This document shows, one piece after another, positions 1-64,000 of a DNA stretch of 64,000 nt. Numbering within the stretch: the first letter of the stretch is position 1; each line of letters starts with the position of its first letter. The notes beneath the pieces were generated by a model. It saw nothing but the letters and a program-made list of their open reading frames with translations, was not told where the DNA came from and did no database searches. The position numbers and the translations under genes were made by a program. Source of the DNA: Chloroflexota bacterium (GTDB lineage Bacteria > Chloroflexota > UBA11872); contig JAJDZD010000039.1 of the NCBI GenBank assembly GCA_022824865.1, positions 55,106 to 119,105 on the forward strand, written 5' to 3'.

Positions 1-1642
1 GGCGATGTGCGATGACGAACGAGGTACGTCCGCGCATCAAGCGCTCAAGGCCGTCCTGGATTGTGCGTTCGGTGCGCGCATCCACGCTGGAGGTCGCTTC
101 GTCCAGGATCAGGATGCGCGGGTCGGCCAGCAGGGCGCGAGCAAAGCAGATGAGCTGCCGCTGACCGACTGACAGCCGGGCGCCGCGCTCGCGAACGTCC
201 GTCTGGTAGCCGTTCGGCAATTCCTGGATGAAGTCGTGCGCGCCCACGGCCTTCGCGGCCTCGATCACATCCTGCTCAGACGCCTCCGGCCGTCCGAACA
301 CAATGTTCTCGTAGATGCTGGCGGAGAAAAGGAAGCTGTCCTGCGGAACGATGCCGAGCTGGCTGCGCAGGGAATGCTGCGTGACCGAGCGGATGGGATG
401 GCCGTCGATGCGGACCTCGCCGACATCGGCGTCGTAGAAGCGGGCCAGCAGGTTGATCGTCGTCGTCTTGCCGGCGCCGGTTGGTCCCACCAGGGCCACG
501 CGCTGTCCGGGTTCGGCAATGAACGAGACATCGCGCAGGACGTCGGTTCCGTCATAGGCGAAGGTCACGTTGTCGAACTCCACGCGGCCGTCGATGCGCG
601 GCATTGCCACGGCCGTGGGCGAGTCGCTGATCTCCTCCGGCTCGTCCATCAATTCAAAGATCTTCTCGCCGGCGGCCATCGTGGACTGCAGTTGGTTATA
701 GAAGCGGGTGAGTTGCTGGATGGGCTGGAAGAAGCGCGCCACCAGCGCGATGAATGCCACCAGCACCCCGGTGCTTGTGTCGCCACCGACGACGAGCGAA
801 CCGCCAACAACAATGACCAGGGCTGTTGCTATCGCGGAGATCGTGTCGATTACCGGAATGAACCCCGAGACGATGGCCCCCGCGCGCACACTGGCGGCTA
901 CGTTGGCCTGGTTGGTGGCCTCAAATCGCGAGGCATTCGTTCGCTCGCGGCCGAACGACTGGGTGACGCGGACCCCGTCGATGCTCTCCTGCAGGTTGGC
1001 GTAGACATCGCCCACGGTGCTCCGAACGTCGCGGAACGCGTTGCGCGCCTTTGCGCTGAAGAACCGGCTCGCGGCCCACATGACCGGCAGCATGATCAGC
1101 GTGACCAGCGCCAGCTTGGCGTCAAGCACAAACATCATGATTACGATGATCAGCAGGATGAAGACGTCGGTTACGAGGGAGACAACGCCCATCGTCACGA
1201 ATTCGCTGATTACGTCCACGTCGTTGGTTACCCGGGACATCACGGCGCCCAGCGGGTGACGGGTGAAGTACGAGAGCGACAGCCGGTTCAGCTTGGCAAA
1301 CAGGTCGTTGCGCAGCCGCAGCAAGCTCGCCTGCCCAATGGTGGCTGAGATGCGCACCTGGAGGTACGTACCGGCCCACATCACGAACAACGTGAGCAGG
1401 TAGACCGCACCGATGGTGCTCAGCGTGTCGAAATCGCCCTTGTCGATGCCCTCATCGATTCCAAGCTTAAGCAGCACCGGTCCGGCAACGTTGGCGCCGG
1501 ACCCGATGGACACCAACACAATGGCCAGCGCGATCATGCGCTTGTGCGGGCGCAGGTAAGCCAACAGCCGGCGGGTGACGTGCGGGTTGTAGGCGGCCGC
1601 GTCGCCCTCAAAGCGGCCCAGGGACATGCGTCCTGACATCAT
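1..1642 (-). CDS. ABC exporter, fused permease/ATP-binding subunit (3' end runs off the window start)
   Basis: Absent from the ORF track because it has no stop in the window. My minus-strand translation from ATG 1642 gives [13 protein letters not shown]... with a hydrophobic N-half. It then shows Walker [10 protein letters not shown], signature LSVGQRQ and Walker [10 protein letters not shown]. Its ATG overlaps the TGA of the upstream paralogue (ATGA), suggesting a heterodimeric pair. Confidence 0.85.
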
Positions 1643-3441
1643 GGCCGGCGGATTCCCACTGGCGTAGGCGCGCCCGTCTCGGCCTTGGCCGCTTCCTGGC
1701 GCAGGAGCTCGGCTTCGACCTCCTGGGCCAGCCACATATCAAGGTAAAGGCCTTCGGCTTCCACCAGGTCCTCGTGGCTCCCGCGCTGCACGATGGCGCC
1801 GTGATCGAGCACGATGATTTCAGCCACATGTCGCACGCTGCGGATGCGTTGGCTGATGATCAGCGTGGTTCGTCCTTCCTGGGCGGTGCGCAGCGCATCC
1901 TGGATGGCACGTTCCGTCCAGGTGTCCACACTCGACGTGGATTCGTCCAGGATCAGGATGCGTGGGTCCAGCACCAGTGCGCGGGCGATCGCCACGCGTT
2001 GCTTCTGGCCACCGGACAGGGTGACACCGCGCTCGCCCACCACGGTCTCGTACCCATTGGGCAGCGTCTCAATGAACCCATGAATCTGAGCCAGCCGGGC
2101 GGCCGTGACGACCTGTTCACGGGTGGCATCGGGCCGGCCGTAGGCGATGTTGGCGCGGATGGTGTCGGCAAAGACGAAAGGCTCCTGATGGACGATGCCG
2201 ATCTGCGCGCGCAGTGAGTCAATGGTCAAGTCGCGCACATCAATGCCATCTACCAGCACCCGACCGTCGTTCGCATCGTAAAAGCGGGGCAAGAGGTTGA
2301 TGATCGAACTCTTGCCCGAGCCCGTGCCGCCGACGATGCCGAGCGCCTGACCGGGCGCGATCGCGAAACTGATCTCGCTGAGCACGGAATGGTGCTCATG
2401 CTGGAAGCCAACGCGCTCGAAGACCACACGGCCCTCGGCCTTGGTGAGCGCTTCGGCGTTGGGTGATTCCAGCACGTCGGAACGCTCGTCCAGGATGTCG
2501 AAGATTCGCTCGCCGGACGCAACGGCGCGAGCAAAGCTGTTGATCGTCATGCCCAGCATTCGGACCGGCATCATCAGAAGCAGCAGGTAGGTGTTGAATG
2601 CCACCAGCGTTCCCAAGGTGAACGTGGGGTCATCGATCACCTTCCAGCCGCCAAACCAGAGCACCGCCACCTGCCCGGCGCCGAGGATGGCGTTGAACAG
2701 CGGCGCGCGCATGGCGAACATGCGCATCACGGTCACCGTGCGGTCATTGAGCATGGCGTTGACCGGAGCAAAGCGGCGAGCTTCGGCATCTTCCTGGGCA
2801 AACGCGCGCACCACGCGCGCTCCGGCTAGGTTCTCCTGCACCACCACGTTGACATCCGCCCAGGCTTCCTGCACCAACTGAAACAGCGGCCGGATGCGCT
2901 TGGCGAACGAAAGGGCGATGCCGACCAGCACTGGAATAATCAGGAGCGACAGCAAAGCAAGCTGCCAGTCGATCACAAACAGGATGACCGCCACGCCACC
3001 GGTTACCAGGAAAATCTGCACGATCTGGAAGATGCCCATCGACGCGAAGCGACGAACGCGTTCGACGTCGCTGGTCGTACGCGACATCAGTTCGCCCGTG
3101 CGGGTCTGGTCGTGGAATCGGAACGAGAGGCTCTGGATGTGCATATAGAGCTGATTGCGAATGGCGAAGACCACCCGCTGGCTCAGGACCTCGGCCATGA
3201 ATTGGCGGCCAAACTGCGAAAGGCCCTTGAAGGCCGTAAAGGCGACGACCAAACCCGCGGCGACATAGAGAACCGTCTGCGCGCCTTCCTTTAACCCCTG
3301 GTCGACGGCTTCCCGAAGAAACATCGGAATCGCCAGATCGGCCACCGTACCGACCAAAGTGACGGCCAAGGTGCCCGCGCTCAGCCGCCAATGCGGCAGG
3401 GCATAGCGGATCAAGCGGGTCAGGATCGTCGTGCTACGCAT
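1639..3441 (-). CDS. ABC exporter, fused permease/ATP-binding subunit
   Basis: ORF track 1639..3465. Hydrophobic N-half, Walker [10 protein letters not shown], signature LSGGQKQR, Walker [11 protein letters not shown] prefer the internal ATG at 3441 ([16 protein letters not shown] about 7 nt upstream) over the TTG at 3465. The start is uncertain. Confidence 0.88.
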
Positions 3442-3934
3442 GGACGACCCTTCGTCGGGTGCCAAAGTAGCCGGCTTCCCGCTTGGCGCTGATGGCGCCG
3501 TTCAGCCGTGATAGCGACTGGGCAATATCCGCCAACTCAGACTCGCCGAGTTCGTCGAGCGCGCCTTCCAGATACTCCACAAAGGCGGCTTCATAGGCCG
3601 CCAGGCTCTCAAGCCCGGCGGCCGTGGCTTCGATCAAGAGATGCCGACGATCCTCGGGGTCCTCGGTGCGAGTGGTCAGGCCGGCAACGACCAAACGGTC
3701 CACCGTCTGCGACATGGTCTGGCTGCTGAGCAGTTGCCAATCAGCTAGGTCCTTCATGCGGCGCGGGCCCCGCCGACGGAGGGCGCGCAGCGTCCGGTAT
3801 TCCGGCTGCGTAAGCCCCAGGCTGGCTTCGCGGGCCTTGGCGAAGCGATGAGCAATGCGCGTGAGGCGCGAACCCAGCACGGCCAATTCAGCCGCAGCTT
3901 CCGCGCTTGCGTTACTCGTAATTATCAGTCTCAC
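3434..3934 (-). CDS. MarR family transcriptional regulator
   Basis: 166 aa with a winged-helix MarR-like core (LTQPEYRTLRALRRRGPRRMKDLADWQLLSSQTMSQTVDRLVVAGLTTR). GTG start. Its 3' end overlaps the start of the downstream ABC pair. Confidence 0.8.
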   Translation of the reverse strand: MRLIITSNASAEAAAELAVLGSRLTRIAHRFAKAREASLGLTQPEYRTLRALRRRGPRRMKDLADWQLLSSQTMSQTVDRLVVAGLTTRTEDPEDRRHLLIEATAAGLESLAAYEAAFVEYLEGALDELGESELADIAQSLSRLNGAISAKREAGYFGTRRRVVHA

Positions 3935-4037
3935 AGATCATCCGATAGACGAATCATACGTAACACGTACGAATTGCGCAAGCGGTGTTTGTGGCGACCG
4001 GGATCGAAGCCAGGCCGGAACTGCGCTGAGTAGCAGC

Positions 4038-4526
4038 CTAGGCGTTGTCGATGATTGCCAGAAGATGCGCTGAGTCGGGCCAGTCGCGTTGGTGGGCGCC
4101 GACGCTGATGAAGCGGATACGGCCCTTGGGATCAACCAGGAACACGCTGGGCCGGGCGATGTTCCAGGACTCGAAGTTGGCGCGGACGTAGACGCCGTAG
4201 CGGCGGATCGCGGCGCGATCGGGATCAGCCAGGAGCGGGAACGGAAGCGTCAGGCCTTTCGCGAAGCGCCGTACGCCTTCCGGCCCCTGACCGTAGACGC
4301 CGACGATTGAGACCTTGCGTCGCTCCCATTCCTCCAACTCGCCCGCGAGCTGCGCCAGATATCTCCGGCAGTTCGGTCACCAGGTATGGCGGAGGAAGAT
4401 CAGGAGTTGCCACTGGCTCGTGGCGGGAATCTCGCAGAGTTGATCGGGATCCGAAGCGAGCGGCAAGGTGAAACGGGGCGCGGGATCCCCGAGCTCGAGC
4501 GTTTCTGAGCCCTCGGCACGCGGCAA
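4038..4526 (-). CDS. AhpC/TSA-redoxin (thioredoxin-fold) protein with in-frame TGA, candidate UxxC selenoprotein
   Basis: The track only reports the C-terminal 99 aa (4038..4337). Reading the same frame upstream through TGA (4379..4377) gives MPRAEGSETLELGDPAPRFTLPLASDPDQLCEIPATSQWQLLIFLRHTW-[TGA]-PNCRRYLAQLAGELEEW... from TTG 4526. GDPAPRFTLP and FPLLADP..YGV are typical redoxin-domain landmarks. The TGA sits where the first Cys of WCxxC is expected. Confidence 0.55.
4335..4370 (-). promoter_or_regulatory. Candidate SECIS-like hairpins downstream of the in-frame UGA
   Basis: Two adjacent 7-bp stem / 4-nt loop hairpins on the mRNA. The first is UGCCGGA-GAUA-UCUGGCG (4370..4353), starting 7 nt after the UGA. 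The second is CAGCUCG-CGGG-CGAGUUG (4352..4335). Folded by eye only. Confidence 0.3.
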
Positions 4527-4604
4527 GGCAGGACTTTCGTGGGTTTGCGGACGAGTGACGCAAAACTGAGTATCGCAATGCCGCGGGTCCGCGGCAGCCG
4601 GAAC

Positions 4605-5410
4605 TCAGGCGACGATGTCGCGACGCCGGAAGATGACGAGCGAGAGGACCGCCGTAACTACCGCGCTAACGCCCAGCACCAGGGTGTCTCGCCAGATGAA
4701 GTCGCCGGGCCCCAGTTGGTCCACCGGGTTCCAGTAACCAAAGATGCTGATCTTCTCCAGCCACTCCAGGTTGGACGCGATATCAGCCACGAGCAGCAAC
4801 ACGAACATAATCACGATGATGCCGGCGGCCAGACCGTAGGTTCGGCCGGGCTGCAGGATCAGCGTGGCCAGCAGGAGTCCGCCGCCGGCGATTGCCAGCG
4901 TAAAGACCAGCATCTGCAGGTGGACCAGCAGCAACTCGAGCGCGCCCAACTCAACCTCGCTGGCCCAAATGGCCGCGCCGATCAGAATCGCAACGAACGA
5001 AGCCGCAATCACCACGGTGGTGAGAATCAGCAAGGCCGCGATGCGCGACAGCAAAAAACGCGTGCGGCTGATCGGCGCGGACAGCAGCACGTCCAGCGTG
5101 CCGGATCCAAAGTCCCGGGTGATGAGCCCGGCCCCAAACCAAACGCCGAAATAGGCCAGCACCAGCATGAGGGTGCTGGTGTACTGCGAACTGAAGTAGC
5201 TGTAGAAGGTGTTTTGCTGAGCCGTCGCCCCCGCGACTTGGGTGCCGCCAAAGACCTCGCTGCCACCCATGGCCTGGGTGAGGTCGTCCCAGTTTTCGGC
5301 AAACAACGGCCACAGGCCCATGATCAGCAGGCCCAACGCGAATATCCCGAAGTCAAACCATATGGTCGCGAGCCGCCGGGTGCGCAGGGTTACGCGGATG
5401 ATGCTGAGGT

Positions 5411-5414
<4 letters not shown>
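4605..5414 (-). CDS. ABC-2 type transporter permease
   Basis: 269 aa, multi-span hydrophobic protein. Its start overlaps the stop of the upstream ATPase gene (5411-5414). Confidence 0.75.
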
Positions 5415-6301
<887 letters not shown>

Positions 6302-6441
6302 GGCGGCCCGGAAGCCTCCACGCCCGCCCGCGGGCGGCCGTCCGGTAGGTTCTCGTGGTCAGGGCACCTCAATGTATCAGTCAAGACGACATCGGCAATG
6401 TGGCAAACGTTACGGCCGTCCCCCACCGCCTAGACTGCCGC

Positions 6442-7074
6442 ATGCGGCTCGACCTGTTTCCGCTCAATACCGTCCTGTTTCCCGGCATGCGCCTGCCGCT
6501 GCACATCTTCGAACCGCGCTACCGGGCGATGCTGGGGCGCTGCATCGAAACCGAAGGCGTCTTTGGAGTCGTGCTGATCGCCGAGGGCGAGGAAGTCGGT
6601 CCCGCCGCCATCCCGTACAAGATCGGGACGACAGCGCGAGTCGAGAAGGTGGAGTTTCTGCCGGACGGGCGCTTCAATTTGCTGGCCGCTGGCGAAACGC
6701 GGTTCCGGATCGAGCGCATCGTGGCCGAGGAACCGCACGTGGTCGGCGAGGTGGAGCTGACGCCGATTCGGACTGACGCCACCGAGTCAACCCTGCAAGC
6801 CGCCGAGGACGTCCGCGAGCAATTCGAGCGCCTGGTGACGCTGATGATCGAGATCCAGGCCGGCTACATGCCGGAGTTCGAACTGCCGGCTGATCCACTG
6901 CAACTGGCCCATCTCATCGCGGCGGGCATTCCCACCGGCCCCGGCAGCGCCCAGCGACTGTTGGAAGCCGATTCACTTGCGGACCTGCTGGCCCTGGAGG
7001 GCGAGCTGCTGGACCTGCGGATCGAACAGGCGCTGCGCCGGCTGCAAGAGAAACTGGACGCGCGGCGAAACTAG
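6442..7074 (+). CDS. LON N-terminal (substrate-binding) domain protein
   Basis: MRLDLFPLNTVLFPGMRLPLHIFEPRYRAML is the typical start of stand-alone Lon N-domain proteins. I chose the internal ATG at 6442 of track ORF 6355..7074. Confidence 0.8.
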   Translation: MRLDLFPLNTVLFPGMRLPLHIFEPRYRAMLGRCIETEGVFGVVLIAEGEEVGPAAIPYKIGTTARVEKVEFLPDGRFNLLAAGETRFRIERIVAEEPHVVGEVELTPIRTDATESTLQAAEDVREQFERLVTLMIEIQAGYMPEFELPADPLQLAHLIAAGIPTGPGSAQRLLEADSLADLLALEGELLDLRIEQALRRLQEKLDARRN

Positions 7075-7228
7075 GCGGCGGCGCTTCCCGCGAACTCAGC
7101 GTTCGAGGCTGGCCGGGCCATTCGTACGGCCGCTGTTCAGACCGCGACGCCGGGCAAGCACTTCGAGGTTTCCGGCTCTGTAGACTCGCCGGTCGGTGTG
7201 GACGCGCGCTCGAAGCCGAGGTGCGACG

Positions 7229-7534
7229 ATGGATGAATATCCGGTGGATGTTGTAGCGGAATATCCCGAGCGAAGCTCGCGCCTGCTGGCGCTGGCAGGG
7301 CTGCTCACTGTCTTCAAGATCCTGCTGATTCTTCCGCACATCCTGGTGCTCACGGTTCTCGGTTTCGTGGCGTATTTCGCAACCCTGGTTGGCTGGATCG
7401 GGATCCTGATCGTTGGCTACTACCCGCGTGGCCTCTATGACTTCCAGGTCGGGATTCTTCGCTGGAACTTGCGGGTGAACGCCTACTTTTTGAGTGTGAC
7501 TGACCGATACCCGCCGTTTCGGCTTTACGACTAG
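7229..7534 (+). CDS. DUF4389-like small membrane protein
   Basis: MDEYPVDVVAEYPERSSRLLALAGLL...YYPRGLYDFQVGILRWNLRVNAYFLSVTDRYPPFRL matches my memory of DUF4389. Internal ATG of track ORF 7196..7534. Confidence 0.6.
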   Translation: MDEYPVDVVAEYPERSSRLLALAGLLTVFKILLILPHILVLTVLGFVAYFATLVGWIGILIVGYYPRGLYDFQVGILRWNLRVNAYFLSVTDRYPPFRLYD

Positions 7535-7659
7535 ACGCTCAACGTCGCTTCGAAGGCAGGAGCCTCGAGCGCGGGTTTGCCCGCTGACTTGAACAGGCTC
7601 GCGACCGGGCGACGCACCCTGACGTTGCGGACTGGCGAAGTGGGGCTAAGTTTGCTGCT

Positions 7660-10038
7660 GTGACCGAGCCTACTGATCAGACGACGGACGCAGAGCCCGC
7701 TGACCCACAGATGACCGTCGCCGACGCCCAGACGCTCGAGCTGCTGGAGCTGCCGGCGGTCCTGGCGCGCGTAGCCCAGTTCGCCTCGTTCTCGGCCGCA
7801 CGCGCCGGGGTGCTGGCGTTGCGACCGGTTGCCGACCGAACGACGGTTCGTGCCCGTCTGGAGTTGACGGCACAGGGCCGCCAGTTCCTTGAAGTCAGCC
7901 CCTCGTTCACCGTGGGCGGCGCTCGGGACGTGCGCGACCGGGCGGAGCGGGCTGCGCGCGGCGCCCGCCTGGATCCCGCCGACCTGCTGGACATCCACGA
8001 CCACCTGCGCGCCACGCGCCTGGCCGTGGCGGCGGTGGGCCGGCAGGCGGCCGAGCTTCCCGTCCTGTGGTCGCTGGTGGAGGTCGCCAGCGATCCGCCG
8101 GATCTGGAAGGTCGCATCGCAGCTGCCATTGATGAAGAAGCCAATGTTCGTGACGAGGCCTCGCCGGAGCTCGCGCGCCTGCGACGCATGCTGGCGCAGG
8201 CGCGCGGACGTCTGACGCGCCTGCTAGAGCGCATGATTCAGCAAGTTTCGTCGGACGTGCTCCGCGAACGCCTGGTCACGGAGCGCCGCGGACGGCTGAC
8301 CGTGCCGGTACGGCGCGAACGTCAACGCGACTTTCCCGGTGTCGTGCACGACGTCTCGGCCAGCGGCGTCACCGTGTTCATGGAGCCTCTGGCGGCCATC
8401 GAGGCGGGCAACGAGATCCGCTCGCTGGAAGTCGCCGAGCGACGCGAAGTCGAGCGCATCCTGCTCGAACTGTCGGCGGCGGTTGGCGCGGAGCGGCAGG
8501 CCCTCAACGCAGCCGTACAGGCCCTGGCCGACCTGGACCGGACGCTGGCCGTGGCGCGTTATGCAGACGCTATGCACGCCGTTCTACCCGCGGTGAGCGA
8601 CGACACATCATTCGATCTGAAAGCCGCGCGCCATCCGCTGCTCGACCAGCCGGTTCCGATCGACGTTCACCTCGACGGCGTCGAGCTCCGCGCCCTGGTG
8701 ATCACCGGCGCGAACACCGGGGGTAAGACCGTGGCGCTGAAGACGGTGGGGCTCCTGCACCTGATGGCCGCCTGCGGATTGCACGTTCCTGCGAAACCGG
8801 GGTCGCGGGTGGCCGTGTTCGAGCGGGTCGTGGCTGACATCGGCGACGCGCAGAGCATCGAGCACAGTCTCAGTACGTTTGCCTCGCACGTGCGCAATCT
8901 GCGGGCCATGGTCGAGGCCGCTGGGACGGGAGCCCTGGCGCTGGCAGACGAAATCGGCGCCGGCACCGATCCCGACGAGGGCGCGGCGCTGGGCCAGGCC
9001 GTCATTCACGCCCTGCTCGACCGCGGCGCGACCGTGGTGGCCACCACGCATCATCCGGCCCTCAAGGCCTTTGCCGCGGCGCACCCGTCGGCGCGCAATG
9101 CCAGCGTGGAGTTCGATCACGCCACCTTGCGTCCCACCTACCGCCTGCGACTGGGCATTCCGGGGTCCAGCAATGCCCTGGAAATCGCGGACCGGCTGGG
9201 CATTGACGCCGCGATAGTCAACGACGCTCGTGCGCGCATGTCCAAAGGGGCGCTGGACCTGGAACGCGCCATTGTCGATGCACAAAACGCACGAGCGACT
9301 GCGGAACGCGAACGCGCCGCCAGCGCGGAGGCGCGCAGCGACGCCGAACGGTCGCGCCTGGAGTTCGACAAGCAGATGGACGAACTGGAAAGCGAACGCG
9401 AAACACTCCTGCGCGATGCCCGGCGGGAGGCGCGCGGCCTGCTGCGCGGCGCGCGCCAGGCACTCCAGGAGGCGCGGCGCGCGGCCCGCACCGGTCAGGC
9501 TGCCGCCCGGCGTACGGCACGAACCAGCCTGGCGACGACGGAGAAGCGATTGGCCCCGGCGTCGCCTCCGCCAGCGGAATCCTCCGAGCGTGACCCGCTC
9601 GAGGTGCGGGTCGGTGACGAGGTGGAGGCGGACGGCTTCTCGGGTCGAGCCCTGGTGCTGAGCGCCACGGATCAGTCCGTGGAGGTTGCCATCGGCAGCG
9701 CTCGCGCCACCTTTGACCGCGCCCGCCTTCAGCGTGTGTTTCCGGCGTCACCTCGTCCAAAACGCCGTCGTCGCCGCCCGCCGGGTGGCGGCGGGACTCA
9801 GGAAATGGACATTCGCGGAATGCGGGCCGAAGAGGCGGCCGAAATGGCGGAACGCAGCGTTGACGAGGCGCTGCGCCAGGGCGCCGCCGCGCTGCGCATC
9901 ATCCACGGCAAGGGCACGGGCGCCTTGCGCGCGGTCGTGGCTGAGGTCCTGACCGGACACCCCTCGGTTCGGAACCATGCGCCCGCGCCGCTCAACGAAG
10001 GCGGCGATGGCGTCACGGTAGCGGCGCTACGCAACTGA
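7660..10038 (+). CDS. mutS2: Endonuclease MutS2
   Basis: 792 aa. MutS-type P-loop GANTGGKT, a long charged coiled-coil region, and a C-terminal Smr domain (DIRGMRAEEA...IIHGKGTGALR). Confidence 0.9.
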   Translation: MTEPTDQTTDAEPADPQMTVADAQTLELLELPAVLARVAQFASFSAARAGVLALRPVADRTTVRARLELTAQGRQFLEVSPSFTVGGARDVRDRAERAARGARLDPADLLDIHDHLRATRLAVAAVGRQAAELPVLWSLVEVASDPPDLEGRIAAAIDEEANVRDEASPELARLRRMLAQARGRLTRLLERMIQQVSSDVLRERLVTERRGRLTVPVRRERQRDFPGVVHDVSASGVTVFMEPLAAIEAGNEIRSLEVAERREVERILLELSAAVGAERQALNAAVQALADLDRTLAVARYADAMHAVLPAVSDDTSFDLKAARHPLLDQPVPIDVHLDGVELRALVITGANTGGKTVALKTVGLLHLMAACGLHVPAKPGSRVAVFERVVADIGDAQSIEHSLSTFASHVRNLRAMVEAAGTGALALADEIGAGTDPDEGAALGQAVIHALLDRGATVVATTHHPALKAFAAAHPSARNASVEFDHATLRPTYRLRLGIPGSSNALEIADRLGIDAAIVNDARARMSKGALDLERAIVDAQNARATAERERAASAEARSDAERSRLEFDKQMDELESERETLLRDARREARGLLRGARQALQEARRAARTGQAAARRTARTSLATTEKRLAPASPPPAESSERDPLEVRVGDEVEADGFSGRALVLSATDQSVEVAIGSARATFDRARLQRVFPASPRPKRRRRRPPGGGGTQEMDIRGMRAEEAAEMAERSVDEALRQGAAALRIIHGKGTGALRAVVAEVLTGHPSVRNHAPAPLNEGGDGVTVAALRN

Positions 10039-10076
10039 ACGGCTCCGACCGTCCGATCAGGACGTGAACCCAGGCC

Positions 10077-10256
10077 CTACTGGTGAAGCGATTCGAAATC
10101 GACGCCAGGCTCGACGCCGAAGACCTTGCGGGCGACCTCACGCCGAAAGTTGGCGGTGTGCTCGGACGTCAGGACGTAGGCGGTCGCGACTCCGGCCGCG
10201 AAGCCGGCGGGGAATGCCAGCGCCAATCCCAGCAGCAGCATTTTCAATCCACGCAT
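10077..10256 (-). CDS. Small hypothetical membrane protein (59 aa)
   Basis: Below the ORF-track size cutoff. My translation is MRGLKMLLLGLALAFPAGFAAGVATAYVLTSEHTANFRREVARKVFGVEPGVDFESLHQ. It has a hydrophobic N-terminus and lies 8 nt downstream of rsfS on the same strand. Confidence 0.3.
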   Translation of the reverse strand: MRGLKMLLLGLALAFPAGFAAGVATAYVLTSEHTANFRREVARKVFGVEPGVDFESLHQ

Positions 10257-10264
10257 CGTCAGTC

Positions 10265-10615
10265 CTACTGAACCCGCAACACCACGGGCGCTTCGGTCCA
10301 GAACTCCTCAAGTTGATAGTACGCCCGGCCCTCTTCGGAAAACACATGAACGACCACGTCGCCAAAGTCGGCCAGCACCCAGGCATCCGCCGCCTCGCCC
10401 TCGAGCATGGGCCGACGTCCAGCCACGCCTTTCAACTCGCGGTCCAGCAGGTCGCGCACGGCGCGCATCTGGGGCGTGCTGGAAACGGTAGTGACGACGA
10501 AGTAGTCCGCCAGGACGCTCAGGCCGCGGATGTCCAACAGCACGGTATCCGCAGCCCCGCGCGCGGCCACCGCATCAACGATGTGGCGCGCGAGCTTGAT
10601 CGGGCTCAGAGGCAA
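10265..10615 (-). CDS. rsfS: Ribosome silencing factor RsfS
   Basis: The C-terminal 116 aa of track ORF 10265..10957 (LARHIVDAVAARGAADTVLLDIRGLSVLADYFVVTTVSSTPQMRAV...VVHVFSEEGRAYYQLEEFW) is RsfS-like. I chose TTG 10615, which follows the nadD stop. Confidence 0.8.
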   Translation of the reverse strand: MPLSPIKLARHIVDAVAARGAADTVLLDIRGLSVLADYFVVTTVSSTPQMRAVRDLLDRELKGVAGRRPMLEGEAADAWVLADFGDVVVHVFSEEGRAYYQLEEFWTEAPVVLRVQ

Positions 10616-10640
10616 ACCGGAATACGGGCAAGCGGCTGAA

Positions 10641-11267
10641 TCATATCGCCCCCGGCGCCTCGATCCCGTCGTCGGCGTAAAGGTCGTGGGCGGCAATGTA
10701 CTCGGCCACGCACCGAGGCACCCAGGCGTCGACAGGCCGCCCGCGCGCACATTGAGCCCGGATCCGGGAGGCCGAAATGTCCACCGGCGGCATGCGATGC
10801 ACGTGGATTCGAATCTCGGCTCTCGCATGCAAGGCCAGTACCTCGCGTGGAATCTCCGTGGAATGTCCGGGCCGCGGCACGGCGATGATCTGCGCCGCCG
10901 CCAGAATCCGGTCGGCATGGCGCCAGGCTGGAAGTTCACTGACCGCATCGGCGCCAAGGATCAGGAAAAGCTCGGCCGCTGGACGCTTGGCAGCCAGACC
11001 TTGCAGCGTGTCGATCATGTACGACGGTCCGGACCGCTCGATATCGATGGCCGAGACCTCGAAGCCTGGAAAGCCCTCGATGGCGCAGCCGACCATCGCC
11101 AGTCGGTCATTCGCCGAGGCCAGCGGCGGAGCGCGCAGCGGCGACTGGCGCGCTGGGATGAAGAGGATGCGGTTCAGGTCAAACGCCTGGCGCACGCTGC
11201 GCGCCACCGCCAGGTGCCCCCGATGCACAGGGTCGAACGTGCCGCCGTAGACGCCGATCCGGTCCAC
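10641..11267 (-). CDS. nadD: Nicotinate-nucleotide adenylyltransferase
   Basis: 208 aa. GVYGGTFDPVHRGH (HxGH nucleotidyltransferase motif). Classic nadD-rsfS adjacency. Confidence 0.9.
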   Translation of the reverse strand: MDRIGVYGGTFDPVHRGHLAVARSVRQAFDLNRILFIPARQSPLRAPPLASANDRLAMVGCAIEGFPGFEVSAIDIERSGPSYMIDTLQGLAAKRPAAELFLILGADAVSELPAWRHADRILAAAQIIAVPRPGHSTEIPREVLALHARAEIRIHVHRMPPVDISASRIRAQCARGRPVDAWVPRCVAEYIAAHDLYADDGIEAPGAI

Positions 11268-11268
11268 G

Positions 11269-12258
11269 TCAGGCGGCGCTCAGGGTCTGGGTGCGGCCCG
11301 ACGCGGCGGCGGCCAGCACGGCACGGGTCAGGGCGACGGCTCGAGCGCCATCGGCCACGCCGGCCAGGCGATCATCAGCCGGCTCTGGGGCGATGAAGGC
11401 CTGGACGAGGGCACGAAGCGCCTGGCCCTCCGGCTCGGCCCGCGCCAACAGACCGCGACCTGCGCGCTCCAGCCGCACGCCGGGAAGCGGCGGCGGGTCC
11501 GGGGATCGGCCGTCAAGCGGCAGGACTTCCGCGACGGTCCAGTTCGACCAGACCCGTACACGGGTTACTCCGTCCGTCAAATCCAGCACGACGGGGCCGA
11601 GTTCAGGGTCCGCGCCTCCGCCGGCGACCGTGAGAGCGGCGTGGCGTTCGCGGTCGAAATAGAGGTCGGCCAGCAGCGCATCCGCCCGAGGGGGAACGCT
11701 GGACGTTGCGGTTCCGTGCCGGGTCGCAGGCGGGGGGCCGCCGTCGGCCACGATTTCCGCCGGCGGACCTTCGAACAGGTGCATCAGCAGGTCCAACGCG
11801 TGGTGGGGCGTCGTCCACGTGGTTTGCCGGACAGACGCCGGAGCATCCGGAGGGCCGGGATCGACGGCCATGGACATGTGGACGAACAAGGGCCGTGGCG
11901 TCAGGACGCGTAGCAGTTGCATCAGCGGCTCGAACCGCCAGTCGAACGCCATGCCAACCTGTCCCGGCGCGCCCTCAGCGGTGCGGACCGCGCGCCGCGC
12001 GTCCACGACGCCGCGAGCCAGTGGCGGGTCGACCAACACCCGGAGGCCGTCCCGCGCGGCGGCCGCCAGGCTGGCGGCGTCCGGGCGCGGGGCCGCCATG
12101 ATGAGCGTATCGAGGGCCTGGTCGGTCCAACTCGGGGCCGCCGCCGGATCCTCGTCCACACAGAACACCAGGTCGGCAGCGTCCAGCGACGCGATTGCGG
12201 CGGCAAAGGCGCGGCCGCGTGGGCCACAGCCCATGATCCCGATGCGGTGCGGGGACAT
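11269..12258 (-). CDS. Gfo/Idh/MocA-like oxidoreductase (divergent)
   Basis: 329 aa. N-terminal Rossmann-like IGIMGCGPRG and LRVLVDPPLA segments. Confidence 0.5.
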   Translation of the reverse strand: MSPHRIGIMGCGPRGRAFAAAIASLDAADLVFCVDEDPAAAPSWTDQALDTLIMAAPRPDAASLAAAARDGLRVLVDPPLARGVVDARRAVRTAEGAPGQVGMAFDWRFEPLMQLLRVLTPRPLFVHMSMAVDPGPPDAPASVRQTTWTTPHHALDLLMHLFEGPPAEIVADGGPPPATRHGTATSSVPPRADALLADLYFDRERHAALTVAGGGADPELGPVVLDLTDGVTRVRVWSNWTVAEVLPLDGRSPDPPPLPGVRLERAGRGLLARAEPEGQALRALVQAFIAPEPADDRLAGVADGARAVALTRAVLAAAASGRTQTLSAA

Positions 12259-12342
12259 GTGTCGAATCTGCGCAGGCGCGCGCCCCCCGTCAACCCTTGC
12301 CGCAGGTTAGGATGCCGGCGGTCCAACGCGCGGAGAGTCCAG

Positions 12343-13149
12343 ATGGCAGAACCGAACCCTCAGCTGAGCGGCTGGGCGCTGGTGCTCGGCGCATCCAGCG
12401 GATTCGGGGCCGCAACGGCCCGCTATCTGGCGACGTGCGGAATGGACGTGGTCGGCGTGCACTTTGACCGGCGCAACACCCAGCACCTGGCGGATGAGGT
12501 CAGGCAGGACATCGAGGCGCAGGGGCGTCAGGCGCGATTCTTCAACACCAACGCCGGCAGCCCCGCCGCCCGAACCAAGGTGCTGGACGCGATCACCGAC
12601 GACGTGCAAGGCAACGAGCCGAAAGTCCGCGTGCTGCTGCACTCCATTGCGTTCGGAACCACCGTGCCCTACGTGGGAAGTGACGACACGCCCGGCGTCA
12701 CCCCCAAGCAGATGGACATGACGCTGGACTTGATGGCTCATACGCTCGTCTATTGGTCCCAGGACCTGGTTGAACGCGGCCTGATGAGCCAGGGCTCGCG
12801 CATCTACGCCATGACCAGCGCCGGGACCTCGACGATCTGGCCCAGCTACGGCCCCGTCGGCGCGGCCAAGGCCGGCCTGGAACAGCACATCCGGCAACTG
12901 GCGGTTGAGTTGGCCCCGCAGGGAATCTCGGCCAACGCCATCCGCGCGGGCGTCACCGACACGCCGGCCCTGCGCAAAATCCCTGGAAACGACGCCATGA
13001 TTGACCAGGCCCGGCGCATGAACCCGGCCAGACGGATAACCACCACCGACGACGTGGCCCGCGCCATCGCCGCCCTCACCGTCGCCGACGCCGCCTGGAT
13101 CACCGGCAATGTGATCGGCGTGGACGGCGGCGAAAATCTGGTGATGTAG
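12343..13149 (+). CDS. Enoyl-ACP-reductase-like SDR oxidoreductase
   Basis: MAEPNPQLSGWALVLGASSGFGAA (Gly-rich NAD(P) motif). The YGPVGAAK segment gives the Y-x6-K spacing typical of FabI/FabL-type reductases. Internal ATG of track ORF 11917..13149. Confidence 0.75.
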   Translation: MAEPNPQLSGWALVLGASSGFGAATARYLATCGMDVVGVHFDRRNTQHLADEVRQDIEAQGRQARFFNTNAGSPAARTKVLDAITDDVQGNEPKVRVLLHSIAFGTTVPYVGSDDTPGVTPKQMDMTLDLMAHTLVYWSQDLVERGLMSQGSRIYAMTSAGTSTIWPSYGPVGAAKAGLEQHIRQLAVELAPQGISANAIRAGVTDTPALRKIPGNDAMIDQARRMNPARRITTTDDVARAIAALTVADAAWITGNVIGVDGGENLVM

Positions 13150-13237
13150 CCCCAACGAGTGGGGAGCGCCAAGACCTCAGAGGCAGCCGAGGTGCCAGTG
13201 CCAGACGCTCAATGGCCGATGAGGATTCAGGAACCTT

Positions 13238-13642
13238 TCATGGCGTGCTGTGCGGCGCAAGCACCTCACACCGAAGTCCGGCGGCGCGACTAAGCCTGCG
13301 GTCAAGTGTGGCCAGCGGACACTCCAGCGCCTCCGCCAGCGCGACGTACCAAGCGTCGTAGCTCGTTAAATTCTCGCGCAGCGCCCAGATTCGATCGGCG
13401 AACGGGGCAAACGGAAACAACTCCATATCAAGGTCCAGCAAGTCGACGTAAGCAAAGGCAGCCTCAAAGCGCGAAAGCTGTCCCGACTGCTCATGGCGTC
13501 GTAGAACATTGCAAGCCTCAGCCAACGCCAGTTCCGGTCCAGCCAAGGCGCCTTCGGCCAGCGTCGCTTCCGCCCACTGACCGTCGCGGCCCGAGTCAAC
13601 CAAGGCTGCGACAAGCACGGAGGCGTCGACGACTAGCGTCAA
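13238..13642 (-). CDS. vapC: PIN-domain toxin (VapC-like)
   Basis: 134 aa. Begins MTLVVDASVLVAAL, as PIN toxins typically do. There is a 4-nt overlap with the upstream antitoxin gene. Confidence 0.8.
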   Translation of the reverse strand: MTLVVDASVLVAALVDSGRDGQWAEATLAEGALAGPELALAEACNVLRRHEQSGQLSRFEAAFAYVDLLDLDMELFPFAPFADRIWALRENLTSYDAWYVALAEALECPLATLDRRLSRAAGLRCEVLAPHSTP

Positions 13643-13875
13643 GTGCGGTCGGCGTCACGCGCACGCAAGATTTCCGAAGTACTGATGTGCGTTTGCGTGA
13701 GGGACTTTCGACTTCGAACTTTCGCTAGCCACGCATCGACGGTGGGGCGCGACGCAATTCGCTCCAGTTCGCCACGCAGAAACTCCTGCATGGACTGGCG
13801 TTTCAGCGCGGCGCGTGCGGCCAGTTCGTCACGCACGGCCTCGGGGACTCCGCGGATTGTGATTTGTACGGGCAT
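13639..13875 (-). CDS. vapB: Ribbon-helix-helix antitoxin (VapB/FitA-like)
   Basis: MPVQITIRGVPEAVRDELAARAALKRQSMQEFLRGELERI is Arc/RHH-type. Internal ATG (13875) of track ORF 13639..14025. Confidence 0.7.
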   Translation of the reverse strand: MPVQITIRGVPEAVRDELAARAALKRQSMQEFLRGELERIASRPTVDAWLAKVRSRKSLTQTHISTSEILRARDADRT

Positions 13876-14258
13876 GCCTTCATAGTGCCAGCAATGCCAT
13901 CGTTTTACAATAAGTCCCAGCGTCAGGTGAACGTACCTGCCGCCGCCCCGGTCGATCCTGGGCTCGCTCGCTAGTGTGCCCTTCGACGTGCCTTGGGCAG
14001 GCGCACTTCGCCGTCTCCGCACCAACGCGCTACGCTTACGCAGCTTCTGATCAGTACGAGTCGAGCGAGCCAGCCTATGTAACGTCCAGAGCGCGGGGAT
14101 CGAGGACGAATCCCCGCGGGGCGCGCGCCCTCAACGTGCCGCCACGGCAGGTGCGGCGCAGGCGCCCGAAGACGACTCGTGGCGATGGGTGATTCCCGGC
14201 GATGGCGCGCGGGCACGGAATCCAACCCTTTTTTCTCTCTGACTGGAGACACGCAACG

Positions 14259-15677
14259 ATGTCGCTTCTCTGGACGCGCGACGCGCCCCGCTGGGCGTTG
14301 ACGGTTCGCGCGGCGACGGCCGTGCTGCTGGCGCTCACGGCCATCATGCTCATTCGCAACATGGTCTTCGCCCAGGCCGATCCTTCGGGCGAAGCCACGC
14401 TGGAGGCCGACCCGACCGTCGGCGTCACCTTCGTGTGGACGCTGCTCTCGGGCGCCCTGGTGTTCTTCATGCAGGCAGGCTTTGCCTTCTTGGGCGCCGG
14501 CCTCATCCGCGCCAAGAACACCGTCAACTACCTGACCAAGAACATCCTGGACTTCGCGGCGGGAGGCCTCTCGTTCTGGGCCTTCGGTTATGCGTTCATG
14601 TTCGGGGGCTCCGAGGCGTTTCCGGGGCTTGACCAGGGCAACGCCTTTATCGGCTACTCCGGGTTCTTCCTGGTGAATCAGGCTTACGACGTCTCGACGG
14701 CGATGTTCTGGTTCTTCCAGATGGTGTTTGCCGCCACCACCGCCACGATCGTGGCCGGCGCCGTGGCCGAGCGCACCAAGGTCACCGCCTACCTGGCCTA
14801 CAGCTTCCTCGTCACCGCCCTGGTCTACCCGATTTACGGGCACTGGATGTGGGGCGGCGGCTGGCTGGGCGGCGAGCAGCTGGAAAGCTGGATCGGCGCC
14901 GCGGCGGTGGACTTCGCCGGTTCGGGCGTGGTTCACACCATCGGCGGCATGCTGGCGCTGGCCGGCGCCTACACGGTGGGCGCCCGCATGGGCAAGTACG
15001 GACCCAACGGCGAGGTACGCAACCTCCGGGGCCACAACATGGTCTACGTGGTCATTGGGACGTTCATCCTGTTCTTCGGCTGGTTCGGCTTTAACGCCGG
15101 CAGCACGGTCAACGGCAACGACCCGCGCATTGCGGTCATCATTGCCAACACGTTCCTGGCCGGCGCCGCGGGCGCGGTTACGGCCGCCTACATCCGGCTG
15201 GTGCAGCGCGGCAAGATCAGTGCCGCCGACACCGCCAACGGCGCGCTGGCCGGTCTGGTCGGCGTCACGGCGCCCTGCGCCTTCATCGCGCCCTGGGCCG
15301 CGGTGGTGGTTGGCGCGGTTGGCGCCCTAGTGATGCTGGCCGGTGTCTGGTTCATCGACACCAAGCTGAAGATCGACGACCCGGTTGGCGCGTCGTCGGT
15401 CCACGGCGTGGCCGGGGCCTGGGGCCTGCTGGCGGTCGGCATCTTCGCCGACGGCACCTACGGCGGCGTCAGCGGCTTCGTCGCCGGCAACGGGATCCAG
15501 TTCGTGGCACAGTTGATCGCCGCCGTGGTGGCGGTCCTCTGGGCGCTCGGCACCGGTCTCCTGCTCTTCAACGCGCTGAAGCTCACCATGGGCCTGCGCG
15601 CGTCGCCCGAGGAGGAGATGAGCGGTCTCGACATGCCGGAACACGGCGAAGAGACTTACCCGGTCGAGGCTTCGTAA
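14259..15677 (+). CDS. amt: Ammonium transporter
   Basis: Amt/MEP family sequence throughout (FFMQAGFAFLGAGLIRAKN, FAGSGVVH, GWFGFNAGS). ATG 14259 is preceded by GGAG. No glnB/glnK gene follows. Confidence 0.9.
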   Translation: MSLLWTRDAPRWALTVRAATAVLLALTAIMLIRNMVFAQADPSGEATLEADPTVGVTFVWTLLSGALVFFMQAGFAFLGAGLIRAKNTVNYLTKNILDFAAGGLSFWAFGYAFMFGGSEAFPGLDQGNAFIGYSGFFLVNQAYDVSTAMFWFFQMVFAATTATIVAGAVAERTKVTAYLAYSFLVTALVYPIYGHWMWGGGWLGGEQLESWIGAAAVDFAGSGVVHTIGGMLALAGAYTVGARMGKYGPNGEVRNLRGHNMVYVVIGTFILFFGWFGFNAGSTVNGNDPRIAVIIANTFLAGAAGAVTAAYIRLVQRGKISAADTANGALAGLVGVTAPCAFIAPWAAVVVGAVGALVMLAGVWFIDTKLKIDDPVGASSVHGVAGAWGLLAVGIFADGTYGGVSGFVAGNGIQFVAQLIAAVVAVLWALGTGLLLFNALKLTMGLRASPEEEMSGLDMPEHGEETYPVEAS

Positions 15678-15705
15678 AGCTCGGCCCCCGCTCGTAACGG
15701 GAAAA

Positions 15706-15739
15706 CCGAGGGGCCGCGGCGACCGCCGCGGCCCCTCGG
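15706..15739. terminator. Bidirectional hairpin between convergent amt and glcD-like genes
   Basis: Perfect 14-bp GC-rich stem (ccgaggggccgcgg / ccgcggcccctcgg) with a 6-nt loop. It is followed by UUUUCCC on the minus strand and CUGUUCUU on the plus strand. Confidence 0.6.
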
Positions 15740-15757
15740 CTGTTCTTGGAAAAAAAT

Positions 15758-17125
15758 CTATTGTTGATCCGTCGGCCACATCGCGCCCGGGTTCATGATG
15801 TTGTCGGGATCGAAGGCGCGCTTAATGCGGCGCATGGCCGCCAGGGTGGGCGGATCGTAGGCACGATCGATGAACGGCTGCTTCACCCGCCCCAGGCCGT
15901 GCTCGCCCGAGAGGATGCCGCCGGCCCCGAGACCGGTGTCGGCCACGATCGGCAGCAGGCTGAAGGCCCTGTCTCGCTCCTCCGGATCCGTCGGGTCGTA
16001 GAGCATGTTGGGGTGTAGCGTGCCGTCCGCCGCGTGGCCAAAGATGGCCACCACGACGTCCGCATCGTCTGCGGCCTGCTTGATCGCGGAAAAGGTAGGC
16101 GCGAGTTGCGAGTACGGCACGCAGATGTCCTCGCCGATCTTGGCCGGACGAATCTTTGCCAGCGAGGCTGTGATTCCACGCCGCGCCTCCCACCAGCGCT
16201 CGGCGCGGACGGGATCCACGCTGTCCGTCCCGCCGCCCGCGGATCTGAGCAGATCGTCCAGCCCGGCGGTTTCGTCTCGCACCTCGGTCTCGTCGCCGTC
16301 CAGTTCGATCAGCAGTAGCCCTCCGGCGTCGCGCGGGAATCCCCAGGATCGGGACCGTTCCAGCGATTCGACGGTGATGTCGTCCAGGAACTCGAGCTTG
16401 GCCGGGGTAATCCCGCTCTCCATGATCTCGGCCACCGCCCGCAGTGCGGCTTCGCCATCGGGAAAGCCGGCCGCCCGCACGGCGCGATGCCGCGGCATCG
16501 GACGCAGTTGGAGCGTGATCTCCGTCACGATGCCCAGCGTGCCTTCAGACCCGATGACTAAGTCGATTACGGCGTCCTCCGCGCCACGCCTCAGGCACAG
16601 CAGGCCGTGGCGGGGCGTGACCACGCGCAAACCGACGACGGCGTCGCGGGTGACCCCGTACTTGAAGGCGTAGGGACCGCCGGCGTTGGTGGCCACGTTG
16701 CCGCCGATCGTGGCGGCCGCTTCCGACGAAGGGTCGGGCGCATAGAACAGTCCACGCTGCGCTGCGAAATCACGAAAGTCGCGCGTCACCACGCCGGGCT
16801 CAACCGTGGCGCGCCGCCGCACGGCGTCGAAGTCCGTGATCCGGCGCATTCGATTCGTGTCGATCACCAGGGCGCCATCGGGCGGCACCGCCGACGCCGA
16901 CAGGCTGGTGGCCCCGCCGCGCGCCAGGCAGGGAACGCCGTGTTCAACGGCCGCGGCCAGCGTGTCGACGATGTGGGCTTCCGTCTCGGCCATCACCACC
17001 GCAGCCGGGGTCCCGCGGTAGCCCATGGTCGCGTCGTAGCCATAGGCCACCAGCTCGTCGGGATCCAGCAGCAGGTGCGAGTCACCGCCAATTCGACGGA
17101 GTTTGGCAATCAAGGCCGGATTCAT
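15758..17125 (-). CDS. FAD-linked oxidase (glycolate oxidase GlcD-like)
   Basis: MNPALIAKLRRIGGDSHLLLDPDELVAYGYDAT..., FAD-binding PCMH-type region (RGGATSLS), C-terminal GEHGLGRVK. Internal ATG 17125 of track ORF 15758..17392. Confidence 0.85.
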   Translation of the reverse strand: MNPALIAKLRRIGGDSHLLLDPDELVAYGYDATMGYRGTPAAVVMAETEAHIVDTLAAAVEHGVPCLARGGATSLSASAVPPDGALVIDTNRMRRITDFDAVRRRATVEPGVVTRDFRDFAAQRGLFYAPDPSSEAAATIGGNVATNAGGPYAFKYGVTRDAVVGLRVVTPRHGLLCLRRGAEDAVIDLVIGSEGTLGIVTEITLQLRPMPRHRAVRAAGFPDGEAALRAVAEIMESGITPAKLEFLDDITVESLERSRSWGFPRDAGGLLLIELDGDETEVRDETAGLDDLLRSAGGGTDSVDPVRAERWWEARRGITASLAKIRPAKIGEDICVPYSQLAPTFSAIKQAADDADVVVAIFGHAADGTLHPNMLYDPTDPEERDRAFSLLPIVADTGLGAGGILSGEHGLGRVKQPFIDRAYDPPTLAAMRRIKRAFDPDNIMNPGAMWPTDQQ

Positions 17126-17274
17126 TGACGGGGCCGTTCGCTTGGAGTCTGGACTGGTTCCCAGCGTATGCGGGCATGGTAGGCGGAGGGTTGGCAAGGT
17201 CGCGGCAGCCAGCGGGGATCGGACCGTGCCGGTCCTGGGTGGACGAATATGTTCGCTTTTTGTACGGTATATGT

Positions 17275-17814
17275 ATGATGCGCCGTCGGACGCCGCGAGA
17301 GATCCAGGTGGCTGCCGCGCTGCTACGGCAACGGGGCGGGCTGCCGGCCTCCACGCCGATCCTGGACGCGGCCGACCTGGCGCGAACCGCAACGCTGTTG
17401 CGCGTTTACCGGCGTCCGCTTCCCCTTGGAATCCGCGGCCTGCTGGCCGGCGTGGGCGGCAGACGTGCGGCGCTGGTCGTAAACGCGCGGCTGTCCGTCG
17501 TGGATCGTAATGTCAGCGCGGCCCACGAACTTGGGCACTGGGTGCTGCACGCGGGCGCGATGCCTGACGCCATTGGGCGCGGCGAGCGCCGACGTCGGGA
17601 ATGGGAAGCGGATCGCTTTGCGCTGGAACTGCTGTTGCCGGAGGCACTGGTCCGGCGGGTGCTTGTCGAGCGGCGTTGCTCAATGGGAGCCGCGGCGGAG
17701 CGGCTGGGAGTACGTGGAACCTACCTGTCCCGTCGGATTCGCGAGTTGAGGCGAGCTGATCAGCCCTTCTTCAGAAGGGGAAGCCCGGTGCGCGGGTTTT
17801 CCGACACGACGTAG
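17275..17814 (+). CDS. ImmA/IrrE-like zinc metallopeptidase
   Basis: HELGHWVLH (HExxH) followed by EWEADRFALELLLP, the ImmA/IrrE signature. The C-terminal segment MGAAAERLGVRGTYLSRRIREL looks HTH-like. I chose MMRRR as the start. Confidence 0.6.
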   Translation: MMRRRTPREIQVAAALLRQRGGLPASTPILDAADLARTATLLRVYRRPLPLGIRGLLAGVGGRRAALVVNARLSVVDRNVSAAHELGHWVLHAGAMPDAIGRGERRRREWEADRFALELLLPEALVRRVLVERRCSMGAAAERLGVRGTYLSRRIRELRRADQPFFRRGSPVRGFSDTT

Positions 17815-17960
17815 CCCTCGGGCATCTCATCAACCGCTCCCTCGCCCACTGTCTTGGCGAAATAGTAGATGCGTTGCTGACGACCACCTCGCAGCGTCAC
17901 GACCCGTGAGTGCAGGTGGTACGTGTGTCCAGACTTCTTGCTGATCACGCTATACGCCAC
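17760..17960 (-). CDS. Small conserved hypothetical protein (66 aa)
   Basis: GGGAGGA lies 6 nt upstream of GTG 17960. Product is VAYSVISKKSGHTYHLHSRVVTLRGGRQQRIYYFAKTVGEGAVDEMPEGYVVSENPRTGLPLLKKG. Its 3' end overlaps the convergent peptidase gene by 55 nt. Confidence 0.5.
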   Translation of the reverse strand: MAYSVISKKSGHTYHLHSRVVTLRGGRQQRIYYFAKTVGEGAVDEMPEGYVVSENPRTGLPLLKKG

Positions 17961-18207
17961 AGTCTGTCCTCCCAAATACACCGCGCCGAGCGCAATAACT
18001 GAGCGCGAAGCATACCGTCATACCGGCGGAGCACAAAGCAAATTCGCCGGGCGCGGGCGGGCCGTGCCAAGTCCCAGTGGTTAGTTGCCTGCGACAAACA
18101 CCTGTGCTAGTAGCCGGAGTTTGAGTGAAGCCGATGGGCGGCCCGGCCTTTCGCCGCAACGAGGGGTCGGTAAGACTGAACGCGGCGCCGCACAGCCCTG
18201 AAGCTAA

Positions 18208-19002
18208 GTGACACACGCACCGATTCCCCGGACGCCGCTGTGCGCGTCGATGGTTCAGGCCCGGCTGCGGGCGGTAGGCGTTGGCGCGCCGGTGACGGTG
18301 GCAGACCAAACCGGCTCGACGCAGGACGACGCGCTGGAGGGACTGCGGATGGGGGCTCCGCACGGCGCGGTCTATGCAGCCGAGCGTCAGACCCGGGGGC
18401 GCGGGCGGCGTGGGCGGCGCTGGCTCACCACACCCGGCGGGCTGCTGTTCTCGCTAATCGCGCGCGGAGCCGCAACACATTCCGGCTCAACCGGACGCCT
18501 CACCATCGCGGCCGCCGTGGGCGTGGTGCGGGCCATTCAAGCGTGTACGGGCGCCTCGGCTTCCATCAAGTGGCCGAACGACGTGGTGTTCGGTCAGGCC
18601 AAGGCCGGCGGCGTGCTCGTGGAAACGCATGGAACCACCGCCGTGGTGGGCGTGGGGCTGAACGCCTGCAGCGGCGCGGGGATCGCCGAAGGACAGGTCA
18701 CGACTGCCGTGGCCACTTATGCGATCCGCCCCTTTGACCGCAGTGAACTGCTGGCGGCCTGCGTGGCCGAGATGCTGGATTGCCTGGCGGCGGAGGGCCC
18801 GGCGTGGGACGACGTCTACGCGGAGTGGGTTCGCCGGTCGACGCTGCTGGGACTCCAGGTCGAGGTGAGCGGCGCTCGGCGTGCCCGCGGCCTGGTTGCA
18901 GGATTCGATCCCGACGGTTCATTGCGCCTGCGTGATGCGGACGGGAACCTCCAGCGGCTCAGCAGCGGCGACGTTTCGCTGCGGCTGGCGACGGACCGCT
19001 AA
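18208..19002 (+). CDS. birA: Biotin--[acetyl-CoA-carboxylase] ligase
   Basis: GRGRRGRRW biotin-binding loop and KWPNDV motif. No N-terminal HTH domain. Start (GTG 18208 or ATG 18250) is uncertain. Confidence 0.85.
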   Translation: MTHAPIPRTPLCASMVQARLRAVGVGAPVTVADQTGSTQDDALEGLRMGAPHGAVYAAERQTRGRGRRGRRWLTTPGGLLFSLIARGAATHSGSTGRLTIAAAVGVVRAIQACTGASASIKWPNDVVFGQAKAGGVLVETHGTTAVVGVGLNACSGAGIAEGQVTTAVATYAIRPFDRSELLAACVAEMLDCLAAEGPAWDDVYAEWVRRSTLLGLQVEVSGARRARGLVAGFDPDGSLRLRDADGNLQRLSSGDVSLRLATDR

Positions 19003-19013
19003 CCTCGGCGTCA

Positions 19014-22000
19014 ATGGGCGAACGCGCCGCCGTGCTCCGCACGTCGCCGTTGCGGTTGCTGCGCCGGAGCGTGCATCGGCCCGATCCGGCCTGGGCCCTT
19101 CACGCAACTGCGGTCGCAGCCGTGCTTGCCTTGGGAGCGGCTCTGCGACTCGTCGGCCTGGACTGGGACCAGGGCCAGCACCAGCACCCCGATGAGCGCT
19201 TCCTCAGCAGCGTGCTGCTGCAGATCCAGCCGGCGCCGAACCTGTGGTCCTACGTCGATCCCAGTCGCTCGCCGCTGAATCCGTTCAACCACGACATTTC
19301 GTTCTTCGTCTACGGAACCCTTCCGCTATTCCTCGTCGAGTCCCTGGCGCGCGCGCTGGGCCGCACCGGGTACGACGAGGCCTACCTGATCGGACGAGCG
19401 CTCTCGGCCCTGTTCGACCTCGGGACCGTGGTGCTGGTCTACCTGCTGGGTCGGCGGCTCCTGGGACCGTGGCCGGGCGTGCTGGCGGCGGCCCTGATGG
19501 CCCTGGCCGTGCACTCAATCCAGATCGCGCACTTCTTCGCCGTCGACACGTTTGCGACGTTTTTCGGCACGCTGGCGCTCTGGCTGCTGGTCCGTTACGC
19601 GGCGTCGCGCGACGCCCGCAGCCTCGGACTCGCCGGCATTGCCGCTGGACTGGCGATGGCCAGCAAGCTGAGCACCGGGCTGCTGCTGGCGCTGTTTGCG
19701 GGCTGGTGGGCGATTCACGCAGTCCGCGAAGGAGTACTCGGCGACGCGTGGGCGCGCCGCGGGGCGTGGCTGGCCCACCTGGGCGCGTTCGGGGCGTTCG
19801 CGGCGTTGGCCTTCCGGCTGTTCCAACCCTACGCATTTGCCGAGGCGTCGCCCTGGGATTGGCGCCTTGCGCCCGCGTTCACCAGCGCGCTGGCTCAACA
19901 GCAGGCCATCCAGTCGGGAACGCTCGACTGGCCGCCCGGCATCCAGTGGGCGGGCACGGCCGCCTGGTTCTATCCGTTGGAACAGATCGTGCATTGGGGC
20001 GCCGGCCCGGCCTTCGGCCTTGCGGCACTGGCGGCCACCGGCTTAGCGGTGGTGGTGTGGTGGCGCACCCGAAGTCACGTCCTGGCACTGTCGCTGGCCT
20101 GGGGCGGACTGAACGTCCTTGTCTTTGGCGCCCTCGTGCTCAAGACCATGCGCTACTTCCATCCGGTGTACCCGGTGCTGGCATTGCTGACGGCCTGGAT
20201 GCTTGCCTGGGGCTGGCAACGGCGTGCGCGGCTGCGCGGTCTTGCCGGTTGGGGCGTCGGCGCGGCGCTGGCGGCGGTGCTGGGCGCGACGCTGCTGTGG
20301 GCGCTGGCCTTTACCCAGATCTACGGCCGCGACCACACGCGTGTCGCGGCGTCCGCCTTCGTCTACGCCAACGTGCCGTCGGGATCCGCGATAGCCGTGG
20401 AGCAATGGGACGATGCCTTGCCCCTGCCGCTGGACGGGCGCAGCCCGGACCGGTTCACGCACCTGTCACTACGGGTCTACGACCCGGACGAGGAGGCGAA
20501 GCGTAGCCATCTGATTCAATCCCTCAACCAGGCCGACCTGGTGATTCTGGCCAGCGATCGCGGCGCCGCCACCATCCCGCGCATGCCCCAGCGATATCCG
20601 CTTACGGGTCGCTACTACAGAGCCCTGGATGACGGCTCCCTGGGCTTCGACCTGCTGGCGCGGTTTGAGTCCAGGCCCTCGCTGGGTCCCTGGACCATCG
20701 ACGACCGGGCGGCTGAAGAGGCCTTCAGCGTCTACGACCACCCCACGGTCTCGATCTACGCAAGGCGAGGTTCCGGGACGTCGGCCGCCATCCAGCGCGA
20801 ACTCGGCGCCGTCGACCTGCGCGGCGTGATGCAGGTGCTGCCCAGGGATGCTGCTACCCGCCGCACGAATCTCACGGCGGCCGAGGCGACCCGCGTCGAA
20901 GCGGAAGCCGGTTGGCCCGCCCAGTTCCAGGAGCGGCCGCTGCGTGGTGCCGGTGCGGTGGCGGCCTGGTATGCGGCGGTCTGGCTGGCCGGCCTCCTGG
21001 CCTGGCCGCTGATCTGGCCGGCGCTGCGGCGCCTGCCCGACCGTGGGTATGCGGCGGCCCGGGTGCTGGGACCTTTGGTGCTGATTTTTCCAACCTGGTG
21101 GCTGGCCAGCACGGGTGCGATGCGCTTCGACGTGCCGGCGATTCTGGCCGGCGTGAGTCTCGTGGCCGTGGTCTCAGGCGCCGTGGCTTGGCGCCATTGG
21201 GCCGAAGTGCGTCGCTCGTTGGCGGGGGCTGTGGCGCCGATCCTCGTAACCGAGGCCCTGATCCTCCTGGCCTTCGGCGCCATGCTGATCCTGCGGATGC
21301 GAAACCCGGACCTCTGGCACCCGGTGTTCGGGGGCGAGAAGCCCATGGACTTCGCGCATCTCAACGCGGTCATCCGCAGCCCGGAGTTTCCACCCCACGA
21401 TCCCTGGCACGCGGGCAGCCGGCTGAACTACTACTACCTGGGCCACGTGCCCACCGCCGCGCTGGCCAACACGCTGGGCGTGGTGCCGGCCACGGCCTAC
21501 AACCTGGCGGTGGCTGGCGCATTTGCGGCGGCGGTAGGCGCAATCTTCGGCGCGGCGTCTGGACTCTGGTCCTTGTTAGGGCGGCGCTGGGGCGAGGCGG
21601 CGGCCGTTGGGCTTGCGGCGGTGGCGCTGGTCCTTTTGGCCGGCAACCTCCACGTGGCCCTGCAGCTCGTGGTATTCGCGCAACATAAGGCCGGAGACGC
21701 CACGATTGCCGTGCTGGAGATACCCGGGCTTCTGTTCGGCGGAGGACTGGCCGAATCCTTCGACTTCTGGGCCGCCACACGGGTCATCCCCAGGACAGTG
21801 AACGAGTTCCCCTGGTTTACCTTCATGTACGGCGACCTCCATCCCCACCTGATGAACTTTGCCAACACGGGCGCGGCGCTGATCGGCGTCGCGGCGATCG
21901 TCGGACTTGGCGAGGCCGCTCGGCGCGAGCGTGCGACCGGATGGCGACCCTGGGTCGCGGTGCTGGCTCTCCAAACATTCGTGCTGGCGCTGCACCGGGT

Positions 22001-23282
22001 CGTCAACCCGTGGGACTACCCGACCTACGCCGTCGTCACGCTCGCCGCGCTCACCTACGCGCTCTGGCGCAGCCGGCGACTCAGTCCGCGCGACCTGGCG
22101 GCGACCGTTCTTGGCGTTGGCGCCGGCCTGACGGTGGCGTCGCAGTTGCTCTTCCAGCCGTTTCACGCCGCCTACGTTGACTTCTACGGAGGTCTCAATC
22201 CCACGCCCGGAACCACGCCGGCGGCGCAATGGCTGCTCATCTTCGGGCTGCCGATCGCCGTGCTCGCCTCCTACGCGGCGCTGCGTCTTATCGCAAGCCT
22301 GCGGGCCTGGCCGCGGCAGATCGTTCTGCAAGCCGCCGGCCTGGCCGCCGCGACGCTGCTGCTGGCGGGCCTTCTCGGCGCCGGCGCGGACTGGTCGACA
22401 CGCGCACTCATCATTGGTCTGCTCGTCCTCGGCGCCGGCGCGGCCTGGACCACACGTGCTGAGCCAGGGGCGTTGGCCCCCCTTGCTCTCCTGCTGGCGG
22501 GCGTGGGACTCACGGTCGCGCCCGAGTTCATCGTGGTTCGCGACGACATCGGCCGGCTCAATACGATCTTCAAGTCTTACCTGCAGGCTTGGACCCTGCT
22601 GGGTCTCGGCGCGGCCCTGGCCCTCCCATGCCTGATCCGTGTGCTAAGGCCCCGGCAAGGAAGGCGATTCAACGGGGCGCGCATGGCCTGGATTGCCGGA
22701 CTCGTGATGCTGGCGATTACCGCGCTGTCGTATCCGCTCCTGGCCACGCCGCACAAACTCAACCTCCGCATCCAGCCGCTGCCCGCAACGCTGGACGGCG
22801 AGGCGTTCATGGACGGCGGTGTCATCTACGACCAGGGAGTGCCGGTTGCCCTGAGCGCCGACCAACGGGCCATCGAATGGCTGCGGGCAAACGTGCGGGG
22901 AGCCCCCGTGGTGGCGGAAACGCCGACCACCATCTATCGCTGGGGTGGACGGGTCTCGGTCTACACCGGCCTGCCCACCGTCATGGCCTGGGACTGGCAC
23001 GCCAAGCAGCAGCACTGGGGCTACGTGCATGAAGTCGAGGCCCGGTTCGATGATGCTCGCGAGCTATTCGCTACCAGGGACGTCCGTCGCACCCGCGCGC
23101 TGCTCTCAAGGTATGGCGTTGGCCTGGTCTACGTTGGCGAACTCGAACGGAGCATCTACCCGGCGGAAGCGCTGGCAAAGTTCGACCGTATGGCGGCATT
23201 CGGCGTACGCGAGATATACCGCGACGGTGCTACGGTGATCTATCGCGTAGATCCCAGCAGCCAGCCGGCACCGGCCGGATGA
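19014..23282 (+). CDS. Giant polytopic membrane protein: GT39/ArnT-like glycosyltransferase N-domain + YYY (DUF2298) domain
   Basis: 1422 aa. The N-terminus resembles PMT_2/ArnT-type glycosyltransferases. The later segment SRLNYYYLGHV is the YYY motif of the Chloroflexi/Archaea DUF2298 family. Confidence 0.8.
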   Translation: MGERAAVLRTSPLRLLRRSVHRPDPAWALHATAVAAVLALGAALRLVGLDWDQGQHQHPDERFLSSVLLQIQPAPNLWSYVDPSRSPLNPFNHDISFFVYGTLPLFLVESLARALGRTGYDEAYLIGRALSALFDLGTVVLVYLLGRRLLGPWPGVLAAALMALAVHSIQIAHFFAVDTFATFFGTLALWLLVRYAASRDARSLGLAGIAAGLAMASKLSTGLLLALFAGWWAIHAVREGVLGDAWARRGAWLAHLGAFGAFAALAFRLFQPYAFAEASPWDWRLAPAFTSALAQQQAIQSGTLDWPPGIQWAGTAAWFYPLEQIVHWGAGPAFGLAALAATGLAVVVWWRTRSHVLALSLAWGGLNVLVFGALVLKTMRYFHPVYPVLALLTAWMLAWGWQRRARLRGLAGWGVGAALAAVLGATLLWALAFTQIYGRDHTRVAASAFVYANVPSGSAIAVEQWDDALPLPLDGRSPDRFTHLSLRVYDPDEEAKRSHLIQSLNQADLVILASDRGAATIPRMPQRYPLTGRYYRALDDGSLGFDLLARFESRPSLGPWTIDDRAAEEAFSVYDHPTVSIYARRGSGTSAAIQRELGAVDLRGVMQVLPRDAATRRTNLTAAEATRVEAEAGWPAQFQERPLRGAGAVAAWYAAVWLAGLLAWPLIWPALRRLPDRGYAAARVLGPLVLIFPTWWLASTGAMRFDVPAILAGVSLVAVVSGAVAWRHWAEVRRSLAGAVAPILVTEALILLAFGAMLILRMRNPDLWHPVFGGEKPMDFAHLNAVIRSPEFPPHDPWHAGSRLNYYYLGHVPTAALANTLGVVPATAYNLAVAGAFAAAVGAIFGAASGLWSLLGRRWGEAAAVGLAAVALVLLAGNLHVALQLVVFAQHKAGDATIAVLEIPGLLFGGGLAESFDFWAATRVIPRTVNEFPWFTFMYGDLHPHLMNFANTGAALIGVAAIVGLGEAARRERATGWRPWVAVLALQTFVLALHRVVNPWDYPTYAVVTLAALTYALWRSRRLSPRDLAATVLGVGAGLTVASQLLFQPFHAAYVDFYGGLNPTPGTTPAAQWLLIFGLPIAVLASYAALRLIASLRAWPRQIVLQAAGLAAATLLLAGLLGAGADWSTRALIIGLLVLGAGAAWTTRAEPGALAPLALLLAGVGLTVAPEFIVVRDDIGRLNTIFKSYLQAWTLLGLGAALALPCLIRVLRPRQGRRFNGARMAWIAGLVMLAITALSYPLLATPHKLNLRIQPLPATLDGEAFMDGGVIYDQGVPVALSADQRAIEWLRANVRGAPVVAETPTTIYRWGGRVSVYTGLPTVMAWDWHAKQQHWGYVHEVEARFDDARELFATRDVRRTRALLSRYGVGLVYVGELERSIYPAEALAKFDRMAAFGVREIYRDGATVIYRVDPSSQPAPAG

Positions 23283-23316
23283 CGCACGCGTTGGCGACAC
23301 CGAGGGCAGGCGTGAG

Positions 23317-23685
23317 ATGGCGACCCAACTCTTGAGCCGCGTGGTACTACAGCAGGTGACGCAGCAGGTGCTGCCGCGGGTAATCCAGCAACTGCCGGAA
23401 CTCATGGCGCGGACCCAGCCAGGCACTCCGCAGCAGGCTCCGATGACCGACCTCTCTCGGATGAACGCGCTGGCGATCGGCGAACTGCGCGCGGAAGCTG
23501 GCCAGGCCCAGGCCCGAGCCGAGCGCGACGCTGCTCGCCTGGATCGCATGGGACGTCGCATGGAGCGCCTTGAGCAGCAAATCAGGTGGCGGCGCACGGT
23601 GCTGACGTTTGCGACGGCCGTCGTGGCCTATGGCATTGGCCTTGGCACGGCCGTCCTCCTCGTGTTGCTCGGCGCATTTGGCTAG
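23317..23685 (+). CDS. Hypothetical tail-anchored coiled-coil protein
   Basis: 122 aa. Gln-rich N-terminus, charged helical middle, and one C-terminal TM (VLTFATAVVAYGIGLGTAVLLVLLGAF). Confidence 0.45.
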   Translation: MATQLLSRVVLQQVTQQVLPRVIQQLPELMARTQPGTPQQAPMTDLSRMNALAIGELRAEAGQAQARAERDAARLDRMGRRMERLEQQIRWRRTVLTFATAVVAYGIGLGTAVLLVLLGAFG

Positions 23686-23759
23686 GCCGAGCGTTGCCAT
23701 GCGTTGCGCGGTCCACGGAATCCGCCAGGGGCGAGCGGCCTCGCTGAGAGAATCAGGTC

Positions 23760-24482
23760 ATGCCCGCTGACCTGTCCACCGCGTTTACGCGTGTTACCGA
23801 CACGCTGGGCGACGACCCGAATCTGATCACCACGCTTGAGGTGGTCGACACGCTTAACGTCATGGTTGAAGGCGCGCATCCCATCCTTCGGTGTCCCAGC
23901 GGCTGCGCCCGCTGCTGCCATCAGCAGGTCTATATCAGTGAAGATGAATGGGCCATCCTGCTGCCGGCGCTGCATCGGGACTCTACGGCCGACGAACGGC
24001 GCCGAATCGTCCGACGCGCCCGCCGGCTGCTGGACCGCAAGCGAGGTCCGTTTCGACGGGCCTTGCGGGCGCGCAACTTGGAGGAATTGAGCCGGCTGAT
24101 GCAGAGCGTCGACCGGCGGCGCGTCCAGCGCTGCGTGCTGCTCACCAACGACAACCTCTGCGCCGGCTATCACGGGCGACCCATGATCTGCCGGGCATTC
24201 GGGCGCGTCGCGCACACCGTCAATCTCCCGATGCTGTGCAAGATCTTTTTTGACCGGCTAAGCGAGACGGGGGCATCGCACGAGTCCCTGCAACTGGCGG
24301 ACTTTGCCCCGGTGCGCCAGGCATATTTGCAGGGTGGCGCGGACGATCTGCGCTGGAGCCTATTGCCGGTCTTCGTGCTCCTTCATGCGGATACGGACGG
24401 CGATCTCGTGCGCGAGCCGCGGCCGTTGCCCCGCGACGGCTCCTGGCCAACGATGACCCGCGAAGACATGGAACACTTCTGA
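23760..24482 (+). CDS. YkgJ-family Cys-cluster (CxxCxxCC) protein
   Basis: CPSGCARCCHQQ near the N-terminus and a later CAGYHGRPMICRAFG segment, as in the putative Zn/Fe-chelating domain family. Confidence 0.65.
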   Translation: MPADLSTAFTRVTDTLGDDPNLITTLEVVDTLNVMVEGAHPILRCPSGCARCCHQQVYISEDEWAILLPALHRDSTADERRRIVRRARRLLDRKRGPFRRALRARNLEELSRLMQSVDRRRVQRCVLLTNDNLCAGYHGRPMICRAFGRVAHTVNLPMLCKIFFDRLSETGASHESLQLADFAPVRQAYLQGGADDLRWSLLPVFVLLHADTDGDLVREPRPLPRDGSWPTMTREDMEHF

Positions 24483-24508
24483 CCACGCCCGACGACGCGC
24501 TGGCCCCG

Positions 24509-26389
24509 ATGACGGTGGGCACGGCCGGGCACGTGGATCACGGCAAGTCCACGCTGGTCGAGGCGCTGACCTCGATCTTTCCCGACCGGCTGGCCGAGGA
24601 ACGCGAACGCGGCCTGACCATCGATCTGGGCTTCGCCTGGTTCACGCTGCCCAGCGGGCGCGAGGTCTCGGTGATCGATGTACCTGGGCACGAGCGCTTC
24701 GTCTCCAACATGCTGGCCGGCGTCGGAGGGATCGACGCGGTTCTGCTGGTCATCGCCGCCGACGAAGGCGTGATGCCGCAGACGCGCGAGCACCTGGACA
24801 TCATCGACCTGCTCGAAATCGACGCCGGCGTCGTCGCCCTGACAAAGGCCGATCTGGTCGACGACGAGTGGGCGGAACTGGTCGAGGAAGACGTGCGCGA
24901 TGCCTTGCGGGGTAGTGCGCTGGCCGCCGCGCCAATCGTTCACGTATCGGCTGAAGCTCGGACCGGGCTTGACGAGTTGGTTGAGACCCTCGACCGGGTG
25001 CTGGCCCGTCGCCATGTGCGTCCCGACAGCGGCGGCGCCCGCATCCCGATCGACCGTGTATTCACCATGCCGGGCTTCGGCACCGTCATCACCGGGACAC
25101 TGTCCGGTGGGCCGCTGCGCGTGGGCGACCAGCCTGGCCTGTATCCCGGAGGACGCCGCGTGCGAGTCAGGGGCTTGCAGTCCCATCAGACGGCCATCGA
25201 CACCGCGCAGCCCGGTCGCCGGGTGGCGGTGAACCTGAGCGGCACGAGTCCGTCGCAGACGCGCCGGGGCGACGTGCTGGCCATGGAGGACGCGGTATTC
25301 GAGACCCGCCGCATCGACGCGCGGCTGCGGATGCTCCCTTCGGCCCCTCGGGCGCTGAAACCCGGCGAGGACGTGGCCCTGCACATCGGCGCGGCGGCGC
25401 GCGTGGCGCGGCTCCGGCTGCTGGAGAACGACCCGATTCCACCCGGCGGGTCGGGCTGGGTCCAGTGGCGCCTGGATGCCCCAATCGCGGCTCGCCGCGG
25501 TGACCGCTACGTGATTCGGCGGCTCTCGCCGGCGACCACGATTGGCGGCGGCAGCGTGGCCCGCGCCCTGGCGCGCCACGCGCCGCGCGGCGACACGGCG
25601 GTGCTGGAGGCTCTTGCGCGAGCCGCGGCCGGCGACCCTGCCGCGCTCGTCCGCGACGCCCTGGCCGCCGGGCTGGTGACGATGGCCCAACTGGCGCGAC
25701 GCACCGAACTCGACAGCGCGACGACGGAACAGACTCTCGCTGACCTCACAGCGGCCGGCGAAGTGCGGACACTCCGCAGCTACCTGGGCAGTGTGCCGGT
25801 GATCGAACAGCTAACCGCGGATCTACTCAGTGCGCTGCGGACGCACCACGAGTCCGACCCGGGAGCGGTCGGTCTCCGGTCGTCCGACCTTGCCCGGACG
25901 CTGGACTTGTCTGCCGACGCGGTAGGTGAACTCGCGGCCGCTGCGGCGGCCGAAGGATCCGTGCGCCTTGAAGGGCCCCGCGTGTCCCTGGCCGGTCACA
26001 CGGTCGAACTGAGCGAGTCGGAGCAACGCACAGCCCATCGACTGCTTGCGCAGCTTGACGAGGGCGGAGCGACGCCCCAGGCACTTGCCCAGGCGTTGAC
26101 CGCGGCCGGGGGAACGCCGCGCCTGGCGTCGGCCCTCGCGCAGGACGGGCGGCTTGTGCTGCTGGCAGCCGATATCGCTCTCTCGCGCCGGACCTACGAA
26201 GCCTGGCTGCGCGCCGTACGCGAGCTATTCGATTCCGCGCCAGCGGTTTCCGTTCGCGAGGTGCGCGACGCGCTCGGAACCAGCCGCAAATACGCGCTGG
26301 CGCTGCTGGAGTACCTGGATAGTCGCGCAATCACCCGCCGCGTGGGCGACGCCCGCTTGTGGCTGGGCGAGGACTCCGAGCAAGCGTAG
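24509..26389 (+). CDS. selB: Selenocysteine-specific translation elongation factor
   Basis: 626 aa. GTPase motifs AGHVDHGKS, DVPGH and TKAD. The long C-terminal extension ends in the SelB winged-helix signature (GTSRKYALALLEYLDSRAITRRVGDARL). Confidence 0.85.
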   Translation: MTVGTAGHVDHGKSTLVEALTSIFPDRLAEERERGLTIDLGFAWFTLPSGREVSVIDVPGHERFVSNMLAGVGGIDAVLLVIAADEGVMPQTREHLDIIDLLEIDAGVVALTKADLVDDEWAELVEEDVRDALRGSALAAAPIVHVSAEARTGLDELVETLDRVLARRHVRPDSGGARIPIDRVFTMPGFGTVITGTLSGGPLRVGDQPGLYPGGRRVRVRGLQSHQTAIDTAQPGRRVAVNLSGTSPSQTRRGDVLAMEDAVFETRRIDARLRMLPSAPRALKPGEDVALHIGAAARVARLRLLENDPIPPGGSGWVQWRLDAPIAARRGDRYVIRRLSPATTIGGGSVARALARHAPRGDTAVLEALARAAAGDPAALVRDALAAGLVTMAQLARRTELDSATTEQTLADLTAAGEVRTLRSYLGSVPVIEQLTADLLSALRTHHESDPGAVGLRSSDLARTLDLSADAVGELAAAAAAEGSVRLEGPRVSLAGHTVELSESEQRTAHRLLAQLDEGGATPQALAQALTAAGGTPRLASALAQDGRLVLLAADIALSRRTYEAWLRAVRELFDSAPAVSVREVRDALGTSRKYALALLEYLDSRAITRRVGDARLWLGEDSEQA

Positions 26390-26391
26390 AT

Positions 26392-27570
26392 TCAGGCGTC
26401 GGGCAAGGCGGCAAGACCCGGCAGTTCGCGGCCCTCCAGGAACTCCAGCGTGGCGCCGCCGCCGGTGCTCAGGTGGCCCATGCGATCCGCCACGCCGGCG
26501 GCTTGCACCGCGGCCAGCGCGTCGCCGCCCGCGATTACCACGAAGGCGGAGGACTCGGCCAGCCCGCGCGCAACGCCCAGCGTGCCCCGGGCAAACGGCG
26601 CATGCTCATAGACGCCCAACGGCCCATTCCAGACCACGGTGCGGGCCTCGGCTAGTGCTTCCAGATACGCGGCGGTCGTCGCCGGACCGATGTCGAGCGC
26701 CATCCGGTCGTCGGGAACCTCATCGGCGGGAACGATAGAGGTGGCGGCGGCGGGATCGATCTCAGCTGCCGCCACGGCGTCGACGGGCAGCAAGATTCGG
26801 CAGCCGGAATTCGCCGCGGCCGCGCGCACCTCGGACACGACTTCGGTCTGGCCCGGCTCGACCAGCGAGCGCCCGAGCGAACCGCTCGAGTTGGCCAGGA
26901 ACGTATTGGCAATGCCGCCGCCCAGCAGCAGCGCGTCAACCTGTGTGGCCAGCCGTCGCAGCACGCCGATCTTGTCCGAGACCTTGGCCCCGCCCAGGAC
27001 AGCGACAAAAGGACGGGCCGGATCGCGAGTCAAGCGGTCCAATGCCCGTATCTCGGCGTGCATCAGGGGCCCGGCGGCTGCCGGTAACAGCCGCGCGACG
27101 CCCACCGTGCTGGCATGCGCCCGGTGAGCCGTACCGAAGGCGTCGTTGATGTAAACGTCGGCCAGCCTCGCCAGTGCAGCGGCATGCGAGGGATCGTTCT
27201 GTTCCTCGCCGGGATGGAATCGCAGGTTCTCCAGGAGCAGCATCTCGCCGTCACCCAGGCTCCGAGCGCGGGCTTCTACGGCCGGGCCAACGCTGTTCGG
27301 GGCGAGCTCCACGGCGCAGCCCAGCAACTCGCCCAGGCGCTTGGCTACCGGGGCCAGGGAAAGCGCCGAATCGGCCTGTCCCTTCGGTCGTCCCAGGTGC
27401 GATGCCACGACCAGTCGCGCGTCCCGCGCTCGCAGATCGGCCAGCGTGGGCGCGATGGCGCGCAGGCGCGTGTCGTCGCGGATCCGTTCGCCATCCAGTG
27501 GCACGTTGGCGTCCACGCGCAGGAATACTCGCCGGCCGCGGACGTCCAGCGCCTGGCAGCCGCGTTTCAC
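26392..27570 (-). CDS. pgk: Phosphoglycerate kinase
   Basis: 392 aa. RVFLRVDANVPL and full-length PGK-like sequence. Downstream of gap. Confidence 0.95.
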   Translation of the reverse strand: MKRGCQALDVRGRRVFLRVDANVPLDGERIRDDTRLRAIAPTLADLRARDARLVVASHLGRPKGQADSALSLAPVAKRLGELLGCAVELAPNSVGPAVEARARSLGDGEMLLLENLRFHPGEEQNDPSHAAALARLADVYINDAFGTAHRAHASTVGVARLLPAAAGPLMHAEIRALDRLTRDPARPFVAVLGGAKVSDKIGVLRRLATQVDALLLGGGIANTFLANSSGSLGRSLVEPGQTEVVSEVRAAAANSGCRILLPVDAVAAAEIDPAAATSIVPADEVPDDRMALDIGPATTAAYLEALAEARTVVWNGPLGVYEHAPFARGTLGVARGLAESSAFVVIAGGDALAAVQAAGVADRMGHLSTGGGATLEFLEGRELPGLAALPDA

Positions 27571-27686
27571 GGCGCGCGCCCTGCAGAGACGTCACTGCAA
27601 GTCGGTCTCGCAGGTCGGCCCGGCGAAAGCCAGGCAGCGGACCGCCACCGATGTTTCACGTGAAACATTGGGTGCGGCCGATCCGC

Positions 27687-28727
27687 TCAGACTTGGGCGG
27701 GCGCTCCGACACGCTCGCCGATGGCCATGGCCACATCGCCGATCCGGCAGGCGTAGCCCCACTCGTTGTCGTACCAGGCCGCGACCTTCACCAGGTCGCC
27801 GCCGATGACCATGGTCGAGCCGGCGTCCACGATGGATGAGCGGGTGTCGCCCTTGAGATCGATCGAAACCAGCGGTTCGTCCGACACTCCCAAAATGCCG
27901 TCCAACCGGCCGGCCGCCGCGGCGCGCAGCGCGTCGGTGACCTCACCTTCGTCGACTGGTCGCTCCAGGTGGGCGACAAACTCGACGATGGAAACGGTTG
28001 ATACCGGCACCCGGTAGGCCGCGCCGTGCATGCGGCCGTCCAATTCGGGAATAGCCAGTCCAATAGCCCGGGCCGCGCCCGTACTGGCCGGAACGATGCT
28101 CATTGCGCTGGCGCGGGCTTCGCGCAGATCGCCGATGGCGGTGTCCACCAGGCTCTGCGAGGACGTATAGGCGTGGATCGTGGACATCAGCCCTTTGCGA
28201 ACGCCGAACTCGCGGTGCACCACGTCCAGCGGCGGCGCCAGGCCGTTGGTGGTGCATGAGGCGTTGCTGACGGCGTAGTGCGAGGCGGGATCGAACTGAT
28301 CGTCGTTGACGCCAAGAACCACGGTGAGATCGGCGTCGCCGGACGGCGCCGAGATCAGCACGCGACCGCCCCCGGCCTCCAGGTGCGCCGCTGCTCTTGC
28401 GCGTTCCGTTCCCACACCGGTGGATTCGACCACCAGGTCGGCGCCCAGATCGCCCCAGGGCAACTCGGTCCAGTCGCGGACGGAGTAATACGGGATCGAG
28501 GTCCCACCCACCACCAGCCCGCCGGCCGTGGCTTCCACGTTTTGCACGAAGCGCCCGTAGTTGCTGTCGTACTGCAGCAGGTGTGCTGAGGCGCGCAGCT
28601 CGGCCAGGTCGTTGATGCCGACGATCTCAGCCTGCGGATGGCGTTCCAGCAGCGCCCGCAAAGCCAGGCGGCCGATCCGCCCAAATCCGTTGATTCCAAT
28701 TCGCACGATGGCTCTCCTCGGTGTCAA
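27687..28727 (-). CDS. gap: Glyceraldehyde-3-phosphate dehydrogenase
   Basis: INGFGRIGR NAD motif and SNASCTTN catalytic-Cys motif. Confidence 0.95.
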   Translation of the reverse strand: MTPRRAIVRIGINGFGRIGRLALRALLERHPQAEIVGINDLAELRASAHLLQYDSNYGRFVQNVEATAGGLVVGGTSIPYYSVRDWTELPWGDLGADLVVESTGVGTERARAAAHLEAGGGRVLISAPSGDADLTVVLGVNDDQFDPASHYAVSNASCTTNGLAPPLDVVHREFGVRKGLMSTIHAYTSSQSLVDTAIGDLREARASAMSIVPASTGAARAIGLAIPELDGRMHGAAYRVPVSTVSIVEFVAHLERPVDEGEVTDALRAAAAGRLDGILGVSDEPLVSIDLKGDTRSSIVDAGSTMVIGGDLVKVAAWYDNEWGYACRIGDVAMAIGERVGAPAQV

Positions 28728-29059
28728 AGCGCAGGGATTGACTGGCCGTCATGGCCGGCCCGGCCGCATCCGGTCACCGTCAGATTCGCGGCGCTGGCGG
28801 TGGGGTTAACTGGCCACCGCCGCTCGCGGGCGGCGTATCGGGACGACGCAGCCGGGCGCTGATCTTACGCGACGGGCAAATGGAACGAGCGATCGTTCCT
28901 TTCTTCGAGTCAGAAGATGGGCGCTTGCCGGACTCGCGGCATGGCTGCGTGGCCTAAACTCCAACTCGACCGGTCGGCGGTGGGCGGCCGCAGGAACCAT
29001 GGACTGGAGCGCGGGCTTGATGAACGCTCCGACGCCCGCGCCTGTCCCGACCTGAGCCG

Positions 29060-29920
29060 ATGACCACGACTTCCCCACCCAAGTCCGTTCCCTCGCTGGC
29101 CGCCGTCATGCAGCGCGCGGGCGGCGAGAATTTCCCGGTGGCCTCGCGACTGCTGCCGGGGCACCTGCGGCGGCACCTCCACAACATCTACGGCTTTGCC
29201 AGACTGACCGATCAGCTCGGCGACTACGCCGAAGGCGACCGGCTGGCCCTGCTGGACTGGCTGGATGGCGAGGTCGACGCCGTCTACAACGGCGGTCTGC
29301 CCAGCCACGACGTGATGCGGCGCATCGTTCCGACGGTGCTGCGGTATTCGATCCCGGAGGCGCCGTTCCGGGCGCTCATCAACGCCAACCGGCAGGATCA
29401 GACGGTCAAGCGCTATGCGACCTACGAGGACTTGGCGGATTACTGCGACCTGTCCGCCAACCCGGTGGGCCACCTGGTGCTGTATGTCTTCGAGGCGGCC
29501 ACGCCGGAGCGATTCTGGCTCTCTGACATGATCTGCACGGGCCTGCAGCTGACGGAGCACTGGCAGGACGTGGCCGAGGACTTCCAGATGGATCGGGTGT
29601 ATTTGCCGCAGGAGGACCTGGACCGCTTCGACTGCTCGCTCGAGACGATTGCCGCACGCCAGCCCACGCGGGAGTTTCGGGAGCTCATGCGATTCGAGGT
29701 GGATCGCGCGTGCGATCTGTTCGACCAAGGCGCGACCCTGGTACGGACCCTGCCCGGGGTGCGCGGCATGGCCATCGCGGCGTTCATCGAGGGTGGGCGA
29801 GCGGCCCTTGACGCGATTCGCGAGGCGGACTACGACGTCCTGACCCAGTCGCCGCGGCCAACCGCCCGAGCCAAGGCCCGTGCGGCGCTGCGTGTCCTGC
29901 GATTGGCCCTGGACTGGTAG
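29060..29920 (+). CDS. hpnC: Squalene synthase HpnC
   Basis: Squalene/phytoene-synthase fold (ENFPVASRLLP, YGFARLTDQLGD). First gene of the hpnCDE-shc run. Confidence 0.85.
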   Translation: MTTTSPPKSVPSLAAVMQRAGGENFPVASRLLPGHLRRHLHNIYGFARLTDQLGDYAEGDRLALLDWLDGEVDAVYNGGLPSHDVMRRIVPTVLRYSIPEAPFRALINANRQDQTVKRYATYEDLADYCDLSANPVGHLVLYVFEAATPERFWLSDMICTGLQLTEHWQDVAEDFQMDRVYLPQEDLDRFDCSLETIAARQPTREFRELMRFEVDRACDLFDQGATLVRTLPGVRGMAIAAFIEGGRAALDAIREADYDVLTQSPRPTARAKARAALRVLRLALDW

Positions 29921-29923
29921 CGG

Positions 29924-30760
29924 ATGGACGCGGCCGCAGCCTACGCCCACTGCGAGCACATCACCCGCACGCAGGCCGGCAACTTTTACTGGGGCATCCG
30001 CCTGCTGCCGGGACCGAAGCGACGGGCGCTGTGCGCGGTCTACGCGCTGGCGCGCGAGATCGACGACATCGGTGACGGCGACCTGCCCGCTGAGACCAAG
30101 GCGGAGGCGCTGGGCGAGGCGCGAGAACGTCTGGCGGACATCCGTCCGGCTTCGGACCAACCGGTGCTGGCCGCGCTGGGGCACGCGTCTCGCCATTTGC
30201 CGATTCCGCTCGAAGCTTTTGGCGAACTGATTGACGGTGTGGAGATGGATGTGCGCGGCACGACCTATGAGACGTTCGACGACCTGGTGATCTACTGCCG
30301 CCGGGTGGCGGGCACCATCGGCCGACTGTCGCTGGGGGTGTTCGGCGCCAGCAACATGGAGCGCGCGACCCCGCTGGCCGACGCGCTCGGCGTCGCGCTT
30401 CAGCTCACCAACATCCTGCGCGACGTTCGGGAGGATTTTCATAACGGCCGCATCTACCTGCCTCGGGAAGACCTGTGCCGGTTCGATTGCACCCTGGATC
30501 CGGACGCTCCTCCCAGTCCGAGCTTCGGCGAGATGATCCGCTTCCAAACCGCTCGTGCCTCGCAATGGTTTGACGAGGGTTTGCGTCTACGTCCGATGCT
30601 GGACCCGCGCAGTTCCGCCTGCGCGGGGGCCATGGCGGGCATCTATCGACGCCTGCTACGGCGCATTGACCGCGATCCGGCCGCGGTGTTGCGGGGTCGC
30701 GTGGCGCTGCCGGCCTGGGAGAAGGCGCTGGTCGCGGCGCAAAGCTTGGCGGGCGGGTGA
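29924..30760 (+). CDS. hpnD: Presqualene diphosphate synthase HpnD
   Basis: Squalene/phytoene-synthase fold (NFYWGIRLLP, YALAREIDDIGD, LTNILRDVREDF). Confidence 0.85.
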   Translation: MDAAAAYAHCEHITRTQAGNFYWGIRLLPGPKRRALCAVYALAREIDDIGDGDLPAETKAEALGEARERLADIRPASDQPVLAALGHASRHLPIPLEAFGELIDGVEMDVRGTTYETFDDLVIYCRRVAGTIGRLSLGVFGASNMERATPLADALGVALQLTNILRDVREDFHNGRIYLPREDLCRFDCTLDPDAPPSPSFGEMIRFQTARASQWFDEGLRLRPMLDPRSSACAGAMAGIYRRLLRRIDRDPAAVLRGRVALPAWEKALVAAQSLAGG

Positions 30761-32109
30761 GCGACGCACCGGTGGTGGTGGCCGGCGGCGGGCTGGCCGG
30801 CATCAGCGCGGCCCTGGCGCTGGCGGACGCGGGTCTGCGAGTCACGCTGCTGGAAGCGCGCGGACGCCTGGGCGGGGCTACATACTCGTTTCAGCGCGAC
30901 GGGCTTTGGCTCGATAACGGCCAGCACGTCTTCCTGCGTTGCTGCACGGCCTACCGTGATTTCATAGAGCGGATTGGCTCCGGCGACCTGGTGACGGTGC
31001 AGCGGCGGCTTGACATACCCGTCATCCATCCCGAGCGCGGCGTCAGCCGCCTGGCCCGCTCTAACTTGCCCGCACCGCTGCACCTGAGCCGAAGCCTGGC
31101 GGCATACCGGCATCTCGGCCGGTTGGACAAGCTGCGGGTCGTGCGCTCGGCGGCGGCGCTGGCGAGGTTGGACCTGGGTGACCGCAGCCTGGACGAACAG
31201 ACGTTTGGCCGATGGCTGCGCGACCGCGGCGTCTCGTCGCGGGCGCTCGAATCGTTCTGGGACCTGATTGTTCTGCCGACGTTGAATCTTCCCTCCGACG
31301 AGGCCTCGCTGTGGCAGAGCGCCATGGTGTTTCAAGTCGGGCTGCTGACCGACGGGCCGGCCGCCGATCTCGGATACGCAACCGTGCCGCTCGGCGAGGC
31401 CCACGGTGCGCGTGCGGCGGCGGCGCTGGAGGCGTCCGGCGTCGACGTGCGCCTGCATCGTGCGATTTCCGGCATTGAGCGGCCGCCGGTCGACGGGATC
31501 GACATCCGTCTGGGCGCGGAACGAATCTCGGCGTCGGCCCTGGTCCTGGCCGTGCCGCATGAGCAGGCGGCCAGGTTGGTCCCGGCGGCGGTGCATGCCA
31601 ACGCTGAGAGCTTCGCCGATCTGGGGCACAGCCCGATCGTCAACCTGCACGTGATCTACGACCGGCACGTTATGGAACACGCGTTTGCCGCCGGCGTGGG
31701 GTCACCGGTGCAATGGGTGTTTGACCGGAGCGCCGCGGCGGGCTTGACTATGGGCCAGTGTCTGGCCGTTTCGCTTTCGGGCGCCACGGCTTACGCCGAG
31801 CGCCCGACCGAGGAGTTGCGCGCGATGTTCCTCCCCGAACTCGCCCGCGTGTTCCCCAGGGCCGCCGACGCGCACGTCACGGCGTTCTACGTCACTCGAG
31901 AGCACCGCGCCACGTTTCGCCCCGTCCCCGGCACGCTGCGGCTGCGGCCGCGGGCGACAACGGCTGACCCGCGCATCGCGTTGGCCGGCGCGTGGACTGA
32001 TACCGGCTGGCCGGCCACGATGGAAGGCGCGGTGCGCAGCGGCCGCCAGGCGGCCCGCAGTGTCCTGCTGGCCCTCGGCCGCGAACGGAATCTGCCTACG
32101 GCCGCATGA
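30757..32109 (+). CDS. hpnE: Hydroxysqualene dehydroxylase HpnE (FAD amine-oxidase family)
   Basis: VVVAGGGLAGISAALALA dinucleotide motif. GTGA overlap with hpnD and ATGA overlap with shc. Confidence 0.85.
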   Translation: MSDAPVVVAGGGLAGISAALALADAGLRVTLLEARGRLGGATYSFQRDGLWLDNGQHVFLRCCTAYRDFIERIGSGDLVTVQRRLDIPVIHPERGVSRLARSNLPAPLHLSRSLAAYRHLGRLDKLRVVRSAAALARLDLGDRSLDEQTFGRWLRDRGVSSRALESFWDLIVLPTLNLPSDEASLWQSAMVFQVGLLTDGPAADLGYATVPLGEAHGARAAAALEASGVDVRLHRAISGIERPPVDGIDIRLGAERISASALVLAVPHEQAARLVPAAVHANAESFADLGHSPIVNLHVIYDRHVMEHAFAAGVGSPVQWVFDRSAAAGLTMGQCLAVSLSGATAYAERPTEELRAMFLPELARVFPRAADAHVTAFYVTREHRATFRPVPGTLRLRPRATTADPRIALAGAWTDTGWPATMEGAVRSGRQAARSVLLALGRERNLPTAA

Positions 32110-34001
32110 GTGTCGAAGTTTCCGCGCGGCCCAACGCGCTCTCCAACGCCATCGAACGGGCACGCCGCTACGTGTTGGGCTTGCAGCATCCCGAGGGCTG
32201 GTGGAAAGGCGAACTGGAGAGCAACGTCACCATCGAGGCCGAGGACCTCTTCCTGCGGCGTTACCTGGGCATCCTGGATAGCGGTACGACCGAGCGGACC
32301 GTGCGCTGGATTCGCTCGCGCAGGCTGCCGGACGGCACCTGGAACAACTTCCACGGCGGCCCGTCCGATCTCCACACCACCACCGAGGCCTACGTGGCGC
32401 TGCGGCTGGCCGGCGACCAACCGGACGACGCCCCCATGCAGCAGACGGCGGCATGGATTCGCGAGCAGGGCGGCGTGGAAGCGACTCGCACCTTCACGCG
32501 CTTCTGGCTGGCGTTGAACGGCTGGTGGTCGTGGGACGACGTACCGGCCATGCCGCCGGAGGTCATGCTGCTGCCGCCCTGGTGGCCGCTGAACATCTAC
32601 GACTTTGCCTGCTGGGCGCGCCAGACCTATGTGGCGTTGACGATCATTCGCTCCCATGAGCCGGTTCGCCCCGCACCGTTTTCAATCGACGAGCTGCGCA
32701 CGTTTGAGTCACTGCCCATGGACGACTCGTTCCTGACGTGGACCGGGCTCTTCAACCATGTCGACCGATTGCTCCGGTGGTACCAGAAGCGTCCGATCAG
32801 CTGGCTGCGCAAGGCGGCGCTGAGCCGCGCCGAGGCCTGGATCGTGCGGCGACAGGAGCGCGACGGATCCTGGGGCGGCATCCAGCCGGCGTGGGTCAAC
32901 TCGATCATCGCGCTGACGCTGCGCGGCTATCCGCTGGACCACCCGATGATCGCGCGGGCCCTGGATGGACTCGACACCTTCACCATTGAGGATGGGCACA
33001 CGCGTCGCCTGGAAGCGTGCCAATCGCCGGTGTGGGACACCGCCATGGCCATCGAGGCGCTCACCGACTCCGGCACACCCTGCGACGATCCGCGACTCAT
33101 TCAAGCGGCGGACTGGCTGCTGGACCAGGAAGTCCGTGTGAGAGGCGACTGGAGCGTCCGGCGGCCCCACCTCGCGCCCGCCGGCTGGGCCTTCGAGTTT
33201 GCCAACGACAACTATCCCGACGTCGATGACACCGCCGAAGTCGGGCTGGCGCTGCGGCGAGTCGACCATCCCGATCCGGACCGTGTGGACGCCGCGCTGG
33301 TACGGGCGCGTGGTTGGATTGAAGGCATGCAATCGCGTAATGGCGGCTGGGGTGCGTTCGACGCCGATAACACCAACACGCTGTGCCGTCAGCCGTCGTT
33401 CCGCGACTTCGGCGAGGTCATCGACCCGCCCTCGGCCGACGTCACTGCCCGCGCCCTGCACTTCCTGGCGCAGGAGGACGCGCTGGGCACTGAAACGGCG
33501 CGGCGAGGTCTGGACTGGCTGCGCGCCGAGCAGGAGACCGACGGCTCCTGGTTTGGCCGCTGGGGCGCCAATCACATCTACGGGCTGAGCGTGGTAGTTC
33601 CCGCGCTGGTCGCCGCGGGGACGCCGACGAGCGATCCCGCGCTCCGTCGCGCGGTGGCCTGGCTGGAGGCTCACCAGAACGCCGATGGAGGCTGGGGCGA
33701 GGATCTGCGCTCCTATAGCGACCCCTCCTGGATCGGTCGCGGCGCCAGCACCGCTTCGCAGACGGCCTGGGCTCTGATAGCCCTGTTGGAGGCAAACGCG
33801 GATTCGCCAGCCGTCCAACGCGGCGTGGACTTCCTTATTCGCACCCAGCGGGACGACGGCAACTGGGACGAAGACTTCTACACCGGCACCGGCTTCCCCG
33901 GCGCCTTCTACATCAACTATCACTTCTATCGTCTGCTGTTTCCGTTGATGGCGCTCGGGCGGTACGCCAAGAAAGTGGGGCGGGACGAGGACGGCATGTG
34001 A
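32106..34001 (+). CDS. shc: Squalene-hopene cyclase
   Basis: 631 aa. Repeated QW-type motifs and the catalytic DxDD motif (YPDVDDTAEVG). Confidence 0.95.
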   Translation: MSVEVSARPNALSNAIERARRYVLGLQHPEGWWKGELESNVTIEAEDLFLRRYLGILDSGTTERTVRWIRSRRLPDGTWNNFHGGPSDLHTTTEAYVALRLAGDQPDDAPMQQTAAWIREQGGVEATRTFTRFWLALNGWWSWDDVPAMPPEVMLLPPWWPLNIYDFACWARQTYVALTIIRSHEPVRPAPFSIDELRTFESLPMDDSFLTWTGLFNHVDRLLRWYQKRPISWLRKAALSRAEAWIVRRQERDGSWGGIQPAWVNSIIALTLRGYPLDHPMIARALDGLDTFTIEDGHTRRLEACQSPVWDTAMAIEALTDSGTPCDDPRLIQAADWLLDQEVRVRGDWSVRRPHLAPAGWAFEFANDNYPDVDDTAEVGLALRRVDHPDPDRVDAALVRARGWIEGMQSRNGGWGAFDADNTNTLCRQPSFRDFGEVIDPPSADVTARALHFLAQEDALGTETARRGLDWLRAEQETDGSWFGRWGANHIYGLSVVVPALVAAGTPTSDPALRRAVAWLEAHQNADGGWGEDLRSYSDPSWIGRGASTASQTAWALIALLEANADSPAVQRGVDFLIRTQRDDGNWDEDFYTGTGFPGAFYINYHFYRLLFPLMALGRYAKKVGRDEDGM

Positions 34002-34131
34002 CGGCGGGAACTGCTTCGAGACGTTTCGATCCCAATTGGGACTGCCGACCGTCCTCATTCAGCAGCAATCTGCGAGTTGATCTCTCCGGCGGGTGGCTTC
34101 GCCGTGTAATCGCATAAATGCTATACTCCCG

Positions 34132-34464
34132 ATGACCCTGAATTGGACCGTTGAGGTCTTGAATGCGACCGTCGAGAAGGAGCTTGACGCACTGCCCGCC
34201 GACATGCGGGCACGATTCGCGCATATCGGCGAGTTGATCGCCGAGTTCGGGCTGAACCGGGTTGGTATGCCGCACGTCAGGCACCTGACCGGTCCACTGT
34301 GGGAGATGCGACTGAGAGGAAGGGATGGGATTTCACGTGCGCTATACGTGGCCGTACAGGATCGGCGAGTCGTCGTGGTGCGAGTTTTCGTCAAGAAGAC
34401 GCAGTCAACGCCGCGACGGGAGATTGACCTCGCGCTACGACGCGCCCGGGAGGTATTGACATGA
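34132..34464 (+). CDS. higB: RelE/HigB-type toxin (phage Gp49-like, DUF891)
   Basis: MTLNWTVEVLNATVEKELDALPADMRARF...LWEMRLRGRDGISRALYV...VVVVRVFVKKTQSTP matches the Gp49/HigB-like family. 4-nt overlap with the downstream HTH gene. A TATACT box lies just upstream. Confidence 0.7.
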   Translation: MTLNWTVEVLNATVEKELDALPADMRARFAHIGELIAEFGLNRVGMPHVRHLTGPLWEMRLRGRDGISRALYVAVQDRRVVVVRVFVKKTQSTPRREIDLALRRAREVLT

Positions 34465-34751
34465 GCGACGTCCGCGCCCTGCATAAGAAATGGCTGCGAG
34501 CTCCCGCCTATCGAGAAGCTTATGACGAACTTGCGCCGGAGTTCCGGCTGGCGCGGGCCCTGATCGAGGCGCGCGCCAACGCCGGGCTCACGCAGGCACA
34601 ACTGGCCGAACGCATGCAGACCACCCAGTCGGTCGTGGCCCGCCTCGAAAGCGGACGCGCCCACCCCTCCACCCGCACGCTCGAGAAGTTCGCCCAGGCC
34701 GCCGGGATGCGGCTCAAGATCAGCTTCGAGCCGATCGAAGGGACAGCCTGA
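34461..34751 (+). CDS. higA: XRE-family HTH antitoxin (HigA-like)
   Basis: 96 aa with an XRE HTH core (RANAGLTQAQLAERMQTTQSVVARLESG). Confidence 0.75.
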   Translation: MSDVRALHKKWLRAPAYREAYDELAPEFRLARALIEARANAGLTQAQLAERMQTTQSVVARLESGRAHPSTRTLEKFAQAAGMRLKISFEPIEGTA

Positions 34752-34776
34752 TCGAGACTCCGGTGGAATACTGAGG

Positions 34777-34782
34777 TATAAT
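34777..34782 (+). promoter_or_regulatory. Consensus -10 box (TATAAT) for a probably leaderless mazEF transcript
   Basis: TATAAT ends 6 nt before the ATG at 34789 and no Shine-Dalgarno lies between them. I could not find a convincing -35. Confidence 0.3.
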
Positions 34783-34788
34783 CTCGGT

Positions 34789-35025
34789 ATGAAAACGGCA
34801 ATCTCGCTTCCCGATGATCTGTTTCAGGCAGCCGACGAGCTGGCTAGGGAGTTGGGCGTAACTCGCAGCAAGCTGTACGCCACCGCCGTCTCCGAATACC
34901 TCGCGAGGCGCCGCGACGAGCACATCACGGCGCTGCTGGACGAGGTCTATGGCGAGCAGCCGAGTCAGTTGGCGCCCGAACTGCGCCGCATGCAAGGGCG
35001 GAGTCTCGCGGCTGACGAGTGGTAG
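34789..35025 (+). CDS. mazE: Ribbon-helix-helix antitoxin (MazE/CopG-like)
   Basis: MKTAISLPDDLFQAADELARELGVTRSKLYATAVSEYL is RHH-type. It overlaps the downstream mazF start. Confidence 0.7.
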   Translation: MKTAISLPDDLFQAADELARELGVTRSKLYATAVSEYLARRRDEHITALLDEVYGEQPSQLAPELRRMQGRSLAADEW

Positions 35026-35420
35026 TCGAGCGGGGCGACATCTGGTGGGCCGACCTGGACGAGCCGCGAGGATCCGAGCCTGGGTTTCGACGACCGGTGC
35101 TCATCGTGCAGGCGGACGCATTCAACCGTAGCCGGCTTGGGACGGTTCTAGGGCTGGCGCTGACAACAAACCTCCGGCTGGCCGCCGCTCCCGGCAATGT
35201 CGTTATGTCGGCGTCGGAAGCCGGGCTCCCTCGGCCATCGGTGGTCAACGTGACGCAACTGGTGACCGTTGACCGCGCCTATCTCTTGGAACCGGCTGGC
35301 CAGGCGCCGCGCCAGGTGATGGCGCGCATCGACGATAGCCTTCGTCTGGTCCTCGGCCTGAAGGACTCTGGACGCTCGCGCGCTCCCGTCGTAGGTTTGG
35401 CGGCAGCCTCTCGACGGTGA
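35019..35420 (+). CDS. mazF: MazF/PemK-family endoribonuclease toxin
   Basis: ERGDIWWADLDEPRGSEPGFRRPVLIVQADAFN...TTNLRLAAAPGNV...LPRPSVVNVTQLVTVD is the canonical MazF/PemK pattern. Confidence 0.85.
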   Translation: MVVERGDIWWADLDEPRGSEPGFRRPVLIVQADAFNRSRLGTVLGLALTTNLRLAAAPGNVVMSASEAGLPRPSVVNVTQLVTVDRAYLLEPAGQAPRQVMARIDDSLRLVLGLKDSGRSRAPVVGLAAASRR

Positions 35421-35430
35421 ATGGTTCTTC

Positions 35431-36441
35431 ATGGGCGTTCCGCTGCGTCAGAGCCTGGCGGTGGGGTGGTATCTCTTTCGCCAGCGGCTGCAGGGGCGTG
35501 AAAAGTTCCCGCTCATCGTGGAGCTCGAGCCGCTCTACGCCTGCAACCTGGCCTGCGAGGGCTGCGGCAAGATCCAGCATCCAACCGAGACGCTGCGGCG
35601 GCGTATGCCGGTGGAGCAGGCGCTCGCGGCGATCGAGGAGAGCGGCGCGCCGATGGTTTCCATTGCCGGCGGCGAGCCGCTGATCCATCCCGAGATCGAC
35701 CGGATAGCCGACGAACTCGTGCGCCGGCGCAAGTTCGTGTACCTGTGCACCAACGCGATCATGCTGGAGCAGAAGCTTCACCTGTTCACACCCTCGCCCT
35801 ATTTCGCGTTCGCCATTCACCTGGACGGTTTGAAAGAGCGGCACGACCAGTCCGTGGCGCGCGACGGCGTGTTTGAGGTGGCCGTGGCCGCCATCAAGGC
35901 GGCGCAGAAGGCTGGCTTCCGCGTCACTACCAACACCACCTTCTTCACCCACGATTCGGCGCAGGACGTGCGGGCGGTGCTGGACTTCCTGAATGACGAG
36001 TTGGAAGTGGACAGCATGATGATCTCGCCGGGCTACGCCTACGAGAAGGCGCCCGACCAGGAGCACTTTCTTCCCGTCGATCGCACTCGCGCCGTGTTCA
36101 GTGAGGCCTTTGCCGACGGACGGCGCGACCGCTGGCGCCTGAACCACAGCCCGTTGTTCCTTGATTTCCTGGAAGGCAAGGTCGACTACCAGTGCACCGC
36201 CTGGGGAATCCCCAGCTACTCCATCTTCGGCTGGCAGCGGCCCTGCTACCTGATGGCCGACGGCTACGCGGAGTCATACAAGGAGCTGCTGGAAACCACC
36301 GATTGGGACGCCTACGGCCGCGGGAAGGATCCGCGCTGCGCCAACTGCATGGCGCATTGCGGGTACGAGCCAACGGCGGTGCTGGATACGGCCTCGTCGG
36401 CCAAGGAGTCAGTTCGCGCCCTGGCCGGTGCGCTGCGCTAG
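35431..36441 (+). CDS. hpnH: Adenosyl-hopene transferase HpnH (radical SAM)
   Basis: YLFRQRLQGREKFPLIVELEPLYACNLACEGCGKIQHP carries the CxxxCxxC radical-SAM motif in the HpnH-typical N-terminal context. Confidence 0.9.
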   Translation: MGVPLRQSLAVGWYLFRQRLQGREKFPLIVELEPLYACNLACEGCGKIQHPTETLRRRMPVEQALAAIEESGAPMVSIAGGEPLIHPEIDRIADELVRRRKFVYLCTNAIMLEQKLHLFTPSPYFAFAIHLDGLKERHDQSVARDGVFEVAVAAIKAAQKAGFRVTTNTTFFTHDSAQDVRAVLDFLNDELEVDSMMISPGYAYEKAPDQEHFLPVDRTRAVFSEAFADGRRDRWRLNHSPLFLDFLEGKVDYQCTAWGIPSYSIFGWQRPCYLMADGYAESYKELLETTDWDAYGRGKDPRCANCMAHCGYEPTAVLDTASSAKESVRALAGALR

Positions 36442-36450
36442 GGCGCCTGC

Positions 36451-37203
36451 CTAGCCAAACCAACGCTCCAATCGTCCGTAGAGACCTGGCAACGTGGCCT
36501 GCAGCCAGATTGGAATCCGCAGCCAGCCCGGTATGACGACTTCGGATTGATCGCGGGAAATGGCGCGTACGATGGCCCGCGCCACGCGTTCGGGCGGTAG
36601 CGGCTGCGGCCAGCTACGGTCATAGGGTGCGCCGCGACGTTCGAAGAAGGGCGTCTCCACCACACCCGGAATAACGACTGTCACCCCCACGCCGGTTCCG
36701 GCCAGTTCCGCATCCAGGGCGCGGCTGAAGACAGCCAGCGCGCCCTTCGTCGCGCTATAGACCGTCTCGTTCGGCACCCCCAGGCGACCCGCAATGGAAG
36801 CGACATTCACCACGCGACCGCGACCCCGTTGCCGCATGCCCGGCAGGACCGTCTGGGTCAGCGCTAGTGGAGCGCGCACGTTTAGCTTGAGCAGCCGGTC
36901 AATGTCCTCGGCGCTGTGTTCGGCCAGCGGAGCGAAGCGCCCGAATCCGGCGCAGTTGACCAGGATGTCGACCGGCGCAAGTTCGGCCAGCGACCGCTCC
37001 ACAAGCCGCCGGACCTGGTCGGCGGCTTCGAGGTCGACCGGCAGCACCGTGACGCCCGTGGTCTCCGCAAGCGCGCGGAGGGACTGCAGGTCGCGCCCGA
37101 TTCCAACGACCCTGGCGCCGGCCTCGGCCAGGGCTATGGCAACGGCGCGCCCGATCCCGCTGCTGGCGCCCGTAACGAGGGCGGTGGAACCGGCGATATC
37201 CAT
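36451..37203 (-). CDS. Classical SDR oxidoreductase
   Basis: TGASSGIGRA cofactor motif and YSATKGAL (YxxxK) active site. Confidence 0.85.
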   Translation of the reverse strand: MDIAGSTALVTGASSGIGRAVAIALAEAGARVVGIGRDLQSLRALAETTGVTVLPVDLEAADQVRRLVERSLAELAPVDILVNCAGFGRFAPLAEHSAEDIDRLLKLNVRAPLALTQTVLPGMRQRGRGRVVNVASIAGRLGVPNETVYSATKGALAVFSRALDAELAGTGVGVTVVIPGVVETPFFERRGAPYDRSWPQPLPPERVARAIVRAISRDQSEVVIPGWLRIPIWLQATLPGLYGRLERWFG

Positions 37204-37301
37204 GCCAGATATACGTCAGGCAACTCGGGGGACGGGGGCGCCAGTATTGCGCGAATCACTGTTCAACGGGCACTATCGATCAACGCCCACGGCTCGGGTG
37301 T

Positions 37302-39185
37302 TTGCAAAGGGGGAGTGTGGTGGACCGCATACTTGAACGGATTGCGGATCCATCGGATCTGCGTGCAATGACGGACGCGGAGCTCGACCGCCTGGCCGAG
37401 GAGATTCGCCAGGTCATCATCGAAACGGTCGATGCTAACGGCGGCCACTTGGCCAGCAATCTCGGTGTGGTCGAGATCACCCTGGCGCTGCACCGCGCGC
37501 TCGAAAGTCCCAGGGACAAAATCGTCTGGGACACCAGCAATCAAACCTATCCGCACAAGCTGGTCACGGGCCGCGCCGCTGACTTTCCGACGCTGCGGCA
37601 GCCTGGCGGCTTGTCGGGATTTGCCGCTCGCGAAGAAAGCCCGCACGACATCATGGGCGCCGGCCATGCCGGGACCGGCGTATCAGCCGGCGTGGGCATC
37701 GCGGTTGCCGCGCAGTTGCGGGGCGAGACCTCGGCAACCGTGGCGGTCATTGGCGACGGCTCGTTTACCTCGGGCGTCGTCTTTGAGGCGCTGAATCAGG
37801 CCGGCGACCTGGGGCTGCCCTTCGTGGTCTTGCTGAACGACAACGGCATGTCCATATCGCCAAACGTGGGCGCGTTGAGCCGCAACATGGGGCGCGGACG
37901 CGAGACCTGGCAGCCGGACGACCCTGAAGCTCAGGCGCGCTTCACCGAGACCCAGATGGCCACCGAGCCGACCGAACCGTTTGCCGATGCCGCCGACTTC
38001 TGCGGGGCGTTCGGGTTTGAGTACATGGGCCCGGTGGACGGCCATGATCGTCCGGAGCTTGAGTCAGTGATTCGGACCGCCGTAGAACGCCGTGGTCCGG
38101 TGCTGATTCACGCCTTTACGCGCAAGGGCAAGGGGCTGCCGACAGCTGAGGCCGACCCCGTAACGTTGCACCAACCCGGCACCGCCCAAGCCGTGGGGGC
38201 CGCCAATGCCACCAGCTACAGCAAGGTGCTGGCGCGAACGCTGACGGACCTCGCCCACGAGGACGACCGGATTGTGGCCATCAGCGCGGCGATGTGCGAG
38301 GGCACCGCGCTGGCCGACATGCAGCGCGAGCTGCCCGACCGGGTCTTCGACGTCGGCATCGCCGAGGGCCACGCCGTGGCCATGGCCGCCGGCCTGGCCA
38401 CGCAGGGGCTGCGGCCCGTGGTCTGCATCTACAGCACCTTCCTGCAGCGCGCCTTTGACCAGATCGTGCATGACGTTGCGATCCAGAACCTGCCGGTGAT
38501 CCTGGGCGTGGACCGCGCGGGAATCGTCGGCGATGACGGACGTACGCACCATGGGGTGCTGGACCTAGCCTATCTGCGGGCGATCCCCAACTTCGTTGTG
38601 GCGGCGCCCAAGGACGAGGACGAACTGCGTCACCTGTTCCGGACGGCGCTGGCCAGCGATCGGCCGTTTGCAATCCGGTATTCCCGCGGCTCCGGGGTCG
38701 GCGTCCCGCTCCAAGGACCGCCTCGCGTGCTGCCGATTGGCCGCGCCGAAATGCTGCGTGACGGATCCGACATCACGATCCTGGCCTTGGGCTGGGGCGT
38801 TGCGCCAGCCATGGAAGCCGCCGAGCGCCTGGATCGGCTGGGCGTTCAGGCCGCGGTCGTCAATGCACGCTTCGTCAAGCCGCTGGACCGTGACTTGATA
38901 TGCGAGCTTGCCGCACGTACCCGTAGCGTGGTCACGGTCGAGGACCACAACCTGATGGGCGGCTTTGGGAGCGCGGTAGTCGAGTTGCTGGCGGACAATG
39001 GTCTGGGCGACGTGCAGGTCCGCCGGGTCGCCATGCCGGACATGTTCCATGAGCACGGACCGGCTGACAGCATTCGAGCCGCGCACGGCCTCAGCGCGTC
39101 CGGCATCGTGGACGCCGCCTGCGCCCTCACCGACCACGCGGTCGCGGTTCGCATCGACGCGGGACGACTGATCGTCGGATCCTGA
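37302..39185 (+). CDS. dxs: 1-deoxy-D-xylulose-5-phosphate synthase
   Basis: 627 aa. LERIADPSDLR, GHLASNLG, and the TPP motif GDGSFTSG...LNDN. The start could instead be a GTG a few codons downstream, just after GGGGGAG. Confidence 0.9.
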   Translation: MQRGSVVDRILERIADPSDLRAMTDAELDRLAEEIRQVIIETVDANGGHLASNLGVVEITLALHRALESPRDKIVWDTSNQTYPHKLVTGRAADFPTLRQPGGLSGFAAREESPHDIMGAGHAGTGVSAGVGIAVAAQLRGETSATVAVIGDGSFTSGVVFEALNQAGDLGLPFVVLLNDNGMSISPNVGALSRNMGRGRETWQPDDPEAQARFTETQMATEPTEPFADAADFCGAFGFEYMGPVDGHDRPELESVIRTAVERRGPVLIHAFTRKGKGLPTAEADPVTLHQPGTAQAVGAANATSYSKVLARTLTDLAHEDDRIVAISAAMCEGTALADMQRELPDRVFDVGIAEGHAVAMAAGLATQGLRPVVCIYSTFLQRAFDQIVHDVAIQNLPVILGVDRAGIVGDDGRTHHGVLDLAYLRAIPNFVVAAPKDEDELRHLFRTALASDRPFAIRYSRGSGVGVPLQGPPRVLPIGRAEMLRDGSDITILALGWGVAPAMEAAERLDRLGVQAAVVNARFVKPLDRDLICELAARTRSVVTVEDHNLMGGFGSAVVELLADNGLGDVQVRRVAMPDMFHEHGPADSIRAAHGLSASGIVDAACALTDHAVAVRIDAGRLIVGS

Positions 39186-39312
39186 GGCGGGACCGCTGAG
39201 CACTCGGCCGTCGGCGACGACTCCGGCACCAGAGGTTCTGGACCGCTATCGCGAGCGTATCGACGCGGAACTTCATCGTGCCGTCGAAGGGCCCGACCTG
39301 CCTCTGTACACC

Positions 39313-40242
39313 ATGGCCCGCTATCAGCTGGGCCAGGTCAACGCTGACGGGTCGCCCGCCGCCACCGACCGAGGCAAGGCCGTCCGCCCCACGCTGTGCC
39401 TGCTGATGTGCGAGGCGCTGGGCGGCGACTTGGAGGCGGCGCTGCCCGCGGCGGCCGGGCTGGAACTGCTGCACAACTTCACGCTGGTGCACGACGACGT
39501 GATGGATGACGATGAGACGCGCCGGCACCGCCCCACCGTCTGGGTGGTCTGGGGACGCCCCCAGGCCATCGACGCCGGCGACCTGCTCCACGTGCTGGCG
39601 ACGCTGAGCGTGCTACGAAGCGGAGGCAACGGCGCCTCAGCACCGCTGGCCAAGGACGCCACCGAAGTGGTCACGCAGGGATGTCGGCTGGTCACCGAAG
39701 GACAGCACCTGGACATCGCGTTCGAGACCGCGGCGAACGTGGGTGTGGCCGACTACCTGGACATGATTGCCCGCAAGTCGGCGGCGTTGCTCGCGGTAGC
39801 CTTCGAACTCGGCGCCATCTTTGCCGGCAACGACCCGGCCACGCGCGCCGCCTGCCGCGCCTATGGCCGGGAACTGGGCGTCGTCTTCCAAATTCGCGAC
39901 GACGTGCTGGGCATCTGGGGCGATCCCGCGGTGACCGGGAAACCGGTGGGCGCCGACATCCAGAAGCGAAAGAAGACCTTGCCCATCATTCACGCGCTGG
40001 AGACCTCGGACGGACCTGACCGGACACGTCTGCGATCGATGTTCAGCGACAACCGCGTGCCGCCCGACGTCGAGGCAGCCACGGCGATTCTGGAACGCGC
40101 GGGATCCCGAGACTTCACAGAACACCGCCTTCGCCAGCACGCGCACCAGGCCGGGGAAGCTCTGAGCCAGCTACCGGTCAGCGATTGGGGCCGCCGCAAC
40201 CTTGAGGCGGTGGCAACCTACATCGCGACGCGCGACCGCTAA
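39313..40242 (+). CDS. Polyprenyl diphosphate synthase (trans-IPPS)
   Basis: First Asp-rich motif LVHDDVMDDDETRR and second motif FQIRDDVLG. The N-terminus is probably longer than the track ORF (see finding). Confidence 0.85.
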   Translation: MARYQLGQVNADGSPAATDRGKAVRPTLCLLMCEALGGDLEAALPAAAGLELLHNFTLVHDDVMDDDETRRHRPTVWVVWGRPQAIDAGDLLHVLATLSVLRSGGNGASAPLAKDATEVVTQGCRLVTEGQHLDIAFETAANVGVADYLDMIARKSAALLAVAFELGAIFAGNDPATRAACRAYGRELGVVFQIRDDVLGIWGDPAVTGKPVGADIQKRKKTLPIIHALETSDGPDRTRLRSMFSDNRVPPDVEAATAILERAGSRDFTEHRLRQHAHQAGEALSQLPVSDWGRRNLEAVATYIATRDR

Positions 40243-40275
40243 GTCAACAGCACGACTCGCTATGGGCCTGTGGCC

Positions 40276-41598
40276 CTAATAACGGGCCGCTCCCGCGGCC
40301 AACGGCGTCGGCGTCTTTTGCGACGCTTCCTCGTACAGTTCCATCAGGGCGGCGGCGAGCGTCACTGAGTCGTGGTGTCGTGGGTCGTTATGGTCCACCA
40401 CGTCGGCCATCACGGCCTGCACGCCCGTATCCAGTAGCTCGACCTGAACCGCCGGGTCGCATTCGACAATCCGCGACCCGCTGCCCGGCTGGACGCCCAG
40501 ATTGGTGAAGTTATTGACCAGCGTGTACTGAAAGAGACCGGGCCCGACGTTTGAGGTAAGCGACGTCACGTGGTCGGCCAGGCTGTAGCCGTCGGTTTCG
40601 CCCGGTTCGGTGGCGACGTTGCAAACGTAAACTTTCACCGCGTTGGAGGCGCGCACCGCGGCCGCGATGTCGCCGACGAGCAAATTCGGCAGCACGCTGG
40701 TGTGCACACTTCCCGGCCCCAGCACGATCATGTCGGCAGCCAGCAGTTCCTTGACGGCCTCATCGTTGGCGGCAACGTAGCGCGGTTCGATCAGCACCCG
40801 GGCGATGGGCTTTCCGGCGGAGCGGATGCGCGATTCGCCGCGCACGATGGAGCCGTCGTCCATCTGGGCCGCCAGCCGCACGTCGGTCAGGGTGGAGGGC
40901 AGGATGCGGCCCCGCACTCGCAGAACTTCACTCAGGTCGTTAACCCCACGCTCGAAGTTGCCCTGGTTCAGATCAGCCATGGCGGCAATCAGCAGGTTGC
41001 CCAGGCTGTGGCCCTGCAACCCCTGACCGCGGCTGAAGCGGTATTCCATGACGTCCTGCATCAATGACTCGGAATCGGCCAGCGCGGCCAGGCACTGGCG
41101 GATGTCGCCGGGGGGCATCAGGCCCAACTCCTCGCGCAGACGGCCGGAACTGCCCCCGTCGTCGGCCACGGTTACGACAGCGGTGATGTTGTTGGTGAAC
41201 GCCTTCAGGCCGCGCAGCAGCACGCCCAGACCGGTTCCGCCGCCGATGGCCACAACGCGCGGCCCGCGTTGCAGGCGCCTGTTCTGATAGAGAATCTCGG
41301 CGAGGTCGTCCTTTGGATCCACCACCACCGAAAGCACGCTGCGGCCGAGCAGGAACGCACCCGAGGCCGCGATGATCAGGCCCAGCGCACCTACAGTCAG
41401 CTCACGAACGGGGTGGGCCAGGAACTGTAGGGTGAGGTAATAGACAACGGTCCCCGCCGGTCCCGGAATATCGATCGTGCGATAGACGAAGGCCAGGAAC
41501 ATGGCCATGGCCAGCGCCAGGACAACCGTGCCCAGGAAAATGAGCAACAGATAGCGCTTGACGCCGATACCAAGCGTCAGCCAACGACGAGAGCGCAT
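40276..41598 (-). CDS. YvcK/CofD-family (gluconeogenesis factor-like) protein with N-terminal membrane anchor
   Basis: VVAIGGGTGLGVLLRGLK...VVTVADDGGSSGRLR...GDIRQCL is the YvcK core. It is preceded by about 100 hydrophobic residues. Confidence 0.85.
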   Translation of the reverse strand: MRSRRWLTLGIGVKRYLLLIFLGTVVLALAMAMFLAFVYRTIDIPGPAGTVVYYLTLQFLAHPVRELTVGALGLIIAASGAFLLGRSVLSVVVDPKDDLAEILYQNRRLQRGPRVVAIGGGTGLGVLLRGLKAFTNNITAVVTVADDGGSSGRLREELGLMPPGDIRQCLAALADSESLMQDVMEYRFSRGQGLQGHSLGNLLIAAMADLNQGNFERGVNDLSEVLRVRGRILPSTLTDVRLAAQMDDGSIVRGESRIRSAGKPIARVLIEPRYVAANDEAVKELLAADMIVLGPGSVHTSVLPNLLVGDIAAAVRASNAVKVYVCNVATEPGETDGYSLADHVTSLTSNVGPGLFQYTLVNNFTNLGVQPGSGSRIVECDPAVQVELLDTGVQAVMADVVDHNDPRHHDSVTLAAALMELYEEASQKTPTPLAAGAARY

Positions 41599-41743
41599 CT
41601 ATAGGCCTCGACGGCCGGTATCCGTGCCAAGATTGGCCCACGCCCTACGCGGACACCGGGACGAACCAAGCACGTGAGCGAAGCCGTGTGGCATTGGCCC
41701 AAAGTATATCGCCGTGGCGTATTGCGCGTGCGAAGAGCGCTTG

Positions 41744-42562
41744 ATGTCTGAAGATCCGCGCATCCGGCTCATTGCCATGGACCTGGACGGCACGCTGGTC
41801 AAGGGCGAGCAGGGCATTACGCCGCGCGTTCGCCGGGCGCTCGATGATGTACGCGCCGCAGGGATCGAGATCACCATCGCCACCGGGCGGATGTTTCGCT
41901 CGGCGCGACGCTTTGCCGCCGACCTGCAGGTCACGTTGCCGATCATTTGCTACCAGGGATCCTTGGTGCGGGATCCGGTAACGGGCGCGACGCACCAGCA
42001 CGACGTGCTGCCGTCAGGACCGGCCCAGGCGGCCGTCGAATTTGCCCGCGAGCGCGGGCTGCACGTCAATGCCTACATCGACGACGACTTGTACATGGAA
42101 GCCGATACGCCGGAGGGCCGCTTCTACGCCGCCAGTTCCAACGTTCCCATCACCTTCGTCGATGATCTGGCCATGGCCGTCACCGCCGGCAGCACCAAGC
42201 TGGTGTTTGTGATGGATGAAGACCGTGTGCTTGACGCCATAGCGGCGATGGATGGCCGCTTTGGCCCGGCGGTGCAGGCGACCCGCTCGCATCCGCGCTT
42301 TGCCGAGATCGTGCGGCGCGACGTGAACAAAGGCCGCGCACTGGCGCGCGTGGCCGCGGTCGCGAACGTTCCCATTCAGCGGACCATGGGGATCGGCGAC
42401 AACCTGAACGACCTGGACCTGGTCCGAGCCGCAGGCATTGGCGTGGCCATGGGCGACGGCGATCCGCGCGTGCTCGCCGCCGCCGACTGGATTACCGGCA
42501 GTTACGAGGACGACGGCGTGGCCCAGGCGATCGAGCGGCTGCTGAACGGAGCGGCCAACTAA
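41744..42562 (+). CDS. Cof-type HAD-IIB hydrolase
   Basis: MDLDGTL (DxDxT) and GDNLNDLD motifs. I chose the internal ATG 41744. Confidence 0.85.
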   Translation: MSEDPRIRLIAMDLDGTLVKGEQGITPRVRRALDDVRAAGIEITIATGRMFRSARRFAADLQVTLPIICYQGSLVRDPVTGATHQHDVLPSGPAQAAVEFARERGLHVNAYIDDDLYMEADTPEGRFYAASSNVPITFVDDLAMAVTAGSTKLVFVMDEDRVLDAIAAMDGRFGPAVQATRSHPRFAEIVRRDVNKGRALARVAAVANVPIQRTMGIGDNLNDLDLVRAAGIGVAMGDGDPRVLAAADWITGSYEDDGVAQAIERLLNGAAN

Positions 42563-42589
42563 GACGGGCGTCGGCGCGAGACTCTTACC

Positions 42590-44776
42590 TCACACGGAGG
42601 GCGTGAGCAGGGAGTCGGCTTCCTGTTCGGCGGTGTCCGAGGGCGGCACCAGCGGCAGGTCGATGACCATCTCGGTACCCTCGCCGTCCTCGACGTCGAC
42701 CCTGATGTGGCCGCCGTGCTGGCGCACGATGTCGCTGCACATGGCAAGGCCCAGCCCGGTGCCTTGGCCCGTGGGCTTGGTGGTGAAGAAGGGGTTGAAG
42801 ATCTTCTCCACGACCTCGGGTGGCATGCCGCCGCCGTTGTCTCGAATCCGGACTTCAATGTGGTCCTCATGCCGCCGTGAGGCCAGCCACACGATGGGCA
42901 TGAATGGTTCGTCCCCATCGTCCGCCTTGGACGCTTGGCGTCGCTCGTCGGTCGCGTAGCAGGAATTCGACACCATATTCAGGAAGACGCGACCCAGGTC
43001 CTGGGATACGACGTTGAGTTCCCCAACGGCGTCGTCAAAGTCCCGCTCAATACTGAGCTGGAAGTTCTGGTCCATACCTCGCGCGCTGTGGTAGGCCAGC
43101 CGCGCGTATTCGTCCACCAGTTGATTGATGTCGGTGGGCGATCGGTCCCCCGAGCCGCGACCCATGGACAGCATGTCCTGCACGATCCGGTTGGCGCGAT
43201 CCCCATGCGATCGAATGCGCGCCAGGTTGTCGGTCAGGTCTTGTGACACCTCTTCGATAATCTCGCGGTCAGCCTCTGGGAGACTGTCGCCGCTCTCCTC
43301 CAGAACCTCCTGGAACTCCTCCAGTAGCTCTTCCGAAGCCTCCGCGAAATTCTTGACGAAATTGAGCGGGTTGCGAATCTCGTGAGCCACGCCGGCGGTC
43401 AACTCACCCAGCGCCGCCAGTTTCTCGCGCATGACGATTTGGTCCTGCGCCTTCTGAAGGTCGCCCAGCACGCTCTCCAATTGCTCGTTCTTGTCCTGCA
43501 GTTCATCGGCCAGTTTTTCCACGAGGTTCAGCCGCTGGACCTCGAGCGCGTGACGACGGAAGACCTCCAGAGCCGCGGCCATATCCGCCACTTCGTCGCG
43601 CCCGCTCATCTCGACGCGAGTCTCGAGATCGCCACCGGCCATGCGGAGCATCCAGTCGGACAGCATTTGCAGCCGGCGCAACAGGAAGCGGCCGACGAAG
43701 AGCCAGGCAATCAGCAGGGCGCCGCCGACGCTGACCGCTCCAATGGCCAGCAGCAGGAAGCGCCCGGTGGCGATCGTGTCGGTCGAACTCTGGGTTGCCT
43801 GGTCCGCGCTGGCGCGCGCCGCGCTCACCAAACCGTCAACCTCGACCAGCAGTTCAATGGCCTGGGCGCGGTTGCCAGCCAGCAGATCCTGTTGGCGCTC
43901 CAGCAGCGTGAGCTCCTGTTCAAGAACATCGAAGCCACTGGGATCGCCCGTGCCAACCTCGAACAGTCGATCGAACAGCGGGACCAGATCGGCGTGGAGC
44001 GGGGATCGGGCCAGCCCGTTGAGGTTTCGCTCGATGCGGCGACTGGAGGCCTCGAACCGCTCGCGCAACGGCTCGATCAGTGACGGGCTGGATAGGGTGA
44101 AGGCACTGGCCAGCAGCTGGGTCGCGATGTTGACGTCCGACTGCAACTCGGCCAAGCGTCGGTAGCGGTTGAGTTCGGGCTCGGAGAAGTACACTTGGCG
44201 AATCGGCGGCAGTTCGTCCAGCGTGCGATACCCCGTCATCGTGAAGAACAGTTGGTCATCAAGCGCGGGAACAATGACGCCCTCGAGGCTGCTCCGCAGA
44301 TCTTCAAGTTCAGTTCGCAGGGCCTGCCGCCGCGCGTTCAACTCGAAGAGATCGAACCGCTCGCGTTTGATGGTGTCGATGTTCGACAGCAGCGTGTCGG
44401 CAAAGCGTCGGAGGCGCTGCGTTCGCTCCTGGTCGCCGCTGCTGCGATTCAGGACGGTAAACAGCACCTCAAGATCCTGGCGCGAACTCTCGATGCTCTG
44501 GGCGACGTCATTCACCTCGGCGACGCTTGCGGCCGCCGCCAGCCGAGGCGCGGCCGCCACCAGCGTGCTGCTGTACTGGGCCACGCCGAAGGCGGCCGCC
44601 AGTTCCGGCACGCTGCCCTCATTGACCCGGCTTTGCGCCTCGCCGACCTGCGTAAACGAAGCCAAGCCAACGACGCTGGCGGCAATGGTCAGCGCAACGG
44701 CGCCGCCAATGCCCAGGTACAACTGCGTAGACAGGCGATAGCGCGCTTCCAGCAGGCGCTGCAGTCGGGCCATCAT
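42590..44776 (-). CDS. Sensor histidine kinase (two TM segments, large ectodomain, HAMP, HisKA-like, HATPase)
   Basis: 728 aa. H-box [14 protein letters not shown]-box GTGLGLA, and a HAMP-like segment after the second TM. Confidence 0.9.
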
Positions 44777-44778
44777 GC

Positions 44779-46062
44779 TTATGTACCCGACAAGCTGGTG
44801 ACGGAGCGGTAGCGACCGTCCGCGCCAATGACCGTGAGGAACACCGCGTCGGATCCCTGGTTGTCGGCGTTGGCGAATCGCAGCTTGAAGCCATTGATCT
44901 CCTCGGCGCTGCGCAGGCTGTTGAGAAAGCAGTCACGGCTCAGTTCGGGTCCGCACCGCTCCAGGCCCAGGATGGTCAGACGGCCGGCCAGATAGCCCTC
45001 GAAGGAGACAAAGCCCGGAACAGCGTCCGGATCGAACGCGGCCAGCGCGCGATGGTAGGCCTGCACCACGGGCAGCGACGTATCCGTGGGGAAGGGCACA
45101 ACCTGGGTGACGAACACGCCAGCCCCTTCCGGCCCCAGTTCCTGGGCCAGGGCGTTGCTTCCGACAAAGGAGATAGTCATGAACACGGGAATAAATCCCA
45201 GGTGCCGCGACCACGCAACCAGGGCGGCCACCGGTTCATAAGCACCGACCATGATCACGGCCTCCGGCTGACCTTCGCGCAGGTCCAGCAGCGCGGTTTT
45301 CACGGCGGTGGTGTTGCGCGGATACACGCCAACCGCGGCCAGCGTCATGCCCCGGCGCTCCAGGGCGGCCTGCACGCCGTTGTAGCCGGCCCGCCCGTAG
45401 GAATCGTCCTGGTACAGCAAGGCAATCCGCGTGATTCCCAGGTCGCTGGTCAGGCGATCCACCATCTCCTCGGTTTCCTGGTTATAGGAAGCCCGCAGAT
45501 TGATCACCACGTTGTGCAGATCCTCGCCTCGCAGGAACCCCGCGCCGGTGAATGGCGCCAGATACGGCGTATTGGCCTCAACGGCAACGGGCACGGCGGA
45601 GCGCGAGGTGGGCGTGCCCACGGCGCCGATCAGCGCAAAGACGTTCTCTTGCTCGATGAGTTGCTTGGTATTGGTAACCGCGGCCTCGGGTTCGTACGCA
45701 TCGTCAAGCGTTGTGAGTTCCAGGCGACGTCCGTGGACGCCCCCCATCTCGTTCGCCTCCTGAAATGCGGCCTGGATGCCGAGCCGCATGTTCAGGCCCA
45801 ATTCGCTGGCCGGTCCGCTGAACGCGGCCGACTGGCCAAACAGCACGCGCTCGGCGGATACGCCAGGCGCTCCGGCGGGCGCCTGGGGGCTCAAGACGGC
45901 GGCGGGTTCCGCCGTTGCCGCGGTTGCGGTCGATTGGCCGCCAGGGGCCGCAGTCGAACCGCCGGACATAAGGACGGCCCACAGTCCAATGCCGAGGACA
46001 ACCAGCCCCCCGAGCCCAAGCGCAACCAGCCACGCTTTGGGCGTAGCGGCGATCTGTTTCAT
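44779..46062 (-). CDS. Type-1 periplasmic solute-binding protein (LivJ/Peripla_BP_6-like)
   Basis: 427 aa. N-terminal TM/signal anchor followed by a Leu/Ile/Val-binding-protein-like fold. No ABC permease or ATPase genes are adjacent. Confidence 0.8.
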   Translation of the reverse strand: MKQIAATPKAWLVALGLGGLVVLGIGLWAVLMSGGSTAAPGGQSTATAATAEPAAVLSPQAPAGAPGVSAERVLFGQSAAFSGPASELGLNMRLGIQAAFQEANEMGGVHGRRLELTTLDDAYEPEAAVTNTKQLIEQENVFALIGAVGTPTSRSAVPVAVEANTPYLAPFTGAGFLRGEDLHNVVINLRASYNQETEEMVDRLTSDLGITRIALLYQDDSYGRAGYNGVQAALERRGMTLAAVGVYPRNTTAVKTALLDLREGQPEAVIMVGAYEPVAALVAWSRHLGFIPVFMTISFVGSNALAQELGPEGAGVFVTQVVPFPTDTSLPVVQAYHRALAAFDPDAVPGFVSFEGYLAGRLTILGLERCGPELSRDCFLNSLRSAEEINGFKLRFANADNQGSDAVFLTVIGADGRYRSVTSLSGT

Positions 46063-46481
46063 TCCGCTCGGTAGGCGACGAGCGTCAGGTGGTTGCGGCC
46101 TTCTTCCCGCCGATAGGTCAGTTCGTCCATCAACTTACGCACCAGGAACACCCCCAGCCCCCCAATCGGTCGCTCCTCCATCGGCGCGTTCACATCGGGG
46201 ATGGGAGCGTCGGTCAGCGGGTCGAACGGCTTGCCATCGTCCACCATATCGATCGTCAACGCATCCTCGGTCGAGCGAAAGGTGAACGAGATTTCGTGCA
46301 GTCCGCCGTCGTGGCCGTGGTTGATGGTGTTGATCGCCAACTCTTCCAGCACCAGGTTGACCTTCCCCACCAGGCCTGGCGACCAGTGGGCCTCCTCACC
46401 CAGGTTCTCCACCGCCTCGGTCAGCCGGTTCAACTCCTCCAGCTTGGTTTCAATTGTCAGGGTGCGCGTGACGCTCATCAC
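46059..46481 (-). CDS. RsbW/SpoIIAB-like anti-sigma-type Ser/Thr kinase (HATPase_c)
   Basis: 140 aa. LVLEELAINTINHG (N-box) and IGGLGVFLVRKLMDE (G-box). ATGA overlaps on both sides. Confidence 0.8.
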   Translation of the reverse strand: MMSVTRTLTIETKLEELNRLTEAVENLGEEAHWSPGLVGKVNLVLEELAINTINHGHDGGLHEISFTFRSTEDALTIDMVDDGKPFDPLTDAPIPDVNAPMEERPIGGLGVFLVRKLMDELTYRREEGRNHLTLVAYRAE

Positions 46482-47647
46482 CCACCCCCCGTGCGGCGAA
46501 AGGTCAGGCAGGTAATGTCGTCCGAGGCTGGGTTGTCTCCCACGAACTCGCTTACAGCGTCAAACACCACCTCGTTGGCTGCCTCGGCATCGCCCCCCGG
46601 GTCCGCCGCCACCGCCGCGCGCAGCCGCTCCAGCCCGAACTGCTCTTCGGTGCTGTCCATGGCTTCGCTGACGCCATCGGTGTACAGCACGATGGTGTCG
46701 CCCGCTTCAAGAAATACGCTGTTCTGCCGATAATCCAGGTCGGGCAACAGGCCCAGCGCAATACCACCCGTCAGCGGAAGGTTCGTTGAGCTCCCGTCGG
46801 GTTTCACCAAGAGCGGCGGATCGTGCCCGCCGCTGGCGTAGACAAACTCACCGGTGTCCGGGTTGTACTCCGCGTAGAGCACAGTCACAAACATCTCGGT
46901 CTCGTTGTCTTCGTAAAGCAGGTTATTGACCTCGCGCAGCACGTCGCCTGGTCCACCTGAGCCAATCGCGGCACCCTTGATCAAGGTGCGCGTCGACATC
47001 ATGAACAGGGCGGCGGGCACGCCCTTGTCGGATACATCGGCAACGGTCATTCCGATGCGCTCGTTCTCCAGCGACACGACGTCAAAAAAGTCGCCGCCAA
47101 CGCTGCGCGCCGGTTCCATGTTGGCGAAGATCTGATAATGGGCGCTCTCGGGAAAGTGCGTGGGGAGGATCGACTGCTGCATCTTGCTGGCGACGCTCAA
47201 CTCGTTCTGCAGGGCTACCAGTTGATCGCGCGAGGCCAGGGCCTCCCGCCACTCCATCAGGTGTTGCAGCGTGCGGTCGATCGTCACCCGCAGGTCCCTG
47301 AAGTCAATGGGCTTGGTGACGAAATCGAACGCCCCGCGGTTCATCGCGGTGCGGATGTTCTCCATGTCGCCGTAGGCGGAAACGATGATAGATCGAATGT
47401 TGGGGTCGACTTTGGGGATCTGCTGCAGCAGCGTCAGCCCGTCCATCTCCGGCATGTTGATGTCCGAGACGACCATGTCGATGTCGTCTTCGGCATGCAG
47501 CCGATCCAGGGCCTGGACCCCGTTGCGGGCAAAGACGAACGTGTACTGACCGCGCCGGATATTGCGCCGCATGCGCTGCAGCATCAGCGGCTCCAGGTCC
47601 GGCTCGTCGTCAACGACCAGGATCTTGTAGGGGGGCTTGACTACCAC
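46478..47647 (-). CDS. Response regulator receiver fused to PP2C (SpoIIE/RsbU-type) phosphatase
   Basis: Receiver domain ([19 protein letters not shown]). PPM domain (GGDFFD, ADVSDKG, LYTDGVSE). Confidence 0.9.
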   Translation of the reverse strand: MVVKPPYKILVVDDEPDLEPLMLQRMRRNIRRGQYTFVFARNGVQALDRLHAEDDIDMVVSDINMPEMDGLTLLQQIPKVDPNIRSIIVSAYGDMENIRTAMNRGAFDFVTKPIDFRDLRVTIDRTLQHLMEWREALASRDQLVALQNELSVASKMQQSILPTHFPESAHYQIFANMEPARSVGGDFFDVVSLENERIGMTVADVSDKGVPAALFMMSTRTLIKGAAIGSGGPGDVLREVNNLLYEDNETEMFVTVLYAEYNPDTGEFVYASGGHDPPLLVKPDGSSTNLPLTGGIALGLLPDLDYRQNSVFLEAGDTIVLYTDGVSEAMDSTEEQFGLERLRAAVAADPGGDAEAANEVVFDAVSEFVGDNPASDDITCLTFRRTGGG

Positions 47648-47656
47648 GATTTCACC

Positions 47657-48607
47657 CTATCGTTTCCCAGCAGGCGCATCGGCTTCCACTGGGGCAAGCG
47701 GCGTCTTGATTGTGCAGGCGGCCAGCGCCTCGGCTTGGGTCGCACACACCGGAATGATCTGATCGAAGCCGCTGACGTTAAAGACCCGGTGGACTTCATC
47801 GGTGACCGAGCAAATGCCAAGCTCGGCGCCTTGCTGGCGCAGCGATTTGGCCAGACCAAGCACGACTCGCAGCCCCGCACTACTGATGTAGTCGAGCTGG
47901 CGACAATCCAGAATCATCGCCGTCTCGCAGGCTTTTCTCACGACCGTTAGGGCTGTCTCGAACCGCCGGATGGTCGTGGCGTCGACGCGCCCTTCCGCCG
48001 CGACCACCACCACCCCGTCGGGTGTTGCACTCAGCACGGCAAGCTTGACTTGACCGCCGGAAGACGGCATGTGTCCCTCCACGTCATCGGCGTACAGGCC
48101 GTCGGGCTCCATGTGGATCAAGACCGGTGACCCGACCAACGAGTCGGCCACCGTGGCAGGGGCGGACCCTGGCACCCCCTCCTCGGATTCATCGCCTAGC
48201 GCCTTACGGCGCATGAGCGCCCGGTGTTCGAGGGCGCGCTCAATCGTGGCGCGCAAATCCTTGAAGTCAATGGGCTTGGTGACAAAGTCAAACGCCCCTC
48301 GGTTCATGGCCGACCTGATGTTGTCGATGTCTCCATAGGCCGTGACGACTACCGAGCGTACGTCCGGGTCCACGTCCGGAATCTGCTGCAGCAGGGTGAG
48401 CCCGTCCATCTCCGGCATATTGATGTCCGAGAGGACAATGTCGATGTCGTTCTCGCGCAGCCGCTCCAGTGCCTCCACGCCGTTGCGGGCGAAGACAAAC
48501 TCAAATTGACCCTTCCGGATGCTGCGGCGCATCCGCTGCCGCATCAGGACTTCCAGGTCGGCCTCGTCGTCAACGACCAGGATCTTGGCAGGGGCGCCTG
48601 ATTCCAT
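47657..48607 (-). CDS. Response regulator receiver fused to STAS (anti-sigma antagonist) domain
   Basis: The receiver is nearly identical in pattern to that of the PP2C gene. The C-terminal STAS carries [10 protein letters not shown] and [10 protein letters not shown] chose ATG 48607 ([15 protein letters not shown]). Confidence 0.8.
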
Positions 48608-48674
48608 GGTCACGCCCGTAGGCTCGCAGGGAGGTCGCCCGCGGCGGGCGCCGTTGCACGTGCCTCGGTGGCTG

Positions 48675-49019
48675 CTAGCGCGAACATGCGGCCAGAGCCT
48701 CGGTCTGGGAGTCATGTACGGGAATGATCTGATCGAAGCCGCTCACCTCAAAGACCTTGCGGAGGGAGTCCGGCACGGTGCAGACCGCGAGCGTGCCGCC
48801 TTTCCGCGCCTGGGCCTTGGTAAGCCCCAACAGCACGCGCAGCGCCGCACTGCTGATGTACGTCAGATTCTCGAGGTCCAGGACCATCCCTCGCGTGCCG
48901 GCGTCGGCCACGGCATCCAGCACCCGCTCGAATCGCTGGGCGTTGGAACTATCGACTCGGCCCTCGATCGCGACGACCATCACCCCGTTCCCCGTAACGT
49001 TCACCACACTCAGCTTCAC
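48675..49019 (-). CDS. STAS-domain anti-sigma-factor antagonist
   Basis: 114 aa. [10 protein letters not shown] (phosphorylatable Ser context) and VSGFDQIIP. Confidence 0.85.
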
Positions 49020-49133
49020 TTGGTCTCAGGCTTCCTGCTGACCCGCCACAGGACATTCCGCGTTGCTGTCGGCGTGCTCCCCGTTCGGCCCCTCGCGGAT
49101 CGGCCCCGTCGCCGTCCGCCACGCACCCCGGGC

Positions 49134-49478
49134 TCAGCTCTTGTTGGCGGCGAGCGCTTCGGCCTGGGTGGCGTGAATGGGGATGATTTGGTCGAAGCCG
49201 CTAACGCTGAAGATTTCGCGGATCGGATCCGAAAGCGAGCAGATGGACAGTGTGGCGTCCTTGCGCTGCAGCGACTTCGCCGCCAGCAGAATCACGCGCA
49301 GCCCCGCACTGCTGATATACGTCAGCCGCTCCATGTCCAGAATCACCGCCTGGTCGCTGGCCTCAATCACGGCCTCCAGGGCACTCTGGAAGTCGCGGGC
49401 GTTGGTACCGTCCACTCGGCCATCTGCCGTCACCACGATGGCGTTGTCGTTCCACGCCCACTCGGTGCTAACGCTCAT
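49134..49478 (-). CDS. STAS-domain anti-sigma-factor antagonist
   Basis: 114 aa. [10 protein letters not shown] and [15 protein letters not shown] lies 8 nt upstream of the ATG. Confidence 0.85.
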   Translation of the reverse strand: MSVSTEWAWNDNAIVVTADGRVDGTNARDFQSALEAVIEASDQAVILDMERLTYISSAGLRVILLAAKSLQRKDATLSICSLSDPIREIFSVSGFDQIIPIHATQAEALAANKS

Positions 49479-49987
49479 GGGGTTCGTCTCCTTGCCTGCT
49501 CCAGCAGTCTCCTACGCGTAGGGGCCGAGTTCATTGTCTGGTGAGACAGCGCTTCGCCGGCCCATGCCACGCAGAGTTCGAGGCCACTACTGCCCACTGG
49601 CCCACTAACGACCGCAACGCCCACGACATCATCGCCCGAGACTTGGATCTCAGTATTCGATATCGGCATCGTAGGCAGAACGGTTTGGCCTTGTGCGGAC
49701 GGCAGCACCGCCAACATTCGAATAGGTTCGCGTAGCCTAGCAGATACCTGTGTCCCCGGGGTGCACAGCAACGACGGTGCCGCGTCGTCCTGACGACGTT
49801 CCCGGGTGGTCGGCTTCCATTCAACGGTCGGGGCCCGGCGCGAAATATCATCTGGCATGGCAGCACCGCTGCCGCCCGGCCGGTGCGCGACCGGCGACTG
49901 ACCATTCGACGTGCTGAGGAGTTCACTGCCCCACCCTCATGGCTGGACAGTTCAACCCGCCTGACGCCGTGCCCCCGGAGTGACGGG

Positions 49988-50611
49988 ATGGCATCCACAA
50001 CAGCGGTAACTCGCTGCGCCAGGCTGTTAGCGGACGGTGGGGTTGCTGCGATTCCCACGGACACCCTCTATGGATTGGCAGCCAGTATCCGCGCCCCCCA
50101 GGCCATGGCGCGTGTCCTTCGCATAAAGACCCGAAGCCCCGGCGGCGGCATCCCGGTGCTTGTCGAGAGCGCGGCTCAGGCGGGCGAGATCGCCCACATG
50201 TCGCCCGACGCCCGTCGCTTGGCCCAAGCCTTCTGGCCTGGTGCCGTCACGCTAGTGCTGCCCGCCCGCCCGGGCGTCGACCGGCGGCTACTCGGCCCTA
50301 ACGAAACGGTCGGCGTCCGCGTTCCCGCTTCCGGCGTCGTACGCGAACTGATACGCCTCGTCGGTTCCCCACTTACGGGCACCAGCGCCAATCGGCACAA
50401 CGAGCCGCCGCCCATGACCGCCCAGGCGGCCGCCGACGCGGTGGGAACTCAGGTGGACTTGGTATTGGATGGTGGCCCGGGGGCCGGCGCGCCCTCAACC
50501 GTGATCGACCTGGCGCAAGATCCCCCGCTGATCCTGCGCGCCGGCGCCGTGGACGCGCCAGCCATTCAGGCCGTAGTCCCCGCCGTCCGCCCGCCCACGC
50601 CTCCCGACTGA
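49988..50611 (+). CDS. tsaC: L-threonylcarbamoyladenylate synthase (TsaC/YwlC, Sua5/YrdC domain)
   Basis: AIPTDTLYGLAA, FWPGAVTLVL and GTSANRHN motifs. Internal ATG 49988 of track ORF 49883..50611. Confidence 0.85.
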   Translation: MASTTAVTRCARLLADGGVAAIPTDTLYGLAASIRAPQAMARVLRIKTRSPGGGIPVLVESAAQAGEIAHMSPDARRLAQAFWPGAVTLVLPARPGVDRRLLGPNETVGVRVPASGVVRELIRLVGSPLTGTSANRHNEPPPMTAQAAADAVGTQVDLVLDGGPGAGAPSTVIDLAQDPPLILRAGAVDAPAIQAVVPAVRPPTPPD

Positions 50612-51171
50612 TGCGCGACAGGTCGGTCGAACTGGTCGGTGACTTCGATAGCGCTGAGGCGCGCTTCCTGCACAGCCAGTTCGACGACTGCCGAATCGAA
50701 CTGATCGCCCGCTCCCAACTCGACGAGCGCACCGCCCTGCTGTGCTGGCAGCCCGCCGCGGATGTTCATCCACGCGCCGTCGAAACCACATCGCCCCGCG
50801 TCACCGACCGCCGCCGTCGCCCGCCCGTCGCCTGGTACGTCCTGGAACACAAACCGGACCTGCGCCTCACCCCCATCGCCACGAGCGCCGACCTACAGGA
50901 GCGCTACCCCGGCCACTTTCCATCCGACATCGTCCCGGACCAACCAGCCCGCAAAGGCTGCCTGCCCCTCCCCGGGCTGTTTTGGCCTGTCCTGTCTGCG
51001 CTGGCGCTGGGCGCGTCCTGGGGTTGCGGCCGCGACTCGCTAAAACACGGTGTAGCTGGTCGTCAGGAAAAACACGCCGACCACGACAACCAGGATCGGG
51101 ACCAGCACTCCCAGCCCGACAGCGACGACACCGAATCCCCAGGCCGCCGATCCGCGCCGGGACCGTCGTAG
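50611..51171 (+). CDS. Hypothetical protein
   Basis: 186-aa ORF whose ATG overlaps the tsaC stop (TGATG). The first ~130 codons have strong G/C third-position bias. The 3' end overlaps the convergent gene by 132 nt, so its extent is uncertain. Confidence 0.4.
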   Translation: MRDRSVELVGDFDSAEARFLHSQFDDCRIELIARSQLDERTALLCWQPAADVHPRAVETTSPRVTDRRRRPPVAWYVLEHKPDLRLTPIATSADLQERYPGHFPSDIVPDQPARKGCLPLPGLFWPVLSALALGASWGCGRDSLKHGVAGRQEKHADHDNQDRDQHSQPDSDDTESPGRRSAPGPS

Positions 51172-52170
51172 CAGGATCCAACCGGTAACCAGTGCCGTCG
51201 TACTTATCGCAATCGAAGGCAGCAGGCCCAGCGCCGGGTGCCAGGGAATGCGCTGCGAGGGGTCCGTCAGACTTGGGTAGTCCACAGTGGTCGACCCATC
51301 CGAAAACTGGCGCTTTTCTACGGTCGCATATGCGTTTTGCACGCACTCCAGCAACGGCGGGCACAGGTGGATGACTTGGGTCGTCCAGTCGCCGAGCTCC
51401 CAGGGAAGCTCGGAATCGTTAGGCGATGGATCCACGGGAAAGCCACCCCTTACGAAGGGAATGTGAGAGTCCACGAAGGCGCTGACTGTGGGCGAGTACG
51501 ATGGGTCGGCGCCGACTTCGCGGCCGTTCCAGCACCACCGTGTCTCTGAGTGGAACGTCCACAGCCGCTGCCCGATCAGGTTGTGGCCTTCGATGCCCCG
51601 GCGATGCACCTCACACGTGCCGTCCTCAACCGTCACCCTGTCCCTATACGCGGATCGCGCGTCGAATTCCTCAACCGAAATGTCTGTGACCACAGTCTCC
51701 ACTTCGAGTTCGACAACGGATCCCAATCCCAGCGATCCAATAGCCGTCGGCAGGTAGATCGCCACAGGGGCGATTGCCCTGACAAGGCCAACTGCGCCAA
51801 AGGCCACGCCAACAACGCCAAGCGCCCAGGTCGTCGAGCCTCGCTCCGCCGCTTTCAATATGACCGCTCCCGCGCCGAGCGCCGCGACAATCGGTGGGAG
51901 CGCGTTGGTCAGCGGGATGTAAAGCACGGTGATAGTCACCCCACTGACTGGAAACCCCCGAGCTTCGAAGATCAGGATCCGCAGACCATGCTCAAGGGCC
52001 AGGGCGGCGCCCCAAGCCGTGACGATGACGCCCAACCCCCAGACCAGCGACCCGCGCCCGCCCGACCGACGGAGTACCCACCCCGCGATGAAAGCCGCCG
52101 CGCAGATTGGGACGACGATCAGCAGGGTGTAGGCGATACCCACCAGCGGCGGCTCAGGCCCGGCTGGCAT
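51040..52170 (-). CDS. Polytopic membrane protein with one 4-Cys WCW ectodomain (paralogue of 52235..53869)
   Basis: GGAGGAG lies 7 nt upstream of ATG 52170. It has three copies of the TM hairpin G[WR]V[LM]RR..RGS.[AV]WG[LF]GV. It has one domain with C..LWTFHSETRWCWNG...LCPPLLEC. Confidence 0.6.
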   Translation of the reverse strand: MPAGPEPPLVGIAYTLLIVVPICAAAFIAGWVLRRSGGRGSLVWGLGVIVTAWGAALALEHGLRILIFEARGFPVSGVTITVLYIPLTNALPPIVAALGAGAVILKAAERGSTTWALGVVGVAFGAVGLVRAIAPVAIYLPTAIGSLGLGSVVELEVETVVTDISVEEFDARSAYRDRVTVEDGTCEVHRRGIEGHNLIGQRLWTFHSETRWCWNGREVGADPSYSPTVSAFVDSHIPFVRGGFPVDPSPNDSELPWELGDWTTQVIHLCPPLLECVQNAYATVEKRQFSDGSTTVDYPSLTDPSQRIPWHPALGLLPSIAISTTALVTGWILLRRSRRGSAAWGFGVVAVGLGVLVPILVVVVGVFFLTTSYTVF

Positions 52171-52234
52171 TACCTCGCTCCTCCACCCTGCCTGGAGTTG
52201 CGTCGCGGCACGGTCCACGCGGTTGGGGCATGAC

Positions 52235-53869
52235 TTATCCCACCGTATGGCTGGCCGCTACGAAGAACAGCCCCGTGACAACTAGGAGCGTCAGCATCAG
52301 GACTCCCAGCGACGTGGCGCTGACGCCTAACCCCCAGGCCAGCGCACCGCGTTCGGCGCACCGCCGCAGCACCCGACCGGTAACCAGCAGCGTCAGGGCC
52401 ACCACCAGCGGACCGATCAGCGAGAACAGAGCGGCTGAATATGAATCCTGATGGGGCAAATCGTCGACAGCGGAGGTTCCGTCCGCCTGCTGGGACTTTT
52501 GAAGCAACTGATCGTCGCGCTGAGTGCATCCAAGCAGCGGGACGCAGAGTTCGAAGGTCATGGAGGCCGTGTCCCTATGCATCCACTCGCTCTGGCCGCC
52601 GTGCTCCTCGGTGTTGTCGTCCACGAGGTTCCAGAATCGACCCTGCGACAAGGTCCGCGCGGAAACCTTGGGCTCGTCCGTAATCTCCACCCCGTCCCAA
52701 CACCACCAGGTTCCGGATCGGTAGCTCCATACCGGGTGGCCGAACAGGTTGCGCGCCGTCAGCCTGACCTCGTTATCCGTGCATTCATCGGCACGCGGCC
52801 CTGGCCCTGCGGAACCGCTTGGCAGTGACGCCATGTCGCCGAACGGCCCGCTGGCCGCTGCCGAGCTTCCGGGTTGTCCACCGGCCGCCGGCGTCTCCAC
52901 GGGCGCCACCACCGTTTCCTCAATCGGGACCTCCATCACCTCGACTCGCTCGACGCTCGTCGTCATCGACACCGACGTCGAATCCGAGCCGAACAGCGAC
53001 CCGATGCTGAAGATTCCTGTGTAGACGACTAACACGGCGATGTACAACGAGACCAGCACGCCCAGGGCACTCGCGACAACACCCAGCCCCCAGGCAGCCG
53101 AACCGCGCGGCGACTTCCGGCGCATGACGCGCCCGGCAATCAGCGGCGTGGCGGCCAGCGGGATATAGACGAGGAACGCCAGGTAATACCCGGGACGGGT
53201 CCAAGGGCCTGACCGATCCGGGTTATGGTCGATGTCTGAGGTTTCCGAGCCGTACCCGCCGTCCCCGTCCTGCCATTTTTGGACCCGAACGCTTTCGTCC
53301 TGAACGCAACTGTCCGGAGCCTCCGGGCAAAGCCGGAACAGACCTTCCGCCACGTCGGCGTGCTCCGCTTCGCCCTGCCCTCCGGATTCCTGCCGTTCGA
53401 GGTGGCCGGTGAACTCCCACAGGGGCGCATGGATCTCCGCGTTGATCGTGAAGACCGGCGCCGTGGTAATCACCCCGTCGGCCCAGCACCACTCGGTGAT
53501 GGATTCGTACGTCCATAGATCGCGCCCTTGCGCGTTGCGAGCCACGTACCCCGATGCCTGCCGCTCGCAGGTTTCGGTCGCGTCGATCGGGGTCGTGGGA
53601 CCGCCGCCGCTAGAGGACTCCGTCTTTTCGAGCCTCAGGTAGTCAACAACCGCGTGGCGGGTTTCGGCCGGAAGTTCGGCAAACTCCCGTCGCGGGTCCT
53701 CGGACGCGGCTAGCCGATCGACCACGGTAGTAACGGTGGCTAGGTCGGTCGCGCCCGGCTCGTGGGCCTCGGCGCCGCAGGCCAGGAGAGCGAACGCCAG
53801 CGCCGTCACGCTGGCCAGGCCAAGGAAGCGCTGCGCCGCCTGCGCGGTTCGGTCGCCTATACCGACCAT
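52235..53869 (-). CDS. Lipoprotein-type membrane protein with two 4-Cys WCW ectodomains and two TM hairpins
   Basis: 544 aa. N-terminal lipobox-like signal (LAFALLAC-G). The module [Cys domain - TM hairpin] occurs twice (LWTYESITEWCWADG ... LCPEAPDSC; VWSYRSGTWWCWDG ... LCVPLLGC). AAGGAAGGGG precedes the ATG. Confidence 0.6.
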   Translation of the reverse strand: MVGIGDRTAQAAQRFLGLASVTALAFALLACGAEAHEPGATDLATVTTVVDRLAASEDPRREFAELPAETRHAVVDYLRLEKTESSSGGGPTTPIDATETCERQASGYVARNAQGRDLWTYESITEWCWADGVITTAPVFTINAEIHAPLWEFTGHLERQESGGQGEAEHADVAEGLFRLCPEAPDSCVQDESVRVQKWQDGDGGYGSETSDIDHNPDRSGPWTRPGYYLAFLVYIPLAATPLIAGRVMRRKSPRGSAAWGLGVVASALGVLVSLYIAVLVVYTGIFSIGSLFGSDSTSVSMTTSVERVEVMEVPIEETVVAPVETPAAGGQPGSSAAASGPFGDMASLPSGSAGPGPRADECTDNEVRLTARNLFGHPVWSYRSGTWWCWDGVEITDEPKVSARTLSQGRFWNLVDDNTEEHGGQSEWMHRDTASMTFELCVPLLGCTQRDDQLLQKSQQADGTSAVDDLPHQDSYSAALFSLIGPLVVALTLLVTGRVLRRCAERGALAWGLGVSATSLGVLMLTLLVVTGLFFVAASHTVG

Positions 53870-53986
53870 CGCCGCCCCTTCCTTGGGGCTGCACCGCGCC
53901 GCGTTGCGCGGCCGCTTCCTTGAGCCTACTACGGCGCCAACCGCCCCCGGCGTTCCGTGGAGCTTTGTTTCGCCGCCTAAACGACC

Positions 53987-54023
53987 GGAGGCCGGCTCCC
54001 TATGGGGTACGGAGCCGGCCTCC
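53987..54023 (-). terminator. Hairpin closing the phage-like operon
   Basis: Perfect 13-bp stem (ggaggccggctcc / ggagccggcctcc) with an 11-nt loop, 33 nt after the stop at 54056. On the minus strand it is followed by GGUCGUUUAGG, a weak U tract. Confidence 0.5.
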
Positions 54024-54055
54024 AGCGCCTCGGGGCCATTGCCCCGCGGCCGTGT

Positions 54056-54406
54056 CTAGCCGCGTCCCTGTGCCAACCGGCCCTTGATCTGGCCCAGCGA
54101 ATCCGCCATCGAAGCCTGGTAGCGCGTCATTTCGGTGTGGTGCGTCGTCAGGCTGCGGTCGATGTTTTCCAGCAACTGCAACGCGCGGGTTTCCGAGTCG
54201 GTGCCGCGGGCGCGGCTGCGCCAGCGCACCATCTCGCTGCGCACCGCGCGCGCGATGTACACGGTCACGGCCGTGATGATGCCAATGGTTTCGGGCTCCA
54301 AAGCTCTTGCCTCCTTCGGGTGGTCCATGTCAATGCCGGGACTTGCGCCGGCCGGTGCGTCGAACGGATTCGGCTCCCTTGAGCCGGGCTGGTCGCGGAC
54401 TCTCAT
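54056..54406 (-). CDS. Small single-pass membrane protein (holin-like by position only)
   Basis: ATG 54406 overlaps the fibre-gene stop (TGATG), with GGAG 7 nt upstream. There is one TM (TIGIITAVTVYIA) followed by a charged helical tail. Confidence 0.5.
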   Translation of the reverse strand: MRVRDQPGSREPNPFDAPAGASPGIDMDHPKEARALEPETIGIITAVTVYIARAVRSEMVRWRSRARGTDSETRALQLLENIDRSLTTHHTEMTRYQASMADSLGQIKGRLAQGRG

Positions 54407-55458
54407 CACACTGCTCCAATCGCCAGCCAATAAATCAGGCCGGGGTCCGAATTCGTGAAGTTGCGGCCGTCCCCGGTGGCGGCCTGCAGGGTGAAGCCGG
54501 CAACGCGCAGGTTGGTGCAGCGCGCAATCACGCGGCGCCCGCCAATGTCCTCGCGTGGCGTGGCCAGGGCCGCGTAGACCGTGCGGAAGGCCGTCTCAAA
54601 CGTCACGTCAAGATCCGACCAGTTCTGCGAGGTCACGCCCGTCACCGAGGCCACCCCAACCTCCGCCCGCCACTGCCCCCGGTCCACGTGGTTGGCCGGC
54701 GTGCTGTCCTGGAAGTTGGTCAGGCGCAGCGCCTGGTCCAGCGGGTTTGGCGTAAATGCCGGCGCCAGCGTGCCCTCAGCCAGCTGCAGCCCGTCGAACC
54801 AAGCCGTCGTGTCGCCCTGCTTAATCTTGCAGAGCGCCAGCAGCGCCGGCGCCGTGCTATCCGCAACGATCGTGGCGGTCAGCCACTCCCAGGCCGAACT
54901 GCCCGAGTGGTAGGACGAGATGGAGGTGGTCACGCCATCGCCCAGTTCCAGCCGCGCTCGATTGGGAACCGTCGCGTAGACCCAACCGCCCAGGGTGAAC
55001 GTACGCCCCCGCAGGTAGGTCAGTCCGCCCAGGTCGTCGGCCAGGCCGCGGCGCAGATCGCAGTCGGCGCCCCGCCGCGTCAGCGAGGCCGCGTAGCGCC
55101 CGTGCTTGACAACGGAAGTCGCGCGCGCCACCCGGGCCGCATTGCCGGCCAGCGTCCAGCCGTCCGGTGCCAACGTTCCGCCGCCCGACCACGACTCGAA
55201 GTCGCCATTCGGCAGCGCGTTGTGAAACTGCTCGGCGTGGAAGGCATCCAGCGCCAGTTTGGCCGTCGTCACCGCGCCCGCGGCCAGCGCCGCTTCTGTG
55301 AGCTGCGGCCCTTCGCCCGCTTGCCCGCTGTGGTCGTGCCCGGTCGTGGCGTGGAAGCCGGCGTCGATCAGGTCGGCGTTGTTGTTGAACACGTTGATGT
55401 CGTATCGCTCGGCGCCCAGCGGCTTCGTCAGCCGCAGGTTCGCCGTGGTGGTTGCCAT
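54406..55458 (-). CDS. Phage tail-fibre-like protein with C-terminal jelly-roll (CBM_4_9-like) domain
   Basis: The N-terminus MATTTANLRLTKPLGAERYDINVFNNNADLIDAGFHATTGHDHSG..GAVTTAKLA follows a pattern I recall from prophage tail fibres. It is followed by NGDFESW...GW...WFDGLQLAEG. GGAGGG lies upstream of ATG 55458. Confidence 0.65.
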   Translation of the reverse strand: MATTTANLRLTKPLGAERYDINVFNNNADLIDAGFHATTGHDHSGQAGEGPQLTEAALAAGAVTTAKLALDAFHAEQFHNALPNGDFESWSGGGTLAPDGWTLAGNAARVARATSVVKHGRYAASLTRRGADCDLRRGLADDLGGLTYLRGRTFTLGGWVYATVPNRARLELGDGVTTSISSYHSGSSAWEWLTATIVADSTAPALLALCKIKQGDTTAWFDGLQLAEGTLAPAFTPNPLDQALRLTNFQDSTPANHVDRGQWRAEVGVASVTGVTSQNWSDLDVTFETAFRTVYAALATPREDIGGRRVIARCTNLRVAGFTLQAATGDGRNFTNSDPGLIYWLAIGAV

Positions 55459-55469
55459 GTCGCGCCCTC

Positions 55470-57848
55470 CTAGAGCCTGGCGAGTTGGGTATGTAGATAG
55501 GCGGCCTGGGCCTGGTGGGCATAGGCCGCCAGTCGGTTGTGGGTGCCCGTGCCGGCGGTTGGCCGGTATTCCGTGGCGGTCACCGGCATCAGCCATTCCA
55601 GGTCGCGCCCGGCCTCGCTGCGCCGCCCCTGGGCTTCGGCGCCGCGCACCAGCGCTTCGATGTGCTCACCGTCCGGGCTGACCAGCACCACCGGCTCGCG
55701 CGTGGCCGCAGCGGCGGCGATGGCTTGCTTGATCGCGCGGCCCGACCGCCGGTCGCGGCGTCCGTCGCGCAGCGGCGCCTGGTCCGCGATCCGCGCCACG
55801 AACTGGAACACCCGCTTGAAATCCGCGCGGATGGCATAGGCCAGCGAGGCGGCGTGAATCACCGGCGTCGTGGTGGGGTCGTCGCTGTGCAGCGTCAGCC
55901 GCAGGTCGATGGCCGTGGCCGCGGCCTCCGACCCGAACTCGATGCGCTGACCGCTGGCCGCAAAGCGTCCCAGTTGCTTGAACGGCGCTCCGTCGGCCAG
56001 CCGGTAGGCCGCGTCCACCCAGGTGGACGCCGTCAGCCGGTCGCCGCTCAGCGTGAGGGCCAAGAAGGCCTTGGGTTGCGCCGCGAACGCCGCGTCGAAG
56101 CGCGAAAGGTACACCTCCGCGCTGGCGGCGAAGCGACAGTTGGGATCGTGCAGCGGATTAGCCGAACCCCGCGGCAGCACGATCGCGGCCAGCGATCCGC
56201 CAACCCCCAGGTACAACCGCGGGTTCGGCCCCGGCCGGTCCGACACCCACATGTGTCGGCAGTCCACCCGCCCAAGCTGCGCGAGAGGATGCCAGGACTC
56301 CTGGTCGGGGTTGAACGCCAGCAGCGTGGTGTGCCCAGTCTCGTCCCGCAGCGCCGCATACAGGAAGTGGGCGTCGCCGGCGCAGGCGCTGATGCGGCCC
56401 CGGATCGGCGAGTCGTTTTCGCGCAGACGTTCCGGGCCGACGGGCGTCAGGTCGCCGGACCGAAAGCGAAAGAGCCCCTGCGACAGCGGGAGCCACAGAT
56501 AGCCGCGCCATACCGCGGCGCCACGGCCGCTGTGCGGACTTGAACGCCGCGCCCGCTGTGACCAAAGGTGTTCCGCCACGGCGCCGCGTTCGGCGCCGGG
56601 GCGCAGCGCATAGAGGCCGTCCTCCTTCACCACGTAAGCCGTGCCGCCCAGGCTCAGGAGCGCATTGGCGTCGCAAGCGCCGTCGCCCACCGGCGCGCCG
56701 TCCGTCCAGGTGGAAGCCGACCCGCCGTCCATTGAGATCGACAGCCTGGGCGCGCCGGTCTCACTGCTCACCCGCGCCAATTGCGAACCGATCACCAGGA
56801 ACGCGTCGGCCTTGCGGACTTCGCGTACCGCCAGTTCGTTGATGCGGGTTGAGGAGTCCAGCGCCGACCCAACGGTCAGCCGCAGCCAGAAGGCCTCCAC
56901 CCCGTTGATCGTCGACCGCCGCCAGCCCGCCGGTTCCTCGAACCTCAGTTCGCCATCGTGGGCCAACGTTCTGCCATCCTGTGCCGTGCTGTCGTTCAGC
57001 CCGCCCACGGCCGTCCAGTCCGAGCCATTCCAGTACTCCGCCGCAAGTTCGGCCGCGTTGCCATTCGCGGCGGCGTTCATTTCAATGGCCACCGCCGCGA
57101 ACGGCGCCTTGCCGCCCACCAGCAGCCAGGCGCCGTCATTCGCCGCGCCCAGCGAGTCCAGGTGCCCGTACGTCCCCGCGTCCGCGTCGCTGACGGCCTC
57201 TGTGAGATCGGCGTACGTCTGGCCGCTGTCGGCGGTTCGCAGCACCGCCGTCGGGTTGGCGCGCTGACCGGCGTGTTGTGTCCAGGCTGTGCCGTCGAAC
57301 GTCCAGAATGGCTCGTCGGCCGCCGAGCCGCCCACGCCGACGAAGGCCAGCGGCCGCTCCGCGCGTCCCTTGAAGACCGCGGCGGACGTCGCCGTAACTC
57401 CCGGCTCGAACGCCTTGGCCAGCGTCCAGGTCCGGCCGTCCCGCGAGCGGTAGACGGCGGACCCCGCCAGTACGTAGATGGCGTCGCCGAGTTCGAAGTG
57501 GTCCGTAATCTCTCCTGACGACGTAATCGGCGTAGTCATGACCTCCGGCGGCAGGGTGATCTGGTGCGGGATGCGCGTGTCGGCCAGCCCGTGGGCGTAG
57601 CCGGTCGACCCGCCGCGCGGGACGATCCGCTGGCCGTACCCGCCTGAAAGGTCATCCACCGCCCAGGTCGTCTCGTCTTCGGGCGGGAACTGGGCGTAGG
57701 ACTGGTCGGTCTGGCTGACGCGCGGCGCAAAGAAATCCAGCTTGCGCTCGCGCCAGGCCACCGTGCCCTCGGTCCCGGTGCTGAGCATCAGGCCCGTCCC
57801 GTCCACCATGCAGTCGTAGGGATAGGGCGGGCGGTTGCCGCGTGGCAT
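55470..57848 (-). CDS. Large phage structural protein (792 aa; tail-tubular-B/tailspike position), with BNR/Asp-box-like motifs
   Basis: GGAGG lies upstream of ATG 57848 (TAAATG junction). Asp-box-like SRDGRTW, TADSGQTY and SMDGGSASTW motifs suggest a beta-propeller. I do not recognise a family confidently. Confidence 0.55.
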   Translation of the reverse strand: MPRGNRPPYPYDCMVDGTGLMLSTGTEGTVAWRERKLDFFAPRVSQTDQSYAQFPPEDETTWAVDDLSGGYGQRIVPRGGSTGYAHGLADTRIPHQITLPPEVMTTPITSSGEITDHFELGDAIYVLAGSAVYRSRDGRTWTLAKAFEPGVTATSAAVFKGRAERPLAFVGVGGSAADEPFWTFDGTAWTQHAGQRANPTAVLRTADSGQTYADLTEAVSDADAGTYGHLDSLGAANDGAWLLVGGKAPFAAVAIEMNAAANGNAAELAAEYWNGSDWTAVGGLNDSTAQDGRTLAHDGELRFEEPAGWRRSTINGVEAFWLRLTVGSALDSSTRINELAVREVRKADAFLVIGSQLARVSSETGAPRLSISMDGGSASTWTDGAPVGDGACDANALLSLGGTAYVVKEDGLYALRPGAERGAVAEHLWSQRARRSSPHSGRGAAVWRGYLWLPLSQGLFRFRSGDLTPVGPERLRENDSPIRGRISACAGDAHFLYAALRDETGHTTLLAFNPDQESWHPLAQLGRVDCRHMWVSDRPGPNPRLYLGVGGSLAAIVLPRGSANPLHDPNCRFAASAEVYLSRFDAAFAAQPKAFLALTLSGDRLTASTWVDAAYRLADGAPFKQLGRFAASGQRIEFGSEAAATAIDLRLTLHSDDPTTTPVIHAASLAYAIRADFKRVFQFVARIADQAPLRDGRRDRRSGRAIKQAIAAAAATREPVVLVSPDGEHIEALVRGAEAQGRRSEAGRDLEWLMPVTATEYRPTAGTGTHNRLAAYAHQAQAAYLHTQLARL

Positions 57849-59072
57849 TTACCAACCTCCCCCCAACATCACCCGCCGGGTGGCGCGCGGCCGATAGAGA
57901 CGGGAAAGCTGCTGAAACTCCAACGCGGCGTCGCGTTGCAGGGCTGCATAGCGCGCCACGTCGCCGGCCGGCGCGTCGCGGTGCAGGTGTCGGTAGACCT
58001 CCACCAGCGCCCCTTGCGCCACCCAGTCCACCGGGGCGTCGGTCACGGCGTCATCGCTGGCCAGCGGATCGTAGGCCCGCAGCCCTTCGATCAACAGTGT
58101 CTCGCCCAGGCTGGGCGGCGGGTCCGCTTCCAGCCATAATTCCGGCCCCGCCGGCCCTGGGTTGGCCGTGGTTCGCCACCAGGGCACCGCCGACATCACC
58201 CGCTGCGGATGGGCGGCTGCCCGCCGCCAGACCTCCACTACTTGCTGGCGATGCGTGATCCAGGCGGGCAGTGGGAACCGTCGGCGACCAGCCGCCAGCA
58301 GGATCACCTGGTCCCAGCGGGTTGCCGCCTCCGCCTCCGCGGCGCCCAGGCGGACCTCGATCTCCTCGCATCCATCGGGAGTCACGAACGTCAGACGCAC
58401 TCGCTGCCAGGCCCGGCCCGTGGCCGTAACCGCGTCCAGGTCAACGCCGCCGGTCAGGTTGTGAACCGCCAGCCGCGCCGTCGATCCGCCCGGCGCCACC
58501 GACGCTTCCAGCGTGTACGGCTGGCCCGGCAGCACGGCCAGCGCGGTCGAGGCCGCGTAACCGCCCGCCGCCGTCGCGGTCACTTCCAGGCTCGCGGCCC
58601 CGCCGGCCGCGTCCGCACCGGCCGCGACTTTGGCCGCGTCGGCGTTCCAGGTACGCCAGGCCCGCGTGTCCCGGCGTTCCATGGCGCCGTCGACCAGCAT
58701 GGTCAATGGCGAAAGCGTCTGGAACCAACAGCGCGTGAGCGTGGCGTCGATGGCCGCGTTGATCACGTCCGGCGCAACCAGCCGTAAGAGTTCATAGGAC
58801 GACGCGGCTTCGACCGAGCGGGGAAACGCCCGGCTGACCGTTATCGAACCCTCCGCCGGATCGTAGGCCGCCACGCGCCGGGTTTCGCCCGCGTTTGGAC
58901 CGTCAAGCAGGTGGACCCAGCTGTCGGTCCACAGGTCGGCGGAGGCCGTGGAGTCCTGAAGCCGCGCCGGGTCGACCAGCGTCACCGTAGACCCGTTGTC
59001 CGACGTCCCGGTCAGAAACGGCGCCAGCCGCTGCGCGATTCGCTGGCGCAATGCGCGCCTCGTTACGCTCAT
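57849..59072 (-). CDS. Phage structural protein (407 aa) with internal jelly-roll domain
   Basis: MSVTRRALRQRIAQRLA... begins at ATG 59072, in an ATGA overlap with the 84-aa ORF. The central segment DGAMERRDTRAWRTW...SLEVTA...YTLEASV...WQRVRLTF...WDQVILL is CBM/jelly-roll-like. Confidence 0.55.
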   Translation of the reverse strand: MSVTRRALRQRIAQRLAPFLTGTSDNGSTVTLVDPARLQDSTASADLWTDSWVHLLDGPNAGETRRVAAYDPAEGSITVSRAFPRSVEAASSYELLRLVAPDVINAAIDATLTRCWFQTLSPLTMLVDGAMERRDTRAWRTWNADAAKVAAGADAAGGAASLEVTATAAGGYAASTALAVLPGQPYTLEASVAPGGSTARLAVHNLTGGVDLDAVTATGRAWQRVRLTFVTPDGCEEIEVRLGAAEAEAATRWDQVILLAAGRRRFPLPAWITHRQQVVEVWRRAAAHPQRVMSAVPWWRTTANPGPAGPELWLEADPPPSLGETLLIEGLRAYDPLASDDAVTDAPVDWVAQGALVEVYRHLHRDAPAGDVARYAALQRDAALEFQQLSRLYRPRATRRVMLGGGW

Positions 59073-59323
59073 GGGCGGACCTCCGCGGGCTGGTCGCCCT
59101 GCTGGTCCCACGCCGCTCGCTGCGAATCCAGCGCCTCCAGGTCCGCGGCGCCGCGATCCCGCAGCCGCGCCGCCTGGCGCTCGCGCATCGCCAGCGCTGT
59201 GTCGTGCGCTTCCTGGCGGTCGGGCGTAATCACCAGGATCTGGCGTCCGCCCGCCGCGCCCGGGAAGCGGTGGATCAGGCGCCGCGCCGGGCGGCGCCTG
59301 ATCCAGATGATGGGAGCGTGCAT
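59069..59323 (-). CDS. Small phage-module protein (84 aa)
   Basis: AGGAGGAGG lies 10 nt upstream of ATG 59323. Its stop overlaps the next start (ATGA). I recognise no family. Confidence 0.5.
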   Translation of the reverse strand: MHAPIIWIRRRPARRLIHRFPGAAGGRQILVITPDRQEAHDTALAMRERQAARLRDRGAADLEALDSQRAAWDQQGDQPAEVRP

Positions 59324-59355
59324 GTGCCGCTACCTCCTCCTGGAACCGTCCGGCC

Positions 59356-60210
59356 TTAGCTGGACGGGGTGGACGCGTCGAAGTACATCTCCACGCCCCA
59401 GGCGTCCGCGTATTCGCCCAGGCCGTAGTCCGCCACCACGTTCAGCTCCCAGGCCCGCAGCGAGGCGTCGCGCTCCCGCTCCACGGCCCAGTCCTTGAAC
59501 ATCACCAGCACCAACGCCTCCTTGGAGAACACCGCGCCCTTGGCGTCGTCGTTGGCGTCCACCGTCAGGTTTCCGGCCTGGAAGATGTCCACCCCGAACG
59601 CGCGCGCCACCCAGTGGTTCTCCAGCACCGTCTGCGAGATGCCGGCCGGCACCGGGTATGTGCCCGTGGGCGAAATGTCCGCCGCCAGGTCGTGTGCCTG
59701 GTACGGGTGCAGCACCGCGTGGAACGGCTGCGGGGCCGGCTCGATTGCTCCATGCAGGCGCGACACCGCGGCACGCAGGTGCCCCATCGTGATGTCCTGG
59801 CCGGCCCCGCCCAGCGACGTGCTGAAGCCGTCCAGCATCCCCAGCAGGTCCGTGTCCAGCTTGCGGGCGATCGCGTCGCCCAGCACCCGCCCGGCCGCCC
59901 GGGCCATGTCTTCCTTGGCCGTGCGCAGCGCGCGGTCGGTCAGCACAATCTGCGCGCCCACCTCGGCGGGCGTGATCGTGACCTTGCTGGTAGTCAGCGT
60001 TTGCGGGTTCGTCATATCCACGCCCTCGGTCAGGGCGCTGGCCGACACCGTGCCGAACTTGGGAATCTCCAGCCGGTCGCCGGCCCCGCGCGGGACCCGA
60101 TAGGTCCGCACCAGCGGTTCCATCACCGTGCGGTGCATCTGCGTGCGGCGGGCTTCGGCAATCACCGTGTCCACCACGTCGTCAATTGAATCAGTCTTCG
60201 TTATCGCCAC
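59356..60210 (-). CDS. HK97-fold / T7-type major capsid protein-like
   Basis: 284 aa. GGAGG lies 7 nt upstream of GTG 60210. KVTITPAEVGAQIVLTDRAL...LGDAIARKLDTDLL and the C-terminal KGAVFSKEALVLVMFKDWAVERERDASLRAWELNVVADYGLG parallel the T7 gp10/HK97-type capsid pattern. There is no delta domain. Confidence 0.65.
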   Translation of the reverse strand: MAITKTDSIDDVVDTVIAEARRTQMHRTVMEPLVRTYRVPRGAGDRLEIPKFGTVSASALTEGVDMTNPQTLTTSKVTITPAEVGAQIVLTDRALRTAKEDMARAAGRVLGDAIARKLDTDLLGMLDGFSTSLGGAGQDITMGHLRAAVSRLHGAIEPAPQPFHAVLHPYQAHDLAADISPTGTYPVPAGISQTVLENHWVARAFGVDIFQAGNLTVDANDDAKGAVFSKEALVLVMFKDWAVERERDASLRAWELNVVADYGLGEYADAWGVEMYFDASTPSS

Positions 60211-60481
60211 TGCGTTGCCTCCGGAGCACCCGCGAATGCGGAGCGCTCGGTATGTCGTGAATTAGTGCGGCGGCGCTCGTGGGCGCCTGCTCGGCAAAGC
60301 CCCGCTTCGCCGGCGCTTGGTCCCGCGGGGCACGCCGGGTCGCCTCCCGGCCCTCAGGGGCGGCGGAATCGCACCCGTCCCGATATCCCATCGGTCGATG
60401 CGAGCGGTCCGCCGCCCCCGTACTCCGCACAAGCGCGCTGGGCGGTGATGACGCCGCCGCTGGGATTCCCGACACGCTCGT

Positions 60482-60517
60482 CCTCGGCGCGCGGCATTCA
60501 GTTGCCGCGCGCCGAGG
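60482..60517. promoter_or_regulatory. Perfect 14-bp inverted repeat / stem-loop in the divergent region upstream of the capsid-like gene
   Basis: cctcggcgcgcggc - attcagtt - gccgcgcgccgagg, with no U tract on either strand. It lies within the ~390-nt untranslated stretch between the candidate promoter and the capsid start. Confidence 0.4.
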
Positions 60518-60615
60518 CCGGGCGTCGGATCATCCAACGCGGGCCGCCACGGCCCCGCTTCGGCTGACCGCCGCTCGTCCGGCTGCATTGATCAGGTCCG
60601 AAGCGCTACATCCCT

Positions 60616-60644
60616 ATTGTATACGATTGGGATACGACGCGCAA
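60616..60644 (-). promoter_or_regulatory. Candidate sigma-70-type promoter for the phage-like operon
   Basis: On the minus strand: TTGCGC (60644..60639), a 17-nt spacer, then TACAAT (60621..60616). It sits in the only AT-richer patch of the intergenic region. Pattern match only. Confidence 0.3.
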
Positions 60645-60763
60645 CCCACACTAGCCGGCCCATCAGCACCGTAACCTTGTCAGCCAGCGCCTTTTGCTCT
60701 TTCCATGCCGGTAGCCTGCGGCTACGATGCTTATGTCTACCGGGTAGTCCATGGAGACGGCGC

Positions 60764-62137
60764 ATGCTGGCTATGCACTCCAGTTTCAGGCAACTCACGG
60801 TCCGCAGACTGTTCGCAGGCGCGGCGCTTGCCACGGCTTTGATGCTGGCGCTTGTGGCCACGCCAGCTTTGGCTCAATGGCCCACCAGCTGTGTGGCACT
60901 AAACGACATCGTCGAGGCCGACCTGGGCAACAGCCAGAACGTCGGCATCTATCAGCGTGTCTTCGGCGACCAGGCCGAGCAGGCTTGCCGGAACGACCAT
61001 CGCAGCGATGTCCAGTCAACCTTCGCTTGGGCGATTCCCACGCCGGCCCCAGCGCCCGCGCCCCAGCCGGCCCCAGCGCCGGCGCCCGCGCAGTTTCCCG
61101 CCTCGCCCCCGATTGGCGAAGTCACGCTTATGGTCGCCTCGCCGTTCATCTTTCAGGATGGAACCATCTGGATTGGTACCTCCGCCGGCGGCGTTCTCCG
61201 ATCCACCAATACGGGCGCCAACTTTCATCAGGTCATCAGCGGGTTACCCAACCTGACCATCAATGCCATCCTGCCGTCGCCGAACCTGCATCTTGACGGC
61301 GTGGTCTTGGCGGCCACGGACGCCGGGCTGGCGCGCTCCACGAACCGCGGTGAGACCTGGACGGCCGTGTCCGGCCTTCCCGCCGGTCGAATCGGCGGGT
61401 TGGCGGCTTCGTCGGCATTCGAGACCAACAGCGCATTCTTTGCGGTTGCCGATGCCGGCGGACTGTTCGAATCCACCGACGGCGGGGCGAACTGGTCGCC
61501 TGTACCCGCTGCGCATGGGTTCGGCTTGGCGCCCGGACGGTACCTCGGATTGGCCGCGGTCGATGGACGCGGAAGCTCCAGGCACGTGTTTGCTTGGACA
61601 TCCACCAGATTGCTCGGCAGCAACAACGATGGCCGAGGCTTCCGATCGCAGATTGGTCCCGGGGCTCTGCCGAATGATCTCAGTATTTCGGCTGTCGCCT
61701 TCCACACCGAGTATCGCAGCAAACCGATCATTTTTGTCGGTTCTGTGCAGCACGGCCTCTACCGCTCGAGGAATAGCGGCCAGGACTTCACGAAGGTGAT
61801 TGAGAACCACAAGGATGAGCTGGGCCGCATCAACACGATCGCCCTCTCGCCCAATATCACCCGTGACGGAACCGTCGCGGTCGGAACCACAAAGAAGGGG
61901 CTCTACATAAGCAGGAAGGTCGTTCGAGTCGGCACCGTCACTGACCCAGGTAACAAGTCGGACTGGAAGCATCGCAGCGTGAACCTGAACATCTCGAAAG
62001 TTCAGGGCATCGCCTTCAGCAACAATTACCTGCGGGATCGGTCGCTCTGGGCCGCTGGCGAGGTCCAGTTCGCGTTTAGCCACTCCGCCGCGGCCGACTG
62101 GTACACCTATCCCAACCCGGTGGGTCCCATCGGCTAG
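60764..62137 (+). CDS. Secreted BNR/Asp-box repeat beta-propeller protein
   Basis: Signal peptide (RRLFAGAALATALMLALVATPALA). A small Cys-containing N-domain is followed by a Pro-Ala linker (61037..61090). Repeated Asp-box-like motifs follow (STNTGANF, STNRGETW, STDGGANW, SNNDGRGF, SRNSGQDF). I chose ATG 60764. Confidence 0.75.
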   Translation: MLAMHSSFRQLTVRRLFAGAALATALMLALVATPALAQWPTSCVALNDIVEADLGNSQNVGIYQRVFGDQAEQACRNDHRSDVQSTFAWAIPTPAPAPAPQPAPAPAPAQFPASPPIGEVTLMVASPFIFQDGTIWIGTSAGGVLRSTNTGANFHQVISGLPNLTINAILPSPNLHLDGVVLAATDAGLARSTNRGETWTAVSGLPAGRIGGLAASSAFETNSAFFAVADAGGLFESTDGGANWSPVPAAHGFGLAPGRYLGLAAVDGRGSSRHVFAWTSTRLLGSNNDGRGFRSQIGPGALPNDLSISAVAFHTEYRSKPIIFVGSVQHGLYRSRNSGQDFTKVIENHKDELGRINTIALSPNITRDGTVAVGTTKKGLYISRKVVRVGTVTDPGNKSDWKHRSVNLNISKVQGIAFSNNYLRDRSLWAAGEVQFAFSHSAAADWYTYPNPVGPIG

Positions 62138-62164
62138 AGCGGTGTAGATGGCCACGCCCTTTGT

Positions 62165-62204
62165 GGGGGGCGACGGGACTATCCGTCGCCCCCCAGGGCT
62201 TTTG
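62165..62204 (+). terminator. Intrinsic terminator after the BNR gene
   Basis: Perfect 12-bp stem (ggggggcgacgg / ccgtcgcccccc) with a 6-nt loop, followed by AGGGCUUUUG. Confidence 0.6.
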
Positions 62205-62291
62205 CAGCACGCACCAAAACCTCGCTCGTAGCTCATCCGCACCGTGGGCTAGGCTCCCACCAGCGCGCCAACGCCTGAGTCTGGAGATGCT

Positions 62292-63752
62292 GTGGAACCC
62301 AAGAACCTCCTGGTTCTCATGTCCGACGAGCACAACCCCCGCATACTGGGCCGCGCCGGACACCCGCTGGTGCAAACCCCCAATCTGGACGCCCTGGCCG
62401 CGGCCGGCACCTCATTCGGCTCCGCCTACTGCAACTCCCCCATCTGCGTCCCCTCGCGCGCCAGCTTCGCCACCGGCCGCTACGTCCATCAGATCCGCGC
62501 CTGGGATAACGCCGCGCCCTACACCGGCAGCGAGGCCTCCGGCTGGGGGCATCGGCTCACAGAGAACGGCCACGCCGTCACCACCATCGGCAAGCTCCAC
62601 CACCGCAACACCACCGACGACATCGGCTTTCCCGACCAGCGCATCCCCATGCACGTCATGCACGGGATCGGGGATGTCTTCGGCTGCATTCGTTCCAACA
62701 TGCCCCAGACCCGCTATCAGCTCGGCCATGTTGACCATGCCGGCGACACCGACTCCGAGTACATCCGCTACGACACCGCCATCGCCGCCGAAGCCGTCCG
62801 CTGGCTCCAGACCGAGGCGCAAACGCACGAGAAACCCTGGTGCCTCTTCGTGTCCTTCACCCTGCCCCACTTTCCATTCGCCGCCCCGGATCACCACCAG
62901 CGCCGCTATCGGATTGACGACATCGACATGCCCATCGCCTGGTCGCCCGATCAGTGGCCCATGCATCCGCCCCTGGCCGCTTTCCGCGAGGCGCGCGTGC
63001 AAACGGCTAAGGACGTTCGCTCGGAAGAGGCCATCCGCCGGGCTCGTCTCGTCTACTACGCCATGTGCTCGTTTGTCGATGAGTTGATCGGAGACGTCCT
63101 CGGCGCTCTCGGCGACGCCGGTCTGGCCAACGACACCCGCATCGTCTACACCAGCGACCACGGCGAAACCCTCGGCGACTACGGCCTCTGGGGCAAGAGC
63201 GTCATGTACGACAGCGCCGCCGCCGTCCCCCTCATCCTGGCCGGGCCCGACGTGCCAGCCGGCCGATCAGTCGACTGCCCCGTATCGCTGGTCGACCTCG
63301 CGCCCACCATCATGGCCGGCACCGGCGTCCAACACGCCGCTGCGGACGCCGACCTGCCAGGCACTGACCTGTGGTCCATGGCCGCAGGCGACGAACCGGC
63401 CGACCGCACCGTCTTCAGCGAATACCACGCCACTGGTTCCGCCTCCGCCACCTACATGCTGCGCGACCGCCGCTGGAAGTACGTGCACTTCGTCGGCCAC
63501 GACCCGCAACTCTTTGACATGCAGACCGATCCCCACGAGCTCACGAACCTGGCGGCCCTGCCGGCCCACCGGCCGCGCGTCGCCGACTTCCAGCGCCGCC
63601 TGACCGCCATCTGCGATCCCGTAGCCACCGACGCGGCCGCGCGGGCCGATCAGCAACGGTGCATCGAAGCCAACGGCGGCGAAGCCGCGATCCTTGCCGC
63701 CGGCCAACAAATCAAATTCACACGCGCGCACGAACAGTTCCGCATCGGGTGA
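62292..63752 (+). CDS. Sulfatase (choline-sulfatase/arylsulfatase family)
   Basis: LLVLMSDEHN and the formylglycine CxPxR motif (SPICVPSRAS). GGAG lies 5 nt upstream of GTG 62292. Confidence 0.9.
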   Translation: MEPKNLLVLMSDEHNPRILGRAGHPLVQTPNLDALAAAGTSFGSAYCNSPICVPSRASFATGRYVHQIRAWDNAAPYTGSEASGWGHRLTENGHAVTTIGKLHHRNTTDDIGFPDQRIPMHVMHGIGDVFGCIRSNMPQTRYQLGHVDHAGDTDSEYIRYDTAIAAEAVRWLQTEAQTHEKPWCLFVSFTLPHFPFAAPDHHQRRYRIDDIDMPIAWSPDQWPMHPPLAAFREARVQTAKDVRSEEAIRRARLVYYAMCSFVDELIGDVLGALGDAGLANDTRIVYTSDHGETLGDYGLWGKSVMYDSAAAVPLILAGPDVPAGRSVDCPVSLVDLAPTIMAGTGVQHAAADADLPGTDLWSMAAGDEPADRTVFSEYHATGSASATYMLRDRRWKYVHFVGHDPQLFDMQTDPHELTNLAALPAHRPRVADFQRRLTAICDPVATDAAARADQQRCIEANGGEAAILAAGQQIKFTRAHEQFRIG

Positions 63753-63825
63753 CCCCGCGGCCGACCAGCGCGCGCCATCTGCCAGTACGCTGGAGCCCGA
63801 GCCAACGCAAGCCCCGGGAGCAGCT

Positions 63826-64000
63826 ATGCCCATTCGAGGCGTCGATTTCATCTATTACCCCGTCACGAACATGGAGCGGGCCGTGCCCTTTTATCGCGAC
63901 GTGCTGGAGCTAGAGCCGGGGGAGGCGTACGGCGATCAATGGGTCGAGTTCAGCGCCGGCGGCGTCACCGTCGCCCTGGACGGATCGCAGGAAATGCCGG
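63826..64000 (+). CDS. VOC/glyoxalase-family protein (5' part; runs off the window end)
   Basis: MPIRGVDFIYYPVTNMERAVPFYRDVLELE is a typical glyoxalase/bleomycin-resistance fold N-terminus. GGGAG lies upstream of the ATG. Confidence 0.7.
   Translation, partial: MPIRGVDFIYYPVTNMERAVPFYRDVLELEPGEAYGDQWVEFSAGGVTVALDGSQEMP

Follow-up and report, generated by a model that had tools for sequence, protein, structure and literature searches.

A chromosomally fixed capsid-tail operon in Chloroflexota, probably part of a domesticated, podovirus-derived particle system resembling gene transfer agents

Gene transfer agents (GTAs) are viriforms that are recognised by endogenised genes, often at several loci, by mostly vertical inheritance with host co-diversification, by random host DNA in the particles, by a head too small for their own genes and by delivery to cells, and three independently exapted groups have been evaluated (PMC9662315). 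The RcGTA-type elements (Rhodogtaviriformidae), BaGTA and VSH-1 share several features with the Chloroflexota locus described here: structural and packaging genes of tailed phages endogenised at more than one locus, vertical inheritance with deep-level host co-divergence, purifying selection, and the lack of integration and replication genes. A lysis enzyme encoded apart from the head-tail cluster is also shared, in the lineage of the sequence analysed. Differently, the Chloroflexota cluster has a major capsid protein (MCP) of another family, belongs to another phylum, is split by cellular genes and is known from genes alone. The RcGTA and VSH-1 types are long-tailed, whereas the Chloroflexota set is of a short, nozzle type. 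To our knowledge, GTAs have been genetically defined in very few lineages, with long tails, and no description of a Chloroflexota GTA was found in the literature. PBSX, a contractile-tailed element of Bacillus, is a chromosomally fixed and non-replicating prophage derivative in which head, packaging and tail genes are kept and which is conserved among related species; it has no sequence relationship to the Chloroflexota set. The T7-type podovirus tail (gp11, gp12 and gp17) shows the same order of capsid, small gene(s), adaptor-position protein, nozzle of ~790 aa and fibre. The closest named capsids, at 36-38% identity, are those of the Pelagibacter phages HTVC111P, HTVC026P, HTVC112P and HTVC202P and of uncultured marine phage contigs (capsid proteins of 277-295 aa). 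The head module of these phages has the same content (large terminase TerL, portal, a separate scaffold gene and capsid), but their genomes are complete, at 31-43 kb, with replication genes, and their tail genes are unrelated.

The window, which here means the whole stretch of DNA analysed, comprised 64,000 nt of contig JAJDZD010000039.1 (55,106-119,105, forward) in assembly GCA_022824865.1 of a Chloroflexota bacterium (GTDB UBA11872). A minus-strand operon of six genes was located at 54056-60210 (Table 1). With a rough probability of 0.6, these genes would form the capsid and tail part of an old, podovirus-derived particle system that is fixed in the chromosome, spread over several loci, domesticated and GTA-like; such a system is probably new to the phylum. 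A sequence-only reading of the window had described six co-directional ORFs, Shine-Dalgarno (SD) sites, coupled junctions and a terminal hairpin, and all of them were found on reading the sequence. No clear T run followed the hairpin, and a terminator scan gave no call there. The composition had been described as indistinguishable from that of the host. It was indeed host-like (codon-usage correlation 0.95) but not identical: the block is ameliorated, with GC3 (0.83-0.91) even above the host mean (0.80 ± 0.04). RcGTA-type genes reportedly show a GC bias likewise.

Table 1. Features of the operon and its surroundings (positions in the window)
Feature	Position	Strand	Assignment or basis
Gene 1, 284 aa	59356-60210	(-)	Major capsid protein
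Gene 2, 84 aa	59069-59323	(-)	ORF
Gene 3, 407 aa	57849-59072	(-)	Adaptor-position protein
Gene 4, 792 aa	55470-57848	(-)	gp12-like tail nozzle (fold level)
Gene 5, 350 aa	54406-55458	(-)	Fibre / receptor-binding candidate
Gene 6, 116 aa	54056-54406	(-)	One hydrophobic segment
SD GGAGG (gene 1)	before GTG 60210	(-)	Sequence read
SD AGGAGGAGG (gene 2)	before ATG 59323	(-)	Sequence read
SD GGAGG and ATGA overlap (gene 3)	59072	(-)	Sequence read
SD GGAGG and TAAATG (gene 4)	57848	(-)	Sequence read
SD AGGAGGG (gene 5)	before ATG 55458	(-)	Sequence read
SD GGAG and TGATG (gene 6)	54406	(-)	Sequence read
13-bp G+C-rich hairpin, GGAGGCCGGCTCC...GGAGCCGGCCTCC	53987..54023	(-)	3' of gene 6, operon end; read directly
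Structured RNA leader	60270..60475	(-)	~66 nt upstream of capsid start codon; conservation and covariation
BNR-repeat protein and sulfatase, cellular-type	60617..63752	(+)	Pfam families on record for orthologues

Gene 1 encodes an HK97-fold MCP without a delta domain, as had been proposed from the letters. The protein matched Phage_capsid_4 in Pfam (PF25209; 8e-10, 39.8 bits against a gathering threshold of 27), also passed the cut-off of PF05065 (24.5 against 24.2), and matched the major head proteins of PHROG 267/544 at ~1e-12. Against the NCBIfam model of N4-gp56 family MCPs (TIGR04387) it scored 33.4 bits, below the cut-off of 60. Some capsid homologues carry the name N4-gp56 family in the JGI annotation. 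The nearest named phages by capsid were the Pelagibacter phages HTVC111P/026P (37%), and with best matches of 41% in IMG/VR and 37% among GenBank phages no close free-phage relative was found. Across 32 Chloroflexota species genomes the capsid protein was 84-96% identical, and it was 85% identical between lineages with sulfatases only 63% identical. The 84-aa protein, which is translationally coupled to gene 3 (ATGA), gave no family match in Pfam, PHROG or NCBIfam. Its identity was 69-92% within group A, the lineage of the window, and in group B the small ORF that comes first after the capsid gene was 40-47% identical to it.

The expected order of capsid, adaptor-position protein, nozzle and fibre was upheld by the analysis of the tail proteins. 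The AF2 model of the 407-aa protein (pLDDT 79) contained four long helices, a beta domain and an inserted jelly roll resembling a carbohydrate-binding module (CBM) at about residues 140-270; Foldseek matched it to CBM4/16/22 modules, in line with the jelly roll claimed earlier. Because of this insert the protein is twice the size of gp11. The insert dominated the structure searches, and the likeness to a gp11-type adaptor consisted of position and the four long helices; the protein is a candidate adaptor (tail tubular A) by gene position only. BFVD yielded a single match over the full length (E 1e-20), with a viral protein that has no name, the NCBIfam GTA_spike_fiber domain was matched below threshold, and a profile search against the PDB found nothing. 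The likeness of the 792-aa protein to T7 gp12, also anticipated, was supported at fold level: it is predicted to be a tail nozzle, a beta-propeller with an inserted jelly roll. Its top Foldseek matches in the PDB were podovirus tail or portal-tail chains of Pa223, cyanophage A4, LME-1, HRP29, P-SCSP1u and T7 (7ey9_s and 9jyz_P, 792-793 residues), with E of 9e-9 to 9e-6 but a TM of only 0.16-0.26, an identity of 8-14% and a model pLDDT of 65. The family profile additionally matched the LME-1 tail protein orf18 (E 1.6e-8), and no match was found in GenBank phages. The distant homologues P0167-P0169 were set aside as evidence for the nozzle, since their similarity is confined to the inserted domain and at least P0167 comes from a phage with a long tail and a tape-measure gene. 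T7 itself differs in that gp11 and gp12 have no detectable sequence similarity to the Chloroflexota proteins, in the family of its capsid (gp10, against Phage_capsid_4) and in its internal core, of which no gp14-16-like core or ejection protein was recognised in Chloroflexota.

The 350-aa protein is a fibre or receptor-binding candidate: weak matches to Gp53-like_C and CBM_4_9 in Pfam and to a tail family in PHROG lend weak support to the earlier fibre call, and its N-terminal ~50 aa were conserved in all lineages while the remainder was replaced in group B. Such an exchangeable distal part is also seen in phage receptor-binding proteins. The 116-aa protein, found in group A and L027 only, showed by eye one hydrophobic stretch and a coiled-coil-like tail and had no family match in Pfam, PHROG, NCBIfam or PADLOC-DB; holin-like would be a guess. 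The exchange of the distal fibre part and the carbohydrate-binding modules in two tail proteins fit any target-cell specificity, and hence also the rival reading that survives best, namely a PBSX-like killer particle, or another non-transfer use (delivery, adhesion), with the killing or binding of competitors as the selected role. The synteny and selection reported below argue for a functional particle under this reading too. The low dN/dS of TerL and portal (~0.1) indicates that DNA packaging matters, but so it does in PBSX, and nothing in the sequence separates killing from transfer. We consider this rival unlikely.

The sequence-only reading had emphasised that portal, scaffold, terminase and lysin were missing. 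For the window, a tblastn search with the portal, TerL, scaffold-like gene and lysin of this lineage agreed with that, giving no match. For the element the statement did not hold. In 30+ related genomes of Chloroflexota, the large terminase, the portal and a small ORF were located 8-14 kb upstream of the capsid gene, at a place just past the window end and on the far side of the same sulfatase, which in some lineages is joined by a BNR-repeat gene; the absence was largely an effect of the window edge. Phage parts that seem missing from a fixed window should be looked for in syntenic relatives before their absence is accepted as real. Upstream of the capsid gene, the contig of the window carries a restriction-modification insertion (methyltransferase/Mrr gene) and then stops at a distance of ~13.9 kb, too early for TerL and portal to be seen on it; in the source strain they are extrapolated from the relatives. 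TerL, 433 aa in nearly every locus, matched PHROG_2 (2e-23) and the PDB TerL 4znj (2e-11), with the Walker A motif and acidic residues invariant. The portal had no Pfam or PDB sequence match and was called from the PHROG_156 match of 12 of the 14 members and from a homologue in a related phage-like contig, a 597-aa protein (25% identical over 530 aa) encoded upstream of the scaffold-size and capsid genes of that contig. The small ORF overlaps the TerL start and is possibly the small terminase. A weak scaffold candidate is an acidic protein that the contig of the window encodes outside the window, 7.4 kb upstream of the capsid gene; it gave a BLASTP match of only 26 C-terminal residues (E 0.004) and an hhalign probability of 0.13.

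An M23+SLT cell-wall hydrolase adjoined the block in one lineage, so for the element the earlier claim that a lysin is lacking does not stand. In group A it was found at a separate, syntenically conserved distant locus, fused to another domain, and might there be a purely cellular enzyme. The set of the clade thus comprised portal, small ORF, TerL, an Xre-type HTH regulator, scaffold-like gene, leader RNA, MCP, 84-aa protein, adaptor-position protein, nozzle, fibre and hydrolase. Portal, TerL, HTH and scaffold-like genes occurred in three different arrangements among the relatives. In a 66%-identical relative (a 416-kb JGI contig), portal-size, scaffold-size, capsid and tail genes and the lysin were, by gene sizes, apparently contiguous. 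A second, solitary TerL paralogue was present elsewhere in group A genomes; its neighbourhood was not conserved, which argues against a second cluster. In both lineages the sulfatase separated TerL from the capsid gene, and cellular genes (sulfatase, BNR protein, toxin-antitoxin) had been inserted between the packaging and capsid modules. This split, together with the unrecognised internal core proteins, the weak scaffold call and a lysin moved away and fused to another domain, would suit a piecemeal exaptation, in which some genes were kept for unrelated cellular roles (compartment shell, surface lectins) and no complete particle is formed. We regard this as improbable: portal, TerL, capsid, adaptor-position protein, nozzle and fibre were kept through the three rearrangements at low dN/dS, and the capsid has no encapsulin family match. 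An encapsulin reading was rejected, as the Pfam scan gave no Linocin_M18 match and a conserved portal and TerL accompany the capsid in relatives.

The chromosomal site of the block was shared by 32 species-level genomes, and its ORFs were intact and constant in length. In 19 species it was flanked by the sulfatase (in some lineages together with the BNR gene) and Sua5; in most of 13 further species it followed the sulfatase, with Sua5 again downstream where the sequence reached. The block was carried by each of the 11 genomes in which Sua5 was at least 75% identical and by 0 of 69 more distant ones, and close relatives showed no empty site. The genomes were not near-clonal, as their sulfatases were 62-92% identical. 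Many of the genome bins of the clade have names that suggest sponge metagenomes. At dS of 0.2-1, dN/dS was 0.08-0.15 for the capsid, 0.12-0.21 for the 407-aa protein, 0.15-0.22 for the nozzle and 0.12-0.21 for the fibre (one pair 0.42), close to the values of the host flanks (sulfatase 0.12-0.18, Sua5 0.13-0.32) up to a dS of ~1. It was 0.07-0.10 for TerL, 0.10-0.14 for the portal, 0.2-0.65 for the 84-aa protein and 0.22-0.40 for the 116-aa protein. Across lineages, distances of element genes tracked those of the flanking host genes (Spearman 0.76-0.82). The congruence between genes inside group A was weak (0.2-0.4), and equally weak between the two host flanks. The element appears to be vertically inherited, with every part under purifying selection.

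The earlier doubt that the block is a freshly decaying remnant was borne out by this intactness, synteny and overall dN/dS of ~0.08-0.4. A neutral, slowly decaying and functionless cryptic prophage remnant could account for the host genes, IS elements and toxin-antitoxin genes inserted within or beside the cluster and for the lost lysin adjacency in group A. However, in 32 species the ORFs have stayed whole and equally long up to a dS of ~1, and this, the low dN/dS and a capsid more conserved than the flanking host genes make it very improbable. The suggestion of a domesticated, phage-derived apparatus relying on genes elsewhere was supported by synteny and selection, and the accompanying suggestion of a satellite was not: a satellite of PICI or capsid-forming PICI type is at odds with the fixed site, the lack of an integrase among the neighbours examined, the presence in every close relative sampled and the co-divergence with flanking genes. 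The Pfam-annotated neighbours, which covered ~10 kb to either side of the block in several genomes, were cellular genes, toxin-antitoxin genes, IS transposases and a single Xre-type HTH, and included neither a phage integrase nor a replication gene; the window had no tRNA either, and an intact prophage was rejected on these grounds. None of the six block proteins matched defence models in PADLOC-DB, where only the Xre HTH matched generic control-protein models. A mobile element more generally, an active temperate phage or a satellite borrowing helper parts, to which the parts missing from the window and the solitary TerL paralogue might point, is highly unlikely given the same site and flanks in all genomes, no empty site in close relatives, no integrase in the surroundings examined, neither a tRNA in the window nor signs of att sites, embedded host genes that co-diverge with the element and no close relative in IMG/VR.

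Compared with the features by which GTAs are recognised, the Chloroflexota system was endogenised at several loci, with a fixed site, a packaging module set apart from the capsid module by cellular genes and a distant lysin in group A, and appears mostly vertically inherited, with conserved flanks and distances that track host genes across lineages. The main locus is ~18-26 kb including insertions, against the 31-43 kb genomes of phages with this capsid family; the locus may well fit into its own head, in which case it would lack the classical inability of a GTA to package itself. Under the GTA-like reading, the host would use the Xre regulator, the leader RNA or both to let a subpopulation of cells assemble short-tailed particles, which TerL would fill with DNA through the portal. 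The released particles would adsorb to related cells by the fibre and carbohydrate-binding modules and act as a GTA-like viriform, or, less likely, as a PBSX-like killer particle. Particle production, content and role are proposed here from genes; what the analysis shows is the identity of the genes, their synteny, the selection on them and their layout over several loci. A more specific proposal, an independently domesticated podovirus-type GTA fixed in a Chloroflexota clade, spread over at least two to three loci and with its operon governed by a new leader RNA, is tentative and somewhat less probable than not. If true, it would for the first time extend the genetically defined GTAs to nozzle-type tails and to this phylum, as a further independent domestication on a different particle architecture, in uncultured and apparently host-associated organisms where gene exchange is hard to study.

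The leader is a candidate cis-regulator of the capsid-tail operon and would provide a handle on host control of a domesticated virus. Its nucleotides were conserved across 21 genomes. In the proposed structure of 48 pairs, 96% of cells were paired, compared with 38-45% when the partners were slid, and eight pairs had changed on both sides. The G-U pairs assigned it to the capsid-sense strand. No Rfam family, tRNA or tmRNA was found with Rfam and ARAGORN, and a tRNA-like reading by eye, from a GTTCGAT loop in some genomes, was dropped because both were empty. The core stem was also present ~100-150 nt upstream of the capsid gene in a more distant lineage.

The product of gene 1 is, judged by its profile matches, an HK97-fold major capsid protein: it matched Pfam Phage_capsid_4 at 8e-10, exceeded the threshold of Phage_capsid as well and matched PHROG major head families at about 1e-12; it stayed under the cut-off of the N4-gp56 equivalog and gave no encapsulin match in the Pfam scan. 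The gene was 84-96% identical across 32 Chloroflexota genomes, each representing a species; many of these are closed chromosomes of 2.7-3.8 Mb. Between the window's own lineage (group A, 19 species genomes) and a more distant one (group B, 13 further species genomes), the capsid protein kept 85% identity, compared with only ~63% for the sulfatases. No close free phage was found in IMG/VR (best 41%) and none among GenBank phages, where the best match (37%) was to Pelagibacter phages, which have 31-32 kb genomes with the usual TerL (large terminase)-portal-scaffold-capsid order.

The six minus-strand ORFs listed in the sequence-only reading were recovered at the positions given there when the window was re-read, and the Shine-Dalgarno motifs, the overlapping or abutting stop-start junctions and the 13-bp hairpin behind the last gene, gene 6, were all readable in the sequence. 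The hairpin was not called by a simple terminator scan because no T run lies behind it. The shorter starts of that reading were favoured by orthologue lengths (407 against 420 aa, 350 against 396 aa and 116 against 124 aa). All six genes were present with the same order and lengths in the 19 group A genomes, flanked on one side by a sulfatase/BNR pair and on the other by a Sua5/YrdC-type gene. Most of the 13 group B genomes again had the capsid gene behind the sulfatase; its successors there were a pair of small ORFs, the genes for the adaptor-position protein and the nozzle, a different fibre gene, small ORFs and an M23+SLT hydrolase gene. Synonymous divergence was 0.2-0.7 within group A and about 0.5-1.2 against other lineages. 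The block adjoined Sua5 in every genome whose Sua5 was at least 75% identical, and was absent from 69 of 69 genomes with a more distant Sua5. Across lineages, element-gene distances tracked host-flank distances (Spearman 0.76-0.82); congruence inside group A was weak for all pairs, host flank against host flank included, which points to general recombination. The proposed check in relatives revealed the block in synteny (32 genomes) and, within group A, under purifying selection, and the fixed site, low dN/dS and uniform ORF lengths in group A bore out the view that it is no freshly decaying remnant.

Positions of the features and dN/dS of block and flanking genes (pairwise Nei-Gojobori, window as reference, within group A)
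Feature	Position	Strand	dN/dS
Gene 1, capsid	window 59356-60210	-	0.08-0.15
Gene 2		-	0.20-0.65
Gene 3, adaptor position (407 aa)	window 57849-59072	-	0.12-0.21
Gene 4, nozzle		-	0.15-0.22
Gene 5, fibre candidate		-	0.12-0.21, one pair 0.42
Gene 6		-	0.22-0.40
Sulfatase (host flank)	window 60617-63752 (span of sulfatase and BNR gene)	+	0.12-0.18
Sua5 (host flank)			0.13-0.32
Structured RNA upstream of capsid gene, ~160-200 nt, eight helices	window 60270-60475	-	
Two membrane paralogues	window 51040-53869	-	
Scaffold-like gene	window-equivalent 67566-68261		
Methyltransferase/Mrr-type gene	L091:20510-21461 (window-equivalent ~72800-73750)		
Stretch with the sulfatase between modules, relative	L072:11319-19188		
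IS, group B genome	L002:11155-12132		
Second TerL paralogue	L089:9941-11311 (OZ242271.1)		
M23+SLT hydrolase ORF	L103:4960-6981 (OZ242271.1)		

Two further observations were made at this site. An IS (DDE_Tnp_1 transposase) had inserted behind the capsid gene of one group B genome, ahead of the operon gene that follows, without breaking an ORF. Between gene 6 and Sua5, the window encodes a pair of membrane-protein paralogues, 392 and 544 aa long and containing internal domain repeats, which occurred in only 4 other group A genomes (L013, L019, L024 and L026) and gave no PADLOC match.

Portal and terminase, listed as missing from the window in the sequence-only reading, were both found upstream of the capsid gene in relatives. 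In one relative (L027), the capsid gene had a 433-aa TerL (PHROG_2, 6e-22) 1.7 kb upstream, itself preceded by a 575-aa portal-like gene. A TerL-alignment scan of the same genome set returned 48 loci, and in both lineages the portal gene (~572 aa) came first, then an ORF of ~131 aa that runs into the start of TerL, then TerL itself; a stretch of variable content, followed by the sulfatase and in some by BNR as well, separated these from the capsid gene. The TerL matched solved terminases (E 2e-11), carried an invariant Walker A motif (GERAGKS) and invariant acidic residues, measured 433 aa at nearly every locus and showed dN/dS of 0.07-0.10. The portal assignment rests on matches of 12 of 14 members to PHROG_156, 25% identity across 530 residues to a protein of 597 aa on a related phage-like contig, and dN/dS of 0.10-0.14. 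Adjoining TerL were a conserved Xre-type HTH gene and the gene of an acidic protein of 231-245 aa, whose helical ends are conserved and whose acidic linker varies; its C-terminal motif resembles that of the scaffold-position protein of a related phage-like contig, a homology unconfirmed by profile comparison. A second, solitary and intact TerL paralogue was present in group A at L089 and also at L060, L063, L064, L070, L075, L076, L083 and L084; it was ~436 aa at most loci, 64% identical to the element TerL and 83-98% identical among its members, and its neighbourhoods differed between genomes with no conservation. One TerL contig (L059) was filed under a Bryobacterales bin.

The source contig of the window was recovered (identical over 11,709 nt); the acidic scaffold-like gene is present on it, at a distance of 7.4 kb on the upstream side of the capsid gene. 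The contig stops ~6 kb past this gene, after a DNA methyltransferase/Mrr-type gene and ahead of any TerL. In the closest relative, 13.8 kb separate the capsid gene from TerL upstream of it, so portal and TerL would be expected in the window's strain too, at about 14 kb or more ahead of the capsid gene. The methyltransferase/Mrr gene had no counterpart in the aligned region of the closest relative, and therefore probably represents a restriction-modification insertion specific to this strain, placed after the scaffold-like gene and before the site where TerL is expected. In both lineages the packaging module was parted from the capsid module by the sulfatase, so its insertion is older than the lineage split; its companions in some genomes were BNR/sortilin-type, HicB, PIN, bPH_2 and glyoxalase-type genes.

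A lysin had also been thought missing, and this did not hold for the element: an M23+SLT hydrolase adjoins the tail genes in group B, and at 73-77% identity it was found at a distant locus in group A. There it forms the C-terminal half of a ~673-aa ORF, fused to an N-terminal domain of ~340 aa that by eye resembles a TIM-barrel glycoside hydrolase (NEP ... TEFN motifs). This locus was syntenic across group A, with a VapBC-like pair behind the ORF. One group A bin also contained a group B-type tail-lysin contig (L100, JAJEDE010000015.1, against L009/L069 of the same MAG), which points to a second copy or else to a mixed bin. A lysin with 58% identity (L117) was filed under a Gemmatimonadales bin.

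The suggestion that the 792-aa product is gp12-like was supported at the fold level. Its model, built from 31 homologues (pLDDT 65, residues 100-430 good), had as top PDB matches, with low TM-scores, chains from the tail or portal-tail complexes of podoviruses (Pa223, cyanophage A4, LME-1, HRP29, P-SCSP1u, T7 and E1004), and the family profile matched LME-1 orf18, a portal-tail complex chain, at E 1.6e-8. In its model (pLDDT 79), the 407-aa protein, a putative adaptor by gene position, has a beta domain and four long helices, and carries a CBM4/16/22-like jelly roll as an insert. Its single full-length match was an unnamed viral protein, and the insert (residues 141-249) scored 28.6 bits, just below the 36-bit cut-off of the gene transfer agent (GTA) head-spike fibre domain NF048003 (NCBIfam). 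Family searches gave weak fibre signals for the 350-aa protein; its first ~50 residues were kept in all lineages and the remainder was swapped in the more distant one, a pattern that a receptor-binding protein would be expected to show. Neither the 84-aa nor the 116-aa protein had a family match, and no block protein matched a known defence system.

The Pfam-annotated neighbours in several genomes were cellular genes, IS transposases and toxin-antitoxin genes; in agreement with the earlier reading, no phage integrase or replication module was among them, and no tRNA lay within the window. The host-like composition noted by eye was correct in that the block is ameliorated, and inexact in that its GC3 is even above that of host genes: the capsid gene reached 0.91, more than 2 SD over the mean of 32 other long window ORFs (0.80 ± 0.04), and the whole block was shifted upward likewise.

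Every part that could be recognised of a packaging-competent head and of a nozzle-type tail was kept at low dN/dS, through at least three rearrangements, the insertion of cellular genes and the relocation of the lysin. Because of this retention, the gene pattern carries the signature of a domesticated particle system, and neither that of a remnant nor that of a mobile element. A PBSX-like particle, in which a defective prophage produces killer particles, is a live rival. With regard to the criteria for GTAs (PMC9662315), endogenisation across several loci and vertical co-diversification were found, the other three are experimental, and the element may not be too large for its own head; for these reasons the probably domesticated system, known here from its genes, is called GTA-like rather than a GTA. 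In the literature searches, Chloroflexota yielded no account of an element of this kind.

Across all group A genomes, nucleotide conservation extended over the 200 nt ahead of the capsid start codon, with indels of one base; this stretch is a candidate regulatory leader of the operon. A proposed 48-pair structure was 96% paired, against 38-45% with partners slid, and G-U pairs placed it on the capsid strand. Eight pairs were altered on both sides, a modest covariation support because the leader sequence is so conserved. The RNA matched no Rfam family; with a covariance model, the central stem-loop was also found in the distant lineage, equally far upstream of its capsid gene.
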